64,000 nt of DNA. It comes from Escherichia coli. GTDB taxonomy: Bacteria; Pseudomonadota; Gammaproteobacteria; Enterobacterales; Enterobacteriaceae. Under the pieces are notes generated by a model. It did not search any database. It had not been told where the DNA came from and was given only the letters and a program-made list of their open reading frames with translations. Positions 1 to 64,000 of this stretch are shown one piece after another (positions within the stretch are counted from its first letter, which is position 1; every line of letters starts with the position of its first letter). The DNA lies in the NCBI RefSeq assembly GCF_046105845.1, contig NZ_CP151004.1; one strand, written 5' to 3'. The position numbers were made by a program, and so were the translations under genes.

Positions 1-538
1 GGCGCTGGAGATGGCCAATCGTGGTGAAGGAAAGCTGCTCGATCAGTTCAATAATCCTGATAATCCCTTCGCTCATTACACCACCACCGGGCCGGAAATC
101 TGGCAGCAAACTGGCGGGCGCATTACCCATTTTGTCTCCAGCATGGGAACAACCGGCACTATCACCGGCGTTTCACGCTTTATGCGCGAACAATCCAAAC
201 CGGTGACCATTGTTGGCCTGCAGCCGGAAGAGGGCAGTAGCATTCCCGGCATTCGCCGCTGGCCTGCGGAATATCTGCCGGGGATTTTCAACGCTTCGCT
301 GGTGGATGAGGTGCTGGATATTCATCAGCGAGAAGCGGAAAACACCATGCGCGAACTGGCAGTGCGGGAAGGAATATTCTGTGGCGTCAGCTCCGGCGGC
401 GCGGTTGCCGGAGCACTGCGCGTGGCAAAAGCTACCCCCGGCGCGGTGGTTGTGGCGATCATCTGCGATCGCGGCGATCGCTACCTTTCTACCGGGGTGT
501 TTGGGGAAGAGCATTTTAGTCAGGGGGCGGGGATTTAA
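1..538 (+). CDS. cysM: Cysteine synthase B (O-acetylserine sulfhydrylase B), C-terminal part; 5' end lies upstream of the window
   Basis: Open frame from window start; translation ...NPDNPFAHYTTTGPEIWQQTGGRITHFVSSMGTTGTITGV...GDRYLSTGVFGEEHFSQGAGI recognised as CysM C-terminus. Confidence 0.9.
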   Translation, partial: ALEMANRGEGKLLDQFNNPDNPFAHYTTTGPEIWQQTGGRITHFVSSMGTTGTITGVSRFMREQSKPVTIVGLQPEEGSSIPGIRRWPAEYLPGIFNASLVDEVLDIHQREAENTMRELAVREGIFCGVSSGGAVAGALRVAKATPGAVVVAIICDRGDRYLSTGVFGEEHFSQGAGI

Positions 539-540
539 GA

Positions 541-933
<393 letters not shown>

Positions 934-934
934 G

Positions 935-1000
<66 letters not shown>

Positions 1001-1013
1001 GAGAAAAAATTAA

Positions 1014-1865
1014 ATGAGTAGTTTGTTGTTGTTTAACGATAAGAGCAGGGCATTGCAGGCGGATATCGTCGCCGTGCAGTCGCAGGTAGTGTACGGCAGC
1101 GTAGGCAACAGCATTGCCGTGCCTGCTATCAAACAGAACGGCCTGAATGTCTTTGCCGTGCCGACGGTATTGCTGAGCAATACACCGCATTATGACACTT
1201 TCTACGGTGGTGCGATTCCGGACGAATGGTTTAGCGGCTATTTGCGTGCGCTTCAGGAGCGTGATGCGTTGCGCCAACTTCGTGCTGTAACCACGGGCTA
1301 TATGGGAACGGCATCGCAAATCAAAATCCTTGCCGAGTGGCTGACTGCGCTACGCAAAGACCATCCTGACCTATTGATCATGGTCGATCCGGTGATTGGC
1401 GATATTGATAGCGGAATTTATGTCAAACCTGACCTTCCCGAGGCGTATCGACAATATTTACTGCCGCTGGCGCAGGGAATTACCCCCAATATTTTTGAGC
1501 TGGAAATCCTGACCGGTAAAAATTGCCGCGATCTCGACAGTGCCATTGCTGCCGCAAAAAGTCTGCTTTCAGACACATTAAAATGGGTGGTGATTACCAG
1601 CGCCTCCGGTAATGAAGAAAATCAGGAGATGCAGGTGGTGGTGGTCAGTGCCGACAGCGTGAATGTCATTTCCCATTCACGGGTTAAAACTGACCTGAAA
1701 GGGACTGGCGACCTGTTTTGTGCTCAGCTTATCAGTGGCTTGTTGAAAGGTAAGGAATTAACTGACGCGGTACATAGCGCGGGATTACGTGTGCTGGAGG
1801 TGATGCGCTATACCCAGCAGCATGGTAGCGATGAATTGATTTTGCCGCCGCTGGCGGAAGCATAA
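1014..1865 (+). CDS. pdxK: Pyridoxal/pyridoxamine/pyridoxine kinase
   Basis: 283-aa ORF recognised as PdxK; synteny next to crr. Confidence 0.85.
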
Positions 1866-1893
1866 AAAATGGCGCCGATGGGCGCCATTTTTC
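1866..1893. terminator. Bidirectional rho-independent terminator between convergent pdxK and crr
   Basis: Hairpin atggcgcc-gatg-ggcgccat flanked by A-run and T-run. Confidence 0.7.
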
Positions 1894-1906
1894 ACTGCGG
1901 CAAGAA

Positions 1907-2416
1907 TTACTTCTTGATGCGGATAACCGGGGTTTCACCCACGGTTACGCTACCGGACAGTTTGATCAGTTCTTTGATTTCGTCCATGTTGGAGATAACA
2001 ACCGGAGTCAGGGTAGACTTGGCTTTCTCTTCCAGCAGCGGCAGATCAAATTCAATGACAGTATCGCCAACTTTCACGCGCTGACCTTCTTCAGCAATAC
2101 GCTTGAAGCCTTCGCCTTTCAGTTCAACGGTGTCGATACCGAAGTGGACGAACAGTTCAACGCCGCTATCAGATTCGATAGAGAACGCGTGGTTAGTTTC
2201 AAAGATTTTACCAATGGTGCCGTCTACAGGCGCGACCATTTTGTTTCCAGTTGGTTTGATAGCAATGCCATCACCAACGATTTTTTCCGCAAAAACGACA
2301 TCCGGCACGTCTTCGATATTGACGATCTCGCCAGAGAGCGGAGCAATGATCTCAATAGTTCCGGTATCCTTCTTGTCGTCGGAAACCAGAGATTTCAGTT
2401 TATCGAACAAACCCAT
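1907..2416 (-). CDS. crr: PTS glucose-specific enzyme IIA (EIIA-Glc)
   Basis: 169-aa [19 protein letters not shown]... recognised as Crr. Confidence 0.95.
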
Positions 2417-2456
2417 GATCTTCTCCTAAGCAGTAAATTGGGCCGCATCTCGTGGA

Positions 2457-4184
2457 TTAGCAGATTGTTTTTTCTTCAATGAACTTGTTAACCAGCGTCA
2501 TTAACTCGTCCGTTGTCGGTTGAGCAAGAGCCTGCTCTGCTAACACCTTCGCATCTTCGAAGTTCGTGTTACGGATAATCTTCTTAATGCGCGGGATAGA
2601 AATGGCGCTCATAGAGAATTCGTCCAGACCCATCCCCAGCAACAGAAGTGTAGCACGTTCATCGCCAGCAAGCTCACCACACATGCCAGTCCATTTGCCT
2701 TCAGCATGAGAAGCATCAATAACTTGCTTGATCAAGTTCAGCACGGACGGTGACATTGGCTGGTAAAGGTGTGAAATCATATCATTACCACGGTCAACTG
2801 CCAGAGTGTACTGCGTTAAATCATTGGTGCCGATACTAAAGAAATCAACTTCTTTGGCTAAATGACGTGCAATTGTTGCGGCAGCCGGTGTTTCCACCAT
2901 TACGCCGATTTCAATTGACTCGTCAAACGCTTTACCTTCGTCGCGCAGTTCCTGTTTGTAGATTTCGATCTCTTTGCGCAGTGCACGTACTTCTTCAACA
3001 GAGATGATCATCGGGAACATAATGCGCAATTTACCGAAAGCCGAGGCACGCAGGATAGCGCGGAGCTGATCGCGCAGGATCTCTTTACGATCCATCGCGA
3101 TACGGATAGCGCGCCAGCCGAGGAACGGGTTCTCTTCTTTCGGGAAGTTCATGTATGGCAGCTCTTTGTCGCCGCCGATGTCCATGGTACGAACGATAAC
3201 CGCCTGCGAGCCACACGCTTCAGCCACTGCTTTGTAAGCAGCAAACTGTTCTTCTTCAGTGGGCAGCGCGTCGCGGTCCATGAACAGGAACTCAGTACGA
3301 TACAGACCAACGCCTTCAGCGCCGTTACGCTCTGCACCTTCAACGTCACGAACCGTACCAATGTTAGCGCACACTTCTACCTGGTGACCGTCCAGCGTAA
3401 TAGCTGGCAGATCTTTCAGTTTAGCAAGCTCTGCTTTTTCAGAAGCCACTTGCTCCTGAACAGCGCGCATTTTATCAATAACTTCGTTGGTTGGATTGAC
3501 GTAAACCTGATTATTTACGGCATCCAGAATCAGATAGTCGTCATTTTTCACCTGAGAGGTGACGCTACCGGTACCCACGATAGCAGGCAGTTCCAGAGAA
3601 CGCGCCATGATAGAGGTGTGGGAAGTACGGCCACCCGCGTCGGTGATGAAACCCAGCACCTTCTTCAGGTTCAGCTGTGCGGTTTCGGACGGCGTCAGGT
3701 CAGCGGCAACCAGAATGACTTCATCCTGAATGGCGCTCAGGTCGATAATCTTCAGGCCCAGGATGTTGCGCAGCAGGCGCTTACCGATATCACGTACGTC
3801 AGCCGCACGTTCTTTCAGGTATTCATCATCCAGCTCTTCCAGGGCAGAAGCCTGACCTTCGATAACTTCATGAGCAGCTGCGTCAGCTGTCATGTGCTTA
3901 TCTTTAATCAGGGCTATGATTTCCTGCTCCAGCTCCTCATCTTCGAGCAGCATAATATGCCCTTCAAAGATGGCTTCTTTTTCTTCACCGAACGTTTCAC
4001 CAGCTTTCGTTTTGATCGTTTCCAGCTGGGCTGATGCCTTGGCACGACCGCTCAGAAAACGTTCAACTTCCTGATCAACCTGGTCGGCAGAAATTTTTTT
4101 CCGGTCAATGACAATTTCGTCTTCTTTCAGAAGCAGAGCTTTACCGAAAGCGATACCCGGGGATGCTAAAATGCCTGAAATCAT
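2457..4184 (-). CDS. ptsI: PTS enzyme I (phosphoenolpyruvate-protein phosphotransferase)
   Basis: 575-aa [22 protein letters not shown]... recognised as PtsI. Confidence 0.95.
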
Positions 4185-4228
4185 AACCCTACCTTACTTG
4201 TGACTGATTTTTAAAAGAACCCGGGAAA

Positions 4229-4486
4229 TTACTCGAGTTCCGCCATCAGTTTAACCAGATGTTCAACCGCTTTCTGCTCGTCTTCGCCTTCTGCGGAGAT
4301 AGTCACAACGGTACCTTGAGTCAGGCCCAGAGTCTGCAGTTTAAACAGGCTTTTCGCGCTGGCGCTTTTGCCGTTGGAAGTCACAGTAATTTCAGAAGTG
4401 AAGCCCTTAGCTTCTTTTACAAACTGGGCAGCAGGGCGGGTGTGCAGACCGTTCGGAGCGGTAATGGTAACTTCTTGCTGGAACAT
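4229..4486 (-). CDS. ptsH: Phosphocarrier protein HPr
   Basis: 85-aa [32 protein letters not shown]... recognised as HPr. Confidence 0.95.
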
Positions 4487-4818
4487 TGTATTTCCCCAAC
4501 TTATAGGTTTAGTGTTGTGGAACTAAAGTCTAGCCTGGCGGTTCGACTTTAGCCTGTATTGTTAGCGCCAGTTTTTAACAGACGCGATGCACGAAGAGCG
4601 CAATACAGTCCATTGCTGGCGGGTGTTGACCGCTGACGTTTCGTACGTCATTAAACATTATGCCGCTAAAGGAAGAATTGAACCAAATCATAAAATCGAT
4701 TCAGCTTTGGCTTTTCCTGTAACGATTAATTTCGCGCATCAAAATAATTAGTCTGGTTAAATACCAGTTCCGACAGGCTGAATCAATGCCAGGAGGGGCG
4801 AAAGTTTGAAGCAGGCCA

Positions 4819-4848
4819 CAAAAAAGCACCTGAAAAGGTGCTTTTTTA
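4819..4848. terminator. Rho-independent terminator downstream of cysK (minus strand)
   Basis: Hairpin agcacc-tgaaaa-ggtgct flanked by A-run and T-run. Confidence 0.6.
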
Positions 4849-4869
4849 CGCATTTTTAACAAGCTGGCA

Positions 4870-5841
4870 TTACTGTTGCAATTCTTTCTCAGTGAAGAGA
4901 TCGGCAAACAATGCGGTGCTTAAATAACGCTCACCCGATGACGGTAGAATAACCACAATATTCTTGTTGGTAAAGCTTTCATCTTCTTGTAGTTTCAACG
5001 CCGCAGCAACAGCTGCTCCAGAAGAGATACCTGCAAGAATACCTTCTTCTTCCATCAGACGACGCGCGGTAGAAATGGCTTCTTCATTGGTGATGCCAAT
5101 GACTTTATCGACCAGCTTGAGATCGAGGTTCGCCGGGATAAAACCAGCGCCAATACCCTGAATTTTATGCGGGCCAGGTTTAATCTCTTCACCTGCCAGC
5201 GCCTGGGCGATAACTGGAGAATCGGTTGGCTCAACGGCGACAGAGATAAGATCGGTCTTGCCTTTGGTGCCTTTAATGTAGCGGCTGACGCCGGTCAGCG
5301 TACCGCCAGTCCCAACGCCAGCAATAAATACATCAACCTGACCGTCGGTATCTTCCCAGATCTCCGGACCGGTGGTTTTTTCGTGAATTTCAGGGTTTGC
5401 CGGATTGCTGAATTGTTGCAGCAGCAGGTATTTCTCTGGATTGCTGGCGACAATTTCTTCTGCTTTTTGGATTGCGCCTTTCATGCCTTTAGCACCTTCG
5501 GTCAGCACCAGGTTTGCACCTAACGCTTTCAGCAGCTTGCGGCGTTCAATACTCATGGTTTCTGGCATGGTCAGGGTGAGTTTGTAACCGCGAGCGGCAG
5601 CGACATAGGCCAGTGCAATCCCGGTATTACCGCTGGTCGGTTCAACCAGTTCAACGCCTGGTTTCAGCACGCCGCGCTTTTCGGCATCCCAAATCATGTT
5701 GGCACCGATACGGCACTTAACGCTGAAGCTGGGGTTACGAGATTCCACCTTCGCCAGAATGCGTCCGTTACCGATGCGATTCAGGCGAACCAGCGGCGTG
5801 TGACCGATAGTCAGCGAGTTATCTTCAAAAATCTTACTCAT
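4870..5841 (-). CDS. cysK: Cysteine synthase A (O-acetylserine sulfhydrylase A)
   Basis: 323-aa [47 protein letters not shown]... recognised as CysK. Confidence 0.95.
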
Positions 5842-6025
5842 GGCCTGTCCTTAACTGTATGAAATTGGGATACAACAGGTAGCATACCCGCTCAGAGAAT
5901 ATGCGGAAGTAAGGATTTAGCATATCTATATGCAGAAGGGAAATAATGACATGCAAGATGGAATAAGGGGCGGCATAAGCCACCCCTGTTTCACACAAGC
6001 GGTTTACAAAATAACCGGTAGATTG

Positions 6026-6787
6026 TTACCGCCACATCGCGTGTTTATCGCGATAGCAATCGACCCACATCGCCGTCGCACCACAAACGGCAACGGGCAT
6101 GATGAACAGATTAAGCAGAGGGATCATCGTAAACAGGCTGGTTAAAGCACCAAACTGCATATTGGTGATTTTGCGTGTGCGCAGGGCGGTGCGCATCTCT
6201 TTAAACGGCACTTTGTGGTTATCGAAGGGGTAATCGCAATACTGGATGGCTAACATCCAGGCGCTAAACAGGAACCACAGTACCGGCGCGACGGTTTGCC
6301 CAATACCAGGGATGAAGTAAAGAATTAGCAATACAATTGCGCGCGGCAGATACCAGGCAAATTTTTGCCATTCGCGTTTCATGATTCGCGGCACATCTTT
6401 CATGATACCGAAAATCCCGGTATCTGGCGGTGTAGCGCCAGTCAATCGTGCTTCCAGTTGTTCAGCCAATAAACCATTGAACGGAGCGGCAATCCAGTTA
6501 GCAATCGTTGAGAAGAAATAGCCAAACACTAACAGCACAGAGATGACAGCCAGAGGCCACAACAGATAGCTCAGCCATTGTAACCAGTCCGGAACATAAC
6601 TCATGAGAGTCGGGATCCAGACATCGAGTTGCGTAAAGAGCCACCAGAATGCGCCCCCCATCAACAAAATATTGACCAGCAGCGGTAAAATAACGAAACG
6701 CCGAATCCCAGGTTGCGAGACGAGCTTCCAGCCTTGCGCAAAATAGTAAAAACCGCTGCGTGGGGCAGATGTGAATGATGAAACCAT
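6026..6787 (-). CDS. cysZ: Sulfate transporter CysZ
   Basis: 253-aa multi-pass membrane ORF recognised as CysZ; synteny next to cysK. Confidence 0.9.
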
Positions 6788-7016
6788 AATCAGGATGAGC
6801 TCCTTTTGACCAATCCCAGGAAAATTCTGCGTATTTTACCGGGTAATTGCGCAATGGACAGTTAGGATATGTTCGAAAAAACAGCAAAAAGCACGATTTC
6901 ATCTATCTTTGTGCTGTGAAAGTTAATAGTGCACTTGCACTTGAGGTAATCGGCAAATACTCTTAGTGAGTAAATGTTTGCCGTGGTGGCAAGGTGTTAG
7001 AACAACAGAGAATATA

Positions 7017-8015
7017 ATGATGCAGGATTTGCGTCTGATATTAATCATTGTTGGCGCGATCGCCATAATCGCTTTACTGGTACATGGTTTCTGGACCAGC
7101 CGTAAAGAACGATCTTCTATGTTCCGCGATCGGCCATTAAAACGAATGAAGTCAAAACGTGACGACGATTCTTATGACGAGGATGTCGAAGATGATGAGG
7201 GCGTTGGTGAGGTTCGTGTTCACCGCGTGAATCATGCCCCGGCTAACGCCCAGGAGCATGAGGCTGCTCGTCCGTCGCCGCAACACCAGTACCAACCGCC
7301 TTATGCGTCTGCGCAGCCGCGTCAACCGGTCCAGCAGCCGCCTGAAGCGCAAGTACCGCCGCAACATGCTCCGCGTCCAGCGCAGCCGGTGCAGCAACCC
7401 GTGCAGCAGCCTGCCTATCAGCCGCAGCCTGAACAGCCGTTGCAGCAGCCAGTTTCGCCACAGGTCGCATCAGCGCCACAGCCAGTGCATTCAGCACCGC
7501 AACCGGCACAACAGGCTTTCCAGCCTGCAGAGCCTGTAGCGGCACCACAGCCTGAGCCTGTAGCGGAACCGGCTCCAGTTATGGATAAACCGAAGCGCAA
7601 AGAAGCGGTGATTATCATGAACGTCGCGGCGCATCACGGTAGCGAGCTAAACGGTGAACTGCTTCTTAACAGCATTCAACAAGCGGGCTTCATTTTTGGC
7701 GATATGAATATTTACCATCGTCATCTTAGCCCGGATGGCAGCGGCCCGGCGTTATTCAGCCTGGCGAATATGGTGAAACCGGGAACCTTTGATCCTGAAA
7801 TGAAGGATTTCACTACTCCGGGTGTCACTATCTTTATGCAGGTACCGTCTTACGGTGACGAGCTGCAGAACTTCAAGCTGATGCTGCAATCTGCGCAGCA
7901 TATTGCCGATGAAGTGGGCGGTGTCGTGCTTGACGATCAGCGCCGTATGATGACTCCGCAGAAATTGCGCGAGTACCAGGACATCATCCGCGAAGTCAAA
8001 GACGCCAACGCCTGA
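7017..8015 (+). CDS. zipA: Cell division protein ZipA (start taken at ATG ATG CAG, 51 nt inside the track ORF)
   Basis: N-terminal TM helix [26 protein letters not shown], charged region, long P/Q-rich linker and C-terminal FtsZ-binding domain. Confidence 0.9.
7270..7590 (+). repeat. Low-complexity Pro/Gln-rich coding repeats (ZipA flexible linker)
   Basis: Repeated cag-ccg-gtg-cag-cag-cc motifs encoding PQPVQQP-type units. Confidence 0.5.
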
Positions 8016-8076
8016 TACACTTAAGGCAAATTAACTCCTCTTCGAACCCCCGCTTGTCGGGGGTTTTTAGCATTGA

Positions 8077-10101
<2,025 letters not shown>

Positions 10102-10102
10102 G

Positions 10103-10321
10103 ATGGAAAAAGAGCAGCTGATTGAAATAGCCAATACGATAATGCCGTTTGGCAAATACAAAGGGCGTCGCTTAATCGACCTGCCGGAGGAGTATCTTCT
10201 GTGGTTTGCCCGCAAAGATGAGTTCCCGGCAGGGAAGCTCGGTGAGCTAATGCAAATCACGCTGCTGATTAAAACTGAGGGGCTGACGCAACTGGTCCAG
10301 CCCCTGAAGCGTCCTCTTTAA
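10103..10321 (+). CDS. ypeB: Small protein YpeB (DUF3820); start taken at MEKEQLIEIANT, 2 nt after the ligA stop
   Basis: 72-aa ORF immediately downstream of ligA, as in K-12. Confidence 0.7.
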   Translation: MEKEQLIEIANTIMPFGKYKGRRLIDLPEEYLLWFARKDEFPAGKLGELMQITLLIKTEGLTQLVQPLKRPL

Positions 10322-11316
10322 GCTTTATTGGCGCGGCTTTCCTGCTGCGCCTGTAACTGTTCGGTCTGGTGTTTGTATCGACGCGCCAGCACCGCACAGA
10401 CCATCAATTGGATCTGATGGAAAATCATCAGAGGCAGCACCATCATACCGATCACCGATGTGGGGAAAAGAATGTTTGCCATCGGGATGCCATTTGCCAG
10501 ACTCTTTTTCGAACCACAAAAGACGATAGTAATTTCATCTGCCTTATTGAAGCCCAGTCGGCGTGCCATAAAGACGTTAACTACAATCACGATAGCCAGA
10601 AGAACGCAGCTGACCACCACGATAAACAGCAATGATCCCCAGCCAACTTTATGCCAGATACCATTAACAACGGCTTCGCTGAACGCTGTATAAACCACCA
10701 ATAGAATGGACGTCTGGTCAGTTTTCGCAATCCATTTTTTATTGCGCGACACCCAGTCACCAATCCACGGCCGGGAAAGATGCCCCAACACAAACGGCAG
10801 CAGCAGTTGCAGCATAATTTTACCGACCTGCTCAAGGCTGCCCCCTGCACCGTGAACATTCATCACCAGACCAACCAGCAATGGTGAAAGGAAAATCCCC
10901 AGCAGGCTGGATGCTGACGCAGAACAAACCGCCGCCGCGACGTTACCGCCCGCCATTGACGTGAAGGCGATTGCAGACTGCACGGTAGCGGGGAGAATGC
11001 ACAAGTAGAGAAAACCGGAGTAGAGCATCGGGTCGACATTTACCGGTTTCCACCAGGCAAACAGCACGCCCAGAATCGGAAACAGCACGAAGGTGCTGCA
11101 CATTACCCACAAATGCAGTCGCCAGTGCCCACCGCCAGCAATAATCGCCTCACGCGACAACTTCGCGCCGTGCATAAAAAACAGCAGGGCAATCGCTGCG
11201 GTGGTCAGATTTTCAAAGAAGGGGACGAAATCGCCTCTGGCCGGAAAGAAAGAGGCCAGCAACACCACCGTGATCAGGGTTAAGGTGAAAGGATCGAGGA
11301 TACGAAAAAGTTTCAT
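10318..11316 (-). CDS. yfeH: Bile acid:sodium symporter (BASS) family inner membrane transporter
   Basis: 332-aa polytopic membrane ORF recognised as YfeH; 3' end overlaps convergent ypeB by 4 nt. Confidence 0.8.
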   Translation of the reverse strand: MKLFRILDPFTLTLITVVLLASFFPARGDFVPFFENLTTAAIALLFFMHGAKLSREAIIAGGGHWRLHLWVMCSTFVLFPILGVLFAWWKPVNVDPMLYSGFLYLCILPATVQSAIAFTSMAGGNVAAAVCSASASSLLGIFLSPLLVGLVMNVHGAGGSLEQVGKIMLQLLLPFVLGHLSRPWIGDWVSRNKKWIAKTDQTSILLVVYTAFSEAVVNGIWHKVGWGSLLFIVVVSCVLLAIVIVVNVFMARRLGFNKADEITIVFCGSKKSLANGIPMANILFPTSVIGMMVLPLMIFHQIQLMVCAVLARRYKHQTEQLQAQQESRANKA

Positions 11317-11405
11317 AAAGACTCCAGATGATCGATGGTTCTATTGTGCTTCTTCCAGTTTGAGAAATAAAATTGATTTATTGCATCCATTCATGAAGAA
11401 AACAG

Positions 11406-12332
11406 ATGAATTATTCTTTAAAACAATTAAAGGTTTTCGTCACAGTAGCGCAGGAGAAAAGTTTTAGTCGTGCAGGAGAGCGTATCGGCCTGAGCCAGTC
11501 GGCAGTGAGTCACAGTGTGAAGGAGCTGGAAAATCATACTGGTGTTCGCCTGCTGGACAGAACCACGCGTGAAGTGGTGCTTACAGATGCAGGGCAGCAG
11601 TTGGCTTTGCGTCTTGAGCGACTGCTGGATGAACTTAACAGCACGTTGCGCGATACCGGGCGTATGGGGCAACAACTGAGCGGAAAAGTTCGGGTCGCTG
11701 CCAGCCAGACCATTTCCGCGCATCTTATTCCGCAATGCATTGCTGAAAGCCATCGCCGCTATCCAGATATTCAGTTTGTCCTGCACGATCGTCCGCAGCA
11801 GTGGGTGATGGAAAGTATTCGCCAGGGAGATGTCGATTTTGGCATCGTCATCGATCCAGGCCCAGTGAGCGATCTGCAATGTGAAGCGATTCTTTCCGAG
11901 CCTTTCTTCTTGCTTTGCCATCGCGATAGCGCTTTGGCCGAGGAAGATTATGTACCCTGGCAGGCATTACAGGGAGCGAAATTGGTGTTGCAGGATTACG
12001 CGTCAGGCAGCCGACCGCTGATTGACGCAGCTCTGGCGCGCAACGGTATTCAGGCGAATATTGTGCAGGAGATTGGTCATCCGGCGACGCTGTTCCCGAT
12101 GGTAGCCGCAGGCATCGGCATCAGTATTCTTCCCGCACTGGCGCTACCATTGCCTGAAGGTAGCCCACTGGTGATAAAGCGCATTACACCGGTGGTAGAA
12201 CGCCAGTTGATGCTGGTGCGCAGGAAGAACCGTTCACTTTCCACCGCCGCACAAGCGTTATGGGACGTGGTACGAGACCAGGGCCATGCGCTAATGGCTG
12301 GGCGGGAAGGGGATCCGTTGTATCAGATATAG
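11406..12332 (+). CDS. yfeR: LysR-family transcriptional regulator
   Basis: 308-aa ORF with N-terminal HTH ([38 protein letters not shown]) and LysR substrate-binding domain. Confidence 0.85.
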
Positions 12333-12664
12333 ATATCGATCTGAGTCGTTTTTTCAACAGGATTTGGAAGGGATGCATTCAGAGACAAACGCTGCTCTTT
12401 CTCCTGCGCTTTTTCTGCCTGCTGTCTTTGCAACTGCGCCAGTTGTGTTTCCAGTAGGGTGATTTGCTGCTGAATCAATTCGGCCTGTTTTTGCTTGTCT
12501 TCAGCACTGCCGCTAGTGTCTGCAATCTCTTTAATTTGTTGAGTGAGTTTGATGATTTGCTGACTTATCCGCGCAATTTGTGAAGCAACATCGCTACCTT
12601 CTGATGCCCTGTTACTACTCTGTGTTTGTATGGAAGGAATTGAAGTTGGAGAGATAGTGGCCAT
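12323..12664 (-). CDS. FlxA-like protein (Ser/Thr-rich N-terminus, Gln-rich coiled-coil); lies where K-12 carries xapABR-yfeN
   Basis: 113-aa [20 protein letters not shown]...[48 protein letters not shown]; GAGGA RBS 7 nt upstream; sigma-28-like promoter just upstream. Confidence 0.6.
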
Positions 12665-12692
12665 TGTTCAGTCCTCGTCACTGTACGAGGTA

Positions 12693-12719
12693 ATATCGGC
12701 AGAAGAACAAGGAACTTGA
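12693..12719 (-). promoter_or_regulatory. Putative sigma-28 (FliA) promoter for the FlxA-like gene
   Basis: Minus strand reads TCAAGTTC-N11-GCCGATAT versus consensus TAAAGTTT-N11-GCCGATAA, about 30 nt upstream of the start codon. Confidence 0.5.
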
Positions 12720-12751
12720 GAAGAAAAATCAATCTTACAAACCGCATATAG

Positions 12752-12778
12752 CAAAAAAGCGCCTTTAGGGCGCCTTTT
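12752..12778. terminator. Rho-independent terminator at the end of the valU-valX-valY-lysV tRNA operon
   Basis: Hairpin gcgcc-tttag-ggcgc flanked by A-run and T-run, immediately 3' of lysV on the minus strand. Confidence 0.7.
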
Positions 12779-12783
12779 TACAT

Positions 12784-12859
12784 TGGTGGGTCGTGCAGGA
12801 TTCGAACCTGCGACCAATTGATTAAAAGTCAACTGCTCTACCAACTGAGCTAACGACCC
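12784..12859 (-). tRNA. lysV: tRNA-Lys (anticodon UUU)
   Basis: Reverse complement matches canonical E. coli tRNA-Lys including CCA end. Confidence 0.95.
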
Positions 12860-12863
12860 GAAG

Positions 12864-12939
12864 TGGTGGGTGATGACGGGATCGAACCGCCGACCCCCTC
12901 CTTGTAAGGGAGGTGCTCTCCCAGCTGAGCTAATCACCC
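12864..12939 (-). tRNA. valY: tRNA-Val (anticodon UAC)
   Basis: Reverse complement matches canonical E. coli tRNA-Val(UAC) including CCA end. Confidence 0.95.
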
Positions 12940-12985
12940 ACTTCGGTACTTCACATTTTTACAAGAAATTTAGCTGGTGAGAAAG

Positions 12986-13061
12986 TGGTGGGTGATGACG
13001 GGATCGAACCGCCGACCCCCTCCTTGTAAGGGAGGTGCTCTCCCAGCTGAGCTAATCACCC
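12986..13061 (-). tRNA. valX: tRNA-Val (anticodon UAC)
   Basis: Second identical tRNA-Val copy, 46-bp spacer. Confidence 0.95.
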
Positions 13062-13105
13062 ACTTCTCAATTTCTTGCTACACGGCGGAGACTACATAAA
13101 GTAGT

Positions 13106-13181
13106 TGGTGGGTGATGACGGGATCGAACCGCCGACCCCCTCCTTGTAAGGGAGGTGCTCTCCCAGCTGAGCTAATCACCC
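13106..13181 (-). tRNA. valU: tRNA-Val (anticodon UAC)
   Basis: Third identical tRNA-Val copy; first gene of the operon. Confidence 0.95.
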
Positions 13182-13439
13182 CCGCTGTGTGGAGTCGCAT
13201 TATAGGGAGAGTTCAAAATGAGTCAACGCATTTTCTAAAGAAATTGTTCGTTCGTCGTAAATTTAAGCAAGATGATCGCAAAACAGACCGTGTTGCGCAA
13301 TTTGTCAACGAAAACAATAATGCGTAAGGTTGCAACCCGAACTACATTGAGGAATCAGGCGGGAGTGATAGAATATCGCCCACTCAATTTTTCCAGGATT
13401 TGCCGGTTGTCGGCATCTTTCTAAACGTAAGGCCATTTC

Positions 13440-14855
13440 ATGAAAATCAAAACTCGCTTCGCGCCAAGCCCAACAGGCTATCTGCACGTTGGCGGCGCGC
13501 GTACTGCTCTTTACTCCTGGCTTTTTGCACGTAACCACGGCGGTGAGTTCGTGCTGCGTATTGAAGACACCGATCTTGAGCGTTCCACGCCGGAAGCTAT
13601 CGAAGCCATTATGGATGGCATGAACTGGCTGAGCCTGGAGTGGGATGAAGGTCCGTACTACCAGACCAAACGTTTTGATCGCTACAACGCGGTGATCGAT
13701 CAGATGCTGGAAGAGGGCACAGCTTATAAATGCTATTGCTCTAAAGAGCGCCTGGAAGCGCTGCGCGAAGAGCAAATGGCGAAAGGTGAGAAACCGCGTT
13801 ATGACGGTCGCTGCCGCCACAGCCATGAGCATCATGCTGATGATGAACCGTGCGTTGTACGTTTTGCTAACCCGCAGGAAGGTTCTGTTGTTTTTGACGA
13901 TCAGATCCGTGGTCCGATCGAATTCAGCAACCAGGAGCTGGATGATCTGATTATCCGTCGTACCGATGGTTCTCCAACCTATAACTTCTGTGTGGTGGTT
14001 GACGACTGGGATATGGAAATCACCCACGTTATCCGTGGCGAAGACCATATCAACAACACGCCACGCCAGATCAACATTCTTAAAGCACTGAAAGCGCCGG
14101 TACCGGTTTACGCGCACGTTTCTATGATCAACGGCGATGACGGCAAAAAACTGTCCAAACGTCACGGGGCGGTCAGCGTAATGCAGTATCGTGATGACGG
14201 TTATCTGCCAGAAGCACTGCTGAACTATCTGGTGCGTCTGGGCTGGTCCCACGGCGATCAGGAAATCTTCACTCGTGAAGAGATGATCAAATACTTCACC
14301 CTGAATGCCGTCAGCAAATCTGCCAGTGCGTTCAACACCGACAAGCTGCTGTGGCTGAACCATCACTACATTAACGCGCTACCGCCGGAGTATGTTGCTA
14401 CTCACTTACAGTGGCACATTGAGCAGGAAAATATCGATACCCGTAACGGCCCGCAGCTGGCTGATCTGGTGAAACTGCTGGGCGAACGCTGCAAGACGCT
14501 GAAAGAGATGGCACAGAGCTGCCGTTATTTCTACGAAGATTTTGCTGAGTTCGATGCCGACGCCGCGAAAAAACATCTGCGTCCGGTAGCGCGTCAGCCG
14601 CTGGAAGTGGTTCGTGACAAACTGGCCGCGATTACTGACTGGACCGCTGAAAACGTTCATCACGCTATTCAGGCGACGGCGGATGAGCTGGAAGTGGGTA
14701 TGGGTAAAGTTGGTATGCCGCTGCGTGTCGCCGTAACTGGTGCGGGGCAGTCTCCGGCGCTGGATGTTACCGTTCACGCAATCGGTAAGACCCGCAGTAT
14801 CGAGCGTATCAACAAAGCGCTGGCTTTTATTGCTGAACGCGAAAATCAGCAGTAA
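13440..14855 (+). CDS. gltX: Glutamyl-tRNA synthetase
   Basis: 471-aa ORF with HVGG-type motif ([19 protein letters not shown]) and KLSKR motif; divergent from the tRNA operon. Confidence 0.95.
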
Positions 14856-14871
14856 TTAGCGCATAAAAGAT

Positions 14872-14905
14872 AAACGGCAGGAGAGATACCCCTGCCGTTT
14901 TTTAT
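14872..14905. terminator. Bidirectional rho-independent terminator between gltX and yfeD
   Basis: Hairpin aacggcagg-agagatacc-cctgccgtt followed by T-run. Confidence 0.7.
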
Positions 14906-15298
14906 TTATTCTGATTCATCTATGTCGAGACGAGCAAGGAAATTACGAATTCCTTCGCGTGACAAAAATTGCGCAACTTTTTCCTGCTCACTGTGAGTCA
15001 TGTTGTCTATTGCGCTGATGATTTGCCGATAAGCAGGAGTGCGAATCCCCGGTGCGTATTCGGCAAGGGGTTCTTCGGCTTCCAGAAGCATCGGCGTGTT
15101 ATGGAAGGCTGGCGTGTTCTGAATAAACTCGCAAACTTGCGTATCGACCAGAATAAGTCTGGCACGACCGCCTTTCACGCCAGGAAACTTTTCCGTTTTC
15201 CAGCCTTTTTCTCTGATCCAACGGTTAACAGTTTGTTTAGCCACACCGAGGCATTCAGCCAGTTCTTCGGTGGTCATTTTATTGCGTAATCTTTTCAT
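14906..15298 (-). CDS. yfeD: DUF1323 putative DNA-binding protein (HTH)
   Basis: 130-aa ORF with HTH-like segment TTEELAECLGVAKQTVNRWIREKGW; paralogous to adjacent yfeC. Confidence 0.75.
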   Translation of the reverse strand: MKRLRNKMTTEELAECLGVAKQTVNRWIREKGWKTEKFPGVKGGRARLILVDTQVCEFIQNTPAFHNTPMLLEAEEPLAEYAPGIRTPAYRQIISAIDNMTHSEQEKVAQFLSREGIRNFLARLDIDESE

Positions 15299-15299
15299 A

Positions 15300-15659
15300 T
15301 TATTTGCTATCGCGAATCCCTAAGCGTTGTAATAATCCGATAATCCCTTCCCGCAGAAGCAAGGATGTAAACTGTTTTTGTTCAACTGGCGTCATCTCTT
15401 TCGCCAGTGTCACCAGCAACACTTCAAGCGGCGCATCACCAGACAGGGCAGGCGCTTCTCCCTGACCTTCTGGACGTTCAGCATTGCGAATATATTCACG
15501 AACCTGTTCATTGACGTGAACCAGTCGGGCTTTGCCACCCTGGACGCCAGGTTTTGGTGACGTTGTCCAGCCTTCCTTGCGTACCCATTTATTAATGGTC
15601 TGGCGGCTATAGCCGGTCAGTCTGGCAAGTTCATCTGGCGTCATCCTCTCCTTGAACAT
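15300..15659 (-). CDS. yfeC: DUF1323 putative DNA-binding protein (HTH)
   Basis: 119-aa ORF with HTH-like segment TPDELARLTGYSRQTINKWVRKEGW. Confidence 0.75.
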   Translation of the reverse strand: MFKERMTPDELARLTGYSRQTINKWVRKEGWTTSPKPGVQGGKARLVHVNEQVREYIRNAERPEGQGEAPALSGDAPLEVLLVTLAKEMTPVEQKQFTSLLLREGIIGLLQRLGIRDSK

Positions 15660-15879
15660 AACAATTCCCTGAATGTATGTGGGTCTATTAGTCGTTCATT
15701 TTATAACACCACTTTACAGGAAACCGTGACATGAATAACTACTGAATGCGAGCGGTTTTCCAAAATTGTTCATTTGCCTGATTTTTCAGCGATTGAAACT
15801 ACACGTTGCAATTTGCCGTTGACACATTCGGGCGGAATTCATATGATGCCGCCCGTCAACTCGACAAGCTTTACGTGAC

Positions 15880-15955
<76 letters not shown>

Positions 15956-15994
15956 AATTTTGCACCCAGCAAATTTGGTACGTAAACGCATCGT

Positions 15995-16070
<76 letters not shown>

Positions 16071-16078
16071 AATTTCCA

Positions 16079-16105
16079 ACCCTCGCTGCAAAGCGGGGGT
16101 TTTTT
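16079..16105 (+). terminator. Rho-independent terminator after the alaX-alaW operon
   Basis: Imperfect GC hairpin ccctcgc-tgcaa-agcgggg followed by T-run. Confidence 0.6.
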
Positions 16106-16277
16106 GTCTCTGCTTTTTGCCGCTTTTGTAATACAGTCTACGTCCGGGTTAGCGCCGCCTGGTGAAAGCATCATTGGATGAAAAATCGGCAACAGGCTGG
16201 CCCCTGTTTGCTTCGCGATGCGAATAAACTTATTATTTGTGTGCCTGAAAACCCCGATCAGTGAGAGTAGTGTACTC

Positions 16278-18467
16278 ATGTTTGTGGAGCATAACCTGAT
16301 AAAAAATATCAAGATATTCACACTAGCGTTTACGCTCACCGTGGTACTTATTCAGCTATCCCGTTTTATTTCGCCACTTGCCATTATCCATTCCAGTTAT
16401 ATCTTTCTGGCGTGGATGCCACTGTGCGTAATGCTGTCAATCTTGTTTATCTTTGGCTGGCGCGGTGTCGTTCCCGTTTTATGCGGGATGTTTTGCACCA
16501 ATCTGTGGAACTTTCATCTCTCTTTTTTACAGACCGCGGTCATGCTCGGCAGCCAGACGTTTGTGGTGTTGTGTGCCTGCGCAATATTACGCTGGCAGCT
16601 GGGGACGCGTTGGCGTTATGGATTGACCAGCCGATATGTCTGGCAACGTCTTTTCTGGCTTGGTTTGGTGACGCCGATCGGCATCAAATGCAGCATGTAT
16701 CTTGTGGGGAGCTTTTTTGATTTCCCGCTAAAGATATCCACCTTTTTCGGCGATGCGGATGCCATTTTCACAGTCGTTGATTTACTAAGCCTTTTCACCG
16801 CTGTGCTGATTTACAACATGCTTTTCTACTATCTCACTCGCATGATTGTAAGTCCCCACTTTGCGCAGATATTGTGGTGCAGGGATATCGCTCCGTCGTT
16901 GGGCAAAGAGAAACGCGCATTTACCTTAAGCTGGCTGGCAGCGTTAAGCGTGCTGCTACTTCTGCTGTGCACACCGTATGAAAATGACTTTATTGCCGGT
17001 TACCTGGTGCCCGTTTTCTTCATTATCTTTACCCTCGGGGTCGGTAAGCTCCGCTATCCGTTTTTAAATCTCACCTGGGCTGTTTCAACGCTTTGCCTTC
17101 TGAATTACAACCAGAACTTTTTGCAAGGGGTGGAAACCGAATATTCGCTGGCATTTATTCTCGCGGTGCTGATTTCCTTTAGCGTTTGCCTGCTCTATAT
17201 GGTGCGCATTTATCATCGCAGTGAATGGCTTAATCGCCGCTGGCATTTGCAGGCGCTGACCGATCCGTTAACGCTCCTACCCAACTTTCGTGCGTTAGAA
17301 CAAGCGCCGGAGCAAGAGGCGGGCAAGAGTTTTTGCTGCCTGCGCATTGATAATCTTGAGTTTATGAGTCGTCATTACGGCTTAATGATGCGCGTTCACT
17401 GTATCCGATCAATTTACCGTACGCTGCTGCCGTTGATGCAGGAAAACGAAAAGTTGTATCAATTGCCGGGTAGTGAACTGCTGTTAGTGCTGAGCGGGCC
17501 GGAAACGGAAGGGCGACTCCAGCATATGGTTAACATCCTGAATAGTCGGCAAATTCACTGGAACAATACCGGGCTGGATATGGGCTATGGTGCTGCCTGG
17601 GGGCGTTTTGATGGAAATCAGGAAACCCTGCAACCCTTGTTGGGGCAGTTAAGCTGGCTGGCGGAGCAATCCTGCGCACATCATCATGTGCTGGCGCTGG
17701 ATAGCAGAGAGGAGATGGTTTCCGGGCAGACCACTAAACAGGTGCTATTGCTGAATACCATTCGTACGGCGTTAGATCAGGGTGATTTGCTGCTCTACGC
17801 CCAGCCAATTCGCAACAAAGAGGGTGAAGGTTATGATGAGATCCTCGCGCGACTGAAATATGACGGCGGCATTATGACCCCGGATAAGTTTCTGCCCCTT
17901 ATTGCTCAGTTTAACCTTAGCGCGCGTTTTGATTTGCAAGTGCTGGAATCCTTGTTGAAGTGGCTGGCAACACACCCTTGCGACAAAAAAGGTCCGCGCT
18001 TTTCAGTCAATTTAATGCCGCTCACGCTGCTGCAAAAGAATATTGCCGGGCGGATTATTCGTCTGTTTAAGCGTTATCACATCTCCCCGCAGGCGGTCAT
18101 TCTTGAGATCACCGAGGAGCAGGCGTTTTCTAACGCAGAAAGCAGCATGTACAACATCGAGCAACTGCATAAGTTTGGCTTCCGGATTGCGATTGATGAC
18201 TTTGGCACCGGCTATGCCAACTACGAACGGTTAAAGCGTTTGCAGGCTGATATCATCAAAATTGATGGTGTCTTTGTGAAAGATATCGTCACGAATACGC
18301 TGGATGCGATGATTGTGAGATCAATTACCGATCTGGCGAAAGCGAAGTCATTGAGTGTGGTCGCGGAGTTTGTCGAGACGCAACAGCAGCAGGCGCTATT
18401 GCATAAGCTCGGGGTGCAATATCTGCAAGGGTATTTGATTGGTCGCCCGCAGCCATTAGCTGATTAA
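16278..18467 (+). CDS. pdeA: Membrane-anchored c-di-GMP phosphodiesterase (MASE1 membrane domain, degenerate GGDEF, EAL); start taken at MFVEHNL
   Basis: N-terminal polytopic membrane region; C-terminal EAL-domain motifs (EITE..., DDFGTGYAN); position as K-12 yfeA. Confidence 0.8.
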   Translation: MFVEHNLIKNIKIFTLAFTLTVVLIQLSRFISPLAIIHSSYIFLAWMPLCVMLSILFIFGWRGVVPVLCGMFCTNLWNFHLSFLQTAVMLGSQTFVVLCACAILRWQLGTRWRYGLTSRYVWQRLFWLGLVTPIGIKCSMYLVGSFFDFPLKISTFFGDADAIFTVVDLLSLFTAVLIYNMLFYYLTRMIVSPHFAQILWCRDIAPSLGKEKRAFTLSWLAALSVLLLLLCTPYENDFIAGYLVPVFFIIFTLGVGKLRYPFLNLTWAVSTLCLLNYNQNFLQGVETEYSLAFILAVLISFSVCLLYMVRIYHRSEWLNRRWHLQALTDPLTLLPNFRALEQAPEQEAGKSFCCLRIDNLEFMSRHYGLMMRVHCIRSIYRTLLPLMQENEKLYQLPGSELLLVLSGPETEGRLQHMVNILNSRQIHWNNTGLDMGYGAAWGRFDGNQETLQPLLGQLSWLAEQSCAHHHVLALDSREEMVSGQTTKQVLLLNTIRTALDQGDLLLYAQPIRNKEGEGYDEILARLKYDGGIMTPDKFLPLIAQFNLSARFDLQVLESLLKWLATHPCDKKGPRFSVNLMPLTLLQKNIAGRIIRLFKRYHISPQAVILEITEEQAFSNAESSMYNIEQLHKFGFRIAIDDFGTGYANYERLKRLQADIIKIDGVFVKDIVTNTLDAMIVRSITDLAKAKSLSVVAEFVETQQQQALLHKLGVQYLQGYLIGRPQPLAD

Positions 18468-18474
18468 CAGGCGT

Positions 18475-18506
18475 AAAAAAGCCGGGGAATGATCCCCGGC
18501 TTTTTT
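18475..18506. terminator. Bidirectional rho-independent terminator between yfeA/pdeA and nupC
   Basis: Hairpin gccgggg-aatgat-ccccggc flanked by A-run and T-run. Confidence 0.75.
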
Positions 18507-18516
18507 ATGTATGGTT

Positions 18517-19719
18517 TTACAGCACCAGTGCTGCGATTGACGCAGACAGCACACTCACCAGGGTAGAGCCGTAAACCAGTTTCAGACCGAAGCGAGAAAC
18601 CACGTTACCTTGCTCTTCATTCAGGCCTTTAACCGCACCAGCGATAATCCCGATAGAAGAGAAGTTAGCGAAGGAAACCAGGAACACAGAGATGATGCCT
18701 TCAGCACGCGGAGAGAGCGTGGAAGCAATTTTCTGCAGATCCATCATCGCAACGAACTCGTTGGAAACCAGTTTGGTCGCCATGATACTGCCCACTTGCA
18801 GTGCTTCACTGGAAGGAACACCCATCACCCATGCAATCGGATAGAAGATGTAGCCCAGGATGCCCTGGAAGGAGATGCTGTAGCCAAACCAGCCAGTCAC
18901 GGTGGCAAACAGTGCGTTCAGCGCGGCGATCAGGGCGATAAAGCCGATCAGCATCGCGGCAACGATAATGGCAACTTTGAAACCTGCCAGAATGTATTCA
19001 CCCAGCATTTCGAAGAAGCTCTGACCTTCGTGCAGGTTGGACATCTGGATGTTTTCTTCACTGGCATCAACACGGTAAGGGTTGATCAGCGACAGCACGA
19101 TAAAGGTGCTGAACATGTTCAGTACCAGCGCCGCAACGACGTATTTCGGTTCCAGCATGGTCATGTATGCACCAACGATGGACATCGACACGGTGGACAT
19201 CGCCGTGGCAGCCATGGTGTACATGCGATTGCGGGAGATTTTGCCGAGGATATCTTTATAGGCAATAAAGTTTTCAGACTGACCCAGAATCAGGGAGCTG
19301 ACGGCGTTAAAGGATTCCAGTTTGCCCATACCGTTGACTTTGGAGAGCAGGAAACCAATTGCGCGGATAATTACCGGCAACACGCGAATGTGCTGGAGAA
19401 TACCGATCAGTGCAGAGATAAAGACGATTGGGCACAGCACTTTCAGGAAGAAGAATGCCAGGCCTTGATCATTCATGCTACCAAAGACGAAGTTAGTCCC
19501 TTCGTTGGCAAATCCGAGCAGTTTTTCGAACATTTCGGAGAAGCCTTTCACGAAGCCTAAACCAACGTCGGAGTTCAGGAAGAACCACGCCAGTAACACT
19601 TCGATAACAAGCAGTTGAATAACATAACGGATACGAATTTTTTTGCGGTCGCTGCTTACCAGCAGTGCGAGAATCGCAACAACGGCAAGTGCCAGTACAA
19701 AATGAAGGACGCGGTCCAT
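18517..19719 (-). CDS. nupC: Nucleoside:H+ symporter NupC (start taken at [14 protein letters not shown])
   Basis: Polytopic membrane ORF recognised as concentrative nucleoside transporter. Confidence 0.9.
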
Positions 19720-19984
19720 ATTTGCTCCAAATATGAGGCAGGTTAAATTTCCGTGCACATTCTATGTAACATGGTTAAGGAAAACGAGATCTGACACACA
19801 CTATAATGACGTCCTGTGACCAGCTTCAAAAATAGTGAGCTGTCATACATTTCTGCTATGTTGTGTATGGAAGCTGAAAGTTATGTAAATGTGCTAACAT
19901 TAAACATAACCATAACATTCAAGTCATCAATCTTTTCGTAGTCATAATCCTGGTCTATCAGAGAAATCACCACAACCCATTTAA

Positions 19985-20005
19985 ATGAATTTGATAATCA
20001 TTCTC
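19985..20005 (+). promoter_or_regulatory. Fur box-like site in the mntH promoter
   Basis: tgaatttgataatcattctcg resembles the GATAATGATAATCATTATC Fur consensus. Confidence 0.55.
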
Positions 20006-20020
20006 GTTTGGCATAGCATG

Positions 20021-20042
20021 AAACATAGCAAAGGCTATGTTT
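20021..20042 (+). promoter_or_regulatory. MntR operator palindrome in the mntH promoter
   Basis: Perfect inverted repeat AAACATAGC-AAAG-GCTATGTTT 13 nt upstream of the mntH start. Confidence 0.7.
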
Positions 20043-20045
20043 TAG

Positions 20046-21293
<1,248 letters not shown>

Positions 21294-21318
21294 TTCAACT
21301 GGCGTCGTACCAGGCATC

Positions 21319-21412
21319 ACTGGCGGATGCGGCGTAAAACGCCTTATCCGCCCTATGCGTTAAAGAGACGGTTTGTAGGTCTGATAAGACGCGCTAGCGT
21401 CGCATCAGGCAT
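21319..21412. repeat. REP/BIME element (two inverted REP units) downstream of mntH
   Basis: ggcggatgcggcgtaaaacgccttatccgccctat and tgtaggtctgataagacgcgctagcgtcgcatcaggc match the E. coli REP palindrome family. Confidence 0.8.
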
Positions 21413-21434
21413 TGTGCTCCATTGGCGAATGTGT

Positions 21435-21761
21435 TTAATGGCGGTGTCCATGTCCGCGGCCTTTTCCACGATGATCGTCACGATCGCGCCAGCCTTCACG
21501 ATAGCCACGCTCATACGCTTTACGCTTATCCCAGCCACGATGGTAGCCATTATCATGACGCCACCAGCGGTTCTTACGCCATTCATAATTGCGATGCCAG
21601 TAGTCACGGTCGCGCCAGTGACCACCGTCCCAGTAATTACCGTAATGATCGCGATCGCCAATTTGTAATTTGATTGATGGCAGTAGGGTGATTTCACCTG
21701 CGTTTGCCGCAAGCGGGGTAAATGCCATCAGGGCGGCCGCCAGAAACAGTGACCTGAACAT
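21435..21761 (-). CDS. ypeC: Secreted His/Arg/Trp/Asp-rich protein YpeC (DUF2502)
   Basis: 108-aa ORF with signal peptide and repetitive charged/aromatic composition. Confidence 0.75.
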
Positions 21762-21875
21762 TGTTATTCTCCTTCACGATCGAAGCCGTCAGCGGCCTGT
21801 TAACGCAATATTACGGGGAGGTAAAGCCCCGTATCATCGCCATAACTCTTAAATCATAAAGGAGAGCATTTTTTG

Positions 21876-23132
21876 CTAAACGTTATCGTGGGGGGGCTGT
21901 TGCTTCGGACGATTGACCATCATCATCGGCTTACCTGCTAATAACAGCCATGCCGGAAGCATGACGATACAGAGCAGCGGTAGCAATGTGGTATTGGGTA
22001 CAACGACTGCCGCCATAAAAAGACTTAACCAGCCATCGCGTGTTACCACCAGCACGATGCCGAGAATAGCGCAGGAAACGGTTATTGCCGCTGGAACGGC
22101 GGGAACGTGCTCATGCAGCATCAACCCTAATGCCACCCCGACAAACACTGCCGGGAAGATTCGCCCACCGCGAAAGCCACTGGCGGCAGCAACGACCAGG
22201 GCGGCAAGTTTAATTACCGCCAGCAAAAAGTAATCGCTGGTGCTGAAAGCCTGATTTGCCACCATCTGCTGCATCTCATCCAGCCCTTTAAACAGCGAAA
22301 CTGGTCCACCCATAACCCCCAGAATACCGAGAATAAATCCGCCAATACCCAGCACGAGCACCGGATTTTTCATTTGATGCATCATCGCGTGCAACCGTGG
22401 TAAGCACCATACGGCGACCATCCCTGCTGCGATGGCAATCGCCGCGACAATTGCACCGCTGAGAATATCGGTCATTTCCATTTTTCCGTAATGCGCAATG
22501 GGCAGTGAAAAATGGGGATGGAAAAATAATCCGGTAGTAAGTGCACCAGCTGCTGCCGCCATTAACGGCGCAAAAAGACGATCCCATAGCGGAACTTCAC
22601 TACTACCATTTAAGGTTTGCGAAAATATCAACGCCGCCGCAACAGGTGTGCCAAACAGTGCGCCGATGGTGCCGGCAGAGGCTAAAATAGTCCACTCCAT
22701 TCGGTTGACGCGCGGTAACAGACGAGCGCCAATGGCAACCGCAAGGGCGATATTGACGGTCATGATCGGATGTTCCGGCCCCAGGCTGACGCCGCCAGCA
22801 AGACCGAGAATTAATGCTACGATAAGTCCAGGTAGCGCAGAGGGCGGAACCGGTGCGCCGATCAGCGGTTCACAGGCGGGGTCTGGTCCAGCATGCCCCT
22901 GGCTGAAACGGATAACCAACCCCACCGCAATACCTGTTAGCGTTAATATGGCGATGATCCAGAAAGGTGAATCCTGAGCTATCCCCAGAGTTCCCGGCAG
23001 TCGTTGCCAGAGCAAATTCTGTAATACCGAGGCGATTTTCATCACCACAATCAGAATAAGACTGGACGCAATCCCAATTGCCACGGCGGGGAGCGATAAT
23101 AACAACATGGTTCTGGCTCGCGGATGGAGCAT
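21876..23132 (-). CDS. yfeO: ClC-like voltage-gated chloride channel family membrane protein
   Basis: 418-aa polytopic membrane ORF; synteny between ypeC and glk. Confidence 0.75.
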
Positions 23133-23335
23133 GTTCTATTCCTTATGCGGGGTCAGATACTTAGTTTGCCCAGCTTGCAAAAAGGCATCGCTGCAATTGG
23201 TGCTGAAACGATAAAGTAATTGTGTGACCCAGATCGATATTTACAGGGAGCCTGCCTTTCCGGCGTTGTTGTTATGCCCCCAGGTATTTACAGTGTGAGA
23301 AAGAATTATTTTGACTTTAGCGGAGCAGTTGAAGA

Positions 23336-24301
23336 ATGACAAAGTATGCATTAGTCGGTGATGTGGGCGGCACCAACGCACGTCTTGCTCTGTGTGATAT
23401 TGCCAGTGGTGAAATCTCGCAGGCTAAGACCTATTCAGGGCTTGATTACCCCAGCCTCGAAGCGGTCATTCGCGTTTATCTTGAAGAACATAAGGTCGAG
23501 GTGAAAGACGGCTGTATTGCCATCGCTTGCCCAATTACCGGTGACTGGGTGGCAATGACCAACCATACCTGGGCGTTCTCAATTGCCGAAATGAAAAAGA
23601 ATCTCGGTTTTAGCCATCTGGAAATTATTAACGATTTTACCGCTGTATCGATGGCGATCCCGATGCTGAAAAAAGAGCATCTGATTCAGTTTGGTGGCGC
23701 AGAACCGGTCGAAGGTAAGCCTATTGCGGTTTACGGTGCCGGAACGGGGCTTGGGGTTGCGCATCTGGTCCATGTCGATAAGCGTTGGGTAAGCTTGCCA
23801 GGCGAAGGCGGTCACGTTGATTTTGCGCCGAATAGTGAAGAAGAGGCCATTATCCTCGAAATACTGCGTGCAGAAATTGGTCATGTTTCGGCGGAACGCG
23901 TGCTTTCTGGCCCAGGACTGGTGAATTTGTATCGCGCAATTGTTAAAGCCGACAACCGCCTGCCAGAAAATCTCAAGCCAAAAGATATTACCGAACGCGC
24001 GCTGGCTGACAGCTGCACCGATTGCCGCCGTGCGTTGTCGCTGTTTTGCGTCATTATGGGCCGTTTTGGCGGCAATCTGGCGCTCAATCTCGGGACATTT
24101 GGCGGCGTGTTTATTGCGGGTGGTATCGTGCCGCGCTTCCTTGAGTTCTTCAAAGCCTCTGGTTTCCGTGCCGCATTTGAAGATAAAGGGCGCTTTAAAG
24201 AATATGTCCATGATATTCCGGTGTATCTCATCGTCCATGACAATCCGGGTCTTCTCGGTTCCGGTGCACATTTACGCCAGACCTTAGGCCACATTCTGTA
24301 A
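23336..24301 (+). CDS. glk: Glucokinase
   Basis: 321-aa [24 protein letters not shown]... recognised as Glk. Confidence 0.95.
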
Positions 24302-24519
24302 CTCCTTCCTGTTATATCGGGAGGTAACTCTCCCGATAATCTTTTAAATCATACAGTTAATTCAATTTTCCTTTGTGTCCCCTCACAAGGCCGACCTGCG
24401 TCACACTTCCGTACAGCGGGATTAATTCTCCAGTAAATGCATTATTTGTCTGGTAACGGCGATTTGTTTTGCACGTTCATAATTTCACTCGTCAACTATC
24501 ACTGAACGAGGAATTAACG

Positions 24520-24846
24520 ATGAGTAAGAAACTGATTGCCTTATGTGCCTGCCCGATGGGCCTGGCTCACACCTTTATGGCCGCTCAGGCGCTGGAAGAA
24601 GCGGCGGTAGAAGCCGGTTATGAAGTGAAAATTGAAACCCAGGGTGCGGACGGCATCCAGAACCGCCTGACGGCGCAGGATATCGCCGAAGCGACCATCA
24701 TCATCCACTCCGTGGCGGTTACCCCGGAAGATAACGAACGTTTCGAATCACGCGACGTTTATGAAATCACTTTGCAGGACGCAATTAAAAATGCTGCGGG
24801 CATCATCAAAGAAATCGAAGAGATGATTGCCTCTGAACAACAGTAA
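24520..24846 (+). CDS. fryB: PTS fructose-like enzyme IIB component (start taken at MSKKLIALCACPMG)
   Basis: Small ORF with Cys phosphorylation-site motif (LCACPMGLAHT) typical of fructose-family EIIB. Confidence 0.85.
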   Translation: MSKKLIALCACPMGLAHTFMAAQALEEAAVEAGYEVKIETQGADGIQNRLTAQDIAEATIIIHSVAVTPEDNERFESRDVYEITLQDAIKNAAGIIKEIEEMIASEQQ

Positions 24847-24867
24847 TATTCGACAGGGATAATTGTT

Positions 24868-26115
24868 ATGGCCATTAAAAAACGCAGTGCAACCGTTGTG
24901 CCTGGCGCATCCGGTGCGGCAGCGGCAGTTAAGAATCCGCAGGCCTCTAAAACCAGCTTCTGGGGTGAACTCCCGCAGCATGTGATGTCAGGGATTTCAC
25001 GCATGGTGCCGACCTTAATTATGGGCGGTGTGATCCTCGCTTTCAGCCAGCTGATTGCTTATAGCTGGCTTAAAATTCCTGCTGAGATCGGCATCATGGA
25101 TGCTCTTAATAGCGGGAAATTCTCCGGTTTCGACCTCTCCTTACTTAAATTTGCCTGGCTGTCGCAGTCCTTCGGCGGCGTGTTGTTTGGTTTCGCCATT
25201 CCGATGTTTGCTGCATTTGTGGCGAACTCTATAGGTGGCAAACTGGCGTTTCCGGCTGGTTTTATCGGCGGCTTGATGTCTACCCAGCCGACGCAACTGC
25301 TGAACTTCGATCCCAGCACTATGCAATGGGCGACCTCTTCGCCGGTGCCGTCCACCTTCATTGGTGCGCTGATTATTTCTATCGTTGCCGGTTACCTTGT
25401 GAAATGGATGAACCAGAAAATCCAGTTACCGGATTTCCTGTTAGCGTTCAAAACCACATTTTTGCTACCGATTCTTTCCGCCATTTTTGTCATGCTGGCG
25501 ATGTACTACGTCATCACCCCCTTTGGCGGCTGGATCAACGGCGGTATTCGTACCGTGCTGACTGCCGCAGGTGAGAAGGGCGCGCTGATGTACGCGATGG
25601 GGATCGCCGCGGCGACAGCAATCGACCTTGGTGGCCCGATCAACAAAGCCGCAGGTTTCGTTGCCTTCAGCTTTACCACGGACCACGTATTACCGGTCAC
25701 CGCACGTTCTATCGCTATCGTTATTCCGCCGATTGGTCTGGGTCTGGCGACCATTATTGACCGTCGTTTAACCGGCAAACGCCTGTTCAGTGCTCAGCTT
25801 TATCCGCAGGGTAAAACCGCCATGTTCCTGGCCTTTATGGGGATCAGTGAAGGTGCGATTCCGTTTGCACTGGAAAGCCCCATCACCGCCATTCCGTCGT
25901 ATATGGTCGGCGCGATTGTCGGCTCAACCGCCGCTGTCTGGCTGGGCGCAGTGCAATGGTTCCCGGAATCCGCTATCTGGGCATGGCCACTGGTCACTAA
26001 CCTCGGCGTCTACATGGCGGGGATCGCGCTGGGGGCAGTCATAACTGCGCTGATGGTGGTGTTCCTGCGTCTGATGATGTTCCACAAAGGTAAATTGTTA
26101 ATCGATAGCCTGTAA
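24868..26115 (+). CDS. fryC: PTS fructose-like enzyme IIC permease component
   Basis: 415-aa polytopic membrane ORF downstream of fryB. Confidence 0.85.
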
Positions 26116-26129
26116 GAAGGACAATCCTG

Positions 26130-27215
26130 ATGACATTACTCGCTTCGCTGCGCGACTGGCTTAAGGAGCAACAACTGGATGCGGTGCTTCTCTCCTCACG
26201 GCAGAACAAACAGCCGCATCTGGGGATCTCCACCGGATCAGGCTATGTGGTGATTAGCCGTGTAAGTGCGCACATTCTGGTGGATTCGCGCTACTACGCG
26301 GATGTCGAAGCCCGCACGCAAGGCTACCAGCTGCATTTGCTTGACGCGACGAACACGCTTACCACTATCGTCAATCAAATCATTGCCGATGAGCAGTTGC
26401 AAGCGCTCGGTTTTGAAGGCCAGCAGGTATGTTGGGAAACCGCGCACCGCTGGCAGTCTGAACTCAATGCGAAACTGGTTAGCGCCACGCCGGATGTGCT
26501 GCGGCAAATCAAAACGCCAGAGGAGGTGGAGAAAATCCGCCTCGCCTGTGGGATTGCCGATCGCGGTGCTGAGCATATTCGCCGCTTTATTCAGGCGGGG
26601 ATGAGCGAGCGCGAGATAGCCGCTGAACTGGAGTGGTTTATGCGCCAGCAGGGCGCAGAAAAAGCCTCTTTCGATACCATTGTCGCCAGCGGCTGGCGTG
26701 GGGCGCTGCCGCACGGCAAAGCCAGCGACAAGATTGTTACAGCGGGCGAGTTTGTCACTCTCGATTTCGGTGCGCTGTATCAGGGCTACTGCTCTGATAT
26801 GACGCGCACCTTGCTGGTGAATGGCGAAGGGGTGAGCGCCGAATCTCACCCGCTGTTTAACGTCTATCAAATTGTCCTGCAGGCACAGCTCGCAGCAATC
26901 TCCGCGATTCGCCCCGGCGTGCGCTGCCAGCAGGTTGACGACGCCGCGCGCCGGGTCATTACAGAAGCAGGTTATGGCGACTATTTCGGTCATAACACCG
27001 GTCATGCTATCGGCATTGAAGTCCATGAAGAGCCGCGTTTTTCACCGCGGGATACCACGACGCTACAGCCAGGCATGTTACTGACCGTGGAGCCGGGGAT
27101 TTATTTGCCAGGGCAAGGGGGCGTGCGCATCGAAGATGTTGTGCTGGTCACCCCGCAAGGCGCAGAAGTGCTCTACGCCATGCCGAAAACAGTGTTGCTC
27201 ACGGGAGAGGCATAA
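26130..27215 (+). CDS. ypdF: Xaa-Pro aminopeptidase (M24 family)
   Basis: 361-aa ORF with pita-bread-fold metal-binding motifs ([20 protein letters not shown]). Confidence 0.85.
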
Positions 27216-28252
27216 TGGATTTATCGTTATTAAAAGCGTTGAGCGAGGCAGATGCGATAGCCTCCTCGGAACAGGAAGTACGGCAGATCCTGCTGGAAGA
27301 AGCGGATCGCCTGCAAAAAGAAGTGCGATTTGATGGGCTGGGATCGGTGCTGATCCGCCTCAATGAATCGACAGGTCCGAAGGTGATGATCTGTGCGCAT
27401 ATGGACGAAGTGGGATTTATGGTGCGCAGCATCTCCCGCGAAGGGGCGATCGATGTGTTGCCGGTTGGCAATGTACGCATGGCTGCCCGCCAGCTTCAGT
27501 CGGTGCGTATCACTACCCGTGAAGAGTGCAAAATTCCAGGCCTACTTGACGGCGACCGGCAGGGGAATGATGTCAGCGCCATGCGCGTGGACATTGGTGC
27601 GCGCTCGTATGACGAAGTGATGCAGGCGGGAATTCGTCCAGGCGATCGCGTCACCTTTGATACAACTTTTCAGGTTCTCCCTCACCAGCGGGTGATGGGG
27701 AAAGCCTTTGATGATCGCCTCGGTTGCTATCTGCTGGTGACGTTACTACGTGAGCTGCACGACGCCGAACTGCCTGCGGAGGTGTGGCTGGTGGCAAGTT
27801 CCAGCGAAGAGGTGGGATTACGCGGCGGGCAAACTGCCACCCGCGCGGTGTCGCCGGACGTCGCCATTGTGCTTGATACCGCCTGCTGGGCGAAAAACTT
27901 TGATTATGGCGCGGCTAACCATCGTCAGATTGGTAACGGGCCGATGCTGGTGTTAAGCGATAAATCGCTGATTGCGCCGCCAAAACTTACCGCGTGGATT
28001 GAAACCGTGGCGGCAGAAATTGGCGTGCCGTTGCAGGCGGATATGTTCAGCAACGGTGGCACGGACGGTGGGGCGGTGCACTTAACCGGCACTGGCGTAC
28101 CCACAGTGGTGATGGGGCCTGCCACCCGCCACGGACATTGCGCGGCATCGATTGCCGATTGTCGCGACATTTTGCAGATGCAGCAACTTTTATCTGCCCT
28201 TATTCAACGTCTTACGCGTGAGACGGTTGTTCAACTGACGGATTTCAGATGA
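27215..28252 (+). CDS. ypdE: M42-family aminopeptidase
   Basis: 345-aa ORF; start overlaps the ypdF stop. Confidence 0.85.
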
Positions 28253-28276
28253 TCTCCTGATTAACCCGGAGCGGTT

Positions 28277-30772
28277 ATGCTAACGATTCAATTTCTCTGT
28301 CCTTTGCCTAACGGTCTGCATGCTCGTCCGGCGTGGGAACTTAAAGAACAGTGCAGCCAGTGGCAAAGCGAAATCACCTTCATCAACCATCGCCAGAACG
28401 CAAAGGCAGATGCCAAAAGCTCGCTGGCGCTGATTGGCACTGGCACTTTATTTAATGACAGTTGCAGCCTGAACATTAGCGGCAGCGATGAAGAGCAGGC
28501 GCGGCGCGTGCTGGAAGAGTACATCCAGGTGCGCTTTATCGACAGCGACAGCATTCAGCCGACGCAGGCAGAACTGACGGCGCATCCGCTGCCGCGTTCA
28601 TTAAGCCGTCTGAATCCTGATTTACTGTACGGCAATGTGCTGGCAAGCGGCGTCGGCGTGGGTACGCTGACCCTGTTACAGAGCGACAGCCTCGACAGTT
28701 ATCGGGCCATCCCGGCCAGTGCGCAAGACTCCACCCGGCTGGAGCACAGCCTGGCAACGCTTGCCGAGCAACTGAACCAGCAGCTGCGTGAGCGTGACGG
28801 CGAAAGCAAAACTATCCTCAGCGCCCATTTGTCGCTGATTCAGGATGATGAATTTGCAGGCAATATCCGTCGCCTTATGGCAGAACAGCATCAGGGGCTG
28901 GGGGCGGCGATCATCAGCAATATGGAGCAGGTTTGCGCCAAACTATCTGCTTCTGCCAGCGATTATCTGCGCGAGCGGGTCAGCGACATTCGCGATATCA
29001 GCGAACAGTTGCTGCATATCACCTGGCCGGAACTGAAGCCGCGCAACAATCTGGTGCTGGAAAAACCGACTATTCTGGTGGCCGAGGATTTAACCCCAAG
29101 CCAGTTTTTGAGCCTCGATTTAAAAAATCTTGCGGGCATGATTCTGGAGAAAACCGGGCGCACCTCGCATACCCTGATTCTGGCCCGTGCCTCGGCGATC
29201 CCGGTACTGAGTGGCTTGCCGCTGGATGCGATCGCGCGCTATGCCGGGCAACCGGCAGTGCTTGACGCCCAGTGCGGCGTGCTGGCGATTAACCCTGATG
29301 ACGCGGTGAGCGGTTATTATCAGGTCGCGCAGACGCTGGCGGATAAACGCCAAAAACAACAGGCGCAGGCCGCCGCGCAGCTGGCCTATTCCCGTGATAA
29401 CAAGCGTATTGATATTGCGGCGAATATCGGCACCGCTCTGGAAGCGCCAGGCGCGTTTGCCAACGGCGCGGAAGGTGTTGGGCTGTTCCGTACTGAAATG
29501 CTCTATATGGATCGCGACAGCGCGCCGGACGAGCAGGAGCAATTTGAAGCCTACCAGCAGGTGCTACTGGCGGCGGGCGACAAGCCGATTATCTTCCGCA
29601 CGATGGACATCGGCGGCGATAAAAGCATTCCTTATCTGAATATTCCCCAGGAAGAGAACCCGTTCCTCGGCTATCGCGCGGTACGTATTTACCCGGAATT
29701 TGCGGGCCTGTTCCGCACTCAACTGCGGGCCATTTTGCGCGCCGCCAGTTTCGGCAACGCCCAGTTGATGATCCCAATGGTTCACAGCCTCGATCAGATC
29801 TTATGGGTGAAGGGCGAGATCCAAAAAGCGATCGTTGAGCTTAAGCGCGATGGCCTGCGTCATGCAGAGACGATTACGCTGGGTATCATGGTGGAAGTGC
29901 CGTCGGTGTGCTACATCATCGATCACTTCTGCGATGAGGTAGATTTCTTCAGTATCGGCTCCAACGATATGACCCAGTATCTGTATGCGGTCGATCGTAA
30001 TAACCCGCGCGTATCGCCGCTGTATAACCCGATTACGCCATCGTTCCTGCGCATGTTGCAGCAGATTATTACCACTGCGCATCAGCGGGGTAAATGGGTA
30101 GGCATTTGCGGTGAACTGGGCGGTGAAAGCCGTTATCTGCCGCTACTGCTTGGGCTGGGCCTGGACGAGTTAAGTATGAGTAGCCCGCGCATTCCGGCGG
30201 TGAAAAGCCAGCTTCGTCAACTGGATAGCGAGGCGTGTCGGGAACTGGCGCGTCAGGCATGTGAATGCCGCAGCGCGCAGGAAATTGAAGCGTTACTCAC
30301 CGCCTTTACGCCGGAAGAAGACGTTCGCCCACTGCTGGCGCTGGAGAATATCTTTGTTGATCAGTCCTTTAGCAATAAAGAGCAGGCGATCCAGTTCCTG
30401 TGCGGTAACCTCGGCGTTAACGGGCGCACTGAACATCCGTTCGAGCTGGAAGAGGATGTCTGGCAGCGGGAAGAGATTGTTACCACCGGCGTTGGTTTTG
30501 GCGTAGCGATCCCGCACACCAAATCTCAGTGGATCCGTCATTCCAGTATCAGCATTGCCCGGCTGGTGAAACCGGTTGACTGGCAGTCAGAAATGGGCGA
30601 AGTCGAACTGGTGATCATGCTGACACTGGGCGCTAACGAAGGGATGAATCATGTGAAAGTCTTCTCGCAGCTGGCGCGTAAACTGGTGAATAAAAACTTC
30701 CGCCAGTCGCTGTTCGCCGCGCAAGATGCGCAAAGCATCCTGACGCTGCTGGAAACGGAATTAACCTTCTGA
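28277..30772 (+). CDS. fryA: Multiphosphoryl transfer protein (HPr-like, enzyme I-like and EIIA-like domains fused)
   Basis: 831 aa; N-terminal HPr-like segment (LPNGLHARPA), central EI-homology sharing motifs with ptsI in this window, C-terminal EIIA-Fru-like domain. Confidence 0.9.
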   Translation: MLTIQFLCPLPNGLHARPAWELKEQCSQWQSEITFINHRQNAKADAKSSLALIGTGTLFNDSCSLNISGSDEEQARRVLEEYIQVRFIDSDSIQPTQAELTAHPLPRSLSRLNPDLLYGNVLASGVGVGTLTLLQSDSLDSYRAIPASAQDSTRLEHSLATLAEQLNQQLRERDGESKTILSAHLSLIQDDEFAGNIRRLMAEQHQGLGAAIISNMEQVCAKLSASASDYLRERVSDIRDISEQLLHITWPELKPRNNLVLEKPTILVAEDLTPSQFLSLDLKNLAGMILEKTGRTSHTLILARASAIPVLSGLPLDAIARYAGQPAVLDAQCGVLAINPDDAVSGYYQVAQTLADKRQKQQAQAAAQLAYSRDNKRIDIAANIGTALEAPGAFANGAEGVGLFRTEMLYMDRDSAPDEQEQFEAYQQVLLAAGDKPIIFRTMDIGGDKSIPYLNIPQEENPFLGYRAVRIYPEFAGLFRTQLRAILRAASFGNAQLMIPMVHSLDQILWVKGEIQKAIVELKRDGLRHAETITLGIMVEVPSVCYIIDHFCDEVDFFSIGSNDMTQYLYAVDRNNPRVSPLYNPITPSFLRMLQQIITTAHQRGKWVGICGELGGESRYLPLLLGLGLDELSMSSPRIPAVKSQLRQLDSEACRELARQACECRSAQEIEALLTAFTPEEDVRPLLALENIFVDQSFSNKEQAIQFLCGNLGVNGRTEHPFELEEDVWQREEIVTTGVGFGVAIPHTKSQWIRHSSISIARLVKPVDWQSEMGEVELVIMLTLGANEGMNHVKVFSQLARKLVNKNFRQSLFAAQDAQSILTLLETELTF

Positions 30773-30774
30773 CG

Positions 30775-31632
30775 TTAGCCCTGAAAACGGGCGCTGTACT
30801 CTCCCGGCGTCAGGCCAAACTGACGCCGGAAAACGCGACAAAAATAGTCGCTGTCCGGAAAACCGCAACGCTGTGCCACTTCATGAATCGACAGATGATA
30901 TTTCTGCAAAATCATCCTCGCCTTCGCCATTCGCACCCAACGCACATATTCGATAAAACGCATTGTTCCATGCTGCGCAAACAGTTTTGACAGATGATTG
31001 GGCGTGATATTAAAAAACTGCGCCACGCTCTCACGGGTGAGCGGCTGGGCATAATTATCCTGAACCCAGTTACAAATGCTGTGATAGAGAAAATCGCCGC
31101 GCGGCTGCGAATTGCCCGGCGGCATATTCACCACGTTACGGCAAAGATGCAGCAAACTTAACACCAGCGGCTGAATGATATTCTGCTCCAGCGGCGAACG
31201 GCTAAGATGGGTGAGGGCAGTAAGCATTGCTTCACCTTCGCCGCGTTGCAGGCTGGGAAGTTGGATCTGGCGAGCAGGATGTAACAACGACGTGGTGCGG
31301 CTATCGTAAAATGATAAGCCAAGCCAGGTCGGTGCGAACACCAGGCTTAACAGCATCACCGGTTTGTTGTTGACCGGTAAATTAGCCGCGCGTGCCGGAA
31401 TAAACAGCATTTCTCCTTCCACCATACGTTGCTGCTTTGCTTCCAGCAGATTGCCGTATTCGCCGCGTAGCACGATATCCAGACGGGGAAAATCAATACA
31501 TAAACTGCCCACTGGCAATGAGGCAGGCTGGCTGGCAAACCAGACGCGCCCCAGTAGTTGCGGGTTAAGCACCAGGCCGCTGAACAGATCGGCGAAAAAT
31601 TGTTGATCGGCGGGCAAGCCTGGTGCTTTCAT
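30775..31632 (-). CDS. ypdC: AraC-family transcriptional regulator
   Basis: 285-aa ORF with C-terminal AraC-type HTH. Confidence 0.8.
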   Translation of the reverse strand: MKAPGLPADQQFFADLFSGLVLNPQLLGRVWFASQPASLPVGSLCIDFPRLDIVLRGEYGNLLEAKQQRMVEGEMLFIPARAANLPVNNKPVMLLSLVFAPTWLGLSFYDSRTTSLLHPARQIQLPSLQRGEGEAMLTALTHLSRSPLEQNIIQPLVLSLLHLCRNVVNMPPGNSQPRGDFLYHSICNWVQDNYAQPLTRESVAQFFNITPNHLSKLFAQHGTMRFIEYVRWVRMAKARMILQKYHLSIHEVAQRCGFPDSDYFCRVFRRQFGLTPGEYSARFQG

Positions 31633-31644
31633 GAAAGTTCCCGA

Positions 31645-32379
31645 TTAAAGATGCATTAACTGGCGGAATTCTTTAACTTTGCTGCGGCTGACCGGCACTT
31701 CAAAATCCAGATCTTTCAGCCGCAGAATATAGGTGTTATTAAACCACGGTTCGATCTCGCGGATTTTGTTCAGATTGACACAAAATGAGCGATGGCAGCG
31801 GAAAAAATGCGACGGCGGCAGCTTGCTGCAAAACTCGGTAATGTTCATCGGCATTACGTAGGATTCACGCCGCGTATAGACAAAGGTCATTTTCTCGTGC
31901 GCTTCGGCGTAATAGATATCGTTAATTGGCGTGACAATGATTCGCTCATCTTTCACCAGATTAATGGTGTCATTCTCACGCGTTACCGTCGCGGCAGGCG
32001 TACTGCTGGTCTGCTGTTGTTGCCAGGCTGCTTCCAGTTTTTGCAGCATCCCGGTAATGCGTGACTCCTGATACGGTTTGAGAATGTAGTCAAACGCTTC
32101 CAGTTCAAATGCTTCTACCGCATGTTCTTTCCACGCGGTGATGAACACAATAAACGGTTTATGGGCGAACTGGCTGATGTTTTGCGCCAGCAACACACCG
32201 TCCAGCGACGGAATATTGATATCCAGAAAAATGGCGTCGACGCGGTTATGCTGCAAAAACTTCAACACGTCCAGACCGTCGTCAAAGGTGCCGACAATCT
32301 CCATCTGGCTGTGCTCTTTAATTAGCCAGCTCAGTTCCTGTTGTGCCAGGAATTCGTCTTCAACAATGATGACTTTCAC
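31645..32379 (-). CDS. ypdB: LytTR-family response regulator of the YpdA/YpdB two-component system (start taken at GTG, VKVIIVEDEF)
   Basis: CheY-like receiver plus C-terminal LytTR domain. Confidence 0.85.
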   Translation of the reverse strand: MKVIIVEDEFLAQQELSWLIKEHSQMEIVGTFDDGLDVLKFLQHNRVDAIFLDINIPSLDGVLLAQNISQFAHKPFIVFITAWKEHAVEAFELEAFDYILKPYQESRITGMLQKLEAAWQQQQTSSTPAATVTRENDTINLVKDERIIVTPINDIYYAEAHEKMTFVYTRRESYVMPMNITEFCSKLPPSHFFRCHRSFCVNLNKIREIEPWFNNTYILRLKDLDFEVPVSRSKVKEFRQLMHL

Positions 32380-32393
32380 AATATCACTCCGGC

Positions 32394-34091
32394 TCAAAGC
32401 AATAACGTAGCCTGTGAGGCGACTGGGGTGCGTTGGTTAGGAATGTAAAACGCAATTTCCGTCCCCGGTTCCAGGCGGCGGATATGCAGCCCCTCGCCAT
32501 ACAATAACTTCACGCGATGATGGACATTCAGCAGGCCAATTTTATTGCCCGGCATTTCGTTCGCTTCGACCCGCTCAATCACCTTTGGATCGATGCCGTG
32601 CCCGGTATCCCGCACCGCAATGCGTACCCGATTACCGCACTCTGCAACGCTGATGGTGACAACGCCTTTACCTTTGCAAGGCTGAATACCGTGGACAATG
32701 GCGTTCTCCACCAGCGGCTGGATCAGCAGGCTGGGAATGCAGCAATTCACCTCTTCATCAATATCATAGATAACCGTCAGCTTGTCGCCAAAGCGGGCCT
32801 GCTCAATGGCAATATAGTCTTTAATTTGATACAGCTCTTTTTTGATATCGATTTGCTCATCATCTTTTAATTCAATGTTATAGCGCAGATAACGCGACAG
32901 ATTAAAGATCAGCTGGCGAGCGGTATCCGGATTCAGACGGATTGACGATGAAATAGCGTTCAAAGCGTTAAACAGGAAATGGGGATTAATTTTGCTTTGC
33001 AGGGCGCGAAGCTCTGCCTTATTTGCCATTTCACGTAGCTGCTCGGCGCGTGAAACCTCCAGTTGCGTGGAGATGATTTGCGACAGACCGACCGCCATTT
33101 CCTGTAATGATGACGTAATCTGATGCGCGTGGCAGTAGTAAATTTTCAGTGTTCCGGTCACAACGCCTTTCTCCCACAATGGGATCACCAGCATGGAATG
33201 AATCTCTGGTGTGCGGTGGGCTTCATCATTGTTTTTAATGATGATTTTTCCGTAATTCATCGCCTGTCGGGTAGTCGGGCTAATGAAGTCATCGCCATTC
33301 TGATAGTTGTGTTCACCCACGCCAACATAGGCCAGCACATGATCGGTATTGGTAATCGCCACCGCATCGGCGTGAATATCATCGCGGATAATTTCACAAA
33401 CTTTGCGTAATGACTCGCTATTGACATGGCGAAACAGCGGCAGCGTTTTGTTGGCGATATCCAGCGCCAGCTTGGCCTGCCGCGCGGCGCTGGCCTCTTT
33501 TTCGCCCTCAACGCTTTGTACCAGCAACACAATAAAGCCGATACAGACGCTGCCGAGGATCATTGGAATCCCGATTTTAGAGACGATATCGATCCCCAAC
33601 GCGGTAGTTGGTGCCCAGACAATCACCAGAATCATGGTCAACGTTTCACATAACATGCCGCCGAGAATACCGACGCGCCAGCGCTGTGCTTTAGGGATTT
33701 TCAGGTTGATCCAGCCCGATATACAACCCGCCAGAATGCTGGTGATAAAGCAGGGGATCGCCGTCACGCCGCCGATATCAATTAAATAACGGTGAATACC
33801 TGCGATCACGCCGGTAATAATGCCTACCCACGGGCCAAACAGAATTCCGCCTGACATCACCGCGATAATACGTACGTTCACCAGCGAGCCTTCTACGGGA
33901 ACGCCGGACCAGGTGCTGAACAGGGCGAACAGCGAGAAAATGGCGGTAACGGCGAGCAGCTCTTTCGGTGAGTGTGCCGACTTGTGCAACAGTTCGCGAA
34001 ACAGGCGGATACGGATGAGAAAGAACAGGCAGATAAGCATTAACGCTGCCCGATCGAAGACCGCCAGCAGCATGTTGAATATTTCGTGCAC
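32394..34091 (-). CDS. ypdA: LytS-type sensor histidine kinase of the YpdA/YpdB system
   Basis: 565-aa ORF with N-terminal multi-TM domain, GAF-like region and His-kinase region; operon with ypdB. Confidence 0.85.
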
Positions 34092-34467
34092 GGGTGACTC
34101 TGAATAAGGATTAAACCTCTATGATAGGTAACCTGAAGGCTGATGACCAGCAGGCCGTTTTTGAGGAAAAACCACAATTTTAAAAGGGGATTGAAAGATA
34201 AATGGTGTATTAGCAATGCATCTCTTGATAATGCACATCTGCTTGGTAAATTTATTGAAATTATAATGTTAATAAAATGAGTGGTAATTTTCTTGTTAGC
34301 GCAGATAAATTTCCTGTTTTTGAAGTGGAGTTCCTCATTTAAAGCCATTGATAAAAATGTTCTAAAACGCTGGACAGACAGAAATTAATCAGGCTATTTT
34401 CAAAACAGCCACCATCGTGGCAGCGTCGCTCGGACGGTCCGGGCGCTAACGTTAATCTGAGGAAATT

Positions 34468-35706
34468 ATGGCTGACACTCGCCCTGAACGTCGCTTTACG
34501 CGCATTGATCGTCTCCCGCCCTACGTTTTTAATATTACCGCTGAACTGAAAATGGCTGCGCGTCGGCGCGGCGAAGATATTATCGATTTCAGTATGGGTA
34601 ACCCGGACGGTGCGACTCCGCCGCACATCGTCGAAAAATTATGTACGGTGGCCCAGCGCCCGGACACGCATGGTTACTCCACTTCACGCGGCATTCCGCG
34701 GCTACGTCGCGCCATTTCACGCTGGTATCAGGATCGCTACGACGTTGAAATCGACCCGGAATCAGAAGCCATCGTCACTATTGGTTCGAAAGAGGGACTG
34801 GCACATCTGATGCTGGCGACGCTGGATCATGGTGACACGGTGCTGGTGCCGAATCCAAGCTACCCCATTCATATTTATGGCGCGGTGATTGCCGGGGCGC
34901 AGGTACGCTCAGTGCCGCTGGTGGAAGGTGTCGATTTCTTCAATGAACTGGAGCGCGCCATTCGCGAAAGTTATCCGAAACCGAAGATGATGATCCTCGG
35001 CTTCCCGTCGAATCCAACCGCGCAATGCGTGGAGCTGGAGTTCTTCGAAAAGGTTGTGGCGCTGGCGAAACGCTACGATGTGCTGGTGGTCCATGACCTG
35101 GCCTATGCCGATATCGTCTACGATGGCTGGAAAGCGCCGTCAATCATGCAGGTGCCGGGTGCACGCGATGTGGCGGTCGAGTTCTTTACGCTGTCGAAAA
35201 GCTACAACATGGCGGGCTGGCGTATCGGCTTTATGGTTGGCAACAAAACGCTGGTCAGCGCGCTGGCACGTATTAAAAGCTATCACGATTACGGCACCTT
35301 TACGCCGTTGCAGGTGGCAGCGATTGCGGCGCTGGAGGGCGATCAACAGTGCGTGCGCGACATTGCTGAACAGTACAAACGCCGCCGTGATGTACTGGTA
35401 AAAGGGCTGCATGAAGCGGGCTGGATGGTCGAAATGCCGAAGGCTTCGATGTATGTCTGGGCGAAAATCCCGGAACCGTATGCTGCCATGGGCTCGCTGG
35501 AATTTGCCAAGAAGCTGCTGAACGAAGCGAAGGTCTGTGTCTCTCCGGGGATTGGCTTTGGCGACTACGGCGACACGCATGTTCGCTTTGCACTGATTGA
35601 AAACCGCGACCGTATTCGTCAGGCGATTCGTGGAATTAAAGCGATGTTCCGTGCCGATGGTTTACTACCCGCCAGCAGCAAACATATTCACGAAAATGCG
35701 GAATAA
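34468..35706 (+). CDS. alaC: Glutamate-pyruvate aminotransferase (PLP-dependent)
   Basis: 412-aa ORF with aminotransferase class I features ([12 protein letters not shown]). Confidence 0.9.
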
Positions 35707-35770
35707 ACACCGACCTCAAAAATGCAAACAGGAGCCTGATGGCTCCTGTTTTTCATTGCACAGTTTGCTT

Positions 35771-35842
35771 TTAGATCATCAGGGCAAAAGTACCGGCCCA
35801 AACGATGACCATAAAAGAAATGCCCATAAAGAAATATTTCAC
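35771..35842 (-). CDS. ypdK: Small membrane protein YpdK (23 aa, GTG start)
   Basis: Minus-strand translation GTG AAA TAT TTC... gives (M)KYFFMGISFMVIVWAGTFALMI; below the ORF-track size cutoff. Confidence 0.7.
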   Translation of the reverse strand: MKYFFMGISFMVIVWAGTFALMI

Positions 35843-36197
35843 TTTACATCTCTCCGCGTAATTACTGTTACGCCTGAATGACTTCATTACACCTGATACA
35901 GTGAGTTGACACCGGGCAAAACGACCTTAAAAGTCCTGTATTTTACCGTGGGCATCACCCCAGAATTCTGAGCTAAACTGCTCCAGACGGCGCTAATGTA
36001 CGCCTAAAACTGAAACGAGACAAGAGGCATTTTCTTATTTACTTTTAGTAACTTACAGGTGTCTCATATCGGCGACAGTTTAATTTCTGGCGGTAATAAT
36101 TAGAGATTCAGCGAAGGAAAAAACCTTAAGAAAAAAGCCATAAAAACCATGAGGTTATTATGGCTGATTTGAGGAGGGAAAGAGTAAGAGCAGTTTG

Positions 36198-37118
36198 TTA
36201 AATGTATAGCGACGATTCTCCCACCGGGCGCGTTTTAAAGCGACGGTGGATCCAGAGGTACTGCTCCGGTGCGCGCATGATCTCTTTTTCGATAATCTTG
36301 TTCATATAGGCAGCGGCTTGATTTTCATCTGCCGGGTAGCCTTCCATCTCTGGGGTGATGTACAAACGATATCCGCTGTAATCCGCTTTTCTTACCATCG
36401 TTACGGTTAACATGGCTGCGCCAGAGAGACGTGAAAGGACATACGTACCATTGGTTGTGGCAACATTTTCCACCGCAAAGAACGGCGCGAAGGAGCTGCC
36501 TTTACGACCATAATCCTGATCGGGAGCAAACCATACCGCTTCACCTTTCTTCAGTGCACCGACAATGCCGCGCAGATTATTTCTGCCGATCATCGCTTTG
36601 TTAGAGCGCATGCGCCCACGGGTCTGCACCCATTCCATCAGCTGATTATTATGTGGACGATAGGTAGCCATCATTGGTTGGCACAGTCCCATCACGCGGC
36701 CGCCCAGTTCCAGCGACATAAAATGGACGCCGACAACCATTACGCCGCGATTTTGCATTTGTGCGCGTTTAAGGTTATCCAACCCTTCAACATCAAACCA
36801 TTTACGTACGCGACTGTCGGGCCAGAACCACGCCATGCCGGTTTCTACCAGCGCCATGCCGAGTGAACGAAAGTTTTCGGCAATCATCTTCTCGCGTTCT
36901 TCCGCAGAATGCTGTGGGAAACAAAGTTCCAGGTTTTTACGGGCGATAGATTCACGCCGTTTCAGGAATGGTCGCGCTATTGCGCCAATACGCGTGCCGA
37001 GAAAGCAGAGAACAGGATAAGGAAGCTGTACCCAAAGCCAGAGTACACCAAGCCCAAACCATGTGAGCCAGTAGCGAGGATGTAGAAACTCGCGGGAAAA
37101 TTTGCATTGTGGAAACAT
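36198..37118 (-). CDS. lpxP: Lipid A biosynthesis palmitoleoyl acyltransferase (start taken at MFPQCKFSREF)
   Basis: Recognised as LpxP/LpxL-family late acyltransferase. Confidence 0.9.
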   Translation of the reverse strand: MFPQCKFSREFLHPRYWLTWFGLGVLWLWVQLPYPVLCFLGTRIGAIARPFLKRRESIARKNLELCFPQHSAEEREKMIAENFRSLGMALVETGMAWFWPDSRVRKWFDVEGLDNLKRAQMQNRGVMVVGVHFMSLELGGRVMGLCQPMMATYRPHNNQLMEWVQTRGRMRSNKAMIGRNNLRGIVGALKKGEAVWFAPDQDYGRKGSSFAPFFAVENVATTNGTYVLSRLSGAAMLTVTMVRKADYSGYRLYITPEMEGYPADENQAAAYMNKIIEKEIMRAPEQYLWIHRRFKTRPVGESSLYI

Positions 37119-37470
37119 AGTTACCTTCTGTAGATACGAATTGTTGTATCGCAGAAGATTCCATGTCGACAGCGGTACACTCAATTGGTTGGGCCATCAT
37201 GTACGACAATGGTTCCTGTAAAGAGTGTAAAGACTAGTCAGGACATAACCACGAGGAGCATGAATGCGGTGGCTCTACTTTATCACTGGCTGACTGCTTT
37301 CAGCTACTGATTATTAATCGTGCAAAGTAAAAAGTTTTCCCCACGCAATAGTGTTGCATTTAAGGTGCTGTTTTCATTGATGCTTAGCAAAAATTGCCAG
37401 AGGTTAAGGATTGTCTTACTATTAAAGTGACTGAAGTTACAGGTTTTTTAGCGCGGCAGGAGGTTGAGCT

Positions 37471-37713
37471 ATGATTTATTTATGGATGTTTCTCGCCCTG
37501 TGTATTGTCTGCGTAAGCGGCTACATTGGTCAGGTCCTGAACGTGGTATCGGCGGTCTCTTCTTTCTTCGGCATGGTGATCCTCGCTGCACTCATTTATT
37601 ACTTCACCATGTGGTTAACTGGCGGTAATGAACTGGTGACGGGGATATTTATGTTTCTTGCCCCTGCTTGTGGCTTGATGATTCGCTTTATGGTGGGGTA
37701 TGGCAGGCGGTAG
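37471..37713 (+). CDS. yfdY: DUF2545 small inner-membrane protein
   Basis: 80-aa hydrophobic ORF at the K-12 yfdY position. Confidence 0.7.
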   Translation: MIYLWMFLALCIVCVSGYIGQVLNVVSAVSSFFGMVILAALIYYFTMWLTGGNELVTGIFMFLAPACGLMIRFMVGYGRR

Positions 37714-37789
37714 TGGGTCAGGATGGTTCATTTGGGCAGGTGTTCACATCAGCATCAGACATGATTGTTCACCTGCCATGTGACAGACG

Positions 37790-38065
37790 CTATCGCACAG
37801 GATGAATAAGATAATTCGCCTTTGTCGAAAAAGGGGGCGTAATGTCTTCTGTGAGATTTAATGGTGGCGCATCTTCTCTCATCTTAAACAAAATCGCCTG
37901 TGATGGCTGAAGTTTTGTAGAGTGTGTGGTCGTCATCGCTGACGTTTTTTCCGTCTCTTTATAGCTCGCCTCACTACCACCACCAGAAATAGAAAATGCA
38001 AAAACATTGCATGCCATAATAGAGACCAATAAAAATAAGCTAAAAAGCATTAAGTTTACTTTCAT
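37790..38065 (-). CDS. ypdI: Putative small secreted/lipoprotein YpdI
   Basis: 91-aa ORF with signal peptide and lipobox-like MAC motif. Confidence 0.7.
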   Translation of the reverse strand: MKVNLMLFSLFLLVSIMACNVFAFSISGGGSEASYKETEKTSAMTTTHSTKLQPSQAILFKMREDAPPLNLTEDITPPFSTKANYLIHPVR

Positions 38066-38207
38066 AGAAAGTTATCCTGAAAATGGTTCACTGAAAACCT
38101 ACGACGTTATTGCTGTATTTACATATAATTAATCAGTATTTACATCGATATAATAAATGACATCTCTTTTTGGTATATAAGAATAGTTCTCTGTGACAGG
38201 AAGCATA

Positions 38208-38225
38208 TTCCTACAATTGTAAGAC
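38208..38225. promoter_or_regulatory. EvgA box-like 18-bp inverted repeat upstream of yfdX
   Basis: TTCCTACAATTGTAAGAC; half-sites match TTCPyTACA 9/9 and 8/9. Confidence 0.55.
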
Positions 38226-38360
38226 TAAAATACTTCTTGCGATAATAACTACAACTGTAAGATAACCCTTTCAAAATGACCGTTGCTCTCTGATTTCTCA
38301 TTTCATACTCACCCAATATGATGGCGGCGTTTTCTAAAACTGTTAAAGAATGAGGTAAGT

Positions 38361-38993
38361 ATGAAACGTTTAATTATGGCTACGATGGTCACAGCAATTC
38401 TGGCATCTTCAACTGTATGGGCGGCTGATAATGCACCGGTAGCGGCACAACAGCAAACTCAGCAAGTTCAGCAAACCCAGAAAACGGCAGCAGCAGAGCG
38501 TATCTCTGAACAAGGTTTATATGCGATGCGTGACGTGCAGGTAGCGCGCCTGGCTCTGTTTCATGGCGATCCGGAAAAGGCAAAAGAACTGACCAATGAA
38601 GCTTCAGCTTTGTTGTCAGATGACAGTACCGAATGGGCAAAGTTCGCTAAGCCAGGTAAAAAAACCAATGTCAATGATGACCAATATATTGTCATTAATG
38701 CATCTATCGGAATTTCTGAGAGTTATGTAGCGACACCCGAAAAAGAAGCCGCGATAAAAATTGCCAACGAAAAAATGGCGAAAGGGGATAAAAAGGGCGC
38801 AATGGAAGAGCTTCGCCTGGCCGGTGTTGGCGTAATGGAAAACCAATATCTGATGCCGCTCAAACAGACTCGTAATGCACTTGCTGATGCGCAGAAACTG
38901 CTTGATAAAAAGCAATACTACGAGGCAAACCTGGCGCTTAAAGGTGCGGAAGATGGAATCATCGTCGATAGCGAAGCACTGTTTGTGAACTAA
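38361..38993 (+). CDS. yfdX: YfdX family periplasmic protein
   Basis: 210-aa ORF with signal peptide [21 protein letters not shown]. Confidence 0.85.
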
Positions 38994-39045
38994 TGCTGAC
39001 AGGCAGTATATTGAGGTAAAGGATTTAACTCCCTCCAGCCGACAA

Positions 39046-39086
39046 TTTTTTATGACCACAATACGACAGATTGTGGTCATAAAATT
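39046..39086. terminator. Bidirectional rho-independent terminator downstream of yfdX
   Basis: Perfect 11-bp stem atgaccacaat-acgacag-attgtggtcat flanked by T-run and A-run. Confidence 0.7.
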
Positions 39087-39236
39087 ATTTGGCGCTCGCG
39101 GTTCTATAAACTCGCATTTTATCTTCCTCAAAGTAAACCGCAATAATCCCGTGTCATCACAAATCATTTATTATGTTATGTTTTATGGTACGCTTTAAAA
39201 AGCGTAATCATACCCTTACTTGTAAATCACCGGCGC

Positions 39237-39254
39237 TTCTTACAGTTGTAAGAA
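39237..39254. promoter_or_regulatory. Near-perfect EvgA box upstream of frc
   Basis: TTCTTACAGTTGTAAGAA; 18-bp inverted repeat of two TTCPyTACA half-sites (8/9 and 9/9). Confidence 0.6.
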
Positions 39255-39505
39255 TAACATCACAAATGTCGCGGCTCTCTCTGATTACCGCGAACCAATA
39301 TTTATCATATTCTTCTTTTCGTCCTCACTACTTACCATGCAGAAAGGAATTGGAAGTGGCGATGAAATGATTTTCAGCACTTGATACAGGAATTTAAAAA
39401 TATCGAGTGCAGCTACGACGATATTTTGCGGATTATTTATAGAGGGCGTTATGCCTTAAATAAACGCTAAATTAACATATATTTAATTAACTAATAGGTA
39501 TTGCT

Positions 39506-40756
39506 ATGTCAACTCCACTTCAAGGAATTAAAGTTCTCGATTTCACCGGTGTGCAATCTGGCCCATCTTGTACTCAAATGCTGGCCTGGTTTGGCGCTGA
39601 CGTCATTAAAATTGAACGTCCCGGCGTTGGTGACGTAACGCGTCACCAGCTGCGAGATATTCCTGATATCGATGCGCTTTACTTCACCATGCTTAACAGT
39701 AACAAACGTTCTATTGAATTAAATACCAAAACAGCGGAAGGCAAAGAGGTAATGGAAAAGCTGATCCGCGAAGCTGATATCTTAGTCGAGAACTTTCATC
39801 CTGGGGCCATTGATCACATGGGCTTCACCTGGGAGCATATTCAAGAAATCAATCCACGTCTGATTTTTGGTTCGATCAAAGGGTTTGATGAGTGTTCGCC
39901 TTATGTGAATGTAAAAGCCTATGAAAACGTTGCTCAGGCAGCGGGTGGCGCGGCATCCACTACGGGTTTTTGGGACGGTCCGCCGCTGGTAAGCGCTGCA
40001 GCGTTGGGTGACAGCAACACCGGAATGCATTTACTGATCGGTTTACTTGCTGCTTTGCTGCATCGCGAAAAAACGGGGCGTGGGCAACGAGTCACCATGT
40101 CAATGCAGGATGCCGTATTGAACCTTTGCCGCGTGAAATTACGCGACCAGCAGCGTCTCGATAAATTGGGTTATCTGGAAGAATACCCGCAGTATCCGAA
40201 TGGCACATTTGGTGATGCAGTTCCCCGCGGAGGTAATGCGGGTGGTGGCGGTCAGCCTGGCTGGATCCTGAAATGTAAAGGCTGGGAAACCGATCCTAAC
40301 GCCTATATTTATTTCACTATTCAGGAGCAAAACTGGGAAAACACCTGTAAAGCCATCGGCAAACCAGATTGGATTACCGATCCGGCATACAGTACAGCCC
40401 ATGCCCGACAGCCACATATTTTCGATATTTTTGCTGAAATCGAAAAATACACTGTCACTATTGATAAACATGAAGCGGTGGCCTATTTGACTCAGTTTGA
40501 TATTCCTTGTGCACCGGTTTTAAGTATGAAAGAAATTTCACTTGATCCCTCTTTGCGCCAAAGTGGCAGTGTTGTTGAAGTGGAACAACCGTTGCGTGGA
40601 AAATATCTGACAGTTGGTTGTCCAATGAAATTCTCTGCCTTTACGCCGGATATTAAAGCTGCGCCGCTATTAGGTGAACATACCGCTGCTGTATTGCAGG
40701 AGCTGGGTTATAGCGACGATGAAATTGCTGCAATGAAGCAAAACCACGCCATCTGA
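39506..40756 (+). CDS. frc: Formyl-CoA:oxalate CoA-transferase (class III CoA transferase)
   Basis: 416-aa [49 protein letters not shown]... recognised as Frc. Confidence 0.9.
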
Positions 40757-40809
40757 TATTAACGGGGGCTTCTGGCTCCCAATTTATAAAAATTTCGAGG
40801 TTATTAATC

Positions 40810-42504
40810 ATGTCAGATCAACTTCAAATGACAGATGGTATGCATATCATCGTTGAAGCATTAAAACAGAATGATATTGACACTATTTATGGTGTTGTAG
40901 GTATTCCTGTGACGGATATGGCACGCCATGCCCAGGCGGAAGGCATTCGTTATATTGGTTTTCGTCATGAGCAGTCGGCAGGCTATGCCGCTGCGGCAAG
41001 CGGTTTTCTTACCCAAAAACCGGGGATCTGCCTGACAGTTTCTGCGCCAGGATTCCTCAATGGTTTGACCGCATTGGCCAATGCAACGGTAAATGGTTTT
41101 CCGATGATCATGATTAGCGGCTCCAGCGACCGCGCGATCGTCGACCTACAGCAAGGTGATTATGAAGAGCTGGACCAAATGAATGCGGCAAAACCGTATG
41201 CCAAAGCAGCATTCCGCGTTAATCAGCCGCAGGATCTTGGCATTGCATTGGCACGCGCTATCCGGGTCTCAGTATCGGGTCGCCCTGGCGGAGTTTATCT
41301 TGATTTACCAGCAAATGTCCTGGCCGCGACGATGGAAAAAGACGAAGCGTTAACCACGATTGTAAAAGTTGAAAATCCGTCGCCAGCATTATTGCCATGC
41401 CCGAAGTCAGTCACTAGCGCAATTTCGCTTTTAGCAAAAGCTGAACGTCCATTAGTTATCCTTGGCAAAGGCGCGGCGTATTCACAAGCGGATGAACAGC
41501 TTCGTGAATTTATTGAAAGTGCCCAGATTCCATTCCTGCCAATGTCTATGGCGAAAGGGATCCTCGAAGATACACATCCACTTTCTGCGGCAACTGCGCG
41601 TTCGTTTGCCCTGGCAAATGCTGACGTTGTCATGCTTGTTGGTGCACGACTGAATTGGTTACTGGCACACGGTAAAAAAGGATGGGCGGCAGATACACAG
41701 TTTATTCAACTGGATATTGAACCGCAGGAAATTGACAGCAACCGCCCCATTGCTGTGCCAGTCGTTGGCGATATTGCATCCAGTATGCAAGATATGCTGG
41801 CAGAACTGAAAAAAAACACATTTACGACTCCACTGGTATGGCGCGATATTTTAAATATCCACAAGCAGCAAAATGCACAAAAAATGCATGAAAAATTAAG
41901 TACAGATACTCAACCATTAAATTACTTTAATGCATTAAGTGCTGTGCGCGATGTATTGCGCGAGAACCAGGATATTTATTTAGTTAATGAAGGTGCAAAT
42001 ACCCTGGATAATGCACGAAATATTATTGATATGTATAAACCACGTCGCCGTCTGGATTGTGGTACCTGGGGTGTCATGGGCATCGGTATGGGCTATGCCA
42101 TCGGTGCTAGCGTGACCTCTGGTTCTCCGGTTGTCGCCATTGAAGGTGATAGTGCTTTTGGTTTCAGTGGGATGGAGATTGAAACGATTTGTCGATATAA
42201 CCTGCCGGTGACGGTCGTTATTTTTAATAATGGCGGCATCTACAGAGGAGACGGTGTTGATCTCAGTGGCGCTGGTGCACCATCACCAACAGATCTATTG
42301 CACCATGCAAGGTATGACAAATTAATGGATGCGTTTCGTGGCGTTGGCTATAACGTCACTACGACAGATGAACTTCGTCATGCTTTAACCACCGGTATTC
42401 AGTCGCGCAAACCGACCATTATTAATGTGGTCATCGACCCTGCAGCAGGAACTGAAAGTGGCCATATTACCAAACTTAACCCAAAACAAGTCGCTGGTAA
42501 TTAA
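40810..42504 (+). CDS. oxc: Oxalyl-CoA decarboxylase (ThDP-dependent)
   Basis: 564-aa ORF with ThDP-binding [14 protein letters not shown]...NNGG region. Confidence 0.9.
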
Positions 42505-42572
42505 ATACTGACATCGTCTCCTCTTGCCAACTCATTATCGATGGTGAGGGGACCCTTATCGGAAATACTATT

Positions 42573-43517
42573 ATGCTAACATTTTTTATTGGCGATTTAT
42601 TGCCTATTATCGTAATCATGCTGTTGGGTTATTTTAGCGGCAGACGAGAAACTTTTTCAGAAGATCAAGCCCGGGCATTTAATAAACTGGTATTAAACTA
42701 CGCTCTTCCTGCGGCCCTATTTGTTTCTATTACCCGGGCAAATAGGGAAATGATTTTTGCGGACACTCGCCTGACCCTTGTATCACTTGTGGTTATTGTC
42801 GGATGTTTCTTTTTCTCCTGGTTTGGTTGCTACAAATTTTTTAAACGTACTCATGCAGAAGCAGCAGTATGTGCATTAATTGCAGGTTCACCTACCATCG
42901 GATTCCTGGGATTTGCAGTTCTCGATCCTATTTATGGTGATTCCGTATCAACAGGTTTAGTTGTAGCAATTATTTCTATTATTGTTAACGCAATTACTAT
43001 TCCTATTGGTCTGTATTTGCTGAATCCTTCCTCAGGAGCAGATGGTAAGAAGAATAGTAATCTGAGCGCATTAATTTCTGCGGCAAAGGAGCCAGTAGTA
43101 TGGGCACCTGTTCTGGCAACGATCCTGGTGTTGGTTGGGGTAAAAATTCCGGCAGCATGGGACCCAACCTTTAATCTGATTGCGAAGGCTAACTCAGGGG
43201 TAGCGGTATTCGCTGCGGGGTTGACTCTGGCTGCACATAAATTCGAGTTCAGTGCTGAAATTGCTTATAACACCTTCCTGAAGCTGATTCTGATGCCACT
43301 GGTGCTGCTTCTCGTGGGTATGGCATGTCATTTGAACAGCGAACATTTGCAGATGATGGTACTGGCAGGCGCCTTACCGCCGGCATTCTCCGGAATCATT
43401 ATTGCCAGCCGGTTTAATGTCTACACCCGCACTGGTACAGCATCATTGGCTGTGAGCGTACTGGGCTTTGTCGTCACGGCTCCTTTGTGGATTTATGTCA
43501 GTCGACTGGTTTCATAA
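42573..43517 (+). CDS. yfdV: AEC (auxin efflux carrier) family membrane transporter
   Basis: 314-aa polytopic membrane ORF in the frc-oxc cluster. Confidence 0.8.
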
Positions 43518-43590
43518 TTAATCATGTTATTGATTTTACATAAATGCCGAAGTGTCTTTTCACCTTCGGCTTTTTTCAAGGCATAAGCAA

Positions 43591-44736
43591 ATGACAAATA
43601 ATGAATGCAAAGGGCCGTTTGAAGGCTTATTAGTTATCGATATGACACATGTCCTTAATGGACCTTTCGGAACTCAACTTCTTTGTAATATGGGCGCAAG
43701 GGTAATTAAAGTTGAGCCGCCGGGCCATGGTGATGATACCCGCACATTTGGTCCCTATGTGGATGGACAGTCACTCTATTACAGTTTTATTAATCATGGC
43801 AAAGAGAGTGTGGTTCTTGATTTAAAGAATGATCACGATAAAAGTATATTTATAAATATGCTTAAACAAGCTGATGTATTAGCTGAGAATTTTCGCCCTG
43901 GTACAATGGAAAAACTGGGGTTTTCATGGGAAACGCTACAAGAAATCAACCCGCGTCTCATATATGCTTCATCGTCAGGTTTTGGGCATACCGGCCCGCT
44001 AAAAGATGCTCCTGCCTACGATACCATCATTCAGGCAATGAGCGGGATAATGATGGAAACGGGATACCCTGATGCTCCGCCAGTTCGCGTGGGTACCTCT
44101 CTTGCGGATTTATGTGGCGGTGTCTATTTATTCAGTGGAATAGTGAGTGCACTTTATGGCCGCGAAAAGAGCCAACGAGGGGCGCATGTCGATATAGCGA
44201 TGTTTGATGCCACTCTGAGTTTTCTGGAGCACGGACTGATGGCATATATCGCGACTGGGAAGTCACCACAACGTCTGGGAAATCGTCACCCCTACATGGC
44301 ACCTTTTGATGTTTTCGATACTCAGGATAAGCCGATTACGATTTGTTGTGGTAATGACAAGCTTTTTTCTGCGTTATGTCAGGCACTGGATCTGACGGAG
44401 CTGGTTGATGATCCCCGATTTATCAGCAATATTTTACGCGTACAAAACCAGGCTATTCTTAAACAATATATTGAGCGGACGTTAAAAACACAGGCAGCTG
44501 AAGTTTGGTTAGCCAGAATACATGAAGTTGGTGTACCCGTAGCGCCGTTATTAAGTGTGGCTGAGGCCATTAATTTGCCACAAACTCAGGCGAGAAATAT
44601 GTTGATTGAAGCCGGGGGAATAATGATGCCGGGTAATCCGATAAAAATCAGCGGCTGCGCGGACCCGCATGTTATGCCGGGAGCGGCAACGCTCGACCAG
44701 CATGGGGAACAAATTCGCCAGGAATTCTCATCGTAA
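43591..44736 (+). CDS. yfdE: Acetyl-CoA:oxalate CoA-transferase (class III CoA transferase, Frc paralog); start taken at MTNNECKG
   Basis: Paralogous to frc in this window (LVIDMTHVLNGPFGTQLL...). Confidence 0.85.
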   Translation: MTNNECKGPFEGLLVIDMTHVLNGPFGTQLLCNMGARVIKVEPPGHGDDTRTFGPYVDGQSLYYSFINHGKESVVLDLKNDHDKSIFINMLKQADVLAENFRPGTMEKLGFSWETLQEINPRLIYASSSGFGHTGPLKDAPAYDTIIQAMSGIMMETGYPDAPPVRVGTSLADLCGGVYLFSGIVSALYGREKSQRGAHVDIAMFDATLSFLEHGLMAYIATGKSPQRLGNRHPYMAPFDVFDTQDKPITICCGNDKLFSALCQALDLTELVDDPRFISNILRVQNQAILKQYIERTLKTQAAEVWLARIHEVGVPVAPLLSVAEAINLPQTQARNMLIEAGGIMMPGNPIKISGCADPHVMPGAATLDQHGEQIRQEFSS

Positions 44737-44790
44737 ATTAAGATGTGCTGGTAAATAGCTCCCACATTTGAACATTGTGGGAGCCGCTAT

Positions 44791-47700
44791 TTAGTCATTT
44801 TGTTGACAGAAAACAGCAATCTCCTGGTCTAACTCTGCAATGTGTTCTTTAACAGAGTTCAGCAACTTAAGAATTTCAGGCTTGCTGTCATCTGAAACGG
44901 GCGTTATTTCTAACTGATGGCTAAGATTAATCAACTTTTGCAAATTCAGGATGTTAGCCGCACCGTGGATGCGATGAATACACTGATGGAAAATTCTGTT
45001 GTCGCCAGCTTCTAGTGCATGAAACGCAGCGGGTAGATCTTTATGCGTTTCATGCTGGAAAGTCATGAGAATCTCCTGCATCAGTTGTAGATCGTTCGCC
45101 GTATTATTTTTCAGGGCCTCGATATCAAGGTGGCGATACTGAGGTGCAATATGCGCAACCTGGTGTAACTGACTTAAATGTGTTTTCAGTACATCCAGGG
45201 TCAACGGTTTGAACAAACATAAGTTCATGCCGCAATTTAACCCTTTTTCACGTTCGTTAGCCTGTGCGTTGGCTGTAAGCCCCCAGATAGGTAAGGAAGA
45301 ATTTTGCTCACGGAGTTTGCGAGTCAACTCAAAACCATCCATATTCGGCATATTAACGTCAGTAATAAGCAGATCATAATGTTGCATACTGACTTTGTGT
45401 AGCGCTTGCACACCATCAGTGGCTTCATCAACATCATATCCTAATAGGTTTAGCTGGCGTTTGAGTAATAGCCTGTTGGTCGGATGATCATCCGCGATTA
45501 ATATACTCAACTTTTCAGGGAGTGTCATAGGTTGTTCTGCTTTTGCCTCGACAGTCGCCACTTGTTGGGTAATTTCTACCGGGATTGTGATCGTAAATGT
45601 CGTTCCTATGCCTGGATGACTTTCTAATGACAAATCGCCCTGCATGTTTTTAATTAATTCTTTGCAGATCATTAAGCCTAAACCAGAACCTGTTTGCTGA
45701 CGACCTGCACTTGTTTGGCTATAGCGTTTAAACAGTTGTTGTTGTTCTTCCTGCGATAATCCACTTCCAGAATCCATAATCGTCATTTTGATAACAGCGT
45801 GGTTGTCATCAATGTCACCCAGGGAGGTCGTAATTTTTACTGCCCCCTCGGTGGTAAATTTGAGAGCATTGCTCAGTAAATTAGATAAGACCTGCTTAAA
45901 CGCCTGAGGGTCGATCTTAACCTGGTAATGTTCAGGAAACGTACTGCTGCAACTTAATGCGATGGATTTGCTTGCAGCAATCGCACCGAAAGAGTGACAA
46001 GTGTTCTGGACTAAAGTAGGGATATCGACCCATTGTGGTTGAAGTTGATAGTTACCCGACTCAATTTTGTCGACATCAAGGATTTCACCAATTAAGCCGA
46101 GGAGTGATTGTCCGGTGGCGTAGGCAAGTGAAATCGCCTCCACCCGTTGCTCCTTGCTAAGACCAGAACCCGACAAAAGTTCCAGGAAGCCCATAATGGA
46201 GCTTATTGGTGTTCTTATTTCGTGACTCATTGTTGCCAGAAACTGGCTTTTTGCGACAGTTGCATTGATCGCTTTATTTCTCTCTACTTCGAGTGCATGA
46301 ATTAAATCACGCGTCTCGGTAATATCTTGCCAACCACAAATATAAACAGCATGATCGCTGGCTGGCAGATTGCATAATGTATGCCAGTGATTAATGCATC
46401 TTTTCTCGATGCCATTATCAATTTCAAATACCTGTGTGTATATTGTTCGATTTTCTTTCGTTTCTGCTGTGACTTCATGCGCATTAGAAAAAACATCTTT
46501 AAAGGGTGAGTCACTGTTTTCTAATGGTAACATTGCATTTTTGTAGTAATCCGCAGTGAAATAATGTTCAAAAGCACTATTATGACTAATGACATTACCT
46601 TGCCAGTTTACAACATAAGTTGGATTCGGTAAGGAATCCGAGAGTGCTTTTCGGAATGATATTTGGTTTTCTAAATCACCCTGAATGACTTTACGACGAC
46701 GAACTGAGCGTAACAGGTAGAATCCCCATAAAAGGCTACTGCCAACTAATAAAACGGATAATGTCGTGACAATATAAAATTGCTCGCTATAGAGGTCCCA
46801 TGTGTCAATGGTCACATTGGGCATTTTAATCCATTTTTCCGTCAGGCGCAGAACTTCGCTTGGGGGAATTGCATTCAGTGCTTTATTAATAATATCCTTA
46901 AGTTCCGGTTCTCCGCGAGGAAAAGCGAACGAAAGCGATGCATTCTGAACGCCGGGAATAAGAAAATGATAAAGTTCATTAGGATAGTAATGGTCGATCA
47001 TGTAACGCGAATTTAGCTGTGTCGCGACCAGAGCATCAAGTTCACCTTCTTTAACCTTGTGAAATGCAGCGCTGGCATTATCGACTTTTATCCACTCTAC
47101 CTCCGGATACATCTCTTTTAATTGCGAATGAAGCTCATAATAATATGGAATGGCAACTTTCATTCCTTTTTTTAATGTTTGTTCACTGTCAGGCGCTTTT
47201 TGCATGACAAAAACGTAAGGCGTTGTTATGAAGGCTTCAGCAAATGAAACATTATTTTCTCGATCTTCACTATAAATAGCGGCGGGCAATATATCCCATC
47301 CACCGGGATTAAGCTGTGTCCCCGCATGAATATTGTGTGAAACGGTGATCGGAGAAAAATTTAAACCTGTTTGCAAGGTAATAATATTAAGAATATCACC
47401 CATCACGCCCCGAACTGAGCCAGTTTCATCTGTCATAGAATAGGGTGGCGAGTAAGGATTTTCCAGCACCTTTAAATCGGGATGCTGCTTAATCCACTGT
47501 TTTTCATGTTCAGTGAGTTCTAATGGTTTGTTCAGAAAGGCCAGGTTTCCTGTATCAAGCCAATTTTGTGATACTTCATAGCGAACTTCATTTGTTAAAG
47601 CATCAACAAATCGATTGAGTACTTCATTAAGAACGACTGAATCTTTTCTGGTTAAGAAAAAGTTATATTGACGCGGCGAGTTATAATATTTCACTACATT

Positions 47701-48384
47701 TAAGGAGTGAGTGAAATAGCGGGAAATCATACTGCTGGTAATAATGTTACTACCAATAAAGTAATCATTCTGTCCGGCTGAGACGGATGCTAATGCCTGA
47801 TATAAATTTGTAAAAGAGATAATTGTTGCTTTTGGAAATGATTGATGAATTACCTCATCTGGAGGGTAATTTGCTACCCGAGCAATATTTACTGGTTTTG
47901 ATGAGGTAAGCGGTCTCATTGAATCGTGAAGGGTGGTGACCAGCGCCGGAAAGGTAATTATCAGCGGTTTGGTTGCAGCAATGTCATCATTAAGAGGCGG
48001 CGAAGCAACTAAATGTGATAACACTATATCGACTTCCCCTTCTGTAAGCGCGTCCATTGCTTTTTGATGATCTGCGTATTCCCGGAGTGTTAATTTGATA
48101 TTTAACGCTCTTTTTAAAAGATTTAAATAATCAGCATTAATACCACGAACCCGTTGCTGCGAATCGGTATGCAACAAAGTAGCCGTTTGGGACTTGTGTA
48201 CTGCAATCACAAGATTTTTTTTGCTCGCTAACCAACGTAATTCCTTGTTGCTCAGACGTAGTGGATCAAGCGTGACACGGTTGTTACTACTGATGCCACG
48301 ATATTCGATGTAATCTTCGTCTGCGAAAATTATGGTCGACCAAAGACCACAACAGAGAAGAATAATATAGGGTAAAAACTTCAT
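44791..48384 (-). CDS. evgS: Hybrid sensor histidine kinase EvgS (two periplasmic solute-binding-like domains, HisKA/ATPase, receiver, HPt)
   Basis: 1197-aa ORF with H-box (ATMSHEIRTPISSIMGFLELL), receiver (LIADDHPTNR) and C-terminal HPt. Confidence 0.95.
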   Translation of the reverse strand: MKFLPYIILLCCGLWSTIIFADEDYIEYRGISSNNRVTLDPLRLSNKELRWLASKKNLVIAVHKSQTATLLHTDSQQRVRGINADYLNLLKRALNIKLTLREYADHQKAMDALTEGEVDIVLSHLVASPPLNDDIAATKPLIITFPALVTTLHDSMRPLTSSKPVNIARVANYPPDEVIHQSFPKATIISFTNLYQALASVSAGQNDYFIGSNIITSSMISRYFTHSLNVVKYYNSPRQYNFFLTRKDSVVLNEVLNRFVDALTNEVRYEVSQNWLDTGNLAFLNKPLELTEHEKQWIKQHPDLKVLENPYSPPYSMTDETGSVRGVMGDILNIITLQTGLNFSPITVSHNIHAGTQLNPGGWDILPAAIYSEDRENNVSFAEAFITTPYVFVMQKAPDSEQTLKKGMKVAIPYYYELHSQLKEMYPEVEWIKVDNASAAFHKVKEGELDALVATQLNSRYMIDHYYPNELYHFLIPGVQNASLSFAFPRGEPELKDIINKALNAIPPSEVLRLTEKWIKMPNVTIDTWDLYSEQFYIVTTLSVLLVGSSLLWGFYLLRSVRRRKVIQGDLENQISFRKALSDSLPNPTYVVNWQGNVISHNSAFEHYFTADYYKNAMLPLENSDSPFKDVFSNAHEVTAETKENRTIYTQVFEIDNGIEKRCINHWHTLCNLPASDHAVYICGWQDITETRDLIHALEVERNKAINATVAKSQFLATMSHEIRTPISSIMGFLELLSGSGLSKEQRVEAISLAYATGQSLLGLIGEILDVDKIESGNYQLQPQWVDIPTLVQNTCHSFGAIAASKSIALSCSSTFPEHYQVKIDPQAFKQVLSNLLSNALKFTTEGAVKITTSLGDIDDNHAVIKMTIMDSGSGLSQEEQQQLFKRYSQTSAGRQQTGSGLGLMICKELIKNMQGDLSLESHPGIGTTFTITIPVEITQQVATVEAKAEQPMTLPEKLSILIADDHPTNRLLLKRQLNLLGYDVDEATDGVQALHKVSMQHYDLLITDVNMPNMDGFELTRKLREQNSSLPIWGLTANAQANEREKGLNCGMNLCLFKPLTLDVLKTHLSQLHQVAHIAPQYRHLDIEALKNNTANDLQLMQEILMTFQHETHKDLPAAFHALEAGDNRIFHQCIHRIHGAANILNLQKLINLSHQLEITPVSDDSKPEILKLLNSVKEHIAELDQEIAVFCQQND

Positions 48385-48388
48385 GTGG

Positions 48389-49003
48389 TTAGCCGATTTT
48401 GTTACGTTGTGCGAATGTGTAAAGATCCATCAGTGATTTACATTCTAATTTTTCCATCAGGCGACTTTTATAAGTGCTGACAGTTTTGTTGCTGATGAAC
48501 ATTTTTTCCGCAATATCATTATTATCCTTGCCATCAAGAATATATCGCATGACACTAATTTCTTGTTTCGATAAGGAGTCGAGTTTTTGCTGGTCGGACG
48601 TTAAACTTCCAACAAACCGGTTGAGAGAGAAGGGGAAATAGCAGTAGCCATTTTTTGCAGCTTCAATAGCCGCAATGATATTGTTCATGCCTTCTTTTTT
48701 ACTCACGAATCCATTAGCGCCAGCATCAGCACAATGTTTCCCGTAAAAATGGTCATTTTTAGCGGAGACGATAATAATAATTCCGCTATATTGGCGCTTC
48801 CTCAGCGTTTCTAACACCTGGATACCGTTAACTCCGGGGATATCGACATCAATGATGACGATATCAGGTTTAAGTGTTTCCACCCGCTGAACGGCACTTC
48901 CCCCTTCAGTCAACTCCGCTAAGATTTCAATATCGTTTTTGATCAATAAATTACGAATTGCTGCGATAGCAAGAGGATGGTCATCAATAATTATTGCGTT
49001 CAT
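48389..49003 (-). CDS. evgA: Response regulator EvgA (receiver + LuxR-type HTH)
   Basis: 204-aa ORF MNAIIIDDHPLAIAAIRNLL...; operon with evgS. Confidence 0.95.
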   Translation of the reverse strand: MNAIIIDDHPLAIAAIRNLLIKNDIEILAELTEGGSAVQRVETLKPDIVIIDVDIPGVNGIQVLETLRKRQYSGIIIIVSAKNDHFYGKHCADAGANGFVSKKEGMNNIIAAIEAAKNGYCYFPFSLNRFVGSLTSDQQKLDSLSKQEISVMRYILDGKDNNDIAEKMFISNKTVSTYKSRLMEKLECKSLMDLYTFAQRNKIG

Positions 49004-49227
49004 AGATTATTCCCTTTGCAATGAAGCATCTCCCTTCTCCCTGTAGTAATACAGACATAAGGCATCATCTCATTTTCTCAATAAAAATAAGAAAATTTGA
49101 GCTTCCTTTAAGATAATTCGACAAGTATACCATATAAATAGTCGGCATATATGAAATGTCAACAATAAAATCAGGGATTGTACCGATTATTTATAGTTTC
49201 ACATTAGTACTATAAGTCTTCTCACTA

Positions 49228-49245
49228 ATCCTACATGCGTAAGAA
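49228..49245. promoter_or_regulatory. EvgA box-like inverted repeat in the evgA-emrK divergent promoter region
   Basis: ATCCTACATGCGTAAGAA; half-sites match TTCPyTACA 7/9 each. Confidence 0.45.
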
Positions 49246-49418
49246 TTGTATTGCAAAAGCCACGGTTTAGTCCTCTGTTGTTTTTTTTGCACCTCATTTA
49301 AATTAGGCCTCCAACGTTCCTGGGATAATGTGCAACACATGCACTGTGTTTGATATGAAGAATGAATAATCATTTCATTCAATTCATAAATTTCATCTAT
49401 GCGAAATGAGAGATAATA

Positions 49419-50582
49419 GTGGAACAGATTAATTCAAATAAAAAACAATCTAACAGAAGAAAATACTTTTCTTTATTGGCGGTAGTTTTATTTATTGCGT
49501 TTTCAGGTGCCTATGCCTATTGGTCAATGGAATTAGAAGACATGATTAGTACAGATGACGCCTATGTCACGGGGAATGCAGATCCAATTTCTGCACAAGT
49601 CTCAGGTAGTGTCACTGTCGTTAATCATAAAGATACGAACTACGTTCGACAAGGTGACATTTTAGTCTCACTGGATAAGACTGATGCCACTATCGCACTC
49701 AATAAAGCTAAAAATAATCTGGCCAATATTGTTCGGCAAACGAATAAACTGTACTTACAGGATAAACAATACAGTGCCGAAGTCGCTTCAGCTCGTATTC
49801 AGTATCAACAATCTTTAGAAGATTATAACCGTCGTGTACCTTTAGCGAAGCAGGGGGTTATTTCAAAAGAAACGCTGGAGCATACCAAAGATACGTTAAT
49901 AAGTAGCAAAGCGGCATTGAATGCTGCTATTCAGGCTTATAAAGCGAATAAAGCTTTAGTAATGAACACACCATTAAACCGTCAGCCACAAGTCGTTGAA
50001 GCGGCGGATGCAACCAAAGAAGCCTGGTTAGCGCTTAAACGTACGGATATTAAGAGTCCGGTTACCGGCTATATTGCCCAGCGAAGTGTTCAGGTCGGCG
50101 AAACAGTGAGTCCCGGACAATCGTTAATGGCTGTCGTACCGGCACGTCAAATGTGGGTTAATGCCAACTTTAAAGAAACACAACTCACGGATGTACGGAT
50201 TGGTCAATCGGTCAATATTATCAGCGATCTTTATGGTGAAAATGTTGTGTTTCATGGTCGGGTGACAGGGATCAATATGGGAACCGGCAATGCGTTCTCC
50301 TTATTACCTGCACAAAATGCGACAGGGAACTGGATCAAAATCGTTCAGCGTGTACCGGTTGAAGTTTCTCTTGATCCAAAAGAACTCATGGAACATCCCT
50401 TACGTATTGGTTTATCGATGACAGCAACTATTGATACGAAGAACGAAGACATTGCCGAGATGCCTGAGCTGGCTTCAACCGTGACGTCCATGCCTGCTTA
50501 TACCAGTAAGGCTTTAGTTATCGATACCAGCCCGATAGAAAAAGAAATTAGCAACATTATTTCGCATAATGGACAACTTTAA
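49419..50582 (+). CDS. emrK: Multidrug efflux membrane fusion protein (EmrA paralog)
   Basis: 387-aa ORF with single N-terminal TM and HlyD-family periplasmic adaptor features. Confidence 0.9.
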   Translation: MEQINSNKKQSNRRKYFSLLAVVLFIAFSGAYAYWSMELEDMISTDDAYVTGNADPISAQVSGSVTVVNHKDTNYVRQGDILVSLDKTDATIALNKAKNNLANIVRQTNKLYLQDKQYSAEVASARIQYQQSLEDYNRRVPLAKQGVISKETLEHTKDTLISSKAALNAAIQAYKANKALVMNTPLNRQPQVVEAADATKEAWLALKRTDIKSPVTGYIAQRSVQVGETVSPGQSLMAVVPARQMWVNANFKETQLTDVRIGQSVNIISDLYGENVVFHGRVTGINMGTGNAFSLLPAQNATGNWIKIVQRVPVEVSLDPKELMEHPLRIGLSMTATIDTKNEDIAEMPELASTVTSMPAYTSKALVIDTSPIEKEISNIISHNGQL

Positions 50583-52120
50583 TGGCAATCACTAAATCAA
50601 CTCCGGCACCATTAACCGGTGGGACGTTATGGTGCGTCACTATTGCATTGTCATTAGCGACGTTTATGCAAATGTTGGATTCCACTATTTCTAACGTCGC
50701 AATACCGACAATATCTGGCTTTCTGGGAGCATCAACAGACGAAGGCACCTGGGTTATCACTTCGTTTGGCGTAGCAAATGCCATTGCGATCCCTGTTACC
50801 GGCAGGCTGGCACAAAGAATAGGCGAATTAAGATTATTTTTACTTTCAGTCACTTTTTTTTCGCTGTCTTCATTAATGTGTAGCCTATCGACCAATCTTG
50901 ATGTGCTGATATTTTTTAGAGTCGTTCAGGGGTTAATGGCGGGGCCGTTAATTCCACTGTCACAGAGTTTATTATTAAGGAATTATCCGCCAGAAAAAAG
51001 AACATTTGCTTTGGCATTATGGTCAATGACCGTAATTATCGCTCCGATATGTGGGCCGATATTGGGCGGCTATATTTGCGATAACTTTAGCTGGGGTTGG
51101 ATATTTTTAATCAATGTCCCTATGGGGATTATCGTTCTGACATTATGCTTAACCTTACTTAAAGGAAGAGAAACTGAGACTTCACCGGTCAAAATGAATC
51201 TACCAGGACTAACCCTGTTAGTGCTCGGTGTTGGTGGCTTGCAGATAATGCTTGATAAAGGGCGCGACCTGGATTGGTTCAACTCGAGTACAATAATAAT
51301 ACTAACAGTAGTGTCAGTTATTTCTCTGATTTCTTTAGTCATTTGGGAGTCGACCTCAGAGAACCCGATTCTTGATCTCAGTTTGTTTAAGTCCCGTAAT
51401 TTCACCATTGGTATTGTGAGTATCACATGCGCGTATTTATTTTACTCTGGAGCGATCGTCCTTATGCCGCAGTTACTCCAGGAAACTTTGGGGTATAATG
51501 CGATATGGGCCGGACTTGCTTATGCGCCCATCGGCATCATGCCACTATTAATTTCACCTTTGATAGGACGTTATGGCAACAAAATAGACATGCGGGTGTT
51601 AGTGACATTTAGTTTTTTGATGTATGCGGTTTGCTATTACTGGCGTTCTGTGACATTTATGCCAACGATTGATTTTACAGGCATTATTTTGCCACAGTTT
51701 TTCCAGGGATTCGCCGTTGCCTGTTTCTTTTTACCCTTAACAACGATTTCGTTTTCAGGGTTGCCAGATAATAAATTTGCCAATGCCTCGAGTATGAGTA
51801 ATTTTTTTCGTACCTTGTCAGGATCAGTTGGTACGTCGTTGACAATGACGCTGTGGGGACGACGCGAATCGTTACACCATAGTCAGTTGACAGCAACCAT
51901 CGATCAATTTAACCCCGTGTTTAATTCATCGTCACAAATTATGGATAAATACTATGGTTCGCTTTCAGGAGTTCTTAATGAGATTAATAATGAAATAACC
52001 CAGCAGTCACTTTCTATTTCTGCAAATGAGATTTTCCGTATGGCGGCTATTGCTTTTATCTTACTTACGGTTTTGGTTTGGTTTGCGAAACCGCCCTTTA
52101 CAGCGAAAGGCGTTGGGTGA
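50582..52120 (+). CDS. emrY: MFS multidrug efflux pump (EmrB paralog, 14-TM type)
   Basis: 512-aa polytopic ORF; start overlaps the emrK stop. Confidence 0.9.
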   Translation: MAITKSTPAPLTGGTLWCVTIALSLATFMQMLDSTISNVAIPTISGFLGASTDEGTWVITSFGVANAIAIPVTGRLAQRIGELRLFLLSVTFFSLSSLMCSLSTNLDVLIFFRVVQGLMAGPLIPLSQSLLLRNYPPEKRTFALALWSMTVIIAPICGPILGGYICDNFSWGWIFLINVPMGIIVLTLCLTLLKGRETETSPVKMNLPGLTLLVLGVGGLQIMLDKGRDLDWFNSSTIIILTVVSVISLISLVIWESTSENPILDLSLFKSRNFTIGIVSITCAYLFYSGAIVLMPQLLQETLGYNAIWAGLAYAPIGIMPLLISPLIGRYGNKIDMRVLVTFSFLMYAVCYYWRSVTFMPTIDFTGIILPQFFQGFAVACFFLPLTTISFSGLPDNKFANASSMSNFFRTLSGSVGTSLTMTLWGRRESLHHSQLTATIDQFNPVFNSSSQIMDKYYGSLSGVLNEINNEITQQSLSISANEIFRMAAIAFILLTVLVWFAKPPFTAKGVG

Positions 52121-52227
52121 TGGTAAAAGCAAGGGGTTATAGCGGGTAAGACCGGGGATCTTAAGTCTGCGCCATCGGCAGCATCGCTCACCCAGGGAAA
52201 GGATGGCGATGCTGCATTGAAAATTAA

Positions 52228-53556
52228 TTAGCGGCCTTTTGCCAGATATTGCTCCATCTCTTCTTCCGGCACCATTCCACCTCCCGTCGCCCACACCAGA
52301 TGAGTGGCATTACGCAGTTGTTCTGCGCTGAAACCGTGCATCTGTTGGTAACTTACTGATGCACACACGCGCTGAGGTCCGGCCATACCCGCCAGTGCCG
52401 AAGGTTCAAGACGAATACCTTCTTCCTGCGCCAGCCAGCCAAGCATGTCATACATGGATTGATCGCTAAGGGTATAGAAGCCATCCAGTAGACGCTCCAT
52501 TGCCCGCCCGACAAAGCCTGATGCGCGACCAACTGCAAGGCCATCCGCTGCGGTAAGGTTGTCGATACCAATATCCTGAACAGAAATCTGATCGTGTAAT
52601 CCTGTATGGACGCCTAACAGCATACAAGGGGAGTGCGTTGGTTCGGCAAAAAAGCAGTGAACATGATCGCCAAATGCCAGTTTAAGCCCGAATGCGACGC
52701 CACCAGGACCACCGCCAACACCACACGGCAGATAGACAAACAGAGGGTTATCAGCATCGACAATACGACCTTGCTCGGCAAATTGCGCTTTAAGACGCTG
52801 GCCTGCGACGGAATACCCAAGGAACAACGTGCGGGAATTTTCGTCATCAATAAAGAAACAGTTCGGGTCAGACTGCGCTGCTTTACGTCCTTCCTCGACG
52901 GCAACACCATAATCTTGCTCATATTCCACGACCGTAACGCCATGGCTGCGCAGTTTCGCTTTTTTCCATGCCCGGGCATCAGCAGACATATGCACTGTCA
53001 CCTTAAAGCCAATGCGGGCGCTCATTATGCCGATTGATAACCCCAGATTTCCGGTTGAGCCCACAGCAATGCTGTATTGACTAAAGAACTGTTTAAACTC
53101 CGGAGACAGTAGTTTGCTGTAGTCATCTTCAGGCGTCAGCAACCCCGCTTCCAGAGCCAGTTTTTCTGCGTGTGCCAGGACTTCATAAATCCCGCCGCGT
53201 GCTTTTATGGAGCCGGAAATGGGCAAATGGCTATCTTTTTTCAGTAACAGTTGTCCGCTGATCGGTTGTTGATATTCCTTTTCCAGCCGTTTTTGCATAG
53301 CCGGAATGGCAACCAGTTCTGATTCAATAATCCCCCCAGTGGCAGCAGTTTCAGGAAATGCTTTTGCCAGATAGGGTGCAAAACGAGATAAGCGCGCATG
53401 GGCGTCCTGAACATCCTGTTCGGTCAGGCCAACATAAGGTAAACCTTCAGCCAATGAGGTCGTGCCAGGATTAAACCAGGTGGTTTCTTTAAGAGCAACC
53501 AGATCCTTTACCAACGGATACTGGGCGATGAGCGAGTTCATTTTAGCGTTTTCCAT
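52228..53556 (-). CDS. dsdA: D-serine dehydratase (D-serine ammonia-lyase, PLP-dependent)
   Basis: 442-aa [34 protein letters not shown]... with PLP-lysine region (SGSIKARGG). Confidence 0.95.
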
Positions 53557-53573
53557 AGTACGTCTCTTTGCGC

Positions 53574-53792
53574 TTAGATGATAAATGACAGCAGGAATGT
53601 GCCCGCCAGAGCGACGACTGAAGCGATAAATGTCGCTGTCGTATAGTATTTAAATGTTTCATTGAGCGTAGCGCCGCAATATTGCTTCACCAGCCAGAAA
53701 AGCGAGTCTGTAACGATCGTGCAGCCAATCGCACCTGAACCGATAGCAATCGCAATAATTTCCGGGCTGATGTCGGGATACAGCGGCAGCAC
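53574..53792 (-). pseudogene. dsdX: 3'-terminal remnant of the D-serine permease gene dsdX (GntP family); 5' portion and dsdC replaced by the csc island
   Basis: 72-aa ORF of purely membrane-like sequence 18 bp upstream of dsdA, where intact dsdX sits in K-12; far too short for a GntP permease. Confidence 0.7.
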
Positions 53793-54034
53793 AATGATCC
53801 ATATTTATATTTTCTTCTCCAGGTTGGCGATGCCAGTTGGCATGTTTTACCTACTTGCCTATATGGTTACTCGTTGGCGAGAACAGAGGCGGAATTGGGC
53901 ACAATTGTCCGGGAATTATTGTTATTTTTTATTGTATTGCCGTGTCGGGTGATAGGGCGTTGAGAATATCGTTGGATCTCGCCAGTGACGTCTGTTTCTG
54001 CTACAGTGCCCGTTTTACGGCAAACGGCTTGGGT

Positions 54035-55030
54035 ATGGCTTCATTAAAGGATGTCGCACGCCTGGCGGGAGTGTCGATGATGACAGTCTCCCGGGTGATG
54101 CATAATGCAGAATCTGTGCGTCCTGCAACGCGTGACCGCGTATTGCAGGCAATCCAGACCCTGAATTATGTTCCTGATCTTTCCGCCCGTAAGATGCGCG
54201 CTCAAGGACGTAAGCCGTCGACTCTCGCCGTGCTGGCGCAGGACACTGCTACCACTCCTTTCTCTGTTGATATTCTGCTTGCCATTGAGCAAACCGCCAG
54301 CGAGTTCGGCTGGAATAGTTTTTTAATCAATATTTTTTCTGAAGATGACGCTGCCCGCGCGGCACGTCAGCTGCTTGCCCACCGTCCGGATGGCATTATC
54401 TATACTACAATGGGGCTGCGACATATCACGCTGCCTGAGTCTCTGTATGGTGAAAATATTGTATTGGCGAACTGTGTGGCGGATGACCCAGCGTTACCCA
54501 GTTATATCCCTGATGATTACACTGCACAATATGAATCAACACAGCATTTGCTCGCGGCGGGCTATCGTCAACCGTTATGCTTCTGGCTACCGGAAAGTGC
54601 GTTGGCAACAGGGTATCGTCGGCAGGGATTTGAGCAGGCCTGGCGTGATGCTGGACGAGATCTGGCTGAGGTGAAACAATTTCACATGGCAACAGGTGAT
54701 GATCACTACACCGATCTCGCAAGTTTACTCAATGACCACTTCAAATCTGGCAAACCAGATTTTGATGTTCTGATATGTGGTAACGATCGCGCAGCCTTTG
54801 TCGCTTATCAGGTTCTCCTGGCGAAGGGGGTACGTATCCCGCAGGATGTCGCCGTAATGGGCTTTGATAATCTGGTTGGCGTCGGGCATCTGTTTTTACC
54901 GCCGCTGACCACAATTCAGCTTCCACATGACATTATCGGGCGGGAAGCTGCATTGCATATTATTGAAGGTCGTGAAGGGGGAAGAGTGACGCGGATCCCT
55001 TGCCCGCTGTTGATCCGTTGTTCCACCTGA
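54035..55030 (+). CDS. cscR: LacI-family sucrose operon repressor (start taken at MASLKDVARLAGVS)
   Basis: N-terminal LacI-type HTH (LKDVARLAGVSMMTVSRVMHN) plus periplasmic-binding-like sugar domain; convergent with cscA. Confidence 0.85.
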   Translation: MASLKDVARLAGVSMMTVSRVMHNAESVRPATRDRVLQAIQTLNYVPDLSARKMRAQGRKPSTLAVLAQDTATTPFSVDILLAIEQTASEFGWNSFLINIFSEDDAARAARQLLAHRPDGIIYTTMGLRHITLPESLYGENIVLANCVADDPALPSYIPDDYTAQYESTQHLLAAGYRQPLCFWLPESALATGYRRQGFEQAWRDAGRDLAEVKQFHMATGDDHYTDLASLLNDHFKSGKPDFDVLICGNDRAAFVAYQVLLAKGVRIPQDVAVMGFDNLVGVGHLFLPPLTTIQLPHDIIGREAALHIIEGREGGRVTRIPCPLLIRCST

Positions 55031-55037
55031 TATTATG

Positions 55038-56471
55038 TTAACCCAGTTGCCAGAGTGCTCCATGTTGCAGCACAGCCACTCCGTGGGAGGCATAGAGCGA
55101 CAGTTCCCGTTCTTCTGGCTGCGGATAGATTCGGCTACTCATCACCGTTTCCCCGTCGTTAATAAATACTTCCACGGATGATGTATCGATAAATATCCTT
55201 AGGGCGAGCGTGTCACCCTGCGGGAGGGGAATACTACGGTAGCCGTCTAAATTCTCGTGTGGGTAATATCGCCACAAAACAAGTCGCTCAGATTGGTTAT
55301 CAATATACAGCCGCATTCCAGTGCCGAGCTGTAATCCGTAATGTTCGGCATCACTGTTCTTCAGCGCCCACTGCAACTGAATCTCAACTGCTTGCGCGTT
55401 TTCCTGCAAAACATATTTATTGCTGATTGTGCGGGGAGAGATAGATTGATGCTGCTGGCGTAACGACTCAGCTTCGTGTACCGGGCGTTGTAGGAGTTTG
55501 CCATTGCTCTCTGATAGCTCGCGCGCCAGCGTCATGCAGCCTGCCCAGCCTTCACGTTTTGAGGGCATTGGCGATTCCCACATATCCATCCAGCCGATAA
55601 CAATACGCCGACCATCCTTCGCTACAAAGCTTTGTGGTGCATAAAAGTCATGCCCGTTATCAAGTTCAGTAAAATGCCCGGATTGTGCAAAAAGTCGTCC
55701 AGGCGACCAAATTCCGGGTATTACGCCACTTTGAAAGCGATTTCGATAACTGTATCCCTCGGCATTCATTCCCTGCGGGGAAAACATCAGATAATGCTGA
55801 TCGCCAAGGCTGAAAAAGTCCGGACATTCCCACATATAGCTTTCACCCGCATCAGCGTGGGCCAGTACGCGATCGAAAGTCCATTCACGCAATGAACTGC
55901 CGCGATAAAGCAGGATCTGCCCCGTGTTGCCTGGGTCTTTCGCCCCGACTACCATCCACCATGTGTCGGCTTCACGCCACACTTTAGGATCGCGGAAGTG
56001 CATGATGCCTTCTGGTGGAGTGAGGATCACACCCTGTTTCTCGAAATGAATACCATCCCGACTGGTAGCCAGACATTGTACTTCGCGAATTGCATCGTCA
56101 TTACCTGCACCATCGAGCCAGACGTGTCCGGTGTAGATAAGTGAGAGGACACCATTGTCATCGACAGCACTACCTGAAAAACACCCGTCTTTGTCATTCT
56201 CGTCTCCTGGCGCTAGCGCAATAGGCTCATGCTGCCAGTGGATCATATCGTCGCTGGTGGCATGTCCCCAGTGCATTGGCCCCCAGTGTTCGCTCATCGG
56301 GTGATGTTGATAAAACGCGTGATAACGATCGTTAAACCAGATCAGGCCGTTTGGATCGTTCATCCACCCGGCAGGAGGCGCGAGGTGAAAATGGGGATAG
56401 AAAGTGTTACCTCGGCGCTCGTGAAGTTTTGCTAGTGCGTTTTGCGCCGCATGTAATCGAGATTGCGTCAT
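55038..56471 (-). CDS. cscA: Sucrose-6-phosphate hydrolase / invertase (glycoside hydrolase family 32)
   Basis: GH32 motifs WMNDPNGL, FRDP and WECPD in the translation. Confidence 0.9.
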   Translation of the reverse strand: MTQSRLHAAQNALAKLHERRGNTFYPHFHLAPPAGWMNDPNGLIWFNDRYHAFYQHHPMSEHWGPMHWGHATSDDMIHWQHEPIALAPGDENDKDGCFSGSAVDDNGVLSLIYTGHVWLDGAGNDDAIREVQCLATSRDGIHFEKQGVILTPPEGIMHFRDPKVWREADTWWMVVGAKDPGNTGQILLYRGSSLREWTFDRVLAHADAGESYMWECPDFFSLGDQHYLMFSPQGMNAEGYSYRNRFQSGVIPGIWSPGRLFAQSGHFTELDNGHDFYAPQSFVAKDGRRIVIGWMDMWESPMPSKREGWAGCMTLARELSESNGKLLQRPVHEAESLRQQHQSISPRTISNKYVLQENAQAVEIQLQWALKNSDAEHYGLQLGTGMRLYIDNQSERLVLWRYYPHENLDGYRSIPLPQGDTLALRIFIDTSSVEVFINDGETVMSSRIYPQPEERELSLYASHGVAVLQHGALWQLG

Positions 56472-56504
56472 TTTTATCATCCTGGTTAAGCAAACTTGGT
56501 GAAT

Positions 56505-56517
56505 TGTTAACGTTAAC
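56505..56517. promoter_or_regulatory. Candidate CscR operator O1 (palindrome TGTTAACGTTAAC) upstream of cscA
   Basis: Self-complementary GTTAACGTTAAC core with central CG, typical of LacI-family operators. Confidence 0.5.
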
Positions 56518-56568
56518 CTTTATAAAAATAAAGTCCCTTGCTTTCATAAATGCGATGAATATCACAAA

Positions 56569-56581
56569 TGTTAACGTTAAC
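56569..56581. promoter_or_regulatory. Candidate CscR operator O2 (second exact copy of TGTTAACGTTAAC) upstream of cscK
   Basis: Identical 13-mer 64 bp from O1 within the divergent cscA/cscK control region. Confidence 0.5.
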
Positions 56582-56686
56582 TATGACGTTTTGTGATCGA
56601 ATATGCATGTTTTAGTAAATCCATGACGATTTTGCGAAAAAGAGGTTTATCACTATGCGTAAGTCAGATGAATTTAAGGGAAAAAA

Positions 56687-57610
56687 ATGTCAGCCAAAGT
56701 ATGGGTTTTAGGGGATGCGGTCGTAGATCTCTTGCCAGAATCAGACGGGCGGCTACTGCCTTGTCCTGGCGGTGCGCCAGCTAACGTTGCGGTGGGAATC
56801 GCCAGATTAGGCGGAATAAGTGGGTTTATAGGTCGGGTGGGGGATGATCCTTTTGGTGCGTTAATGCAAAGAACGCTGCTAACTGAGGGTGTCGATATCA
56901 CGTATCTGAAGCAAGATGAATGGCACCGGACATCCACGGTGCTTGTCGATCTGAACGATCAAGGAGAACGTTCATTTACGTTTATGGTCCGCCCCAGTGC
57001 CGATCTTTTTTTAGAGACGACAGACTTGCCCTGCTGGCGACATGGCGAATGGTTACATCTCTGTTCAATTGCGTTGTCTGCCGAGCCTTCGCGTACCAGC
57101 GCATTTACAGCGATGACGGCGATCCGGCATGCCGGAGGTTTTGTCAGCTTCGATCCCAATATTCGTGAAGATCTATGGCAAGACGAGCATTTGCTCCGCT
57201 TGTGTTTGCGGCAGGCGCTACAACTGGCGGATGTCGTCAAGCTCTCGGAAGAAGAATGGCGACTTATCAGTGGAAAAACACAGAACGATCGGGATATATG
57301 CGCCCTGGCAAAAGAGTATGAGATCGCCATGCTGTTGGTGACTAAAGGTGCAGAAGGGGTGGTGGTCTGTTATCGAGGACAAGTTCACCATTTTGCTGGA
57401 ATGTCTGTGAATTGTGTCGATAGCACGGGGGCGGGAGATGCGTTCGTTGCCGGGTTACTCACAGGTCTGTCCTCTACGGGATTATCTACAGATGAAAGAG
57501 AAATGCGACAAATTATCGATCTCGCTCAACGTTGCGGAGCGCTTGCAGTAACAGCGAAAGGGGCAATGACAGCGCTGCCATGTCGACAAGAACTGGAAAG
57601 TGAGAAGTAA
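56687..57610 (+). CDS. cscK: Fructokinase (PfkB/ribokinase family)
   Basis: 307-aa ORF with PfkB signatures (GGAPANVAVGIARLGG and DSTGAGDAFVAGLL). Confidence 0.9.
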   Translation: MSAKVWVLGDAVVDLLPESDGRLLPCPGGAPANVAVGIARLGGISGFIGRVGDDPFGALMQRTLLTEGVDITYLKQDEWHRTSTVLVDLNDQGERSFTFMVRPSADLFLETTDLPCWRHGEWLHLCSIALSAEPSRTSAFTAMTAIRHAGGFVSFDPNIREDLWQDEHLLRLCLRQALQLADVVKLSEEEWRLISGKTQNDRDICALAKEYEIAMLLVTKGAEGVVVCYRGQVHHFAGMSVNCVDSTGAGDAFVAGLLTGLSSTGLSTDEREMRQIIDLAQRCGALAVTAKGAMTALPCRQELESEK

Positions 57611-57671
57611 ACGGCGAGGCCGCTCTTATCTCTAAATAGGACATGAATTTTTTAACGACAGGCAGGTAATT

Positions 57672-58919
57672 ATGGCACTGAATATTCCATTCAGAAATGC
57701 GTACTATCGTTTTGCATCCAGTTACTCATTTCTCTTTTTTATTTCCTGGTCGCTGTGGTGGTCGTTATACGCTATTTGGCTGAAAGGACATCTAGGATTA
57801 ACAGGGACTGAATTAGGTACACTTTATTCGGTCAACCAGTTTACCAGCATTCTATTTATGATGTTCTACGGCATCGTTCAGGATAAACTCGGTCTGAAGA
57901 AACCGCTCATCTGGTGTATGAGTTTCATTCTGGTCTTGACCGGACCGTTTATGATTTACGTTTATGAACCGTTACTGCAAAGCAATTTTTCTGTAGGTCT
58001 AATTCTGGGGGCGCTCTTTTTTGGCCTGGGGTATCTGGCGGGATGCGGTTTGCTTGACAGCTTCACTGAAAAAATGGCGCGAAATTTTCATTTCGAATAT
58101 GGAACAGCGCGCGCCTGGGGATCTTTTGGCTATGCTATTGGCGCGTTCTTTGCCGGTATATTTTTTAGTATCAGTCCCCATATCAACTTCTGGTTGGTCT
58201 CGCTATTTGGCGCTGTATTTATGATGATCAACATGCGTTTTAAAGATAAGGATCACCAGTGCATAGCGGCGGATGCGGGAGGGGTAAAAAAAGAGGATTT
58301 TATCGCAGTTTTCAAGGATCGAAACTTCTGGGTTTTTGTCATATTTATTGTGGGGACGTGGTCTTTCTATAACATTTTTGATCAACAACTCTTTCCTGTC
58401 TTTTATGCAGGTTTATTCGAATCACACGATGTAGGAACGCGCCTGTATGGTTATCTCAACTCATTCCAGGTGGTACTCGAAGCGCTGTGCATGGCGATTA
58501 TTCCTTTCTTTGTGAATCGGGTAGGGCCAAAAAATGCATTACTTATCGGTGTTGTGATTATGGCGTTGCGTATCCTTTCCTGCGCGCTGTTCGTTAACCC
58601 CTGGATTATTTCATTAGTGAAGCTGTTACATGCCATTGAGGTTCCACTTTGTGTCATATCCGTCTTCAAATACAGCGTGGCAAACTTTGATAAGCGCCTG
58701 TCGTCGACGATCTTTCTGATTGGTTTTCAAATTGCCAGTTCGCTTGGGATTGTGCTGCTTTCAACGCCGACTGGGATACTCTTTGACCACGCAGGCTACC
58801 AGACAGTTTTCTTCGCAATTTCGGGTATTGTCTGCCTGATGTTGCTATTTGGCATTTTCTTCTTGAGTAAAAAACGCGAGCAAATAGTTATGGAAACGCC
58901 TGTACCTTCAGCAATATAG
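57672..58919 (+). CDS. cscB: Sucrose:H+ symporter (LacY-like oligosaccharide:H+ symporter, MFS)
   Basis: 415-aa 12-TM MFS ORF downstream of cscK. Confidence 0.85.
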   Translation: MALNIPFRNAYYRFASSYSFLFFISWSLWWSLYAIWLKGHLGLTGTELGTLYSVNQFTSILFMMFYGIVQDKLGLKKPLIWCMSFILVLTGPFMIYVYEPLLQSNFSVGLILGALFFGLGYLAGCGLLDSFTEKMARNFHFEYGTARAWGSFGYAIGAFFAGIFFSISPHINFWLVSLFGAVFMMINMRFKDKDHQCIAADAGGVKKEDFIAVFKDRNFWVFVIFIVGTWSFYNIFDQQLFPVFYAGLFESHDVGTRLYGYLNSFQVVLEALCMAIIPFFVNRVGPKNALLIGVVIMALRILSCALFVNPWIISLVKLLHAIEVPLCVISVFKYSVANFDKRLSSTIFLIGFQIASSLGIVLLSTPTGILFDHAGYQTVFFAISGIVCLMLLFGIFFLSKKREQIVMETPVPSAI

Positions 58920-59360
58920 ACGTAAACTTTTTCCGGTTGTTGTCGATATCTCCATATCCCTCAACCGGAAAATAGTAATACAAAAATGCTTAGCCCAACT
59001 AATAATCACCTAATCCAAACGCCTCATTCATGTTCTGGTACAGTCGCTCAAATGTACTCCGGATACGCGGTTCGCTGATTTCCAGGACATTGTCGTCATT
59101 CAGCGACCTGTCCCGAGTATCACGGGCCTGCGAATTCATCAAGGAATGCATTGCAGAGTGAAGTATCGAGTCACGCCATATTTCGCTATCAGGATTCTGT
59201 ATGATGGTTACATCGCCCGGCCCAGGGCTGTTTAGTCATCAGCGCTTTCTGACAGTGCTGAGATTTCAACCTGTTGCAGTAAAAATGAGTAGATATAGGG
59301 CAAGTGTGCTGCCAAACCCATCTTTTACGGGGTGAAGGTAGATATTGTTAGAAGGGTATC

Positions 59361-59375
59361 TGGTGTCCCCTGCAG
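59361..59375 (-). other. Prophage attachment-site core (attR): 15-nt copy of the 3' end of tRNA-Arg argW
   Basis: Minus strand reads CTGCAGGGGACACCA, identical to the 3' terminus of argW as I recall it; directly flanks torI as at the K-12 KplE1 attR. Confidence 0.6.
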
Positions 59376-59448
59376 ACATCTACTTGACGCGGCAGGGGAT
59401 TGATTGGAATGGTGTTTTTTGGATGTGAGAAATATTTTACCCGCTATT

Positions 59449-59649
59449 TTACCCATTGGCGCGGCTTAAGAGCTTATTTTTGAATTCACAATGGTCACGA
59501 TATAACCATCTTGCTCGCCCGTGGATAACTTTAGCTTTTGGCAGGTCGCCGGACTTAATCCGGTCATAGATGAAGGTTTTACCGAAGCCAGTATCGGCCA
59601 TGATGAATTTCAAATCAACCAGTGAATCAGGTTGTAGTTCGTGTTGCAT
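59449..59649 (-). CDS. torI: Excisionase / recombination directionality factor TorI (start taken at MQHELQPDSL)
   Basis: 66-aa translation MQHELQPDSLVDLKFIMADTGFGKTFIYDRIKSGDLPKAKVIHGRARWLYRDHCEFKNKLLSRANG recognised as TorI; winged-helix Xis-like. Confidence 0.8.
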   Translation of the reverse strand: MQHELQPDSLVDLKFIMADTGFGKTFIYDRIKSGDLPKAKVIHGRARWLYRDHCEFKNKLLSRANG

Positions 59650-59668
59650 GAGTGCTATCTCCAAATAG

Positions 59669-59684
59669 GGAATCGAACCTGCAA
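59669..59684 (-). other. 16-nt sequence identical to the argW T-arm segment immediately preceding the att core, separated from the core by torI
   Basis: Minus strand TTGCAGGTTCGATTCC; with the 59361-59375 core it reconstitutes the last 30 nt of argW. Confidence 0.45.
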
Positions 59685-59706
59685 ATCAGGCAATAAAAAA
59701 CCGCCA

Positions 59707-59874
59707 TCAGGCGGCTTGATGTTCTTTCAGTTCTTCAATTCGAATATTGGTTACGTCTGCATGTGCTATCTGCGCCCATATCATCCAGTGGTCATAGCAG
59801 TCGTTGATGTTCTCTGCTTCGATAACTCTGTTGAATGGTTCTCCATTCCATTCACCTGTGACTCGGAAGTGCAT
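59707..59874 (-). CDS. Small prophage ORF (55 aa), hypothetical
   Basis: ATG-initiated ORF MHFRVTGEWNGEPFNRVIEAENINDCYDHWMIWAQIAHADVTNIRIEELKEHQAA followed on the minus strand by a GC hairpin and T-run. Confidence 0.35.
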   Translation of the reverse strand: MHFRVTGEWNGEPFNRVIEAENINDCYDHWMIWAQIAHADVTNIRIEELKEHQAA

Positions 59875-59962
59875 TTATCATCTCCATAAAACAAAACCCT
59901 CCGTAGCGAGTTCAGATAAAAGAAATCCCCGCGAATGCGAGGATTGTTATGTAATATTTGGT

Positions 59963-60244
59963 TTAATCATCTATATGTTTTGTACAGAGAGGGCAAGTAT
60001 CGTTTCCACCGTACTCGTGATAATAATTTTGCACGGTAGCAGTCATTTCTCGCACATTGCAGAATGGGGATTTGTCTTCATTAGACTTATAAACCTTCAT
60101 GGAATATTTGTATGCCGACTCTATATCTATACCTTCATCTACATAAACACCTTCGTGATGTCTGCATGGAGACAAGACACCGGATCTGCACAACATTGAT
60201 AACGCCCAATCTTTTTGCTCAGACTCTAACTCATTGATACTCAT
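59963..60244 (-). CDS. Cys/His-rich hypothetical prophage protein (93 aa)
   Basis: ORF containing CRSGVLSPCRHH and CPLCTKH motifs; ea-region position. Confidence 0.45.
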   Translation of the reverse strand: MSINELESEQKDWALSMLCRSGVLSPCRHHEGVYVDEGIDIESAYKYSMKVYKSNEDKSPFCNVREMTATVQNYYHEYGGNDTCPLCTKHIDD

Positions 60245-60446
60245 TTATAAACTCCTTGCAATGTATGTCGTTTCAGCTAAACGGTATCAGCAATGTTTAT
60301 GTAAAGAAACAGTAAGATAATACTCAACCCGATGTTTGAGTACGGTCATCATCTGACACTACAGACTCTGGCATCGCTGTGAAGACGACGCGAAATTCAG
60401 CATTTTCACAAGCGTTATTTTTTACAAACCCGTATTCCTGCTCATA

Positions 60447-61070
60447 TCACTCTCCTTTGATGCGAATACCAGCAGTGCGCTCGGCTTCACTTTGTTCCCA
60501 AAACCACTTGTGAAGCTCCATAAGCTTTTCGTCAATCGGTGCATATTTGCGATTAAAGTAGGCCTGAGCATCTTTCTCAGATTCGTCCGGCAATTCGCCT
60601 GGGCCAAACAGTGTGTTATAAATCCATGCCAGTCCGCTTTTAGCGTCGCCAGTTGCCTGCCATTCGATAATCGCAGCCTGCATGACCAGAATGTTTTTCC
60701 CGATTAACAGGTCCAGTTCTTTGAACCGGTTGCGGATGTATGCATTCTCGCTTTGTAATTTTGCGTTGCGCTTCTCTGCGGCTTCCAGCTCAACACGCAG
60801 TTTCCCTACCGCTAGCGCAATTTCCTCGTTCTCCTGGTCGCGGCGTTTGATGTATTGCTGGTTTCTTTCCCGTTCATCCAGTAGTGCCAGCACGGTTTCT
60901 GGTCCGGCCAGAAATTTGAAGGCGTTGAGCGCATCAATATCCACACCGTAATCTTTAAGTTCCTGTTCACTTAACAAATCATCATCAGCTGGCAACATTA
61001 ACAGGCGTTCCATTGCTGGAATTGCACGTTCCGCCACCTCACGCAGTGCCTGGTAATTAATTTCGCTCAC
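60447..61070 (-). CDS. Lambdoid prophage ea-region protein, possibly Ea22-like (coiled-coil)
   Basis: 207-aa [27 protein letters not shown]... with central heptad-rich segment; start overlaps the upstream ORF stop (ATGA). Confidence 0.5.
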   Translation of the reverse strand: MSEINYQALREVAERAIPAMERLLMLPADDDLLSEQELKDYGVDIDALNAFKFLAGPETVLALLDERERNQQYIKRRDQENEEIALAVGKLRVELEAAEKRNAKLQSENAYIRNRFKELDLLIGKNILVMQAAIIEWQATGDAKSGLAWIYNTLFGPGELPDESEKDAQAYFNRKYAPIDEKLMELHKWFWEQSEAERTAGIRIKGE

Positions 61071-61516
61071 TGGTTGCCTCCTTTGCGAAGCTGGGCAGCA
61101 AAGTCACGGATAGTGTCATCAAGGTCTGGGCACAACAGATGGTCAGCAAACATCTCTACCCCCTGCGCCCGTACTTCAGCCAGGAAAGCATCGGTGGTTG
61201 GGGTTTCAGTAACATCATCTTCCCATTCGCCAAACTCCTCACGACAAAAGTCATTAAATTCCTTCTCAGATTGCTTAAGCGAGGTATTTTCTGCAGCCAT
61301 CTTCGCGCATTTAGCCTCAAGGTTATCAATCGTGATTCCAGCAGAACGACACTCCCGCAACGCCGTTTCCAGTTTTGATTCAAGCTCACCGAACTTACGC
61401 ACCAGATATTCAGCGTTTGTTTCGTTAACCTTTAAATCTCGTGGAAAGCATTTACCTTTCAGAAAACCATCCATCTCAATTAGTGACATTAGTTTCATTT
61501 CTTCCCACTCCGCCAC
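61067..61516 (-). CDS. Lambdoid prophage ea-region protein (coiled-coil, acidic), hypothetical
   Basis: 149-aa ORF translationally coupled to the downstream 207-aa ORF. Confidence 0.45.
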
Positions 61517-61655
61517 ATAGCATTCAGATATTTGTTGTCATTAACAGAACCGAAACTATTTCTCTTAAGTAATTCCTCTCTCGATGGCATTGGCTTTACG
61601 CGTTGGCGAATAATCATTTCTGCCGGAAGAATGCCGGGATTGTATGCAAGTCCTC

Positions 61656-61946
61656 TCATGATTTACTCTCCACGAACTGGTCAACAGCCATGCTAAGTGA
61701 CACACCTAAAGTCTCGATATGTTGCTGAATATCCTGTAGCGTCTGCGCCTGAGATAACAGGATTTCACGGTTGCATAACTCTTTAGCCAGATGCTCAAAC
61801 TTGCTGTAATAACCGATACGACTTAGTGTTTCTTTGCCTGCATTCTCGCCTTCTTTGATAATTCCTCTTTCGCTAAGAATCAGATCGTGTTTGGTTCCGG
61901 TAATAACGTATTTTCCGAGGTCGATGTTTAGCTTCATTGTTTTCAT
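61656..61946 (-). CDS. Hypothetical prophage protein (96 aa; start moved to [13 protein letters not shown], which has a GAGGA RBS)
   Basis: The track ORF N-terminus overlaps the upstream gene and looks out-of-frame; internal ATG has a strong RBS. Confidence 0.4.
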
Positions 61947-61956
61947 TGTTAATTCC

Positions 61957-62253
61957 TCAGTCATTACTGATAGCGCCATAGCGTGAGCGGTAATTACGCA
62001 GGCGCGGGTCGATATATTCAGGGAAGTGGGTATATGTGGCTTTGCGGAATGGTCGGATTGATGTCTGGTAAATTCGCTCGCGTTCTTCTTTCTCTGCAAG
62101 CCATATACAATGGCGAAATTCCTTTTCCTCTTTCGTTTCCTGCGGTAGCGACATTATCCGGTCGTAGTTTTTCCTGAATTTATCCAGCACCTCCGATACG
62201 GAATTGCCGGAACAGCGGCGCGGGTCATCCGCACCATACAGAGGCGCTGGCAT
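61957..62253 (-). CDS. Hypothetical prophage protein (98 aa) just downstream of the Erf/SSB-like pair; Abc-like anti-RecBCD role is speculative
   Basis: Charged 98-aa ORF MPAPLYGADDPRRCSGNSVSEVLDKFRKNYDRIM...; occupies the position where P22-type operons carry abc genes. Confidence 0.35.
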   Translation of the reverse strand: MPAPLYGADDPRRCSGNSVSEVLDKFRKNYDRIMSLPQETKEEKEFRHCIWLAEKEERERIYQTSIRPFRKATYTHFPEYIDPRLRNYRSRYGAISND

Positions 62254-62276
62254 AATGGAATCCTTATGTTGCTAAT

Positions 62277-62660
62277 TTAGAAGGGAATTGAATCGTCGTA
62301 TTCAGGATGATTTTGATGATTGCTACTTTGTTGCTGTTGGCTGTTTCCTGAAGTTGCAAATCCAATCTTTGCATTCAGTAATTCAAGAGTGATTGATTGA
62401 CCATTTTGCCCCTGATAAACATCAACCCTGATGTTTTCTCCGGTAATTTCTACAATGCCACCTTCAACAAGAACACTACGGTAGTAATCCGCTTGCGCTC
62501 CCGGCTTGGCAAATACAACGGCGCTGTAGTTTGTCCATTCTTTCTTTTTTGTCTGGCGATCGTAATACTGAACGCCAGCACGGATGTTGAATCCGATATT
62601 TTCCCCGGCCTGAAACTCTCTTGCGGGCTTGTTTAGTCTTACAGTAATCGAATGTGCCAT
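62277..62660 (-). CDS. SSB-like single-strand DNA-binding protein with SSB-type acidic C-terminal tip (start taken at MAHSITVRLNK)
   Basis: 127-aa ORF ending ...QQQQSSNHQNHPEYDDSIPF (compare SSB C-terminus DDDIPF); ATG overlaps the erf stop (TAATG). Confidence 0.55.
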   Translation of the reverse strand: MAHSITVRLNKPAREFQAGENIGFNIRAGVQYYDRQTKKKEWTNYSAVVFAKPGAQADYYRSVLVEGGIVEITGENIRVDVYQGQNGQSITLELLNAKIGFATSGNSQQQQSSNHQNHPEYDDSIPF

Positions 62661-63265
62661 TAAGCAGCCGCTCCTTCTAATTCGTCTCGTCTGATGTTGT
62701 AAACGTCCTGCGCTTTGTGCTGCTCCGGTGTGCCTTCGAGCATCTTCCACGCTTTGGCGAACGCCTGTTTAAGCTCTTCTACGGTGTTTTTCTGCAATGC
62801 TGCGTCAGTGAATGCTTTTAGAACCTGTTCAGATGTAGGTGATGGTTTTGATTGCTTTGCTGCTGCGTTCTGCTGATGTTTATGCTCGTCGGTATCTGCA
62901 TCTTTCGCATCATCAATGCCGAACAAACCATTGAGGCAATACTTGCGTGCATAAGAGCTTGTAGCTCCAGTAACTTGTGCAGAATCCATTCCTTTCTTGC
63001 TTTCTTCCTCTCGTGCAAGGGCGGTTGCTGTATGACTGTTTTCGCCATCAGTAATAGTTGCTGTTGCTTTCACGTAATACCGATCACCAATCAACACAAC
63101 TTCATCGCTGATTGATAAAAACAGGCCATTCAGTAACGGCTTAACGCCTTCAAGAATGTCTTCGCAGCTTCTGTATTTATATTTACCGAATGAGTTGTAC
63201 TGATTCTTTGGCGCGTTCAGATTCTCCTGAATGGCTGCCAGTCTTGCGTAAAATTCTTTGCTCAT
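62660..63265 (-). CDS. erf: Erf-family single-strand annealing recombinase (start taken at MSKEFYARLAAIQ)
   Basis: Translation MSKEFYARLAAIQENLNAPKNQYNSFGKYKYRSCEDILEGVKPLL... recognised as phage P22 Erf-like. Confidence 0.8.
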   Translation of the reverse strand: MSKEFYARLAAIQENLNAPKNQYNSFGKYKYRSCEDILEGVKPLLNGLFLSISDEVVLIGDRYYVKATATITDGENSHTATALAREEESKKGMDSAQVTGATSSYARKYCLNGLFGIDDAKDADTDEHKHQQNAAAKQSKPSPTSEQVLKAFTDAALQKNTVEELKQAFAKAWKMLEGTPEQHKAQDVYNIRRDELEGAAA

Positions 63266-63275
63266 ATGTTTGTTC

Positions 63276-63446
63276 TCAGAATGGACACGGCCCAAGGAAA
63301 TAACGCTGATTTAATACTTCGACTCGGGACAAATTAAGGCATACCCGCATTCCTTCGCGGTCACCATTATGGCGATACCAGAGAGCTTTCTGCGTGTACA
63401 TGCGTCTCTGTAACTTGCTCTCCTTCACTGTGGTTGCAAGTGACAT
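63276..63446 (-). CDS. Small prophage ORF (56 aa) immediately upstream of erf (Arf-position), hypothetical
   Basis: ATG with AGGAG RBS 6 nt upstream; MSLATTVKESKLQRRMYTQKALWYRHNGDREGMRVCLNLSRVEVLNQRYFLGPCPF; stop 10 nt before the erf start. Confidence 0.4.
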   Translation of the reverse strand: MSLATTVKESKLQRRMYTQKALWYRHNGDREGMRVCLNLSRVEVLNQRYFLGPCPF

Positions 63447-63525
63447 GAATATCTCCTTCGTTACCGATTAAATCTTTCATCTGACGAATGAATTCTTCGT
63501 CTGACCAGTTATCTGTAAAACTCAT
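63367..63525 (-). CDS. Small prophage ORF (52 aa, acidic; kil-position), overlaps the 56-aa ORF in another frame
   Basis: MSFTDNWSDEEFIRQMKDLIGNEGDIHVTCNHSEGEQVTETHVHAESSLVSP; weak RBS spacing; at most one of the two overlapping frames is likely expressed. Confidence 0.25.
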   Translation of the reverse strand: MSFTDNWSDEEFIRQMKDLIGNEGDIHVTCNHSEGEQVTETHVHAESSLVSP

Positions 63526-63658
63526 TTCCTGCGATACCACGGAAGGTTGATAGCTGATTTCATCGCTTTATTTGCTTCAAGCCACATTTTGGAATCACCA
63601 ATAAATCTGGCTATTACTGCTTTGTTTTGTGCCGCACGAAGCATCTGGTGATTAATGG

Positions 63659-63793
63659 CTATTTCATTTCGCATAACGCCTCCAGTTGTTTCTTTGCTGC
63701 TCTGATTAATTGTTTAACTCGGCGTGATAATTCAGATTCGTGCGGGTAGAAAGCGGACATGACGCCGCTACCCGCGAGCTGAAAGTGCATCAT
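63659..63793 (-). CDS. Small cIII-like protein (43 aa; candidate FtsH-inhibitor type)
   Basis: ATG ATG with AAGGAG RBS; MMHFQLAGSGVMSAFYPHESELSRRVKQLIRAAKKQLEALCEMK, with an amphipathic helix resembling the lambda CIII core. Confidence 0.4.
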   Translation of the reverse strand: MMHFQLAGSGVMSAFYPHESELSRRVKQLIRAAKKQLEALCEMK

Positions 63794-63857
63794 GGGTAAC
63801 TCCTTATATTTGATTGCATAACGAAAACGCCTCAAGTGAAGCGTTATTGGTATGCAT

Positions 63858-63883
63858 ATAAAAAAGCCCTCACACTGGAGGGC
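63858..63883 (-). terminator. Rho-independent terminator in the prophage leftward operon (tL1-like position upstream of the cIII-like gene)
   Basis: Hairpin gccctc-acactg-gagggc followed on the minus strand by a T-run. Confidence 0.5.
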
Positions 63884-64000
63884 AAAGAAGATTTCCAATA
63901 ATCAGAACAAGTCGTCTCCTGTTTAGTTACGAGCGACATTGCTCCGTGTATTCACTCGTTGTAATGAATACACAGTGCAGTGTTTATTCTGTTGTTTATG

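Follow-up and report, generated by a model that had tools for sequence, protein, structure and literature searches.

Among the closest described relatives of the genes considered here, lambda Ea8.5 is a zinc/homeodomain-like protein whose gene is counted among the pro-lytic genes of the exo-xis region, and lambda ea8.5 and orf55 are usually described as specific to lambda. For P22 Abc2, a cryo-EM structure on RecBCD has been solved, in which the modelled residues 3-66 form the RecC-contacting helices and Pro68 enters the active site of PpiB; under Abc2, RecBCD no longer destroys phage DNA ends but becomes a resection machine that supplies the phage annealing protein (PMC9836394). The Ea22 family is mosaic and has variable C-terminal domains, and Ea22, a coiled-coil protein that forms tetramers, is pro-lysogenic (PMC10834534, PMC7093339).

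We have analysed a stretch of 64,000 nucleotides of Escherichia coli DNA (GCF_046105845.1, NZ_CP151004.1; the window), in which a reading made without database searches (the sequence-only reading) had singled out positions 59963-62253 as five uncharacterised accessory genes between a recombination module and torI. This interval is very probably the distal end of the early leftward operon in an argW-inserted prophage that resembles Sf6, HK620 and CUS-3 (P22 family), and it is put together from the mosaic cassettes that are named below. Judged by homology, its genes are already known ones rather than new ones, and they form the accessory end of a P22/Sf6-type prophage built from named, interchangeable cassettes. 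Instead of five dark-matter genes, as had been supposed, the interval holds textbook cassettes of P22, lambda, 933W and Sf6 in recombined form.

The interval and its place in the prophage

The ORFs that had been claimed are all present on the minus strand, as are all genes and hairpins described below, and the boundaries given for the interval are correct to the base: the ea8.5 stop codon ends at 59963 and the ATG of abc2 begins at 62253. The genes had also rightly been placed in the accessory part of a lambdoid early-left operon. However, the interval, which forms the downstream end of this leftward operon, holds six genes and not five, the 54-aa DUF2737 gene at 61495-61659 having been overlooked. 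Nor are they uncharacterised: abc2 is known both biochemically and structurally, ea8.5 and ea22 are named lambda genes with published structures and phenotypes, and the others fall into named families (EaE, DUF5405, DUF2737). The statement that nothing could be assigned from sequence alone was wrong, since each gene was placed in a family by profile and homology searches. For the five genes originally counted, such searches yield an identity in every case, and a function only for abc2 and in part for ea22 and ea8.5.

Read along the minus strand, the order is erf, an SSB-like gene, abc2, the DUF5405 gene, the DUF2737 gene, an EaE-like gene, ea22, a 200-nt spacer, ea8.5, orf55, torI/xis and attR, and the same gene order is found in Sf6, HK633, P22 and strain AR_0118. 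Stop and start codons within the operon overlap as TAATG, ATGA, ATGA and GTGA, which can be read straight from the sequence, and the block is thus tightly coupled in translation. In pairwise comparisons with phage homologues, dN/dS is below 1 for all genes, which are thus under purifying selection and more than chance ORFs. The antisense ORFs are nearly devoid of family matches: four of the five sizeable ones lack a PHROG match, and the four that were scanned against Pfam gave none. The remaining match, of the antisense ORF at 60682-60951 on the plus strand to phrog_13760, was taken to shadow the conserved coiled-coil sequence of Ea22. The same gene names are used in the RefSeq annotation of near-identical DNA, and 80% or more of the stretch is not found in one piece in any complete E. 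coli genome or phage record.

Upstream of the interval lies the erf recombinase gene (62660..63265; Pfam ERF, 1.9e-44; 75% identity to P22 Erf), which overlaps through TAATG with the SSB-like gene (62277..62660, 127 aa from ATG 62660; PHROG 44, 1e-29). The SSB-like protein is 99% identical to HK633 gp35, which is of the HK97 gp40 type, and has the C-terminal tail DDSIPF. At the other end, torI (59449..59649) encodes an excisionase of 66 aa that is 100% identical to TorI of Sf6, HK633 and AR_0118. The prophage boundary is marked by the attR core (59361..59375), a partial argW 3' end with the sequence TGGTGTCCCCTGCAG, which agrees with the attP core of Sf6 at 15 of 16 positions; the homology to Sf6, HK633 and phiv205-1 runs no further than 59361, and no complete tRNA was found. 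After infection or induction, the block would be transcribed from PL with N-type antitermination. Within the window, which ends at 64000, neither a promoter nor a nut site nor an N gene can be seen, so this step is drawn from the homologous phages.

Abc2 and the three genes that follow it

The 98-aa protein directly downstream of the SSB-like gene (61957..62253) had been noted for standing where P22-type operons carry their anti-RecBCD genes, and its identity is indeed Abc2, such that a positional guess made without tools can be right. The protein matches Pfam PF11043 (Anti-RecBCD_p2) with 206.8 bits (cut-off 25, 4e-62; residues 1-98 on profile positions 1-97) and PHROG 656, 'abc2 anti-RecBCD', at 7.8e-57, and it is approximately 90% identical to the P22 Abc2 chains in 8B1T and 8B1U, with an E-value of 1.4e-56 for 8B1T in phmmer. 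Within residues 1-66, L32R and A65S are the sole differences from P22 Abc2, and P68 is kept; in the last 20 residues there are several substitutions and one additional residue, giving 98 aa as compared to 97 in P22. The gene is preceded by an AAGGA Shine-Dalgarno sequence, and its dN/dS against phage homologues is 0.0-0.11. On this homology, the protein is Abc2, and it is predicted to bind RecC and to alter RecBCD.

As in P22, the operon has abc2 downstream of erf and contains no exonuclease gene: an Erf-type annealing protein and the SSB-like gene are encoded directly upstream, and neither exo nor recE was found in the operon as far as it is visible, or in its counterparts in HK633 and phiv205-1. 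In such a prophage, Abc2 would redirect RecBCD resection to feed Erf and SSB. The arrangement differs from that in P22 in that abc1 lies between erf and abc2 there, whereas here the HK97 gp40-type SSB-like gene takes that place, and no similarity to Abc1 was found in the SSB-like protein. The next protein of the operon, of 96 aa, was also considered as a P22 Abc1 and rejected, because abc1 sits between erf and abc2 in P22 and because the 96-aa protein is a homologue of Sf6 gp24 and P2 Orf83.

This 96-aa protein is encoded at 61656..61946 and belongs to the DUF5405 type. The sequence-only reading had suspected that its predicted N-terminus was an artefact, and the short start is borne out: a GAGGA Shine-Dalgarno sequence stands 7 nt ahead of the ATG at 61946, homologues begin there, and the longer version of 147 aa would overlap abc2 out of frame. 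An alternative start at 61937 would give 93 aa. The protein is 95% identical to Sf6 gp24, matches PHROG 154 at 2.6e-31, and is 33% identical to P2 Orf83 over 92% of its length (2e-8, tblastn). Its score against Pfam PF17399 (19.7 bits, E 0.0012) falls just below the cut-off of 21.6, while homologues that are 70-96% identical to it have precomputed matches to this family, and an alignment of 20 DUF5405 sequences, P2 included, has nine invariant columns. Despite the sub-cut-off Pfam score, the end-to-end homology places the protein in DUF5405. Its dN/dS against phage homologues is 0.21. The AF2 model (pLDDT 90) consists of four strands followed by two helices and superimposes on DUF5405 proteins in BFVD with a TM of 0.76-0.84; against solved structures there was no convincing match, and the fold search gave no functional lead. 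The DUF5405 fold is widespread in phages.

The label 'replication initiation protein' of PHROG 154 was not adopted, as no support for it was found, and P2 Orf81 and Orf83 are both labelled in this way, apparently from their nearness to gene A. While the 96-aa protein aligns with P2 Orf83 from end to end and has the invariant positions in common with it, Orf83 lies in the P2 early operon just ahead of replication gene A and not after a recombination module. DUF5405 genes are seen in three unrelated backbones, following abc2 (Sf6-type), following RecT/Gp157 (strain AR_0118) and immediately ahead of the replication nickase A (P2), and it is this position beside genes of DNA metabolism that makes DUF5405 a candidate recombination partner or counter-defence factor.

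The overlooked DUF2737 gene (61495..61659, 54 aa) corresponds to P22 Orf56, HK97 gp38, Sf6 gp23 and HK620 HkaI. It overlaps each of its neighbours by ATGA, matches Pfam PF10930 with 103.8 bits (cut-off 25, 4e-30), encodes a protein with 74% identity to P22 Orf56 and is annotated in identical DNA of strain AR_0118; its dN/dS against phage homologues is 0.17-0.26.

The gene that follows is EaE-like (61067..61498). Its product had been given as 149 aa, which corresponds to a start at GTG 61516, and as translationally coupled to the 207-aa protein downstream. The coupling is confirmed by a GTGA overlap and an AGGAGG Shine-Dalgarno sequence ahead of the 207-aa ORF, but the length has most likely to be corrected to 143 aa from ATG 61498, since this ATG overlaps the DUF2737 gene as ATGA and the homologues begin, almost without exception, with MKQM or MKLM. 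EaE has no Pfam family; membership was judged by homology to P22 EaE and by the position downstream of DUF2737, and the order DUF2737-then-EaE is common to P22, HK97, HK633 and this interval. The protein matches PHROG 614 at 1.1e-58 and is 57% identical to HK97 gp37 and 80% identical to HK633 gp32. With P22 EaE, it has 51% identity over 87 aa (BLASTP, 8e-22) in the C-terminal part only, the N-terminal part of P22 EaE being unrelated to it. The alignment of the family is modular, with LRKGGNQ among the conserved motifs, and dN/dS against phage homologues is 0.30-0.47. The AF2 model is all-helical and was left out of the fold search because of its pLDDT of 52. EaE-like proteins appear as modular coiled-coil proteins. 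An assignment to P22 EaF, the partner of EaD, was dropped (E 0.034) in favour of EaE.

Ea22 and the lambda-like end

Both coiled-coil proteins had been called possibly Ea22-like, which is correct for the 207-aa protein and incorrect for the EaE-like one, their pairwise E-value being only 0.018. The 207-aa gene (60447..61070) has a GTG start with the AGGAGG sequence 6 nt upstream, and this start overlaps the EaE-like stop by 4 nt (GTGA). Its product matches Pfam PF13935 (Ead_Ea22) over residues 2-109 with 107.3 bits (cut-off 27, 1.3e-30). The N-terminus and coiled coil are 54% identical to residues 1-78 of lambda Ea22, the alignment ending at residue 101, and there is 78% identity to a 40-aa segment of P22 EaD. 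Over its last ~105 aa, the protein has 97% identity to ST933Wp09 of 933W and to VT2-Sakai, whereas lambda Ea22 has a different C-terminal domain and lacks a 23-aa insert that is present here. The C-terminal domain of lambda Ea22 has been solved as a dimer by NMR; no PDB sequence matched the 207-aa protein at E <= 0.1. Since variable C-terminal domains are documented for the family, membership stands despite the absent lambda-type domain, and by its homology the protein is an Ea22 not of the lambda subtype but with a 933W-type C-terminal domain.

In common with the 933W and VT2-Sakai proteins, it has the Ead_Ea22 N-terminal region as well as the C-terminal domain. However, the 933W protein has 257 aa as compared to 207 here, and overall identity is 64% with gaps, so that the present protein is without ~50 residues of a Stx-phage-specific segment. 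The ST933Wp09 type is probably the variant that Goddard et al. 2024 call 'V1'. Compared with phage homologues, dN/dS is 0.42-0.52, and by its family role this Ea22 would bias towards lysogeny.

From 59690 to 60470, the DNA is ~98% identical to lambda. This block includes the non-coding gap between ea22 and ea8.5 (60245..60446), which is nearly identical to lambda 29656-29846 and differs by an 11-nt indel and two substitutions in the first ~25 nt beside the ea22 stop. As an RNA element or promoter, this spacer of ~200 nt was rejected: there were no Rfam matches, the fold z-score was -0.05, and no sigma-70-like promoter was found on the minus strand.

The 93-aa protein beyond the spacer (59963..60244) is lambda Ea8.5 itself, with 92 of 93 aa identical and 161.7 bits against Pfam PF20735 (cut-off 27). 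Zinc binding had been suggested for it on the basis of a CxxxxxxCxHH and a CPLC motif. The suggestion is borne out by its membership of the Ea8.5 family, which has a homeodomain/zinc-finger fold (PDB 2M7A), though the first motif does not survive as such, only its C27 and H30 being conserved. In the match to 2M7A (2.9e-17), C27, H30, C84 and C87 align with Cys or His, the first three of these also in 2M7B, while C19 and H29 are not conserved in the solved homologues. From conservation rather than from coordinates, we infer that C27, H30, C84 and C87 make up a C-H-C-C set of metal ligands.

Just after ea8.5, the consensus scan found a terminator-like hairpin (59924..59945) with a 9-bp stem followed by a T-run, TCTTTTAT, which is kept in lambda. 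Just beyond the interval, orf55 (59707..59874; PHROG 676) encodes lambda Orf55, with 55 of 55 aa identical to lambdap35 and five synonymous but no non-synonymous changes relative to lambda. Its stop codon is overlapped by another such hairpin (59698..59717) with a GC-rich 8-bp stem followed by TTTATT. The two hairpins that flank orf55 could limit the expression of orf55 and torI; early-left transcription would read through them.

Alternative readings and relation to known phages

It could be argued that the interval is decaying prophage DNA with ORFs that are no longer expressed or functional, given that the integrase is not beside torI and that only one prophage end lies inside the window. 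However, xis and int at opposite ends, with attP between them, are normal for phages of the Sf6/HK620/KplE1 type. Moreover, every ORF is intact, full length against the profiles, coupled and has a dN/dS below 1, and the DNA is 96-99% identical to that of the functional phages lambda, HK633, phiv205-1 and CUS-3, which makes decay very improbable. We regard it as very unlikely that the 143-aa and 207-aa ORFs are the two halves of one frameshifted Ea22-type pseudogene. The ORFs do overlap by 4 nt, and PHROG 368, 492 and 14548 match both proteins at different parts of the profile (consecutive parts for 14548 only), which suggests that some phages have a single polypeptide. Yet two genes with a 4-nt overlap are also present in HK633/HK620 and AR_0118, eaE and eaD are distinct genes in P22, and no fused example occurred among the sampled homologues. 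Furthermore, a strong AGGAGG sequence precedes the GTG start of the 207-aa ORF, its product opens with MSEIN, the canonical Ea22 N-terminus that lambda also has, and both ORFs are under purifying selection. The two proteins were also considered as paralogues, but their pairwise similarity amounts to weak coiled-coil noise.

A different suggestion, which is compatible with the preferred reading of a P22-family accessory end, is that the block hides at least one new anti-defence or superinfection-exclusion function in DUF5405, DUF2737, the EaE-like protein or the C-terminal domain of Ea22. We consider this unlikely, although several observations favour it: the accessory region is highly mosaic and adjoins the known counter-defence gene abc2, regions containing abc2 have yielded triggers of defence such as P22 Abc1 (10.1101/2023.04.06.535777), the EaE and Ea22 families are built of modules with exchangeable cassettes, and dN/dS values of 0.3-0.5 exceed those of the recombination genes. 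A further hint, a match of the Ea22 C-terminal domain to the PADLOC model for DpdH at 9e-37, most likely reflects a contaminated sub-model. The match of PDLC02890 involves only the 97-residue C-terminal domain, on a model of 127 positions, and the 120 best homologues of this domain are ead/Ea22-like or hypothetical proteins, with single entries 'prophage protein', 'enterohemolysin 2' and 'DUF550 domain-containing'. DpdH/DpdI have been described as BrxC-like, and there are no dpd genes in the prophage early operon; DpdH identity was thus judged a database artefact. The other seven proteins that were scanned had no PADLOC match, no homology to characterised anti-defence proteins was found, and the DUF5405 fold offers no functional lead.

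A literature search, which included the names Orf83 and HkaI, found no experimental function for DUF5405, DUF2737 or EaE-like proteins. An anti-Avs protein called 'ORF83' (10.1101/2025.06.06.658234) is an unrelated numbered gene and not P2 Orf83. The three proteins would be non-essential accessory proteins that modulate the host or act in DNA metabolism, and there is a small chance that at least one of them is an unrecognised partner of the Erf/SSB/Abc2 recombination takeover or a counter-defence factor. The main value of the analysis lies in correct annotation, and the function of DUF5405, DUF2737 and EaE concerns hundreds or thousands of prophages rather than one locus. An argW prophage with a predicted RecBCD-hijacking Abc2 would furthermore bear on recombineering, on defence systems that sense RecBCD inhibition and on phage-host range.

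As a whole, the interval and its flanks resemble the corresponding regions of Sf6 (gp28 to gp18), HK620, HK633 and CUS-3, with which they have in common erf, ssb, abc2, gp24 (DUF5405), gp23 (DUF2737), an Ea22-like gene, a TorI-type xis and attP. An identical TorI, an att core of argW origin and the placing of attP between xis and int are further points of agreement. Sf6 differs in that gp22, gp20 (Lar-like) and gp19 lie between DUF2737 and xis, where the present prophage has the EaE-like gene and ea8.5/orf55. With the lambda exo-xis region, it shares the order ea22-gap-ea8.5-orf55-excisionase and the conserved spacer and hairpins, at ~98% DNA identity. However, the excisionase here is of the TorI type and not lambda Xis, and lambda orf60a, orf63, orf61 and orf73 are absent; ea8.5 and orf55 of lambda are carried here on a P22-family backbone.

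Gene content and boundaries of the block

The accessory stretch at 59963-62253 (minus strand), between the recombination module and torI of an Sf6/HK620/CUS-3-like prophage, is a known kind of region made up of known genes. The sequence-only reading had placed its outer coordinates exactly, and the sequence features it described are real; its intuitions from position and motif were good, but its premise that the genes could not be assigned was wrong. It had listed five genes and passed over a further one inside the interval, which encodes a 54-aa DUF2737 protein. All genes run on the minus strand. Downstream of erf, which extends to 62660, lie an SSB-like gene (62660-62277, 127 aa), abc2 (62253-61957, 98 aa), a DUF5405-type gene (61946-61656, 96 aa, GAGGA 7 nt upstream), the DUF2737 gene (61659-61495, with an ATGA overlap with each neighbour), an EaE-like gene (61498-61067, 143 aa), an ea22-family gene (61070-60447, 207 aa, GTG start, AGGAGG 6 nt upstream and a GTGA overlap), a non-coding spacer of 202 nt (60446-60245) and ea8.5 (60244-59963, 93 aa). 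These are followed by a terminator-like hairpin with a T-run (59945-59924), orf55 (59874-59707, 55 aa, between ea8.5 and torI) and a second terminator-like hairpin (59717-59698) that overlaps the orf55 stop codon. Upstream of erf are small ORFs (63276-63898, minus strand), one of which may encode a protein similar to lambda Kil (…ARFIGDSKMW…), as would be expected of a lambdoid kil/cIII segment.

The ORFs of the block are genes and not chance ORFs. They are syntenic with Sf6, HK633 and P22, translationally coupled and under purifying selection. By the Nei-Gojobori method against phage homologues, dN/dS was 0.0-0.11 for abc2, 0.05 for the SSB-like gene, 0.21 for the DUF5405 gene, 0.17-0.26 for the DUF2737 gene, 0.30-0.47 for the EaE-like gene and 0.42-0.52 for ea22, and orf55 differs from its lambda counterpart by five synonymous and no non-synonymous changes. 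Four of the five antisense ORFs of sizeable length had no PHROG match, and none of the four scanned against Pfam gave a hit. The exception is an 89-aa ORF on the strand opposite the conserved Ea22 coiled-coil segment (60682-60951, plus strand), which matches phrog_13760 (1e-21) and is probably a shadow ORF of this conserved DNA that some phage genome annotations list as a gene. For the spacer between ea22 and ea8.5, Rfam gave no match, RNA folding no signal (z -0.05) and the promoter scan nothing promoter-like.

To the left of the block, the bacterial chromosome carries what we take, from the translations, to be a sucrose (csc) cluster (55038-58919) with invertase (55038-56480, minus strand), fructokinase (56687-57610, plus strand) and permease (57672-58919, plus strand), directly abutting the prophage end. 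Homology to the phages Sf6, HK633 and phiv205-1 starts abruptly at 59361. The sequence TGGTGTCCCCTGCAG at 59361-59375 corresponds to the 3′ end of the tRNA-Arg gene argW and matches the annotated Sf6 attP core at 15 of 16 bases, and ARAGORN found no whole tRNA gene at the junction. Because of the attP-core match, the homology edge and the lack of a whole tRNA gene, 59361-59375 is an attR-type junction, and everything rightward to the end of the window is prophage. Its first gene is torI (59449-59649, minus strand), encoding a TorI-type excisionase of 66 aa that is 100% identical to the Sf6, HK633 and AR_0118 proteins. No integrase gene adjoins it; in Sf6/HK620/KplE1-type elements attP lies between xis and int, such that an integrase-free excisionase end is normal for them.

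Pieces of the stretch occur in 3712 of 5426 complete E. coli genomes, and none of these genomes (0/5426) and no phage record held at least 80% of it in a single place. The E. coli strain AR_0118 is 99.9% identical over 59400-61941 and departs at 61941, the junction of abc2 and the DUF5405 gene, where a RecT/Gp157 module replaces erf, the SSB-like gene and abc2; to judge from the sequence, this switch is a clean and typical recombination joint at a gene boundary. The combination of parts in the stretch is new, and each part is already known. The biology that remains is generic and concerns the roles of the DUF5405, DUF2737 and EaE proteins.

The lambda-type genes and the ea22-family gene

The 93-aa protein matches lambda Ea8.5 at 92/93 residues, and its 55-aa neighbour is identical to lambda Orf55 (55/55). 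At the DNA level, the region ~59690-60470 is ~98% identical to lambda 29.1-29.87 kb, including the spacer and both of the hairpins that bracket orf55, which lambda keeps. The 93-aa protein is lambda Ea8.5 itself and not just a relative. The solved Ea8.5 homologues 2M7A and 2M7B align over its full length and represent what Kwan et al. (2013) outline as a hybrid homeodomain/zinc-finger fold. Among the cysteines and histidines that had earlier suggested zinc binding, C27, H30, C84 and C87 make up the conserved set, whereas C19 and H29 are not conserved. In the literature, Ea8.5 is counted among the pro-lytic exo-xis genes and linked to cell-cycle synchronisation, and yeast two-hybrid contacts such as MinE are reported, with no firm mechanism; for Orf55 there is only a speculative model of a T7 Gp2-like RNA polymerase binder (PMC8614690, PMC7093339).

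A lambda-type ea8.5 (95% identity or more) was found in 245 of the 5426 complete E. coli genomes and in 25 phage records. Since these phages are mostly lambda derivatives, the copy on a P22-family backbone is a mosaic exchange. A review calls the lambda-type gene exclusive to lambda; it is carried on non-lambda prophage backbones both here and in AR_0118.

Ea22 has been described as tetrameric and as favouring lysogeny, with no mechanism established (PMC10834534, PMC7093339), and Goddard et al. (PMC10834534) described a common N-terminus with a coiled coil to which interchangeable acidic C-terminal domains are joined. The 207-aa protein shows exactly this architecture. Pfam Ead_Ea22 covers residues 2-109, the N-terminus (MSEIN) and the coiled coil share 54% identity with lambda Ea22 and carry a 23-residue insert, and P22 EaD matches the protein at 78% over a 40-residue segment. 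The C-terminal ~105 residues match nothing in lambda Ea22 or the PDB and share 97% identity with the Ea22-like protein that 933W and VT2-Sakai encode. This domain probably corresponds to variant 'V1' of Goddard et al., given that the other variant of 933W is the DUF551 one. The same domain (60447-60782, residues 96-207) matched the 127-position PADLOC model PDLC02890 'DpdH' (9e-37). An identity as DpdH was rejected, as the best homologues are all prophage Ea22-like proteins and true DpdH/DpdI are BrxC-like; the match probably reflects a contaminated sub-model in the defence database.

The DUF5405, DUF2737 and EaE-like genes

The long N-terminus of the 96-aa gene had been suspected to be an artefact, and rightly so: the 147-aa ORF runs into abc2 in a different frame, and the first residues of homologues are MK(TMK)LNI. 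The protein is 95% identical to Sf6 gp24, aligns end to end with P2 Orf83 at 33% identity, and matches PHROG 154 (2.6e-31); its DUF5405 Pfam score (19.7 bits) falls just below the cut-off of 21.6, and close homologues have the Pfam hit. AF2 with a 20-sequence alignment gave a confident model (pLDDT 90) of four antiparallel strands followed by two helices. Foldseek against the PDB returned a best E of 0.27, and in BFVD the same fold recurred in many uncharacterised phage proteins (TM up to 0.84) from phages of Salmonella, Morganella, Bacillus, Lactobacillus and Cellulophaga. It is thus a small fold found across phages. No support was found for the PHROG label 'replication initiation protein'.

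The DUF2737 protein (Pfam 103.8 bits) is 74% identical to P22 Orf56 and has counterparts in Sf6 gp23, HK97 gp38 and HK620 HkaI. Its gene usually follows abc2; in AR_0118 it lies in the RecT/Gp157 operon without abc2, and therefore it is not strictly tied to Abc2. Literature searches with the DUF names, Orf83, EaE and HkaI turned up no relevant work.

The EaE-like protein had been given 149 aa from a GTG at 61516; the ATG in the ATGA overlap, used by PGAP on identical DNA and by nearly all homologues, gives 143 aa. It has no Pfam family, matches PHROG 614 (1e-58), and shares 51% identity with P22 EaE over the C-terminal 87 residues of the latter, 57% with HK97 gp37, 80% with HK633 gp32 and 95% with a phage N7 protein. 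It matches over 7,600 protein clusters, and no functional name appears among the 120 listed. In its alignment, a conserved head is followed by optional coiled-coil inserts, a 17-letter motif that is conserved, a cassette that varies and an LRKGGNQ tail that is again conserved; the codons of this tail also hold the ribosome-binding site for the gene downstream. The AF2 model is all-helical, of low confidence (pLDDT 52) and unusable for a fold search; it is compatible with an oligomeric coiled coil. In one database protein (P0078, 197 aa, a single-member cluster), DUF2737 is fused to the EaE-like protein through a frame encoding 'VAEWEEM', the same upstream extension that underlies the 149-aa version; this fusion may be a sequencing frameshift.

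PHROG 368, 492 and 14548 match both the EaE-like and the 207-aa protein, in different parts of the profiles; the matched parts are consecutive only for 14548. As the two proteins share no significant pairwise similarity and yet are matched by the same profiles, we read them as belonging to a common pool of shuffled coiled-coil modules and not as a split gene.

Abc2 and the recombination module in the early-left operon

Our model of the operon draws on knowledge of lambdoid phages and on annotated homologous operons that stretch from PL, N and nutL as far as xis; the window stops at 64000, before reaching this prophage's own promoter, nut site and N gene. The block would be the distal part of the early-left transcript, made upon infection or induction, and N-type antitermination would let RNA polymerase pass terminators, including the two hairpins here. 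Ea22, Ea8.5 and Orf55 would influence host physiology and the choice between lysis and lysogeny. The DUF5405, DUF2737 and EaE-like proteins we infer to be dispensable accessory proteins, with host or phage DNA metabolism or competing elements as their targets; that one of them is a partner in recombination takeover or a counter-defence factor seems rather unlikely.

Abc2, Erf and the SSB-like protein would form a unit for recombination and RecBCD takeover. The abc2 product matches Pfam Anti-RecBCD_p2 over its full length (206.8 bits) and PHROG 'abc2 anti-RecBCD', and is ~90% identical to the P22 Abc2 chains of PDB 8B1T/8B1U. Within residues 1-66, the part modelled on RecC, L32R and A65S are the only differences from P22, and Pro68 is kept. 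Abc2 hardly affects the activities of isolated RecBCD and recruits host PpiB through P68 (Wilkinson et al., PMC9836394); it fits Murphy's model, in which the hijacked RecBCD makes ssDNA onto which the annealing protein of the phage is loaded in place of RecA (PMC9836394).

The start of the SSB-like gene is most likely the ATG at 62660, which forms a TAATG overlap with the erf stop and gives 127 aa, and not the GTG of a 157-aa version. Its C-terminal DDSIPF resembles the acidic partner-binding tip of bacterial SSB. The protein is unrelated to P22 Abc1. Phages with Abc2 typically lack an exonuclease of their own (PMC9836394), and the operon here, with erf and the SSB-like gene but no exo, is typical of them. 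The gene order in P22 is erf-abc1-abc2, whereas here an SSB-like gene of the HK97 gp40 type occupies the abc1 slot.

Follow-up and report, generated by a model that had tools for sequence, protein, structure and literature searches.

A divergent SSB-like protein with a bacterial-type C-terminal tip, encoded between erf and abc2 in a lambdoid prophage of Escherichia coli

The DNA considered here (termed the window) is a stretch of 64,000 nucleotides from the Escherichia coli contig NZ_CP151004.1 (RefSeq assembly GCF_046105845.1), within which a lambdoid early-left operon is read from the minus strand. In the direction of reading, its genes are kil (63674..63522; PHROG_2055 at E = 1.2e-35), which is a marker of the early-left (pL) operon and lies upstream of the recombination module; a small gene of 56 codons (63446..63276; PHROG_1723 at 9.4e-36), which occupies the arf position of P22 directly upstream of erf, as small genes do in HK022 and HK97; erf itself (63265..62660); a gene for a 127-residue protein that resembles single-strand DNA binding proteins (62660..62277, termed here the SSB-like gene, of type 'SSB-1b'); and, directly downstream, abc2 (62253..61957), which encodes an anti-RecBCD protein of 98 residues (PHROG_656 at 7.8e-57; 93% identical to P22 Abc2) and stands third in the recombination module. 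Beyond abc2 come Ea-type genes and then a TorI/Xis-like gene at the prophage end. No Rfam family and no tRNA was found within positions 55000-64000, and the PADLOC defence and anti-defence models gave no match. An earlier note on this DNA, which drew attention to erf and to the gene behind it, had placed both correctly without stating that they lie on the minus strand; it left out abc2.

The two genes singled out in this way share one base: the stop codon of erf (TAA, 62662..62660, minus strand) runs into the start codon of the SSB-like gene (ATG, 62660..62658), and the resulting TAATG (62662..62658) is as the earlier note had described it. Within the 3' end of erf, 10 nt 5' of this ATG, lies a Shine-Dalgarno-like hexamer, AAGGAG (62676..62671). 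The one-base stop/start overlap recurs in HK022, HK97 and P22, in a Vibrio phage and in a Leminorella prophage; moreover, the order erf, ssb-1b, abc2 and the overlap are present together in all 80 of the 80 closest viral loci in IMG/VR. The open reading frame (MAHSITVRLNKPAREFQAGENIGFNIRAGVQYYDRQ...NHQNHPEYDDSIPF*) comprises 127 codons plus a stop (62279..62277). Its start codon is genuine, since MAHSIT or MHSIT is also where homologues from many genera begin; the possibility that the SSB-like ending is an out-of-frame artefact and that translation really starts further downstream, which had been raised together with the original observation, can thus be set aside.

The upstream gene was correctly recognized as a P22-type erf. 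Its product (201 aa, MSKEFYARL...ELEGAAA*) belongs to the Erf family of single-strand annealing proteins (PF04404, which is carried by close homologues at 81-97% identity); it is matched by PHROG_155 at E = 1.9e-57 and is 75% identical to P22 Erf, with identity falling from about 90% over residues 1-135 to about 40% in the C-terminal domain. The annealing domain is N-terminal; a Q/P/S-rich linker connects it to a three-helix bundle of about 55 residues at the C-terminus. A model of this last domain (66 residues) is a confidently predicted bundle with three helices and a pLDDT of 84.6; a sequence search for a solved Erf structure found none. At two loci (L047 and L051) the same C-terminal domain seemed to follow an alternative annealing domain, but these proved to be deletions or rearrangements within defective prophages from which the Erf N-terminal domain is missing.

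The SSB-like protein is best understood by considering first what recognizes it and what does not. A profile for 'single strand DNA binding protein', PHROG_44, aligns its positions 89-228 (of 271) with residues 2-127 of the protein at E = 1.8e-28 and 101 bits. Pfam returns no match even at E ≤ 10 (PF00436 included), and the NCBIfam model TIGR00621 scores 16.4 bits, below its cut-off of 53.95; this agrees with the earlier remark that the N-terminal region is unlike canonical SSB. Nor is this a peculiarity of one sequence: among 22 relatives PF00436 detects none at E ≤ 0.001 and three at E ≤ 0.1. The best sequence match within the PDB is an SSB (7d8j, E = 0.04). A profile search of 1.84 billion representatives indicates that the family is small and self-contained, with 198 clusters (at 50% identity) at E ≤ 0.001.

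An AlphaFold2 model of the protein, built on 46 homologues, has a mean pLDDT of 85.7, which exceeds 90 over residues 1-100 and falls below 50 over residues 108-120. Its confidently modelled part (the OB-fold domain, residues 1-103; 62660..62352, minus strand) is a five-stranded barrel with SSB topology, in which a helix (residues 55-63) lies between strands 3 and 4; the modelled strands comprise residues 3-8, 14-18, 21-34 and 39-51 before the helix and 69-74, 76-84, 87-95 and 98-103 after it. The top structural matches are bacterial SSB and PriB, and the structural alignments to these folds have sequence identities of 18% or less. In E. coli SSB, residues W40, W54, F60 and W88 stack against single-stranded DNA and His55 is a tetramerisation residue. 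Profile alignments (hhalign) to that protein place Y32 opposite W40, either W42 or Y45 opposite W54, F50 opposite F60, and Y82 opposite W88, and one such alignment puts Thr43 at the position of His55; since these alignments have probabilities of 4-15%, and since the register of one loop shifts between two runs, the presence of conserved aromatic residues opposite the DNA-stacking residues is suggestive only. The prediction as a whole supports viewing the protein as a very divergent relative of bacterial SSB, in which an OB core is joined by a short disordered linker to an acidic IPF tip. Profile search and structure prediction, two of the checks that the earlier note had put forward, both speak for its reading.

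The linker (residues 104-118; 62351..62307) is Q/N/S-rich and is modelled with low pLDDT. The tip that follows it (residues 119-127; 62306..62280) reads PEYDDSIPF in frame, as had been noticed at the outset. The tip of E. coli SSB is MDFDDDIPF, with which PEYDDSIPF shares the last three residues, the two preceding aspartates, an aromatic residue at position -7 and an acidic residue at -8. The SSB-like open reading frame is the sole one ending in IPF among the 365 stop-to-stop segments of at least 60 residues in the window, and chance alone would yield 0.001 termini of the form [DE][DE]x[ILVP]PF per window. When 46 relatives are aligned, the OB domain proves highly conserved, whereas the linker, which is rich in Q, N, P and G, may comprise anything between about 15 and about 100 residues; despite this variability, nearly all enteric homologues retain a tip of the form D-D-x-I-P-F or D-D-x-P-P-F. 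Across the family, 73 of 120 full-length representatives end with an acidic [IVLP]PF tip or have one within one residue of the end; the others have Q-rich ends or are truncated or extended, and the tip-less members include marine relatives. With about 40% of the 50%-identity representatives lacking an IPF tip, the tip is not universally required. The same comparison explains the unusual shortness of the protein, to which attention had been drawn: it is due mostly to a linker of about 15 residues, as against about 55 in E. coli SSB, and not to a truncated fold.

Of 5426 complete E. coli genomes, 578 (about 11%) carry this gene, always labelled 'hypothetical protein' (its label in RefSeq and GenBank, and in most phage records as well), and the reading frame is intact in 571 complete genomes. 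When compared with diverged copies, the gene has a dN/dS of 0.03-0.06, with synonymous sites that are far diverged or saturated; a value near 0.05 indicates strong purifying selection. The protein is, in addition, 100% identical to gp40 of phage HK022 (HK022_40) and 94% identical to gp40 of HK97. In the prototype HK97 record (NC_002167) a one-base insertion, an extra C, turns the ending ...DDSIPF* into ...DDSNPILI*, and thereby hides the tip.

What takes the place of this gene in other modules is informative regarding its role. In other Erf prophages (L086 and L099-L106) the position behind erf, abutting or overlapping its stop codon, is filled by a canonical SSB (MASRGVNKV...DFDDDIPF), and one of these prophages carries an Erf identical to that of P22. 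In P22 itself the occupant is Abc1, a protein of 94 residues with which the 127-residue protein gives no BLASTP alignment at E ≤ 100. The slot after erf is thus a cassette site, which may hold SSB-1b, a canonical SSB or P22 Abc1, and, of the three occupants known, two are SSBs that have the tip in common. More distant relatives of the SSB-like protein also occur behind annealing proteins other than Erf: in Vibrio phage 1.198.A the gene, whose product ends in ...NNEPPF, comes after RecT and an exonuclease, and in a Leminorella prophage it comes after an AAA_24 (Sak4-type) gene, in both cases with the overlap; neither of these two modules includes abc2. From the Erf, RecT and Sak4-type contexts it appears that the family supplies the SSB of recombination modules whose annealing proteins belong to at least three unrelated families.

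These observations lead to the interpretation favored here, to which we assign a probability of roughly 0.7: the 127-residue protein is the module's own SSB, which would coat single-stranded DNA and whose tip would engage Erf, host SSB partners, or both. From this perspective, the phage early-left operon would supply the protein and Erf in a fixed ratio--by virtue of the one-base overlap and the protein's own Shine-Dalgarno site--with Abc2 to follow. After induction or infection, Abc2 would re-programme RecBCD, so that phage DNA ends would be resected rather than destroyed (the conversion of RecBCD by Abc2 is well established from work on P22); next, the phage SSB would cover the exposed single strand; the host-like C-terminal tip would then act as a docking peptide, recruiting Erf and possibly host SSB-binding proteins to the SSB-covered DNA; and Erf would finally anneal complementary strands. 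Whereas the gene structure, the coding status and the conservation of both the tip and the position behind annealing proteins can be read off directly, and an SSB-type OB fold is what the model returns, we infer that the protein binds single-stranded DNA, and its oligomeric state and the binding partners of its tip are likewise a matter of expectation. To our knowledge, P22 Erf works without any phage SSB, which counts against this interpretation; so do the sub-threshold scores of the curated SSB models, the low probability of the alignments behind the aromatic equivalences and the absence of an IPF tip from part of the family. The tail-dependent SSB of HK620 (PMC5928155), described below, offers a precedent in its favor, and a related report (PNAS 2025, PMC12054835) describes phage SSBs as frequent within annealing-protein operons and the C-terminal tails of SSBs as the likely factor deciding in which hosts a given annealing protein functions.

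If the tip were to dock onto Erf, a counterpart might be sought in the C-terminal bundle of Erf. The C-terminal domain of Redbeta is a known binder of the SSB tail, and a kinship between it and the Erf domain was considered; it is unsupported, inasmuch as Foldseek found no match in the PDB at E < 1 and did not retrieve Redbeta, a weak test for so small a bundle. Co-variation was also considered. Among 80 Erf loci, all 71 that carry SSB-1b have the window's type of Erf C-terminal domain, but at 6 loci this type is followed by a canonical SSB, and the P22 type is followed either by Abc1 or by a canonical SSB; because both types pair with canonical SSB, strict co-variation of the Erf C-terminal domain with the downstream gene is rejected. 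Neither line of evidence, therefore, lends direct support to a contact between the tip and Erf.

A lesser possibility, which overlaps with that of a module SSB, is that the protein is a general replication SSB of the phage, serving the replisome or else rolling-circle or recombination-dependent replication. An SSB-type fold with a tip is consistent with such a role, as is the fact that the tip of bacterial SSB recruits replication proteins (PMC5928155). Yet the gene belongs to the early-left recombination module and not to a replication module of the O/P type, every context examined ties it to annealing proteins, and many lambdoid phages replicate without an SSB of their own, as 177 of 246 do according to a recent survey (PMC12315714).

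It is rather unlikely that the protein functions instead as a mimic or decoy of host SSB, either by capturing or redirecting ExoI, RecQ, RecJ, RecO, PriA or the χ subunit of pol III through its tip, or by shielding phage single-stranded DNA from host nucleases or defence sensors. The close similarity of its tip to that of E. coli SSB speaks for this notion, as does the neighboring abc2, which is itself a host-takeover function; and pairing with three unrelated families of annealing proteins would fit a common target, namely the host. However, if the protein were purely a decoy, it would have no need of a conserved OB core held under strong purifying selection, PADLOC provides no match to a defence or anti-defence system, and in HK620 the tail of the corresponding protein acts on the phage annealing protein (PMC5928155). 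The gene, moreover, is invariably the one directly after an annealing-protein gene, its start codon overlapping that gene's stop codon, which points to stoichiometric co-function. Slightly less probable again is a version of this notion in which the protein is chiefly a host-SSB mimic: its OB core would sit on phage single-stranded DNA while its tip hijacks or titrates the host SSB interactome, or else blinds defences that sense SSB-coated DNA; the pairing with Erf, RecT and Sak4 would then be secondary, and the tip-less marine relatives would follow a different strategy.

The GenBank record of HK022 annotates gp40 as 'hypothetical protein; likely analog of P22 Abc1', and the gene does have the same position between erf and abc2, and the same one-base overlap with erf, as P22 abc1. 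That it is a functional analogue of Abc1--that is, an accessory of Abc2 in the conversion of RecBCD rather than an SSB working with Erf--is nevertheless improbable: no similarity to Abc1 is detectable at E ≤ 100, both fold and tail are SSB-like, canonical SSBs fill the slot in sister modules, relatives are found in modules without abc2 (those of the Vibrio phage and the Leminorella prophage), and the 'abc1' of HK620 has likewise been re-assigned as an SSB (PMC5928155). Finally, the idea that the reading frame is spurious or decaying and ends like an SSB by coincidence, for which one might cite its 'hypothetical protein' label in RefSeq and GenBank and its lack of a Pfam domain, is the only alternative excluded outright, by the conservation data: a dN/dS of 0.03-0.06, intact copies in 571 complete E. 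coli genomes and 198 clusters of relatives, alongside a tip expected 0.001 times per window.

Returning to the module's own SSB, both its sequence and its predicted function were already known, as HK022 gp40 and as SSB-1b. A survey of 325 lambdoid phages (Genome Res 2025, PMC12315714) reports that the predicted structure of HK97 gp40 is similar to bacterial SSBs and names this type SSB-1b; there the assignment is based on the AlphaFold 3 fold alone, and such proteins are said to 'have not been studied experimentally'. The survey's main text makes no mention of the conserved IPF tip. A literature search for experimental work on gp40 of HK022 or of HK97 found none. The description of this pair as an under-characterised recombination module is thus somewhat too strong: the protein equals HK022 gp40, its HK97 twin has been named, and the principle of a cognate SSB that depends on its tail has been demonstrated for HK620 (PMC5928155).

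The yield of this analysis, then, lies less in a new question than in the closing of a gap in annotation. The evidence supports renaming the gene, now a 'hypothetical protein' or an 'Abc1 analog', as a phage SSB. What is added here is the conservation of the IPF tip across the family, the equivalence of the slot with that of canonical SSB genes, the data on selection, the association with modules of the Erf, RecT and Sak4 kinds, and the one-base insertion by which the HK97 record conceals the tip. More generally, the occurrence of a canonical SSB, a divergent SSB or Abc1 in one and the same slot constitutes a natural swap set for exploring which properties of an SSB and its tail an annealing protein depends on; and, for recombineering, Erf and its cognate SSB make up a compact pair of candidates, in line with the reports on the Sak4-SSB pair of HK620 and on matched annealing proteins and SSBs.

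Among known systems, one that has been characterized by experiment is that of HK620. Its HkaK ('SSB-2'), encoded in a slot once labelled 'abc1', is a genuine SSB, which binds single-stranded DNA and stimulates Sak4 in vivo as well as in vitro, for which its last six residues, NDYPPF, are required (Hutinet et al. 2018, PMC5928155). The likeness to the window lies in the slot, which follows and overlaps the annealing-protein gene and is upstream of abc2, and in an acidic PPF tail, an ending that some SSB-1b relatives have as well. The differences are that HkaK comprises 195 residues, that its partner is Sak4 (a RecA-like, ATP-dependent protein) and not Erf, and that DNA binding is proven there and predicted here; an hhalign comparison of the two proteins, with a probability of 0.2%, reveals no detectable relationship. 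Canonical SSBs (E. coli SSB, PF00436, and the lambdoid 'SSB-1' of ES18 and Sf6) share with the window's protein an SSB/PriB-type OB fold, a disordered linker and an acidic IPF tip, but they differ from it in sequence (identity is at most 18%, and the Pfam and TIGRFAM models fail) and in the linker, which at about 15 residues is much shorter in the window. The Erf-Abc1-Abc2 module of P22 has the same gene order and the same one-base overlap after erf, with its middle gene replaced in the window; and in HK022 and HK97 the order is erf, gp40, abc2, just as it is here.

The published prototype of the SSB-1b type (divergent SSB-like proteins such as the 127-aa one that the window encodes between erf and abc2), HK97 gp40, lacks the acidic C-terminal SSB tip because the deposited gene 40 contains a surplus C: close to the gene's 3' end the HK97 record (NC_002167; locus L003, 1787-1810) has one C more than the window has at 62277-62300. 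As deposited, gp40 ends in ...YDDSNPILI*; without the surplus C it would end in ...YDDSIPF*, as do the HK022 and window proteins. The surplus C is either a genuine frameshift or an old sequencing error. Across the family, the acidic tip ending in IPF is missing from about 40% of the representatives (clustered at 50% identity), examples including P0128, P0136, P0144, P0153, P0154, P0195 and P0210. Many of these representatives, most of those being metagenomic, have Q/G-rich C-termini instead (e.g., ...NFQQPR or ...GFPQHQG), and a few family members have 10-15 further residues after the IPF (...IPFAPIGLQ...).

In some Erf prophages the slot directly 3' of erf is occupied neither by SSB-1b nor by Abc1, the unrelated P22 protein, but by a canonical E. 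coli-like SSB of 153-157 aa, whose C-terminus is DFDDDIPF or a near variant. The corresponding gene lies at 3119-3589 in L086, at 3110-3571 in L099, L100, L102, L103 and L104, and at 3109-3582 in L106. The L086 module combines a P22-identical Erf with the canonical SSB, an HNH-like gene and Abc2; in L099 and L104 an unannotated 182-aa gene (3580-4128) is inserted ahead of the abc2-like gene.

Three close relatives of the window module, L034, L047 and L051, retain ssb-1b and abc2 intact amid decay. In L034 erf is split (2734-3825), an insertion of about 1.1 kb separating its N-terminal from its C-terminal domain; in L047 (3400-3750) and L051 (3500-3830) there is an erf remnant from which the N-terminal domain has been deleted and which is adjoined by a repressor-like or unrelated gene.

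The ORF that follows abc2 in the window (61656-62099, minus strand) is listed as 147 aa from a TTG start and overlaps abc2; its conserved portion corresponds to a 96-aa product starting from the ATG at 61946. This product matches PHROG_154, 'replication initiation protein' (E=7e-32), a name that looks doubtful for a small early-left gene.

Two tRNA clusters in the window's chromosomal portion, Lys-Val-Val-Val (12784-13181, minus strand) and Ala-Ala (15880-16070, plus strand), bear no relation to the erf/SSB-like finding. The final gene of the phage encodes a TorI/Xis-like excisionase (59449-59664, minus strand); some 0.5 kb away is a gene for a LacY/CscB-type oligosaccharide MFS transporter (57672-58919, plus strand), which scores 595 bits against TIGR00882. 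Neither an integrase gene nor a tRNA occurs at this excisionase-side end within the window, which fits a prophage with an attachment site between int and xis, with the integrase end outside the window; in HK620 and KplE1 the attachment site likewise lies between int and xis.

Follow-up and report, generated by a model that had tools for sequence, protein, structure and literature searches.

Several small proteins encoded in the early-left (PL) operons of lambdoid phages have been described. CIII of phage lambda competitively inhibits FtsH, resulting in the stabilization of CII (PMC1838920), and an HK022 class of this protein has also been described (Kobiler et al. 2007, PMC1838920). Kil of lambda blocks FtsZ-ring assembly and cell division in a ZipA-dependent manner (PMC3961180). 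Arf of phage P22 stimulates Erf-dependent recombination, a function known only genetically (Poteete et al. 1991, cited in PMC12315714). The hkaM gene of phage HK620 was first called 'arf' on the basis of its position, a label that was later withdrawn (PMC5928155). Among the literature retrieved on HkaM and on gp42.1 of phage HK97, only Hutinet et al. 2018 was found to be relevant.

The early-left segment and its reference phages

The window is a stretch of 64,000 nucleotides of Escherichia coli DNA. Toward its end lies a block of small genes upstream of erf, with the following features.

63276-63883, minus strand (as are all features within it): the cIII–kil–ORF3–ORF4 block before erf, a lambdoid PL operon segment
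63866..63883, minus strand: intrinsic terminator (GCCCTC-N6-GAGGGC followed by a T-run) identified by terminator scan, corresponding to tL2A of HK620
63826..63845, minus strand: second hairpin identified by terminator scan, corresponding to tL2B of HK620
63659..63793, minus strand: cIII of the HK022 class, 44 aa (PF08134, E 2.1e-30; phrog_550, E 1.7e-13)
63522..63674, minus strand: kil, 50 aa (PF06301, E 1.7e-20; phrog_2055, E 1.2e-35)
63367..63525, minus strand: ORF3, 52 aa, acidic (phrog_2123, E 1e-41), corresponding to HK022 gp42.1, Sf6 gp30 and HK106_039
63453..63458, minus strand: Shine-Dalgarno sequence of ORF4, AAGGAG, lying inside ORF3 codons (N-E-G) and 6 nt before the ATG
63276..63446, minus strand: ORF4, 56 aa, basic (phrog_1723, E 9.4e-36), corresponding to HK97 gp42, HK022 gp42 and Sf6 gp29
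62660..63265, minus strand: erf, single-strand annealing protein, 201 aa (PF04404, E 1.6e-44)
62277..62660, minus strand: phage SSB-like protein, 127 aa, corresponding to HK97 gp40 (phrog_44, E 1.8e-28) and ending in ...DDSIPF

Comparison of the block with phage DNA using megablast showed 98.4% identity to HK106 over 801 of 801 nt and 98.1% identity to HK97, with matches in 333 phage records overall. It was present in 2,266 of 5,426 complete E. coli genomes (approximately 40%). The same ORFs are annotated in the records of HK97, HK106 and HK022, and the overlapping pair of ORF3 and ORF4 is found as gp42.1/gp42 in both HK97 and HK022 and as gp30/gp29 in Sf6. Because of this near-identity to reference phages, the block is very probably the standard cIII - kil - ORF3 - ORF4 (hkaM-type) - erf early-left (PL) segment of an HK97/HK106/HK022-type lambdoid prophage. 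Strong matches to curated or PHROG family models were obtained for three of the four small ORFs, and these matches, together with substitution patterns typical of constrained coding sequence in ORF4 and the 5' half of ORF3, indicate that the ORFs are more than chance open frames. The block of small genes is already known as an ordinary part of lambdoid early-left operons, indeed a textbook one, and its finding is in itself of little weight.

The original prediction, made from the sequence, had described small ORFs with ribosome-binding sites, an overlap of about 80 nt, a gap of 10 nt before erf and an upstream terminator, all of which were located; its 52-aa acidic ORF and its 56-aa ORF with a strong ribosome-binding site are ORF3 and ORF4. 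Its reading of the region upstream of erf as one of cIII, kil and recombination accessory genes agrees with the PL operon of the reference phages. The terminator, which it called tL1-like, is real and annotated in the HK97, HK106 and HK620 records, as a 'putative terminator' in the first two; the HK620 nomenclature, however, makes the two hairpins tL2A and tL2B. The terminator is near-identical across the window, HK97, HK106 and HK620, with a mosaic junction between lambda-type and HK022-type cIII situated just 3' of the second hairpin. A scan of positions 61500-64000 against Rfam at E<=1 returned no RNA family.

The cIII ORF encodes 44 aa from its first ATG and 43 aa from its second, with an AAGGAG sequence 7 nt upstream. 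Its product aligned with PF08134 over profile positions 1-37 of 37 at 104.7 bits (cutoff 25), and can on this basis be classed as an HK022-class CIII and a member of the FtsH-inhibitor family, as expected from the CIII-like 43-aa ORF of the original prediction. It is identical to CIII of HK022 and HK97 at 43 of 44 residues (98%), differing by a single E/A substitution at residue 42, and it shares with CIII of HK022, HK97 and H-19B the same length, the same place downstream of tL2-type hairpins and the overlap with kil. Its central helix aligns with the active 14-37 region of lambda CIII, and residues E19, S20, L22, L29, R31, K35 and L37 were invariant among CIII of the window, HK022, HK97, an Enterobacter phage, HK620 (lambda-type) and P22.

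The 50-aa product of positions 63522..63674 matched PF06301 at 72.6 bits (cutoff 27.6), is 100% identical to Kil of both HK022 and HK97 and is labelled by PGAP as 'host cell division inhibitory peptide Kil'. By homology, this is the actual kil gene, encoding a member of the Kil division-inhibitor family. It is approximately 49% identical to the lambda-type Kil of HK620, and it was in the lambda-type class that the FtsZ/ZipA mechanism was worked out. This fourth ORF was missing from the list of the original prediction, so that the kil slot is occupied by it and not by the 52- or 56-aa ORF. Given the identities of CIII and Kil to those of HK022 and HK97, the statement that the ORFs could not be assigned to characterised proteins did not hold. 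Among the families it had named for HMM searches, CIII (PF08134) and Kil (PF06301, through the unlisted ORF) were matched, and Arf (PF17585) was not matched by the 52-aa ORF.

Once N-mediated antitermination has carried transcription past the tL2-type hairpins, the four small genes would be translated as a tightly packed unit. Such packing is suggested because kil shares 16 nt with cIII and 4 nt (ATGA) with ORF3, ORF4 possesses its own strong Shine-Dalgarno sequence, and the stop codon of ORF4 lies 1-14 nt before the start of the annealing-protein gene.

ORF3 and its overlap with ORF4

ORF3 encodes an acidic protein with a pI of 4.4 and eleven D+E residues versus two K+R. Its start codon overlaps the stop codon of kil within an ATGA junction that is conserved, and its Shine-Dalgarno sequence is poor (AGGA, 1 nt from the ATG). 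The AlphaFold2 model comprises one helix (residues 9-21, pLDDT ~83) and a low-confidence tail. No family was found for it in the Pfam, NCBIfam and PADLOC libraries.

Like Arf of P22, ORF3 is an acidic peptide of approximately 50 aa encoded after kil and before erf, and [FW]SDEEFI is a motif common to both; an ORF3 homologue carries the name 'accessory recombination function protein' in one public record. However, their C-terminal halves are unrelated, and arf of P22 overlaps erf by 4 nt, whereas ORF3 is separated from erf by ORF4. Membership of the Pfam Phage_Arf family was considered and rejected, ORF3 giving no match to PF17585 at E<=10, while P22 Arf itself scored 121 bits. Comparison of ORF3 with an Arf alignment using hhalign gave a probability of 11% (E 0.0027) over 14 columns (WSDEEFIRQMKDLI versus FSDEEFIALISPEI), and a weak match to the PHROG Arf family was also obtained (E 0.011). 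ORF3 may be a short acidic peptide consisting of an Arf-like N-terminal helix and a disordered tail.

ORF3 and ORF4 overlap by exactly 80 nt, with ORF4 in the +1 frame relative to ORF3, an arrangement that might be taken for a dual-coding pair. Selection in each frame was examined using polymorphism among related loci. The first 80 IMG/VR loci had been selected on ORF4 protein identity, which biases such tests; they were dropped, and loci were re-sampled by a DNA pattern outside the tested region. The sequences compared are related and non-independent and the number of sites is small, and the following p values are to be read accordingly. Variable sites in the overlap numbered 11, 6 and 3 at ORF4 codon positions 3, 1 and 2, respectively. 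In the ORF4 frame, ten were synonymous and ten nonsynonymous (0.50 versus 0.21 expected, p=0.0034, non-independent sequences), and a similar excess was found in ORF4 downstream of the overlap (0.52 versus 0.23 expected, p=2e-5, non-independent sequences). In the ORF3 frame, the overlap showed no synonymous excess (two synonymous and eighteen nonsynonymous, 0.23 expected, p=0.96). The candidate dual-coding pair was rejected, as the synonymous excess in the overlap applies to the ORF4 frame only; the two overlapping frames of the original prediction exist, but selection there acts on ORF4 alone. Thus, a seeming pair of overlapping genes resolves to one constrained gene and a free-riding read-through tail.

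Upstream of the overlap, the 5' 79 nt of ORF3 showed a synonymous fraction of 0.43 versus 0.16 expected (p=0.017, from few sites in related sequences). Judged from these substitution patterns, ORF3 is constrained only in its first ~26 codons, with its last 26 codons being read-through into the 5' end of ORF4 without selection of their own. A natural variant carries a C-to-T change at codon 37 that truncates ORF3 by a stop codon but leaves the ORF4 protein unaltered. In Serratia, the ORF3 frame is open for 77 nt into ORF4 with no ORF3 start there, so the open tail is a by-product of the ORF4 sequence.

These observations also bear on whether ORF3 is a gene at all, as only cIII, kil and ORF4 might be expressed, with the 52-aa frame being open by chance. 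The Serratia frame, the codon-37 stop and the substitution pattern of the overlapping half all fit such a reading, as do the poor spacing of the Shine-Dalgarno sequence, the absence of both ORF3 and ORF4 from the PGAP annotation of the closest E. coli genome and the variable length of ORF3 in relatives (35, 44, 49, 52-58 and 61-66 aa). It is nonetheless improbable, given the synonymous enrichment in the 5' part, the conserved ATGA junction with kil, the predicted N-terminal helix and the conservation of the N-terminus. The first ~21 residues are kept in three different downstream contexts, and also in Enterobacter relatives of about 40-50% overall identity. Upstream of a RecT module, the N-terminal 18-21 aa are joined to a different acidic tail, and one 35-aa variant of this kind was found on at least 1,000 contigs. 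ORF3 is preferably regarded as a probable gene with a constrained N-terminal part.

That ORF3 and ORF4 form one gene, read as a single 82-83-aa product through a programmed +1 frameshift, is highly improbable. The HK97 record encodes gp42.1 as an 83-aa in-frame fusion, and several fusions of 81-82 aa exist in the protein database. However, the HK97 case is due to two extra bases (CATGTCACACGCGAG), located around record positions 24,880-24,900, that none of the other sequences among 2.9 million viral contigs carries; this 2-nt insertion, by which the two ORFs become fused, is probably an error in the HK97 reference record or a private mutation. The database fusions change frame at at least eight different positions rather than at one slippery site, and are accordingly attributed to random 1-nt deletions or sequencing errors, most cases being singletons from raw-read assemblies. 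Furthermore, direct reading of the overlap revealed neither an X_XXY_YYZ sequence nor a slippery motif of another kind, and ORF4 possesses its own strong Shine-Dalgarno sequence and ATG and occurs alone in other genera.

In Erwinia and Pantoea, the C-terminus of a 49-aa ORF situated upstream of ORF4 resembles the ORF3 motif by eye and lies at the same distance from the ORF4 ATG; no PHROG link or other statistical support for this resemblance was obtained.

ORF4 and the recombination module

ORF4 encodes a basic protein (pI 10.0), with 10 nt separating its stop codon from the erf ATG at 63265. Comparison with HkaM of HK620 using hhalign gave a probability of 96.2% (E 2.4e-9), and HkaM (NP_112046) itself matched phrog_1723 (E 3.6e-33). 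Both are encoded immediately upstream of an annealing-protein gene and both end in PF. HkaM differs in its length of 62 aa, in being ~33% identical to ORF4 and in preceding Sak4 instead of Erf. At 90% identity, the family of ORF4 fell into 60 clusters, nearly every one with a length of exactly 56 aa. The genera named were Escherichia, Salmonella, Enterobacter, Serratia, Pantoea, Erwinia and Yersinia, with ORF4 occurring without ORF3 in the Salmonella, Serratia, Pantoea and Erwinia contexts. The synonymous excess and the family alignment indicate that ORF4 is a real conserved 56-aa gene of the HkaM family under purifying selection along its whole length.

A profile search of 1.84 billion representatives returned only 24 matches, mostly small (44-73 aa), none of which led to a larger annotated family; likewise, the Pfam, NCBIfam and PADLOC libraries contained no family for ORF4. 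The AlphaFold2 model is a helical hairpin (pLDDT 92.5), for which searches of PDB and BFVD gave generic two-helix matches only (E>0.1). The C-terminus has the form ...YFLGxxPF, with P55 and F56 invariant in an alignment of 36 sequences and a PF terminus in all 13 more distant representatives. This terminal Pro-Phe is kept while its codons vary synonymously. Two other candidate relationships were rejected. NQRYFL as a beta-clamp-binding motif (Qxx[LMF][FL]) was discarded as its Gln is not conserved in the family, and orf56 of P22, of the same length (171 nt), was found to be the homologue of HK97 gp38 and of window positions 61495-61659 instead of ORF4.

Across Enterobacterales, the gene directly downstream of members of the ORF4 family encodes Erf, Rad52_Rad22 or AAA_24/Sak4. 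The gap to this gene was 1-14 nt in every context examined, with one exception in which an HNH gene lies between, and in most relatives the stop codon of ORF4 forms the sequence TGAGG, which doubles as the Shine-Dalgarno sequence of the next gene. The annealing proteins that it accompanies belong to three unrelated Pfam families, from which we infer that ORF4 serves the recombination module as an accessory, and not the cIII/kil module. The HkaM family is narrow and strongly conserved, and its small proteins are linked to single-strand annealing proteins with three different folds.

An alternative is that ORF4 serves in host takeover or anti-defence, has no connection with recombination and is only situated at a mosaic boundary before the recombination module. 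In HK620, the sak4 and ssb pair by itself brought recombineering back to the level reached with the complete hkaM-containing module, so that HkaM is dispensable for oligonucleotide recombineering (PMC5928155), as would be expected of a factor of this kind. The nearby PL genes cIII, kil, ral and abc2 are host-directed, and a host target would fit a partner common to modules with unrelated annealing proteins. Against this, the spacing to the start of the annealing protein is fixed within 1-14 nt while the upstream neighbour varies (kil, cIII, KilR, a 49-aa ORF or a 120-aa ORF), and there is no match to PADLOC or other families; such a role is possible but considered unlikely.

As an accessory of the recombination module, ORF4 most likely would act via its invariant C-terminal tail (...YFLGxxPF-COOH), carried on a basic helical hairpin. 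The family ends in Pro-Phe-COOH, as do the tips of E. coli SSB (...DDDIPF) and SSB_HK620 (...NDYPPF), and the SSB encoded in the module ends in PF in five of nine modules examined, including that of the window (DDSIPF). The SSB_HK620 tail is required for binding to Sak4 (PMC5928155). The likeness is limited to the terminal Pro-Phe, as the typical acidic run is absent from the ORF4 tail; the tail of the E. coli branch (GPCPF) is not acidic, the residue before Pro is variable and ORF4 has no OB fold. It is speculative, with a small chance of being correct, that the ORF4 tail docks where the C-terminal tips of SSB (..IPF-COOH) dock. Candidate pockets would be those of the phage annealing protein or of host SSB-partner enzymes such as exonuclease I, RecQ or PriA, and docking there would modulate how SSB-coated ssDNA is passed on to the annealing protein, which would explain the company of annealing proteins of three unrelated folds. 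The complete proposal, in which ORF4/HkaM is an unrecognised recombination-module accessory whose SSB-tip-like tail fills SSB-tail pockets and so tunes the hand-over of ssDNA, is something of a long shot.

The Pro-Phe tail provides a concrete and cheap hypothesis. Recombineering tools are built on pairs of phage annealing proteins and SSBs, and therefore an accessory factor of such pairs could be practically useful.

In public records, ORF4 and its relatives go by the unsupported names 'recombinase' or even 'cIII protein', and the 'recombinase' label given to HkaM/ORF4 by PHROG and RefSeq is unsupported for a 56-aa helical hairpin. PGAP often skips both ORF3 and ORF4.

Organization and origin of the small-gene block

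Four small ORFs, not three, were identified on the minus strand between a terminator and erf:

63883-63866, minus strand: hairpin 1, GC-rich with a T-run, terminator-type
63845-63826, minus strand: hairpin 2
63659-63793, minus strand: cIII, 44 aa, AAGGAG 7 nt upstream
63522-63674, minus strand: 50-aa ORF (kil), absent from the original prediction
63367-63525, minus strand: ORF3, 52 aa, pI 4.4
63276-63446, minus strand: ORF4, 56 aa, pI 10.0, AAGGAG 6 nt upstream

The ORFs are tightly packed: cIII shares 16 nt with the 50-aa ORF, which meets ORF3 at an ATGA common to both; ORF3 shares exactly 80 nt with ORF4, which is read in the +1 frame; and the ORF4 stop lies 10 nt from the erf ATG (63265). 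As these coordinates, junctions and hairpins were recovered, the original prediction was correct as an observation (ORF sizes, an overlap of about 80 nt, 10 nt to erf and an upstream terminator), save for the 50-aa ORF missing from its count of three; its interpretation held in outline and failed in details. One such detail is the terminator, which is present but had been called tL1-like. Both hairpins are nearly identical to the ‘putative terminator’ of HK97 and HK106 and to tL2A and tL2B of HK620, and it is therefore of the tL2 type in HK620 nomenclature. As the window stops at 64000, N, nutL and PL fall outside it.

The locus is a common one that has been described before. Positions 63200-64000 (801 bases) align over their full length with HK106 at 98.4% identity, with HK97 at 98.1% and with HK022 and H-19B at approximately 94%; matches were found in 333 phage records and in 2,266 of 5,426 complete E. 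coli genomes. Annotated equivalents in those phages are cIII, kil, erf and, after erf, an SSB-like gene and abc2; ORF3 and ORF4 correspond to gp42.1 and gp42 (HK97, HK022), HK106_039 and _038, and Sf6 gp30 and gp29.

Comparison with the HK620 locus (L209, approximately 6205-6215) showed near-identity across both hairpins, then abrupt divergence (window approximately 63820-63826), beyond which the window cIII is HK022-type and that of HK620 lambda-type; from this alignment, a mosaic recombination junction is placed directly after the second hairpin. In the predicted RNA fold of 63780-63900 (minus strand; MFE -33.3 kcal/mol, z = -3.3), the cIII Shine-Dalgarno AAGGAG pairs with a CUUCUU stretch immediately before the terminator hairpin, so that both hairpins lie within the pairing. 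Translation of lambda cIII is controlled by RNA structure, which the predicted pairing recalls. A 31-aa ATG ORF (63844-63939, minus strand) running across the terminator hairpin is most likely a chance ORF, since it had no family match and no annotation in related phages. Downstream of abc2, a 54-aa ORF (61495-61659, minus strand) homologous to P22 orf56, HK97 gp38 and HK620 HkaI (DUF2737) is another conserved small PL gene, of a family without an assigned role.

Assignment of cIII, Kil and ORF3

These sequences had been described as unassignable to characterized proteins, which fails for two of the ORFs because of their Pfam matches and near or full identity to HK022/HK97 proteins. The 44-aa ORF, whose CIII-like character had been noted, matches the cIII family (PF08134) at 104.7 bits (cutoff 25) and is identical to HK022/HK97 CIII at 43 of 44 residues. 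By sequence it belongs to the ‘HK022 class’ of CIII, set beside the lambda class by Kobiler et al. 2007 (PMC1838920), who show competitive inhibition of FtsH by CIII. The 50-aa ORF matches Lambda_Kil (PF06301; 72.6 bits versus 27.6) and phrog_2055 (E 1e-35), with 100% identity to HK022/HK97 Kil; lambda Kil prevents FtsZ assembly, an effect that depends on ZipA (PMC3961180). Of the HMM searches that had been suggested, those for CIII and Kil were thus positive, the latter for the unlisted ORF, and that for Arf (PF17585) was negative for ORF3.

ORF3 resembles P22 Arf in size, charge and neighbourhood, yet on sequence comparison cannot be filed as a member of the Arf family, as matches to it were absent or weak. 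No match to Pfam Phage_Arf was obtained even at E ≤ 10 (P22 Arf scores 121 bits), the PHROG Arf family was matched at E 0.011, and profile-profile comparison aligned a 14-residue motif alone (WSDEEFIRQMKDLI / FSDEEFIALISPEI, 11% probability). ORF3 instead matches phrog_2123 (E 1e-41). Its N-terminal 18-21 residues are also found ahead of a RecT module, joined there to an acidic tail of different sequence (MLNQHKEQEKDDDSDSE); one 35-aa variant of this kind is present in at least 1,000 contigs.

In RecT-type modules (IMG/VR loci L100, L101, L103, L120 and L139), an ORF3-like 35-aa peptide overlaps by approximately 20 nt a 103-aa acidic protein of phrog_3486, a family without an assigned role, which precedes RecT; in L103 the ORF3-like gene is interrupted by a stop at codon 8. 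A 21-nt unit encoding EFIRQMK is present in two or three tandem copies in some ORF3 homologues of E. coli and Salmonella (proteins P0103 and P0104).

Selection on the overlapping frames

IMG/VR was sampled with a 29-nt pattern placed inside the non-overlapping part of ORF3, so that the overlap and the remainder of ORF4 were not pre-selected. With HK97 and six mosaic variants diverging downstream left out, 99 sequences were kept (71 distinct ORF3-ORF4 sequences). Variable sites at codon positions 3/1/2 numbered 11/6/3 in the overlap in the ORF4 frame, the same sites giving 3/11/6 in the ORF3 frame, 19/9/8 in the ORF4-only part and 8/2/3 in the ORF3-only part. Each observed change was then classed as synonymous or not, against all possible single-base changes. 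In the ORF4 frame the synonymous fraction was 0.50 in the overlap (expected 0.21, p 0.0034) and 0.52 downstream of it (expected 0.23, p 2e-5); in the ORF3 frame it was 0.43 in the unique 5’ part (expected 0.16, p 0.017) and 0.10 (2/20) in the overlap (expected 0.23, p 0.96). ORF4 is therefore under constraint along its whole length, and constraint on ORF3 is limited to its first 26 or so codons. The reading in which ORF3, a putatively translated frame, is not a gene at all is unlikely.

Other features of ORF3 agree with constraint at its 5’ end only: its length in relatives varies (35, 44, 49, 52-58 and 61-66 aa), in one natural variant codon 37 has become a stop through a change that is synonymous in ORF4, and the AF2 model consists of a single helix (residues 9-21, pLDDT ~83) with a tail of low confidence. 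In a Serratia prophage without an ORF3 start, the equivalent frame is open 77 nt into ORF4, so the open tail is a by-product of the ORF4 sequence.

In the HK97 record (AF069529), gp42.1 is an 83-aa protein joining the ORF3 N-terminus to the ORF4 C-terminus, due to two extra bases, bracketed in CATGT(C)ACACGC(G)AG (HK97 locus L001, 3090-3100; window approximately 63395-63405). These are absent from HK106, the window and one E. coli genome. Since none of the other 2.9 million viral contigs carried the insertion, a sequencing error or a private mutation is its probable origin. Several 81-82-aa fusions were also present in the protein database. These do not show the pattern of a programmed shift: the frame switches at no fewer than eight separate positions, and the majority were seen once, in assemblies of raw reads, as expected of random 1-nt deletions or sequencing errors extended by gene callers. 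Production of an ORF3-ORF4 fusion by programmed frameshifting is highly improbable. One fusion variant (P0046), found in 36 contigs, may be a real mutant.

ORF4 and its Pro-Phe tail

The remaining interest of the locus lies in the role of this HkaM-family gene and its Pro-Phe tail. Both ORF4 and the 62-aa HkaM of HK620 match phrog_1723 (E 9e-36 and 4e-33, respectively), and hhalign relates them at 96% probability. HkaM was first labelled ‘arf’ by position alone; Hutinet et al. 2018 (PMC5928155) showed that it has no homology to P22 Arf, and in their assay HK620 sak4 and ssb by themselves brought recombineering fully back to the level of the complete module. The family is narrow, with 60 clusters at 90% identity, nearly all exactly 56 aa and with named sources in Escherichia, Salmonella, Enterobacter, Serratia, Pantoea, Erwinia and Yersinia, and 24 representatives (mostly 44-73 aa) among 1.84 billion proteins. 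The AF2 model (pLDDT 92.5) is a two-helix hairpin (7-27, 30-49) with an extended C-terminal tail, for which fold searches returned nothing specific. Homologues are publicly labelled ‘recombinase’ (PHROG, RefSeq phage records) or, in phage ECP1, ‘cIII protein’, a label repeated in a note on an Erwinia phage. The PGAP annotation of the closest E. coli genome includes neither ORF3 nor ORF4 and names the true cIII a ‘hypothetical protein’.

In all contexts examined but one, ORF4 is followed after 1-14 nt by the gene of a single-strand annealing protein, which is Erf (PF04404), Rad52_Rad22-type (PF04098) or AAA_24/Sak4-type (PF13479); in the exception an HNH gene stands between ORF4 and erf. The upstream neighbour varies (kil and ORF3, cIII with a gap, KilR, a 49-aa ORF or a 120-aa ORF). 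In most relatives ORF4 ends in TGAGG directly ahead of the following start codon, an arrangement suggestive of coupled translation of the two genes; the corresponding TGAGAA of the window is a weaker match.

Conservation in ORF4 is highest at the C-terminus, N-x-x-[YF]-F-L-G-x-x-P-F. Its last two residues, Pro-Phe, are invariant and are specified by differing synonymous codons (CCA/CCG/CCT/CCC; TTC/TTT). The phage SSB also ends in Pro-Phe in five of nine modules examined:

Window: DDSIPF
Serratia: DDDIPF
Pantoea: DERIPF
Enterobacter phage: DDAPF
HK620: NDYPPF

The last six residues of SSB_HK620 are needed for Sak4 binding to SSB-coated ssDNA (Hutinet et al. 2018, PMC5928155). By analogy, the C-terminal end of ORF4 might resemble an SSB tip to the annealing protein or to SSB tip-binding host enzymes, which would explain the pairing of ORF4 with annealing proteins of unrelated folds. 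This reading is speculative and rather doubtful, and the tail in the E. coli branch, which unlike the SSB tip is not acidic, counts against it.

A homologous C-terminal segment of approximately 55 aa (L..FT..A....L...F..AW..L.G....KA..VY.IR..ELE) was found to be common to annealing proteins of the ERF, Rad52_Rad22 and AAA_24 families (Erf C-terminus, window 62660-62830; compared loci L005, 2380-2543, and L214, 3380-3558; IMG/VR Rad52-type proteins). The shorter Sak4 of HK620 and of an Enterobacter phage lacks this segment, which looks like a mobile C-terminal module.
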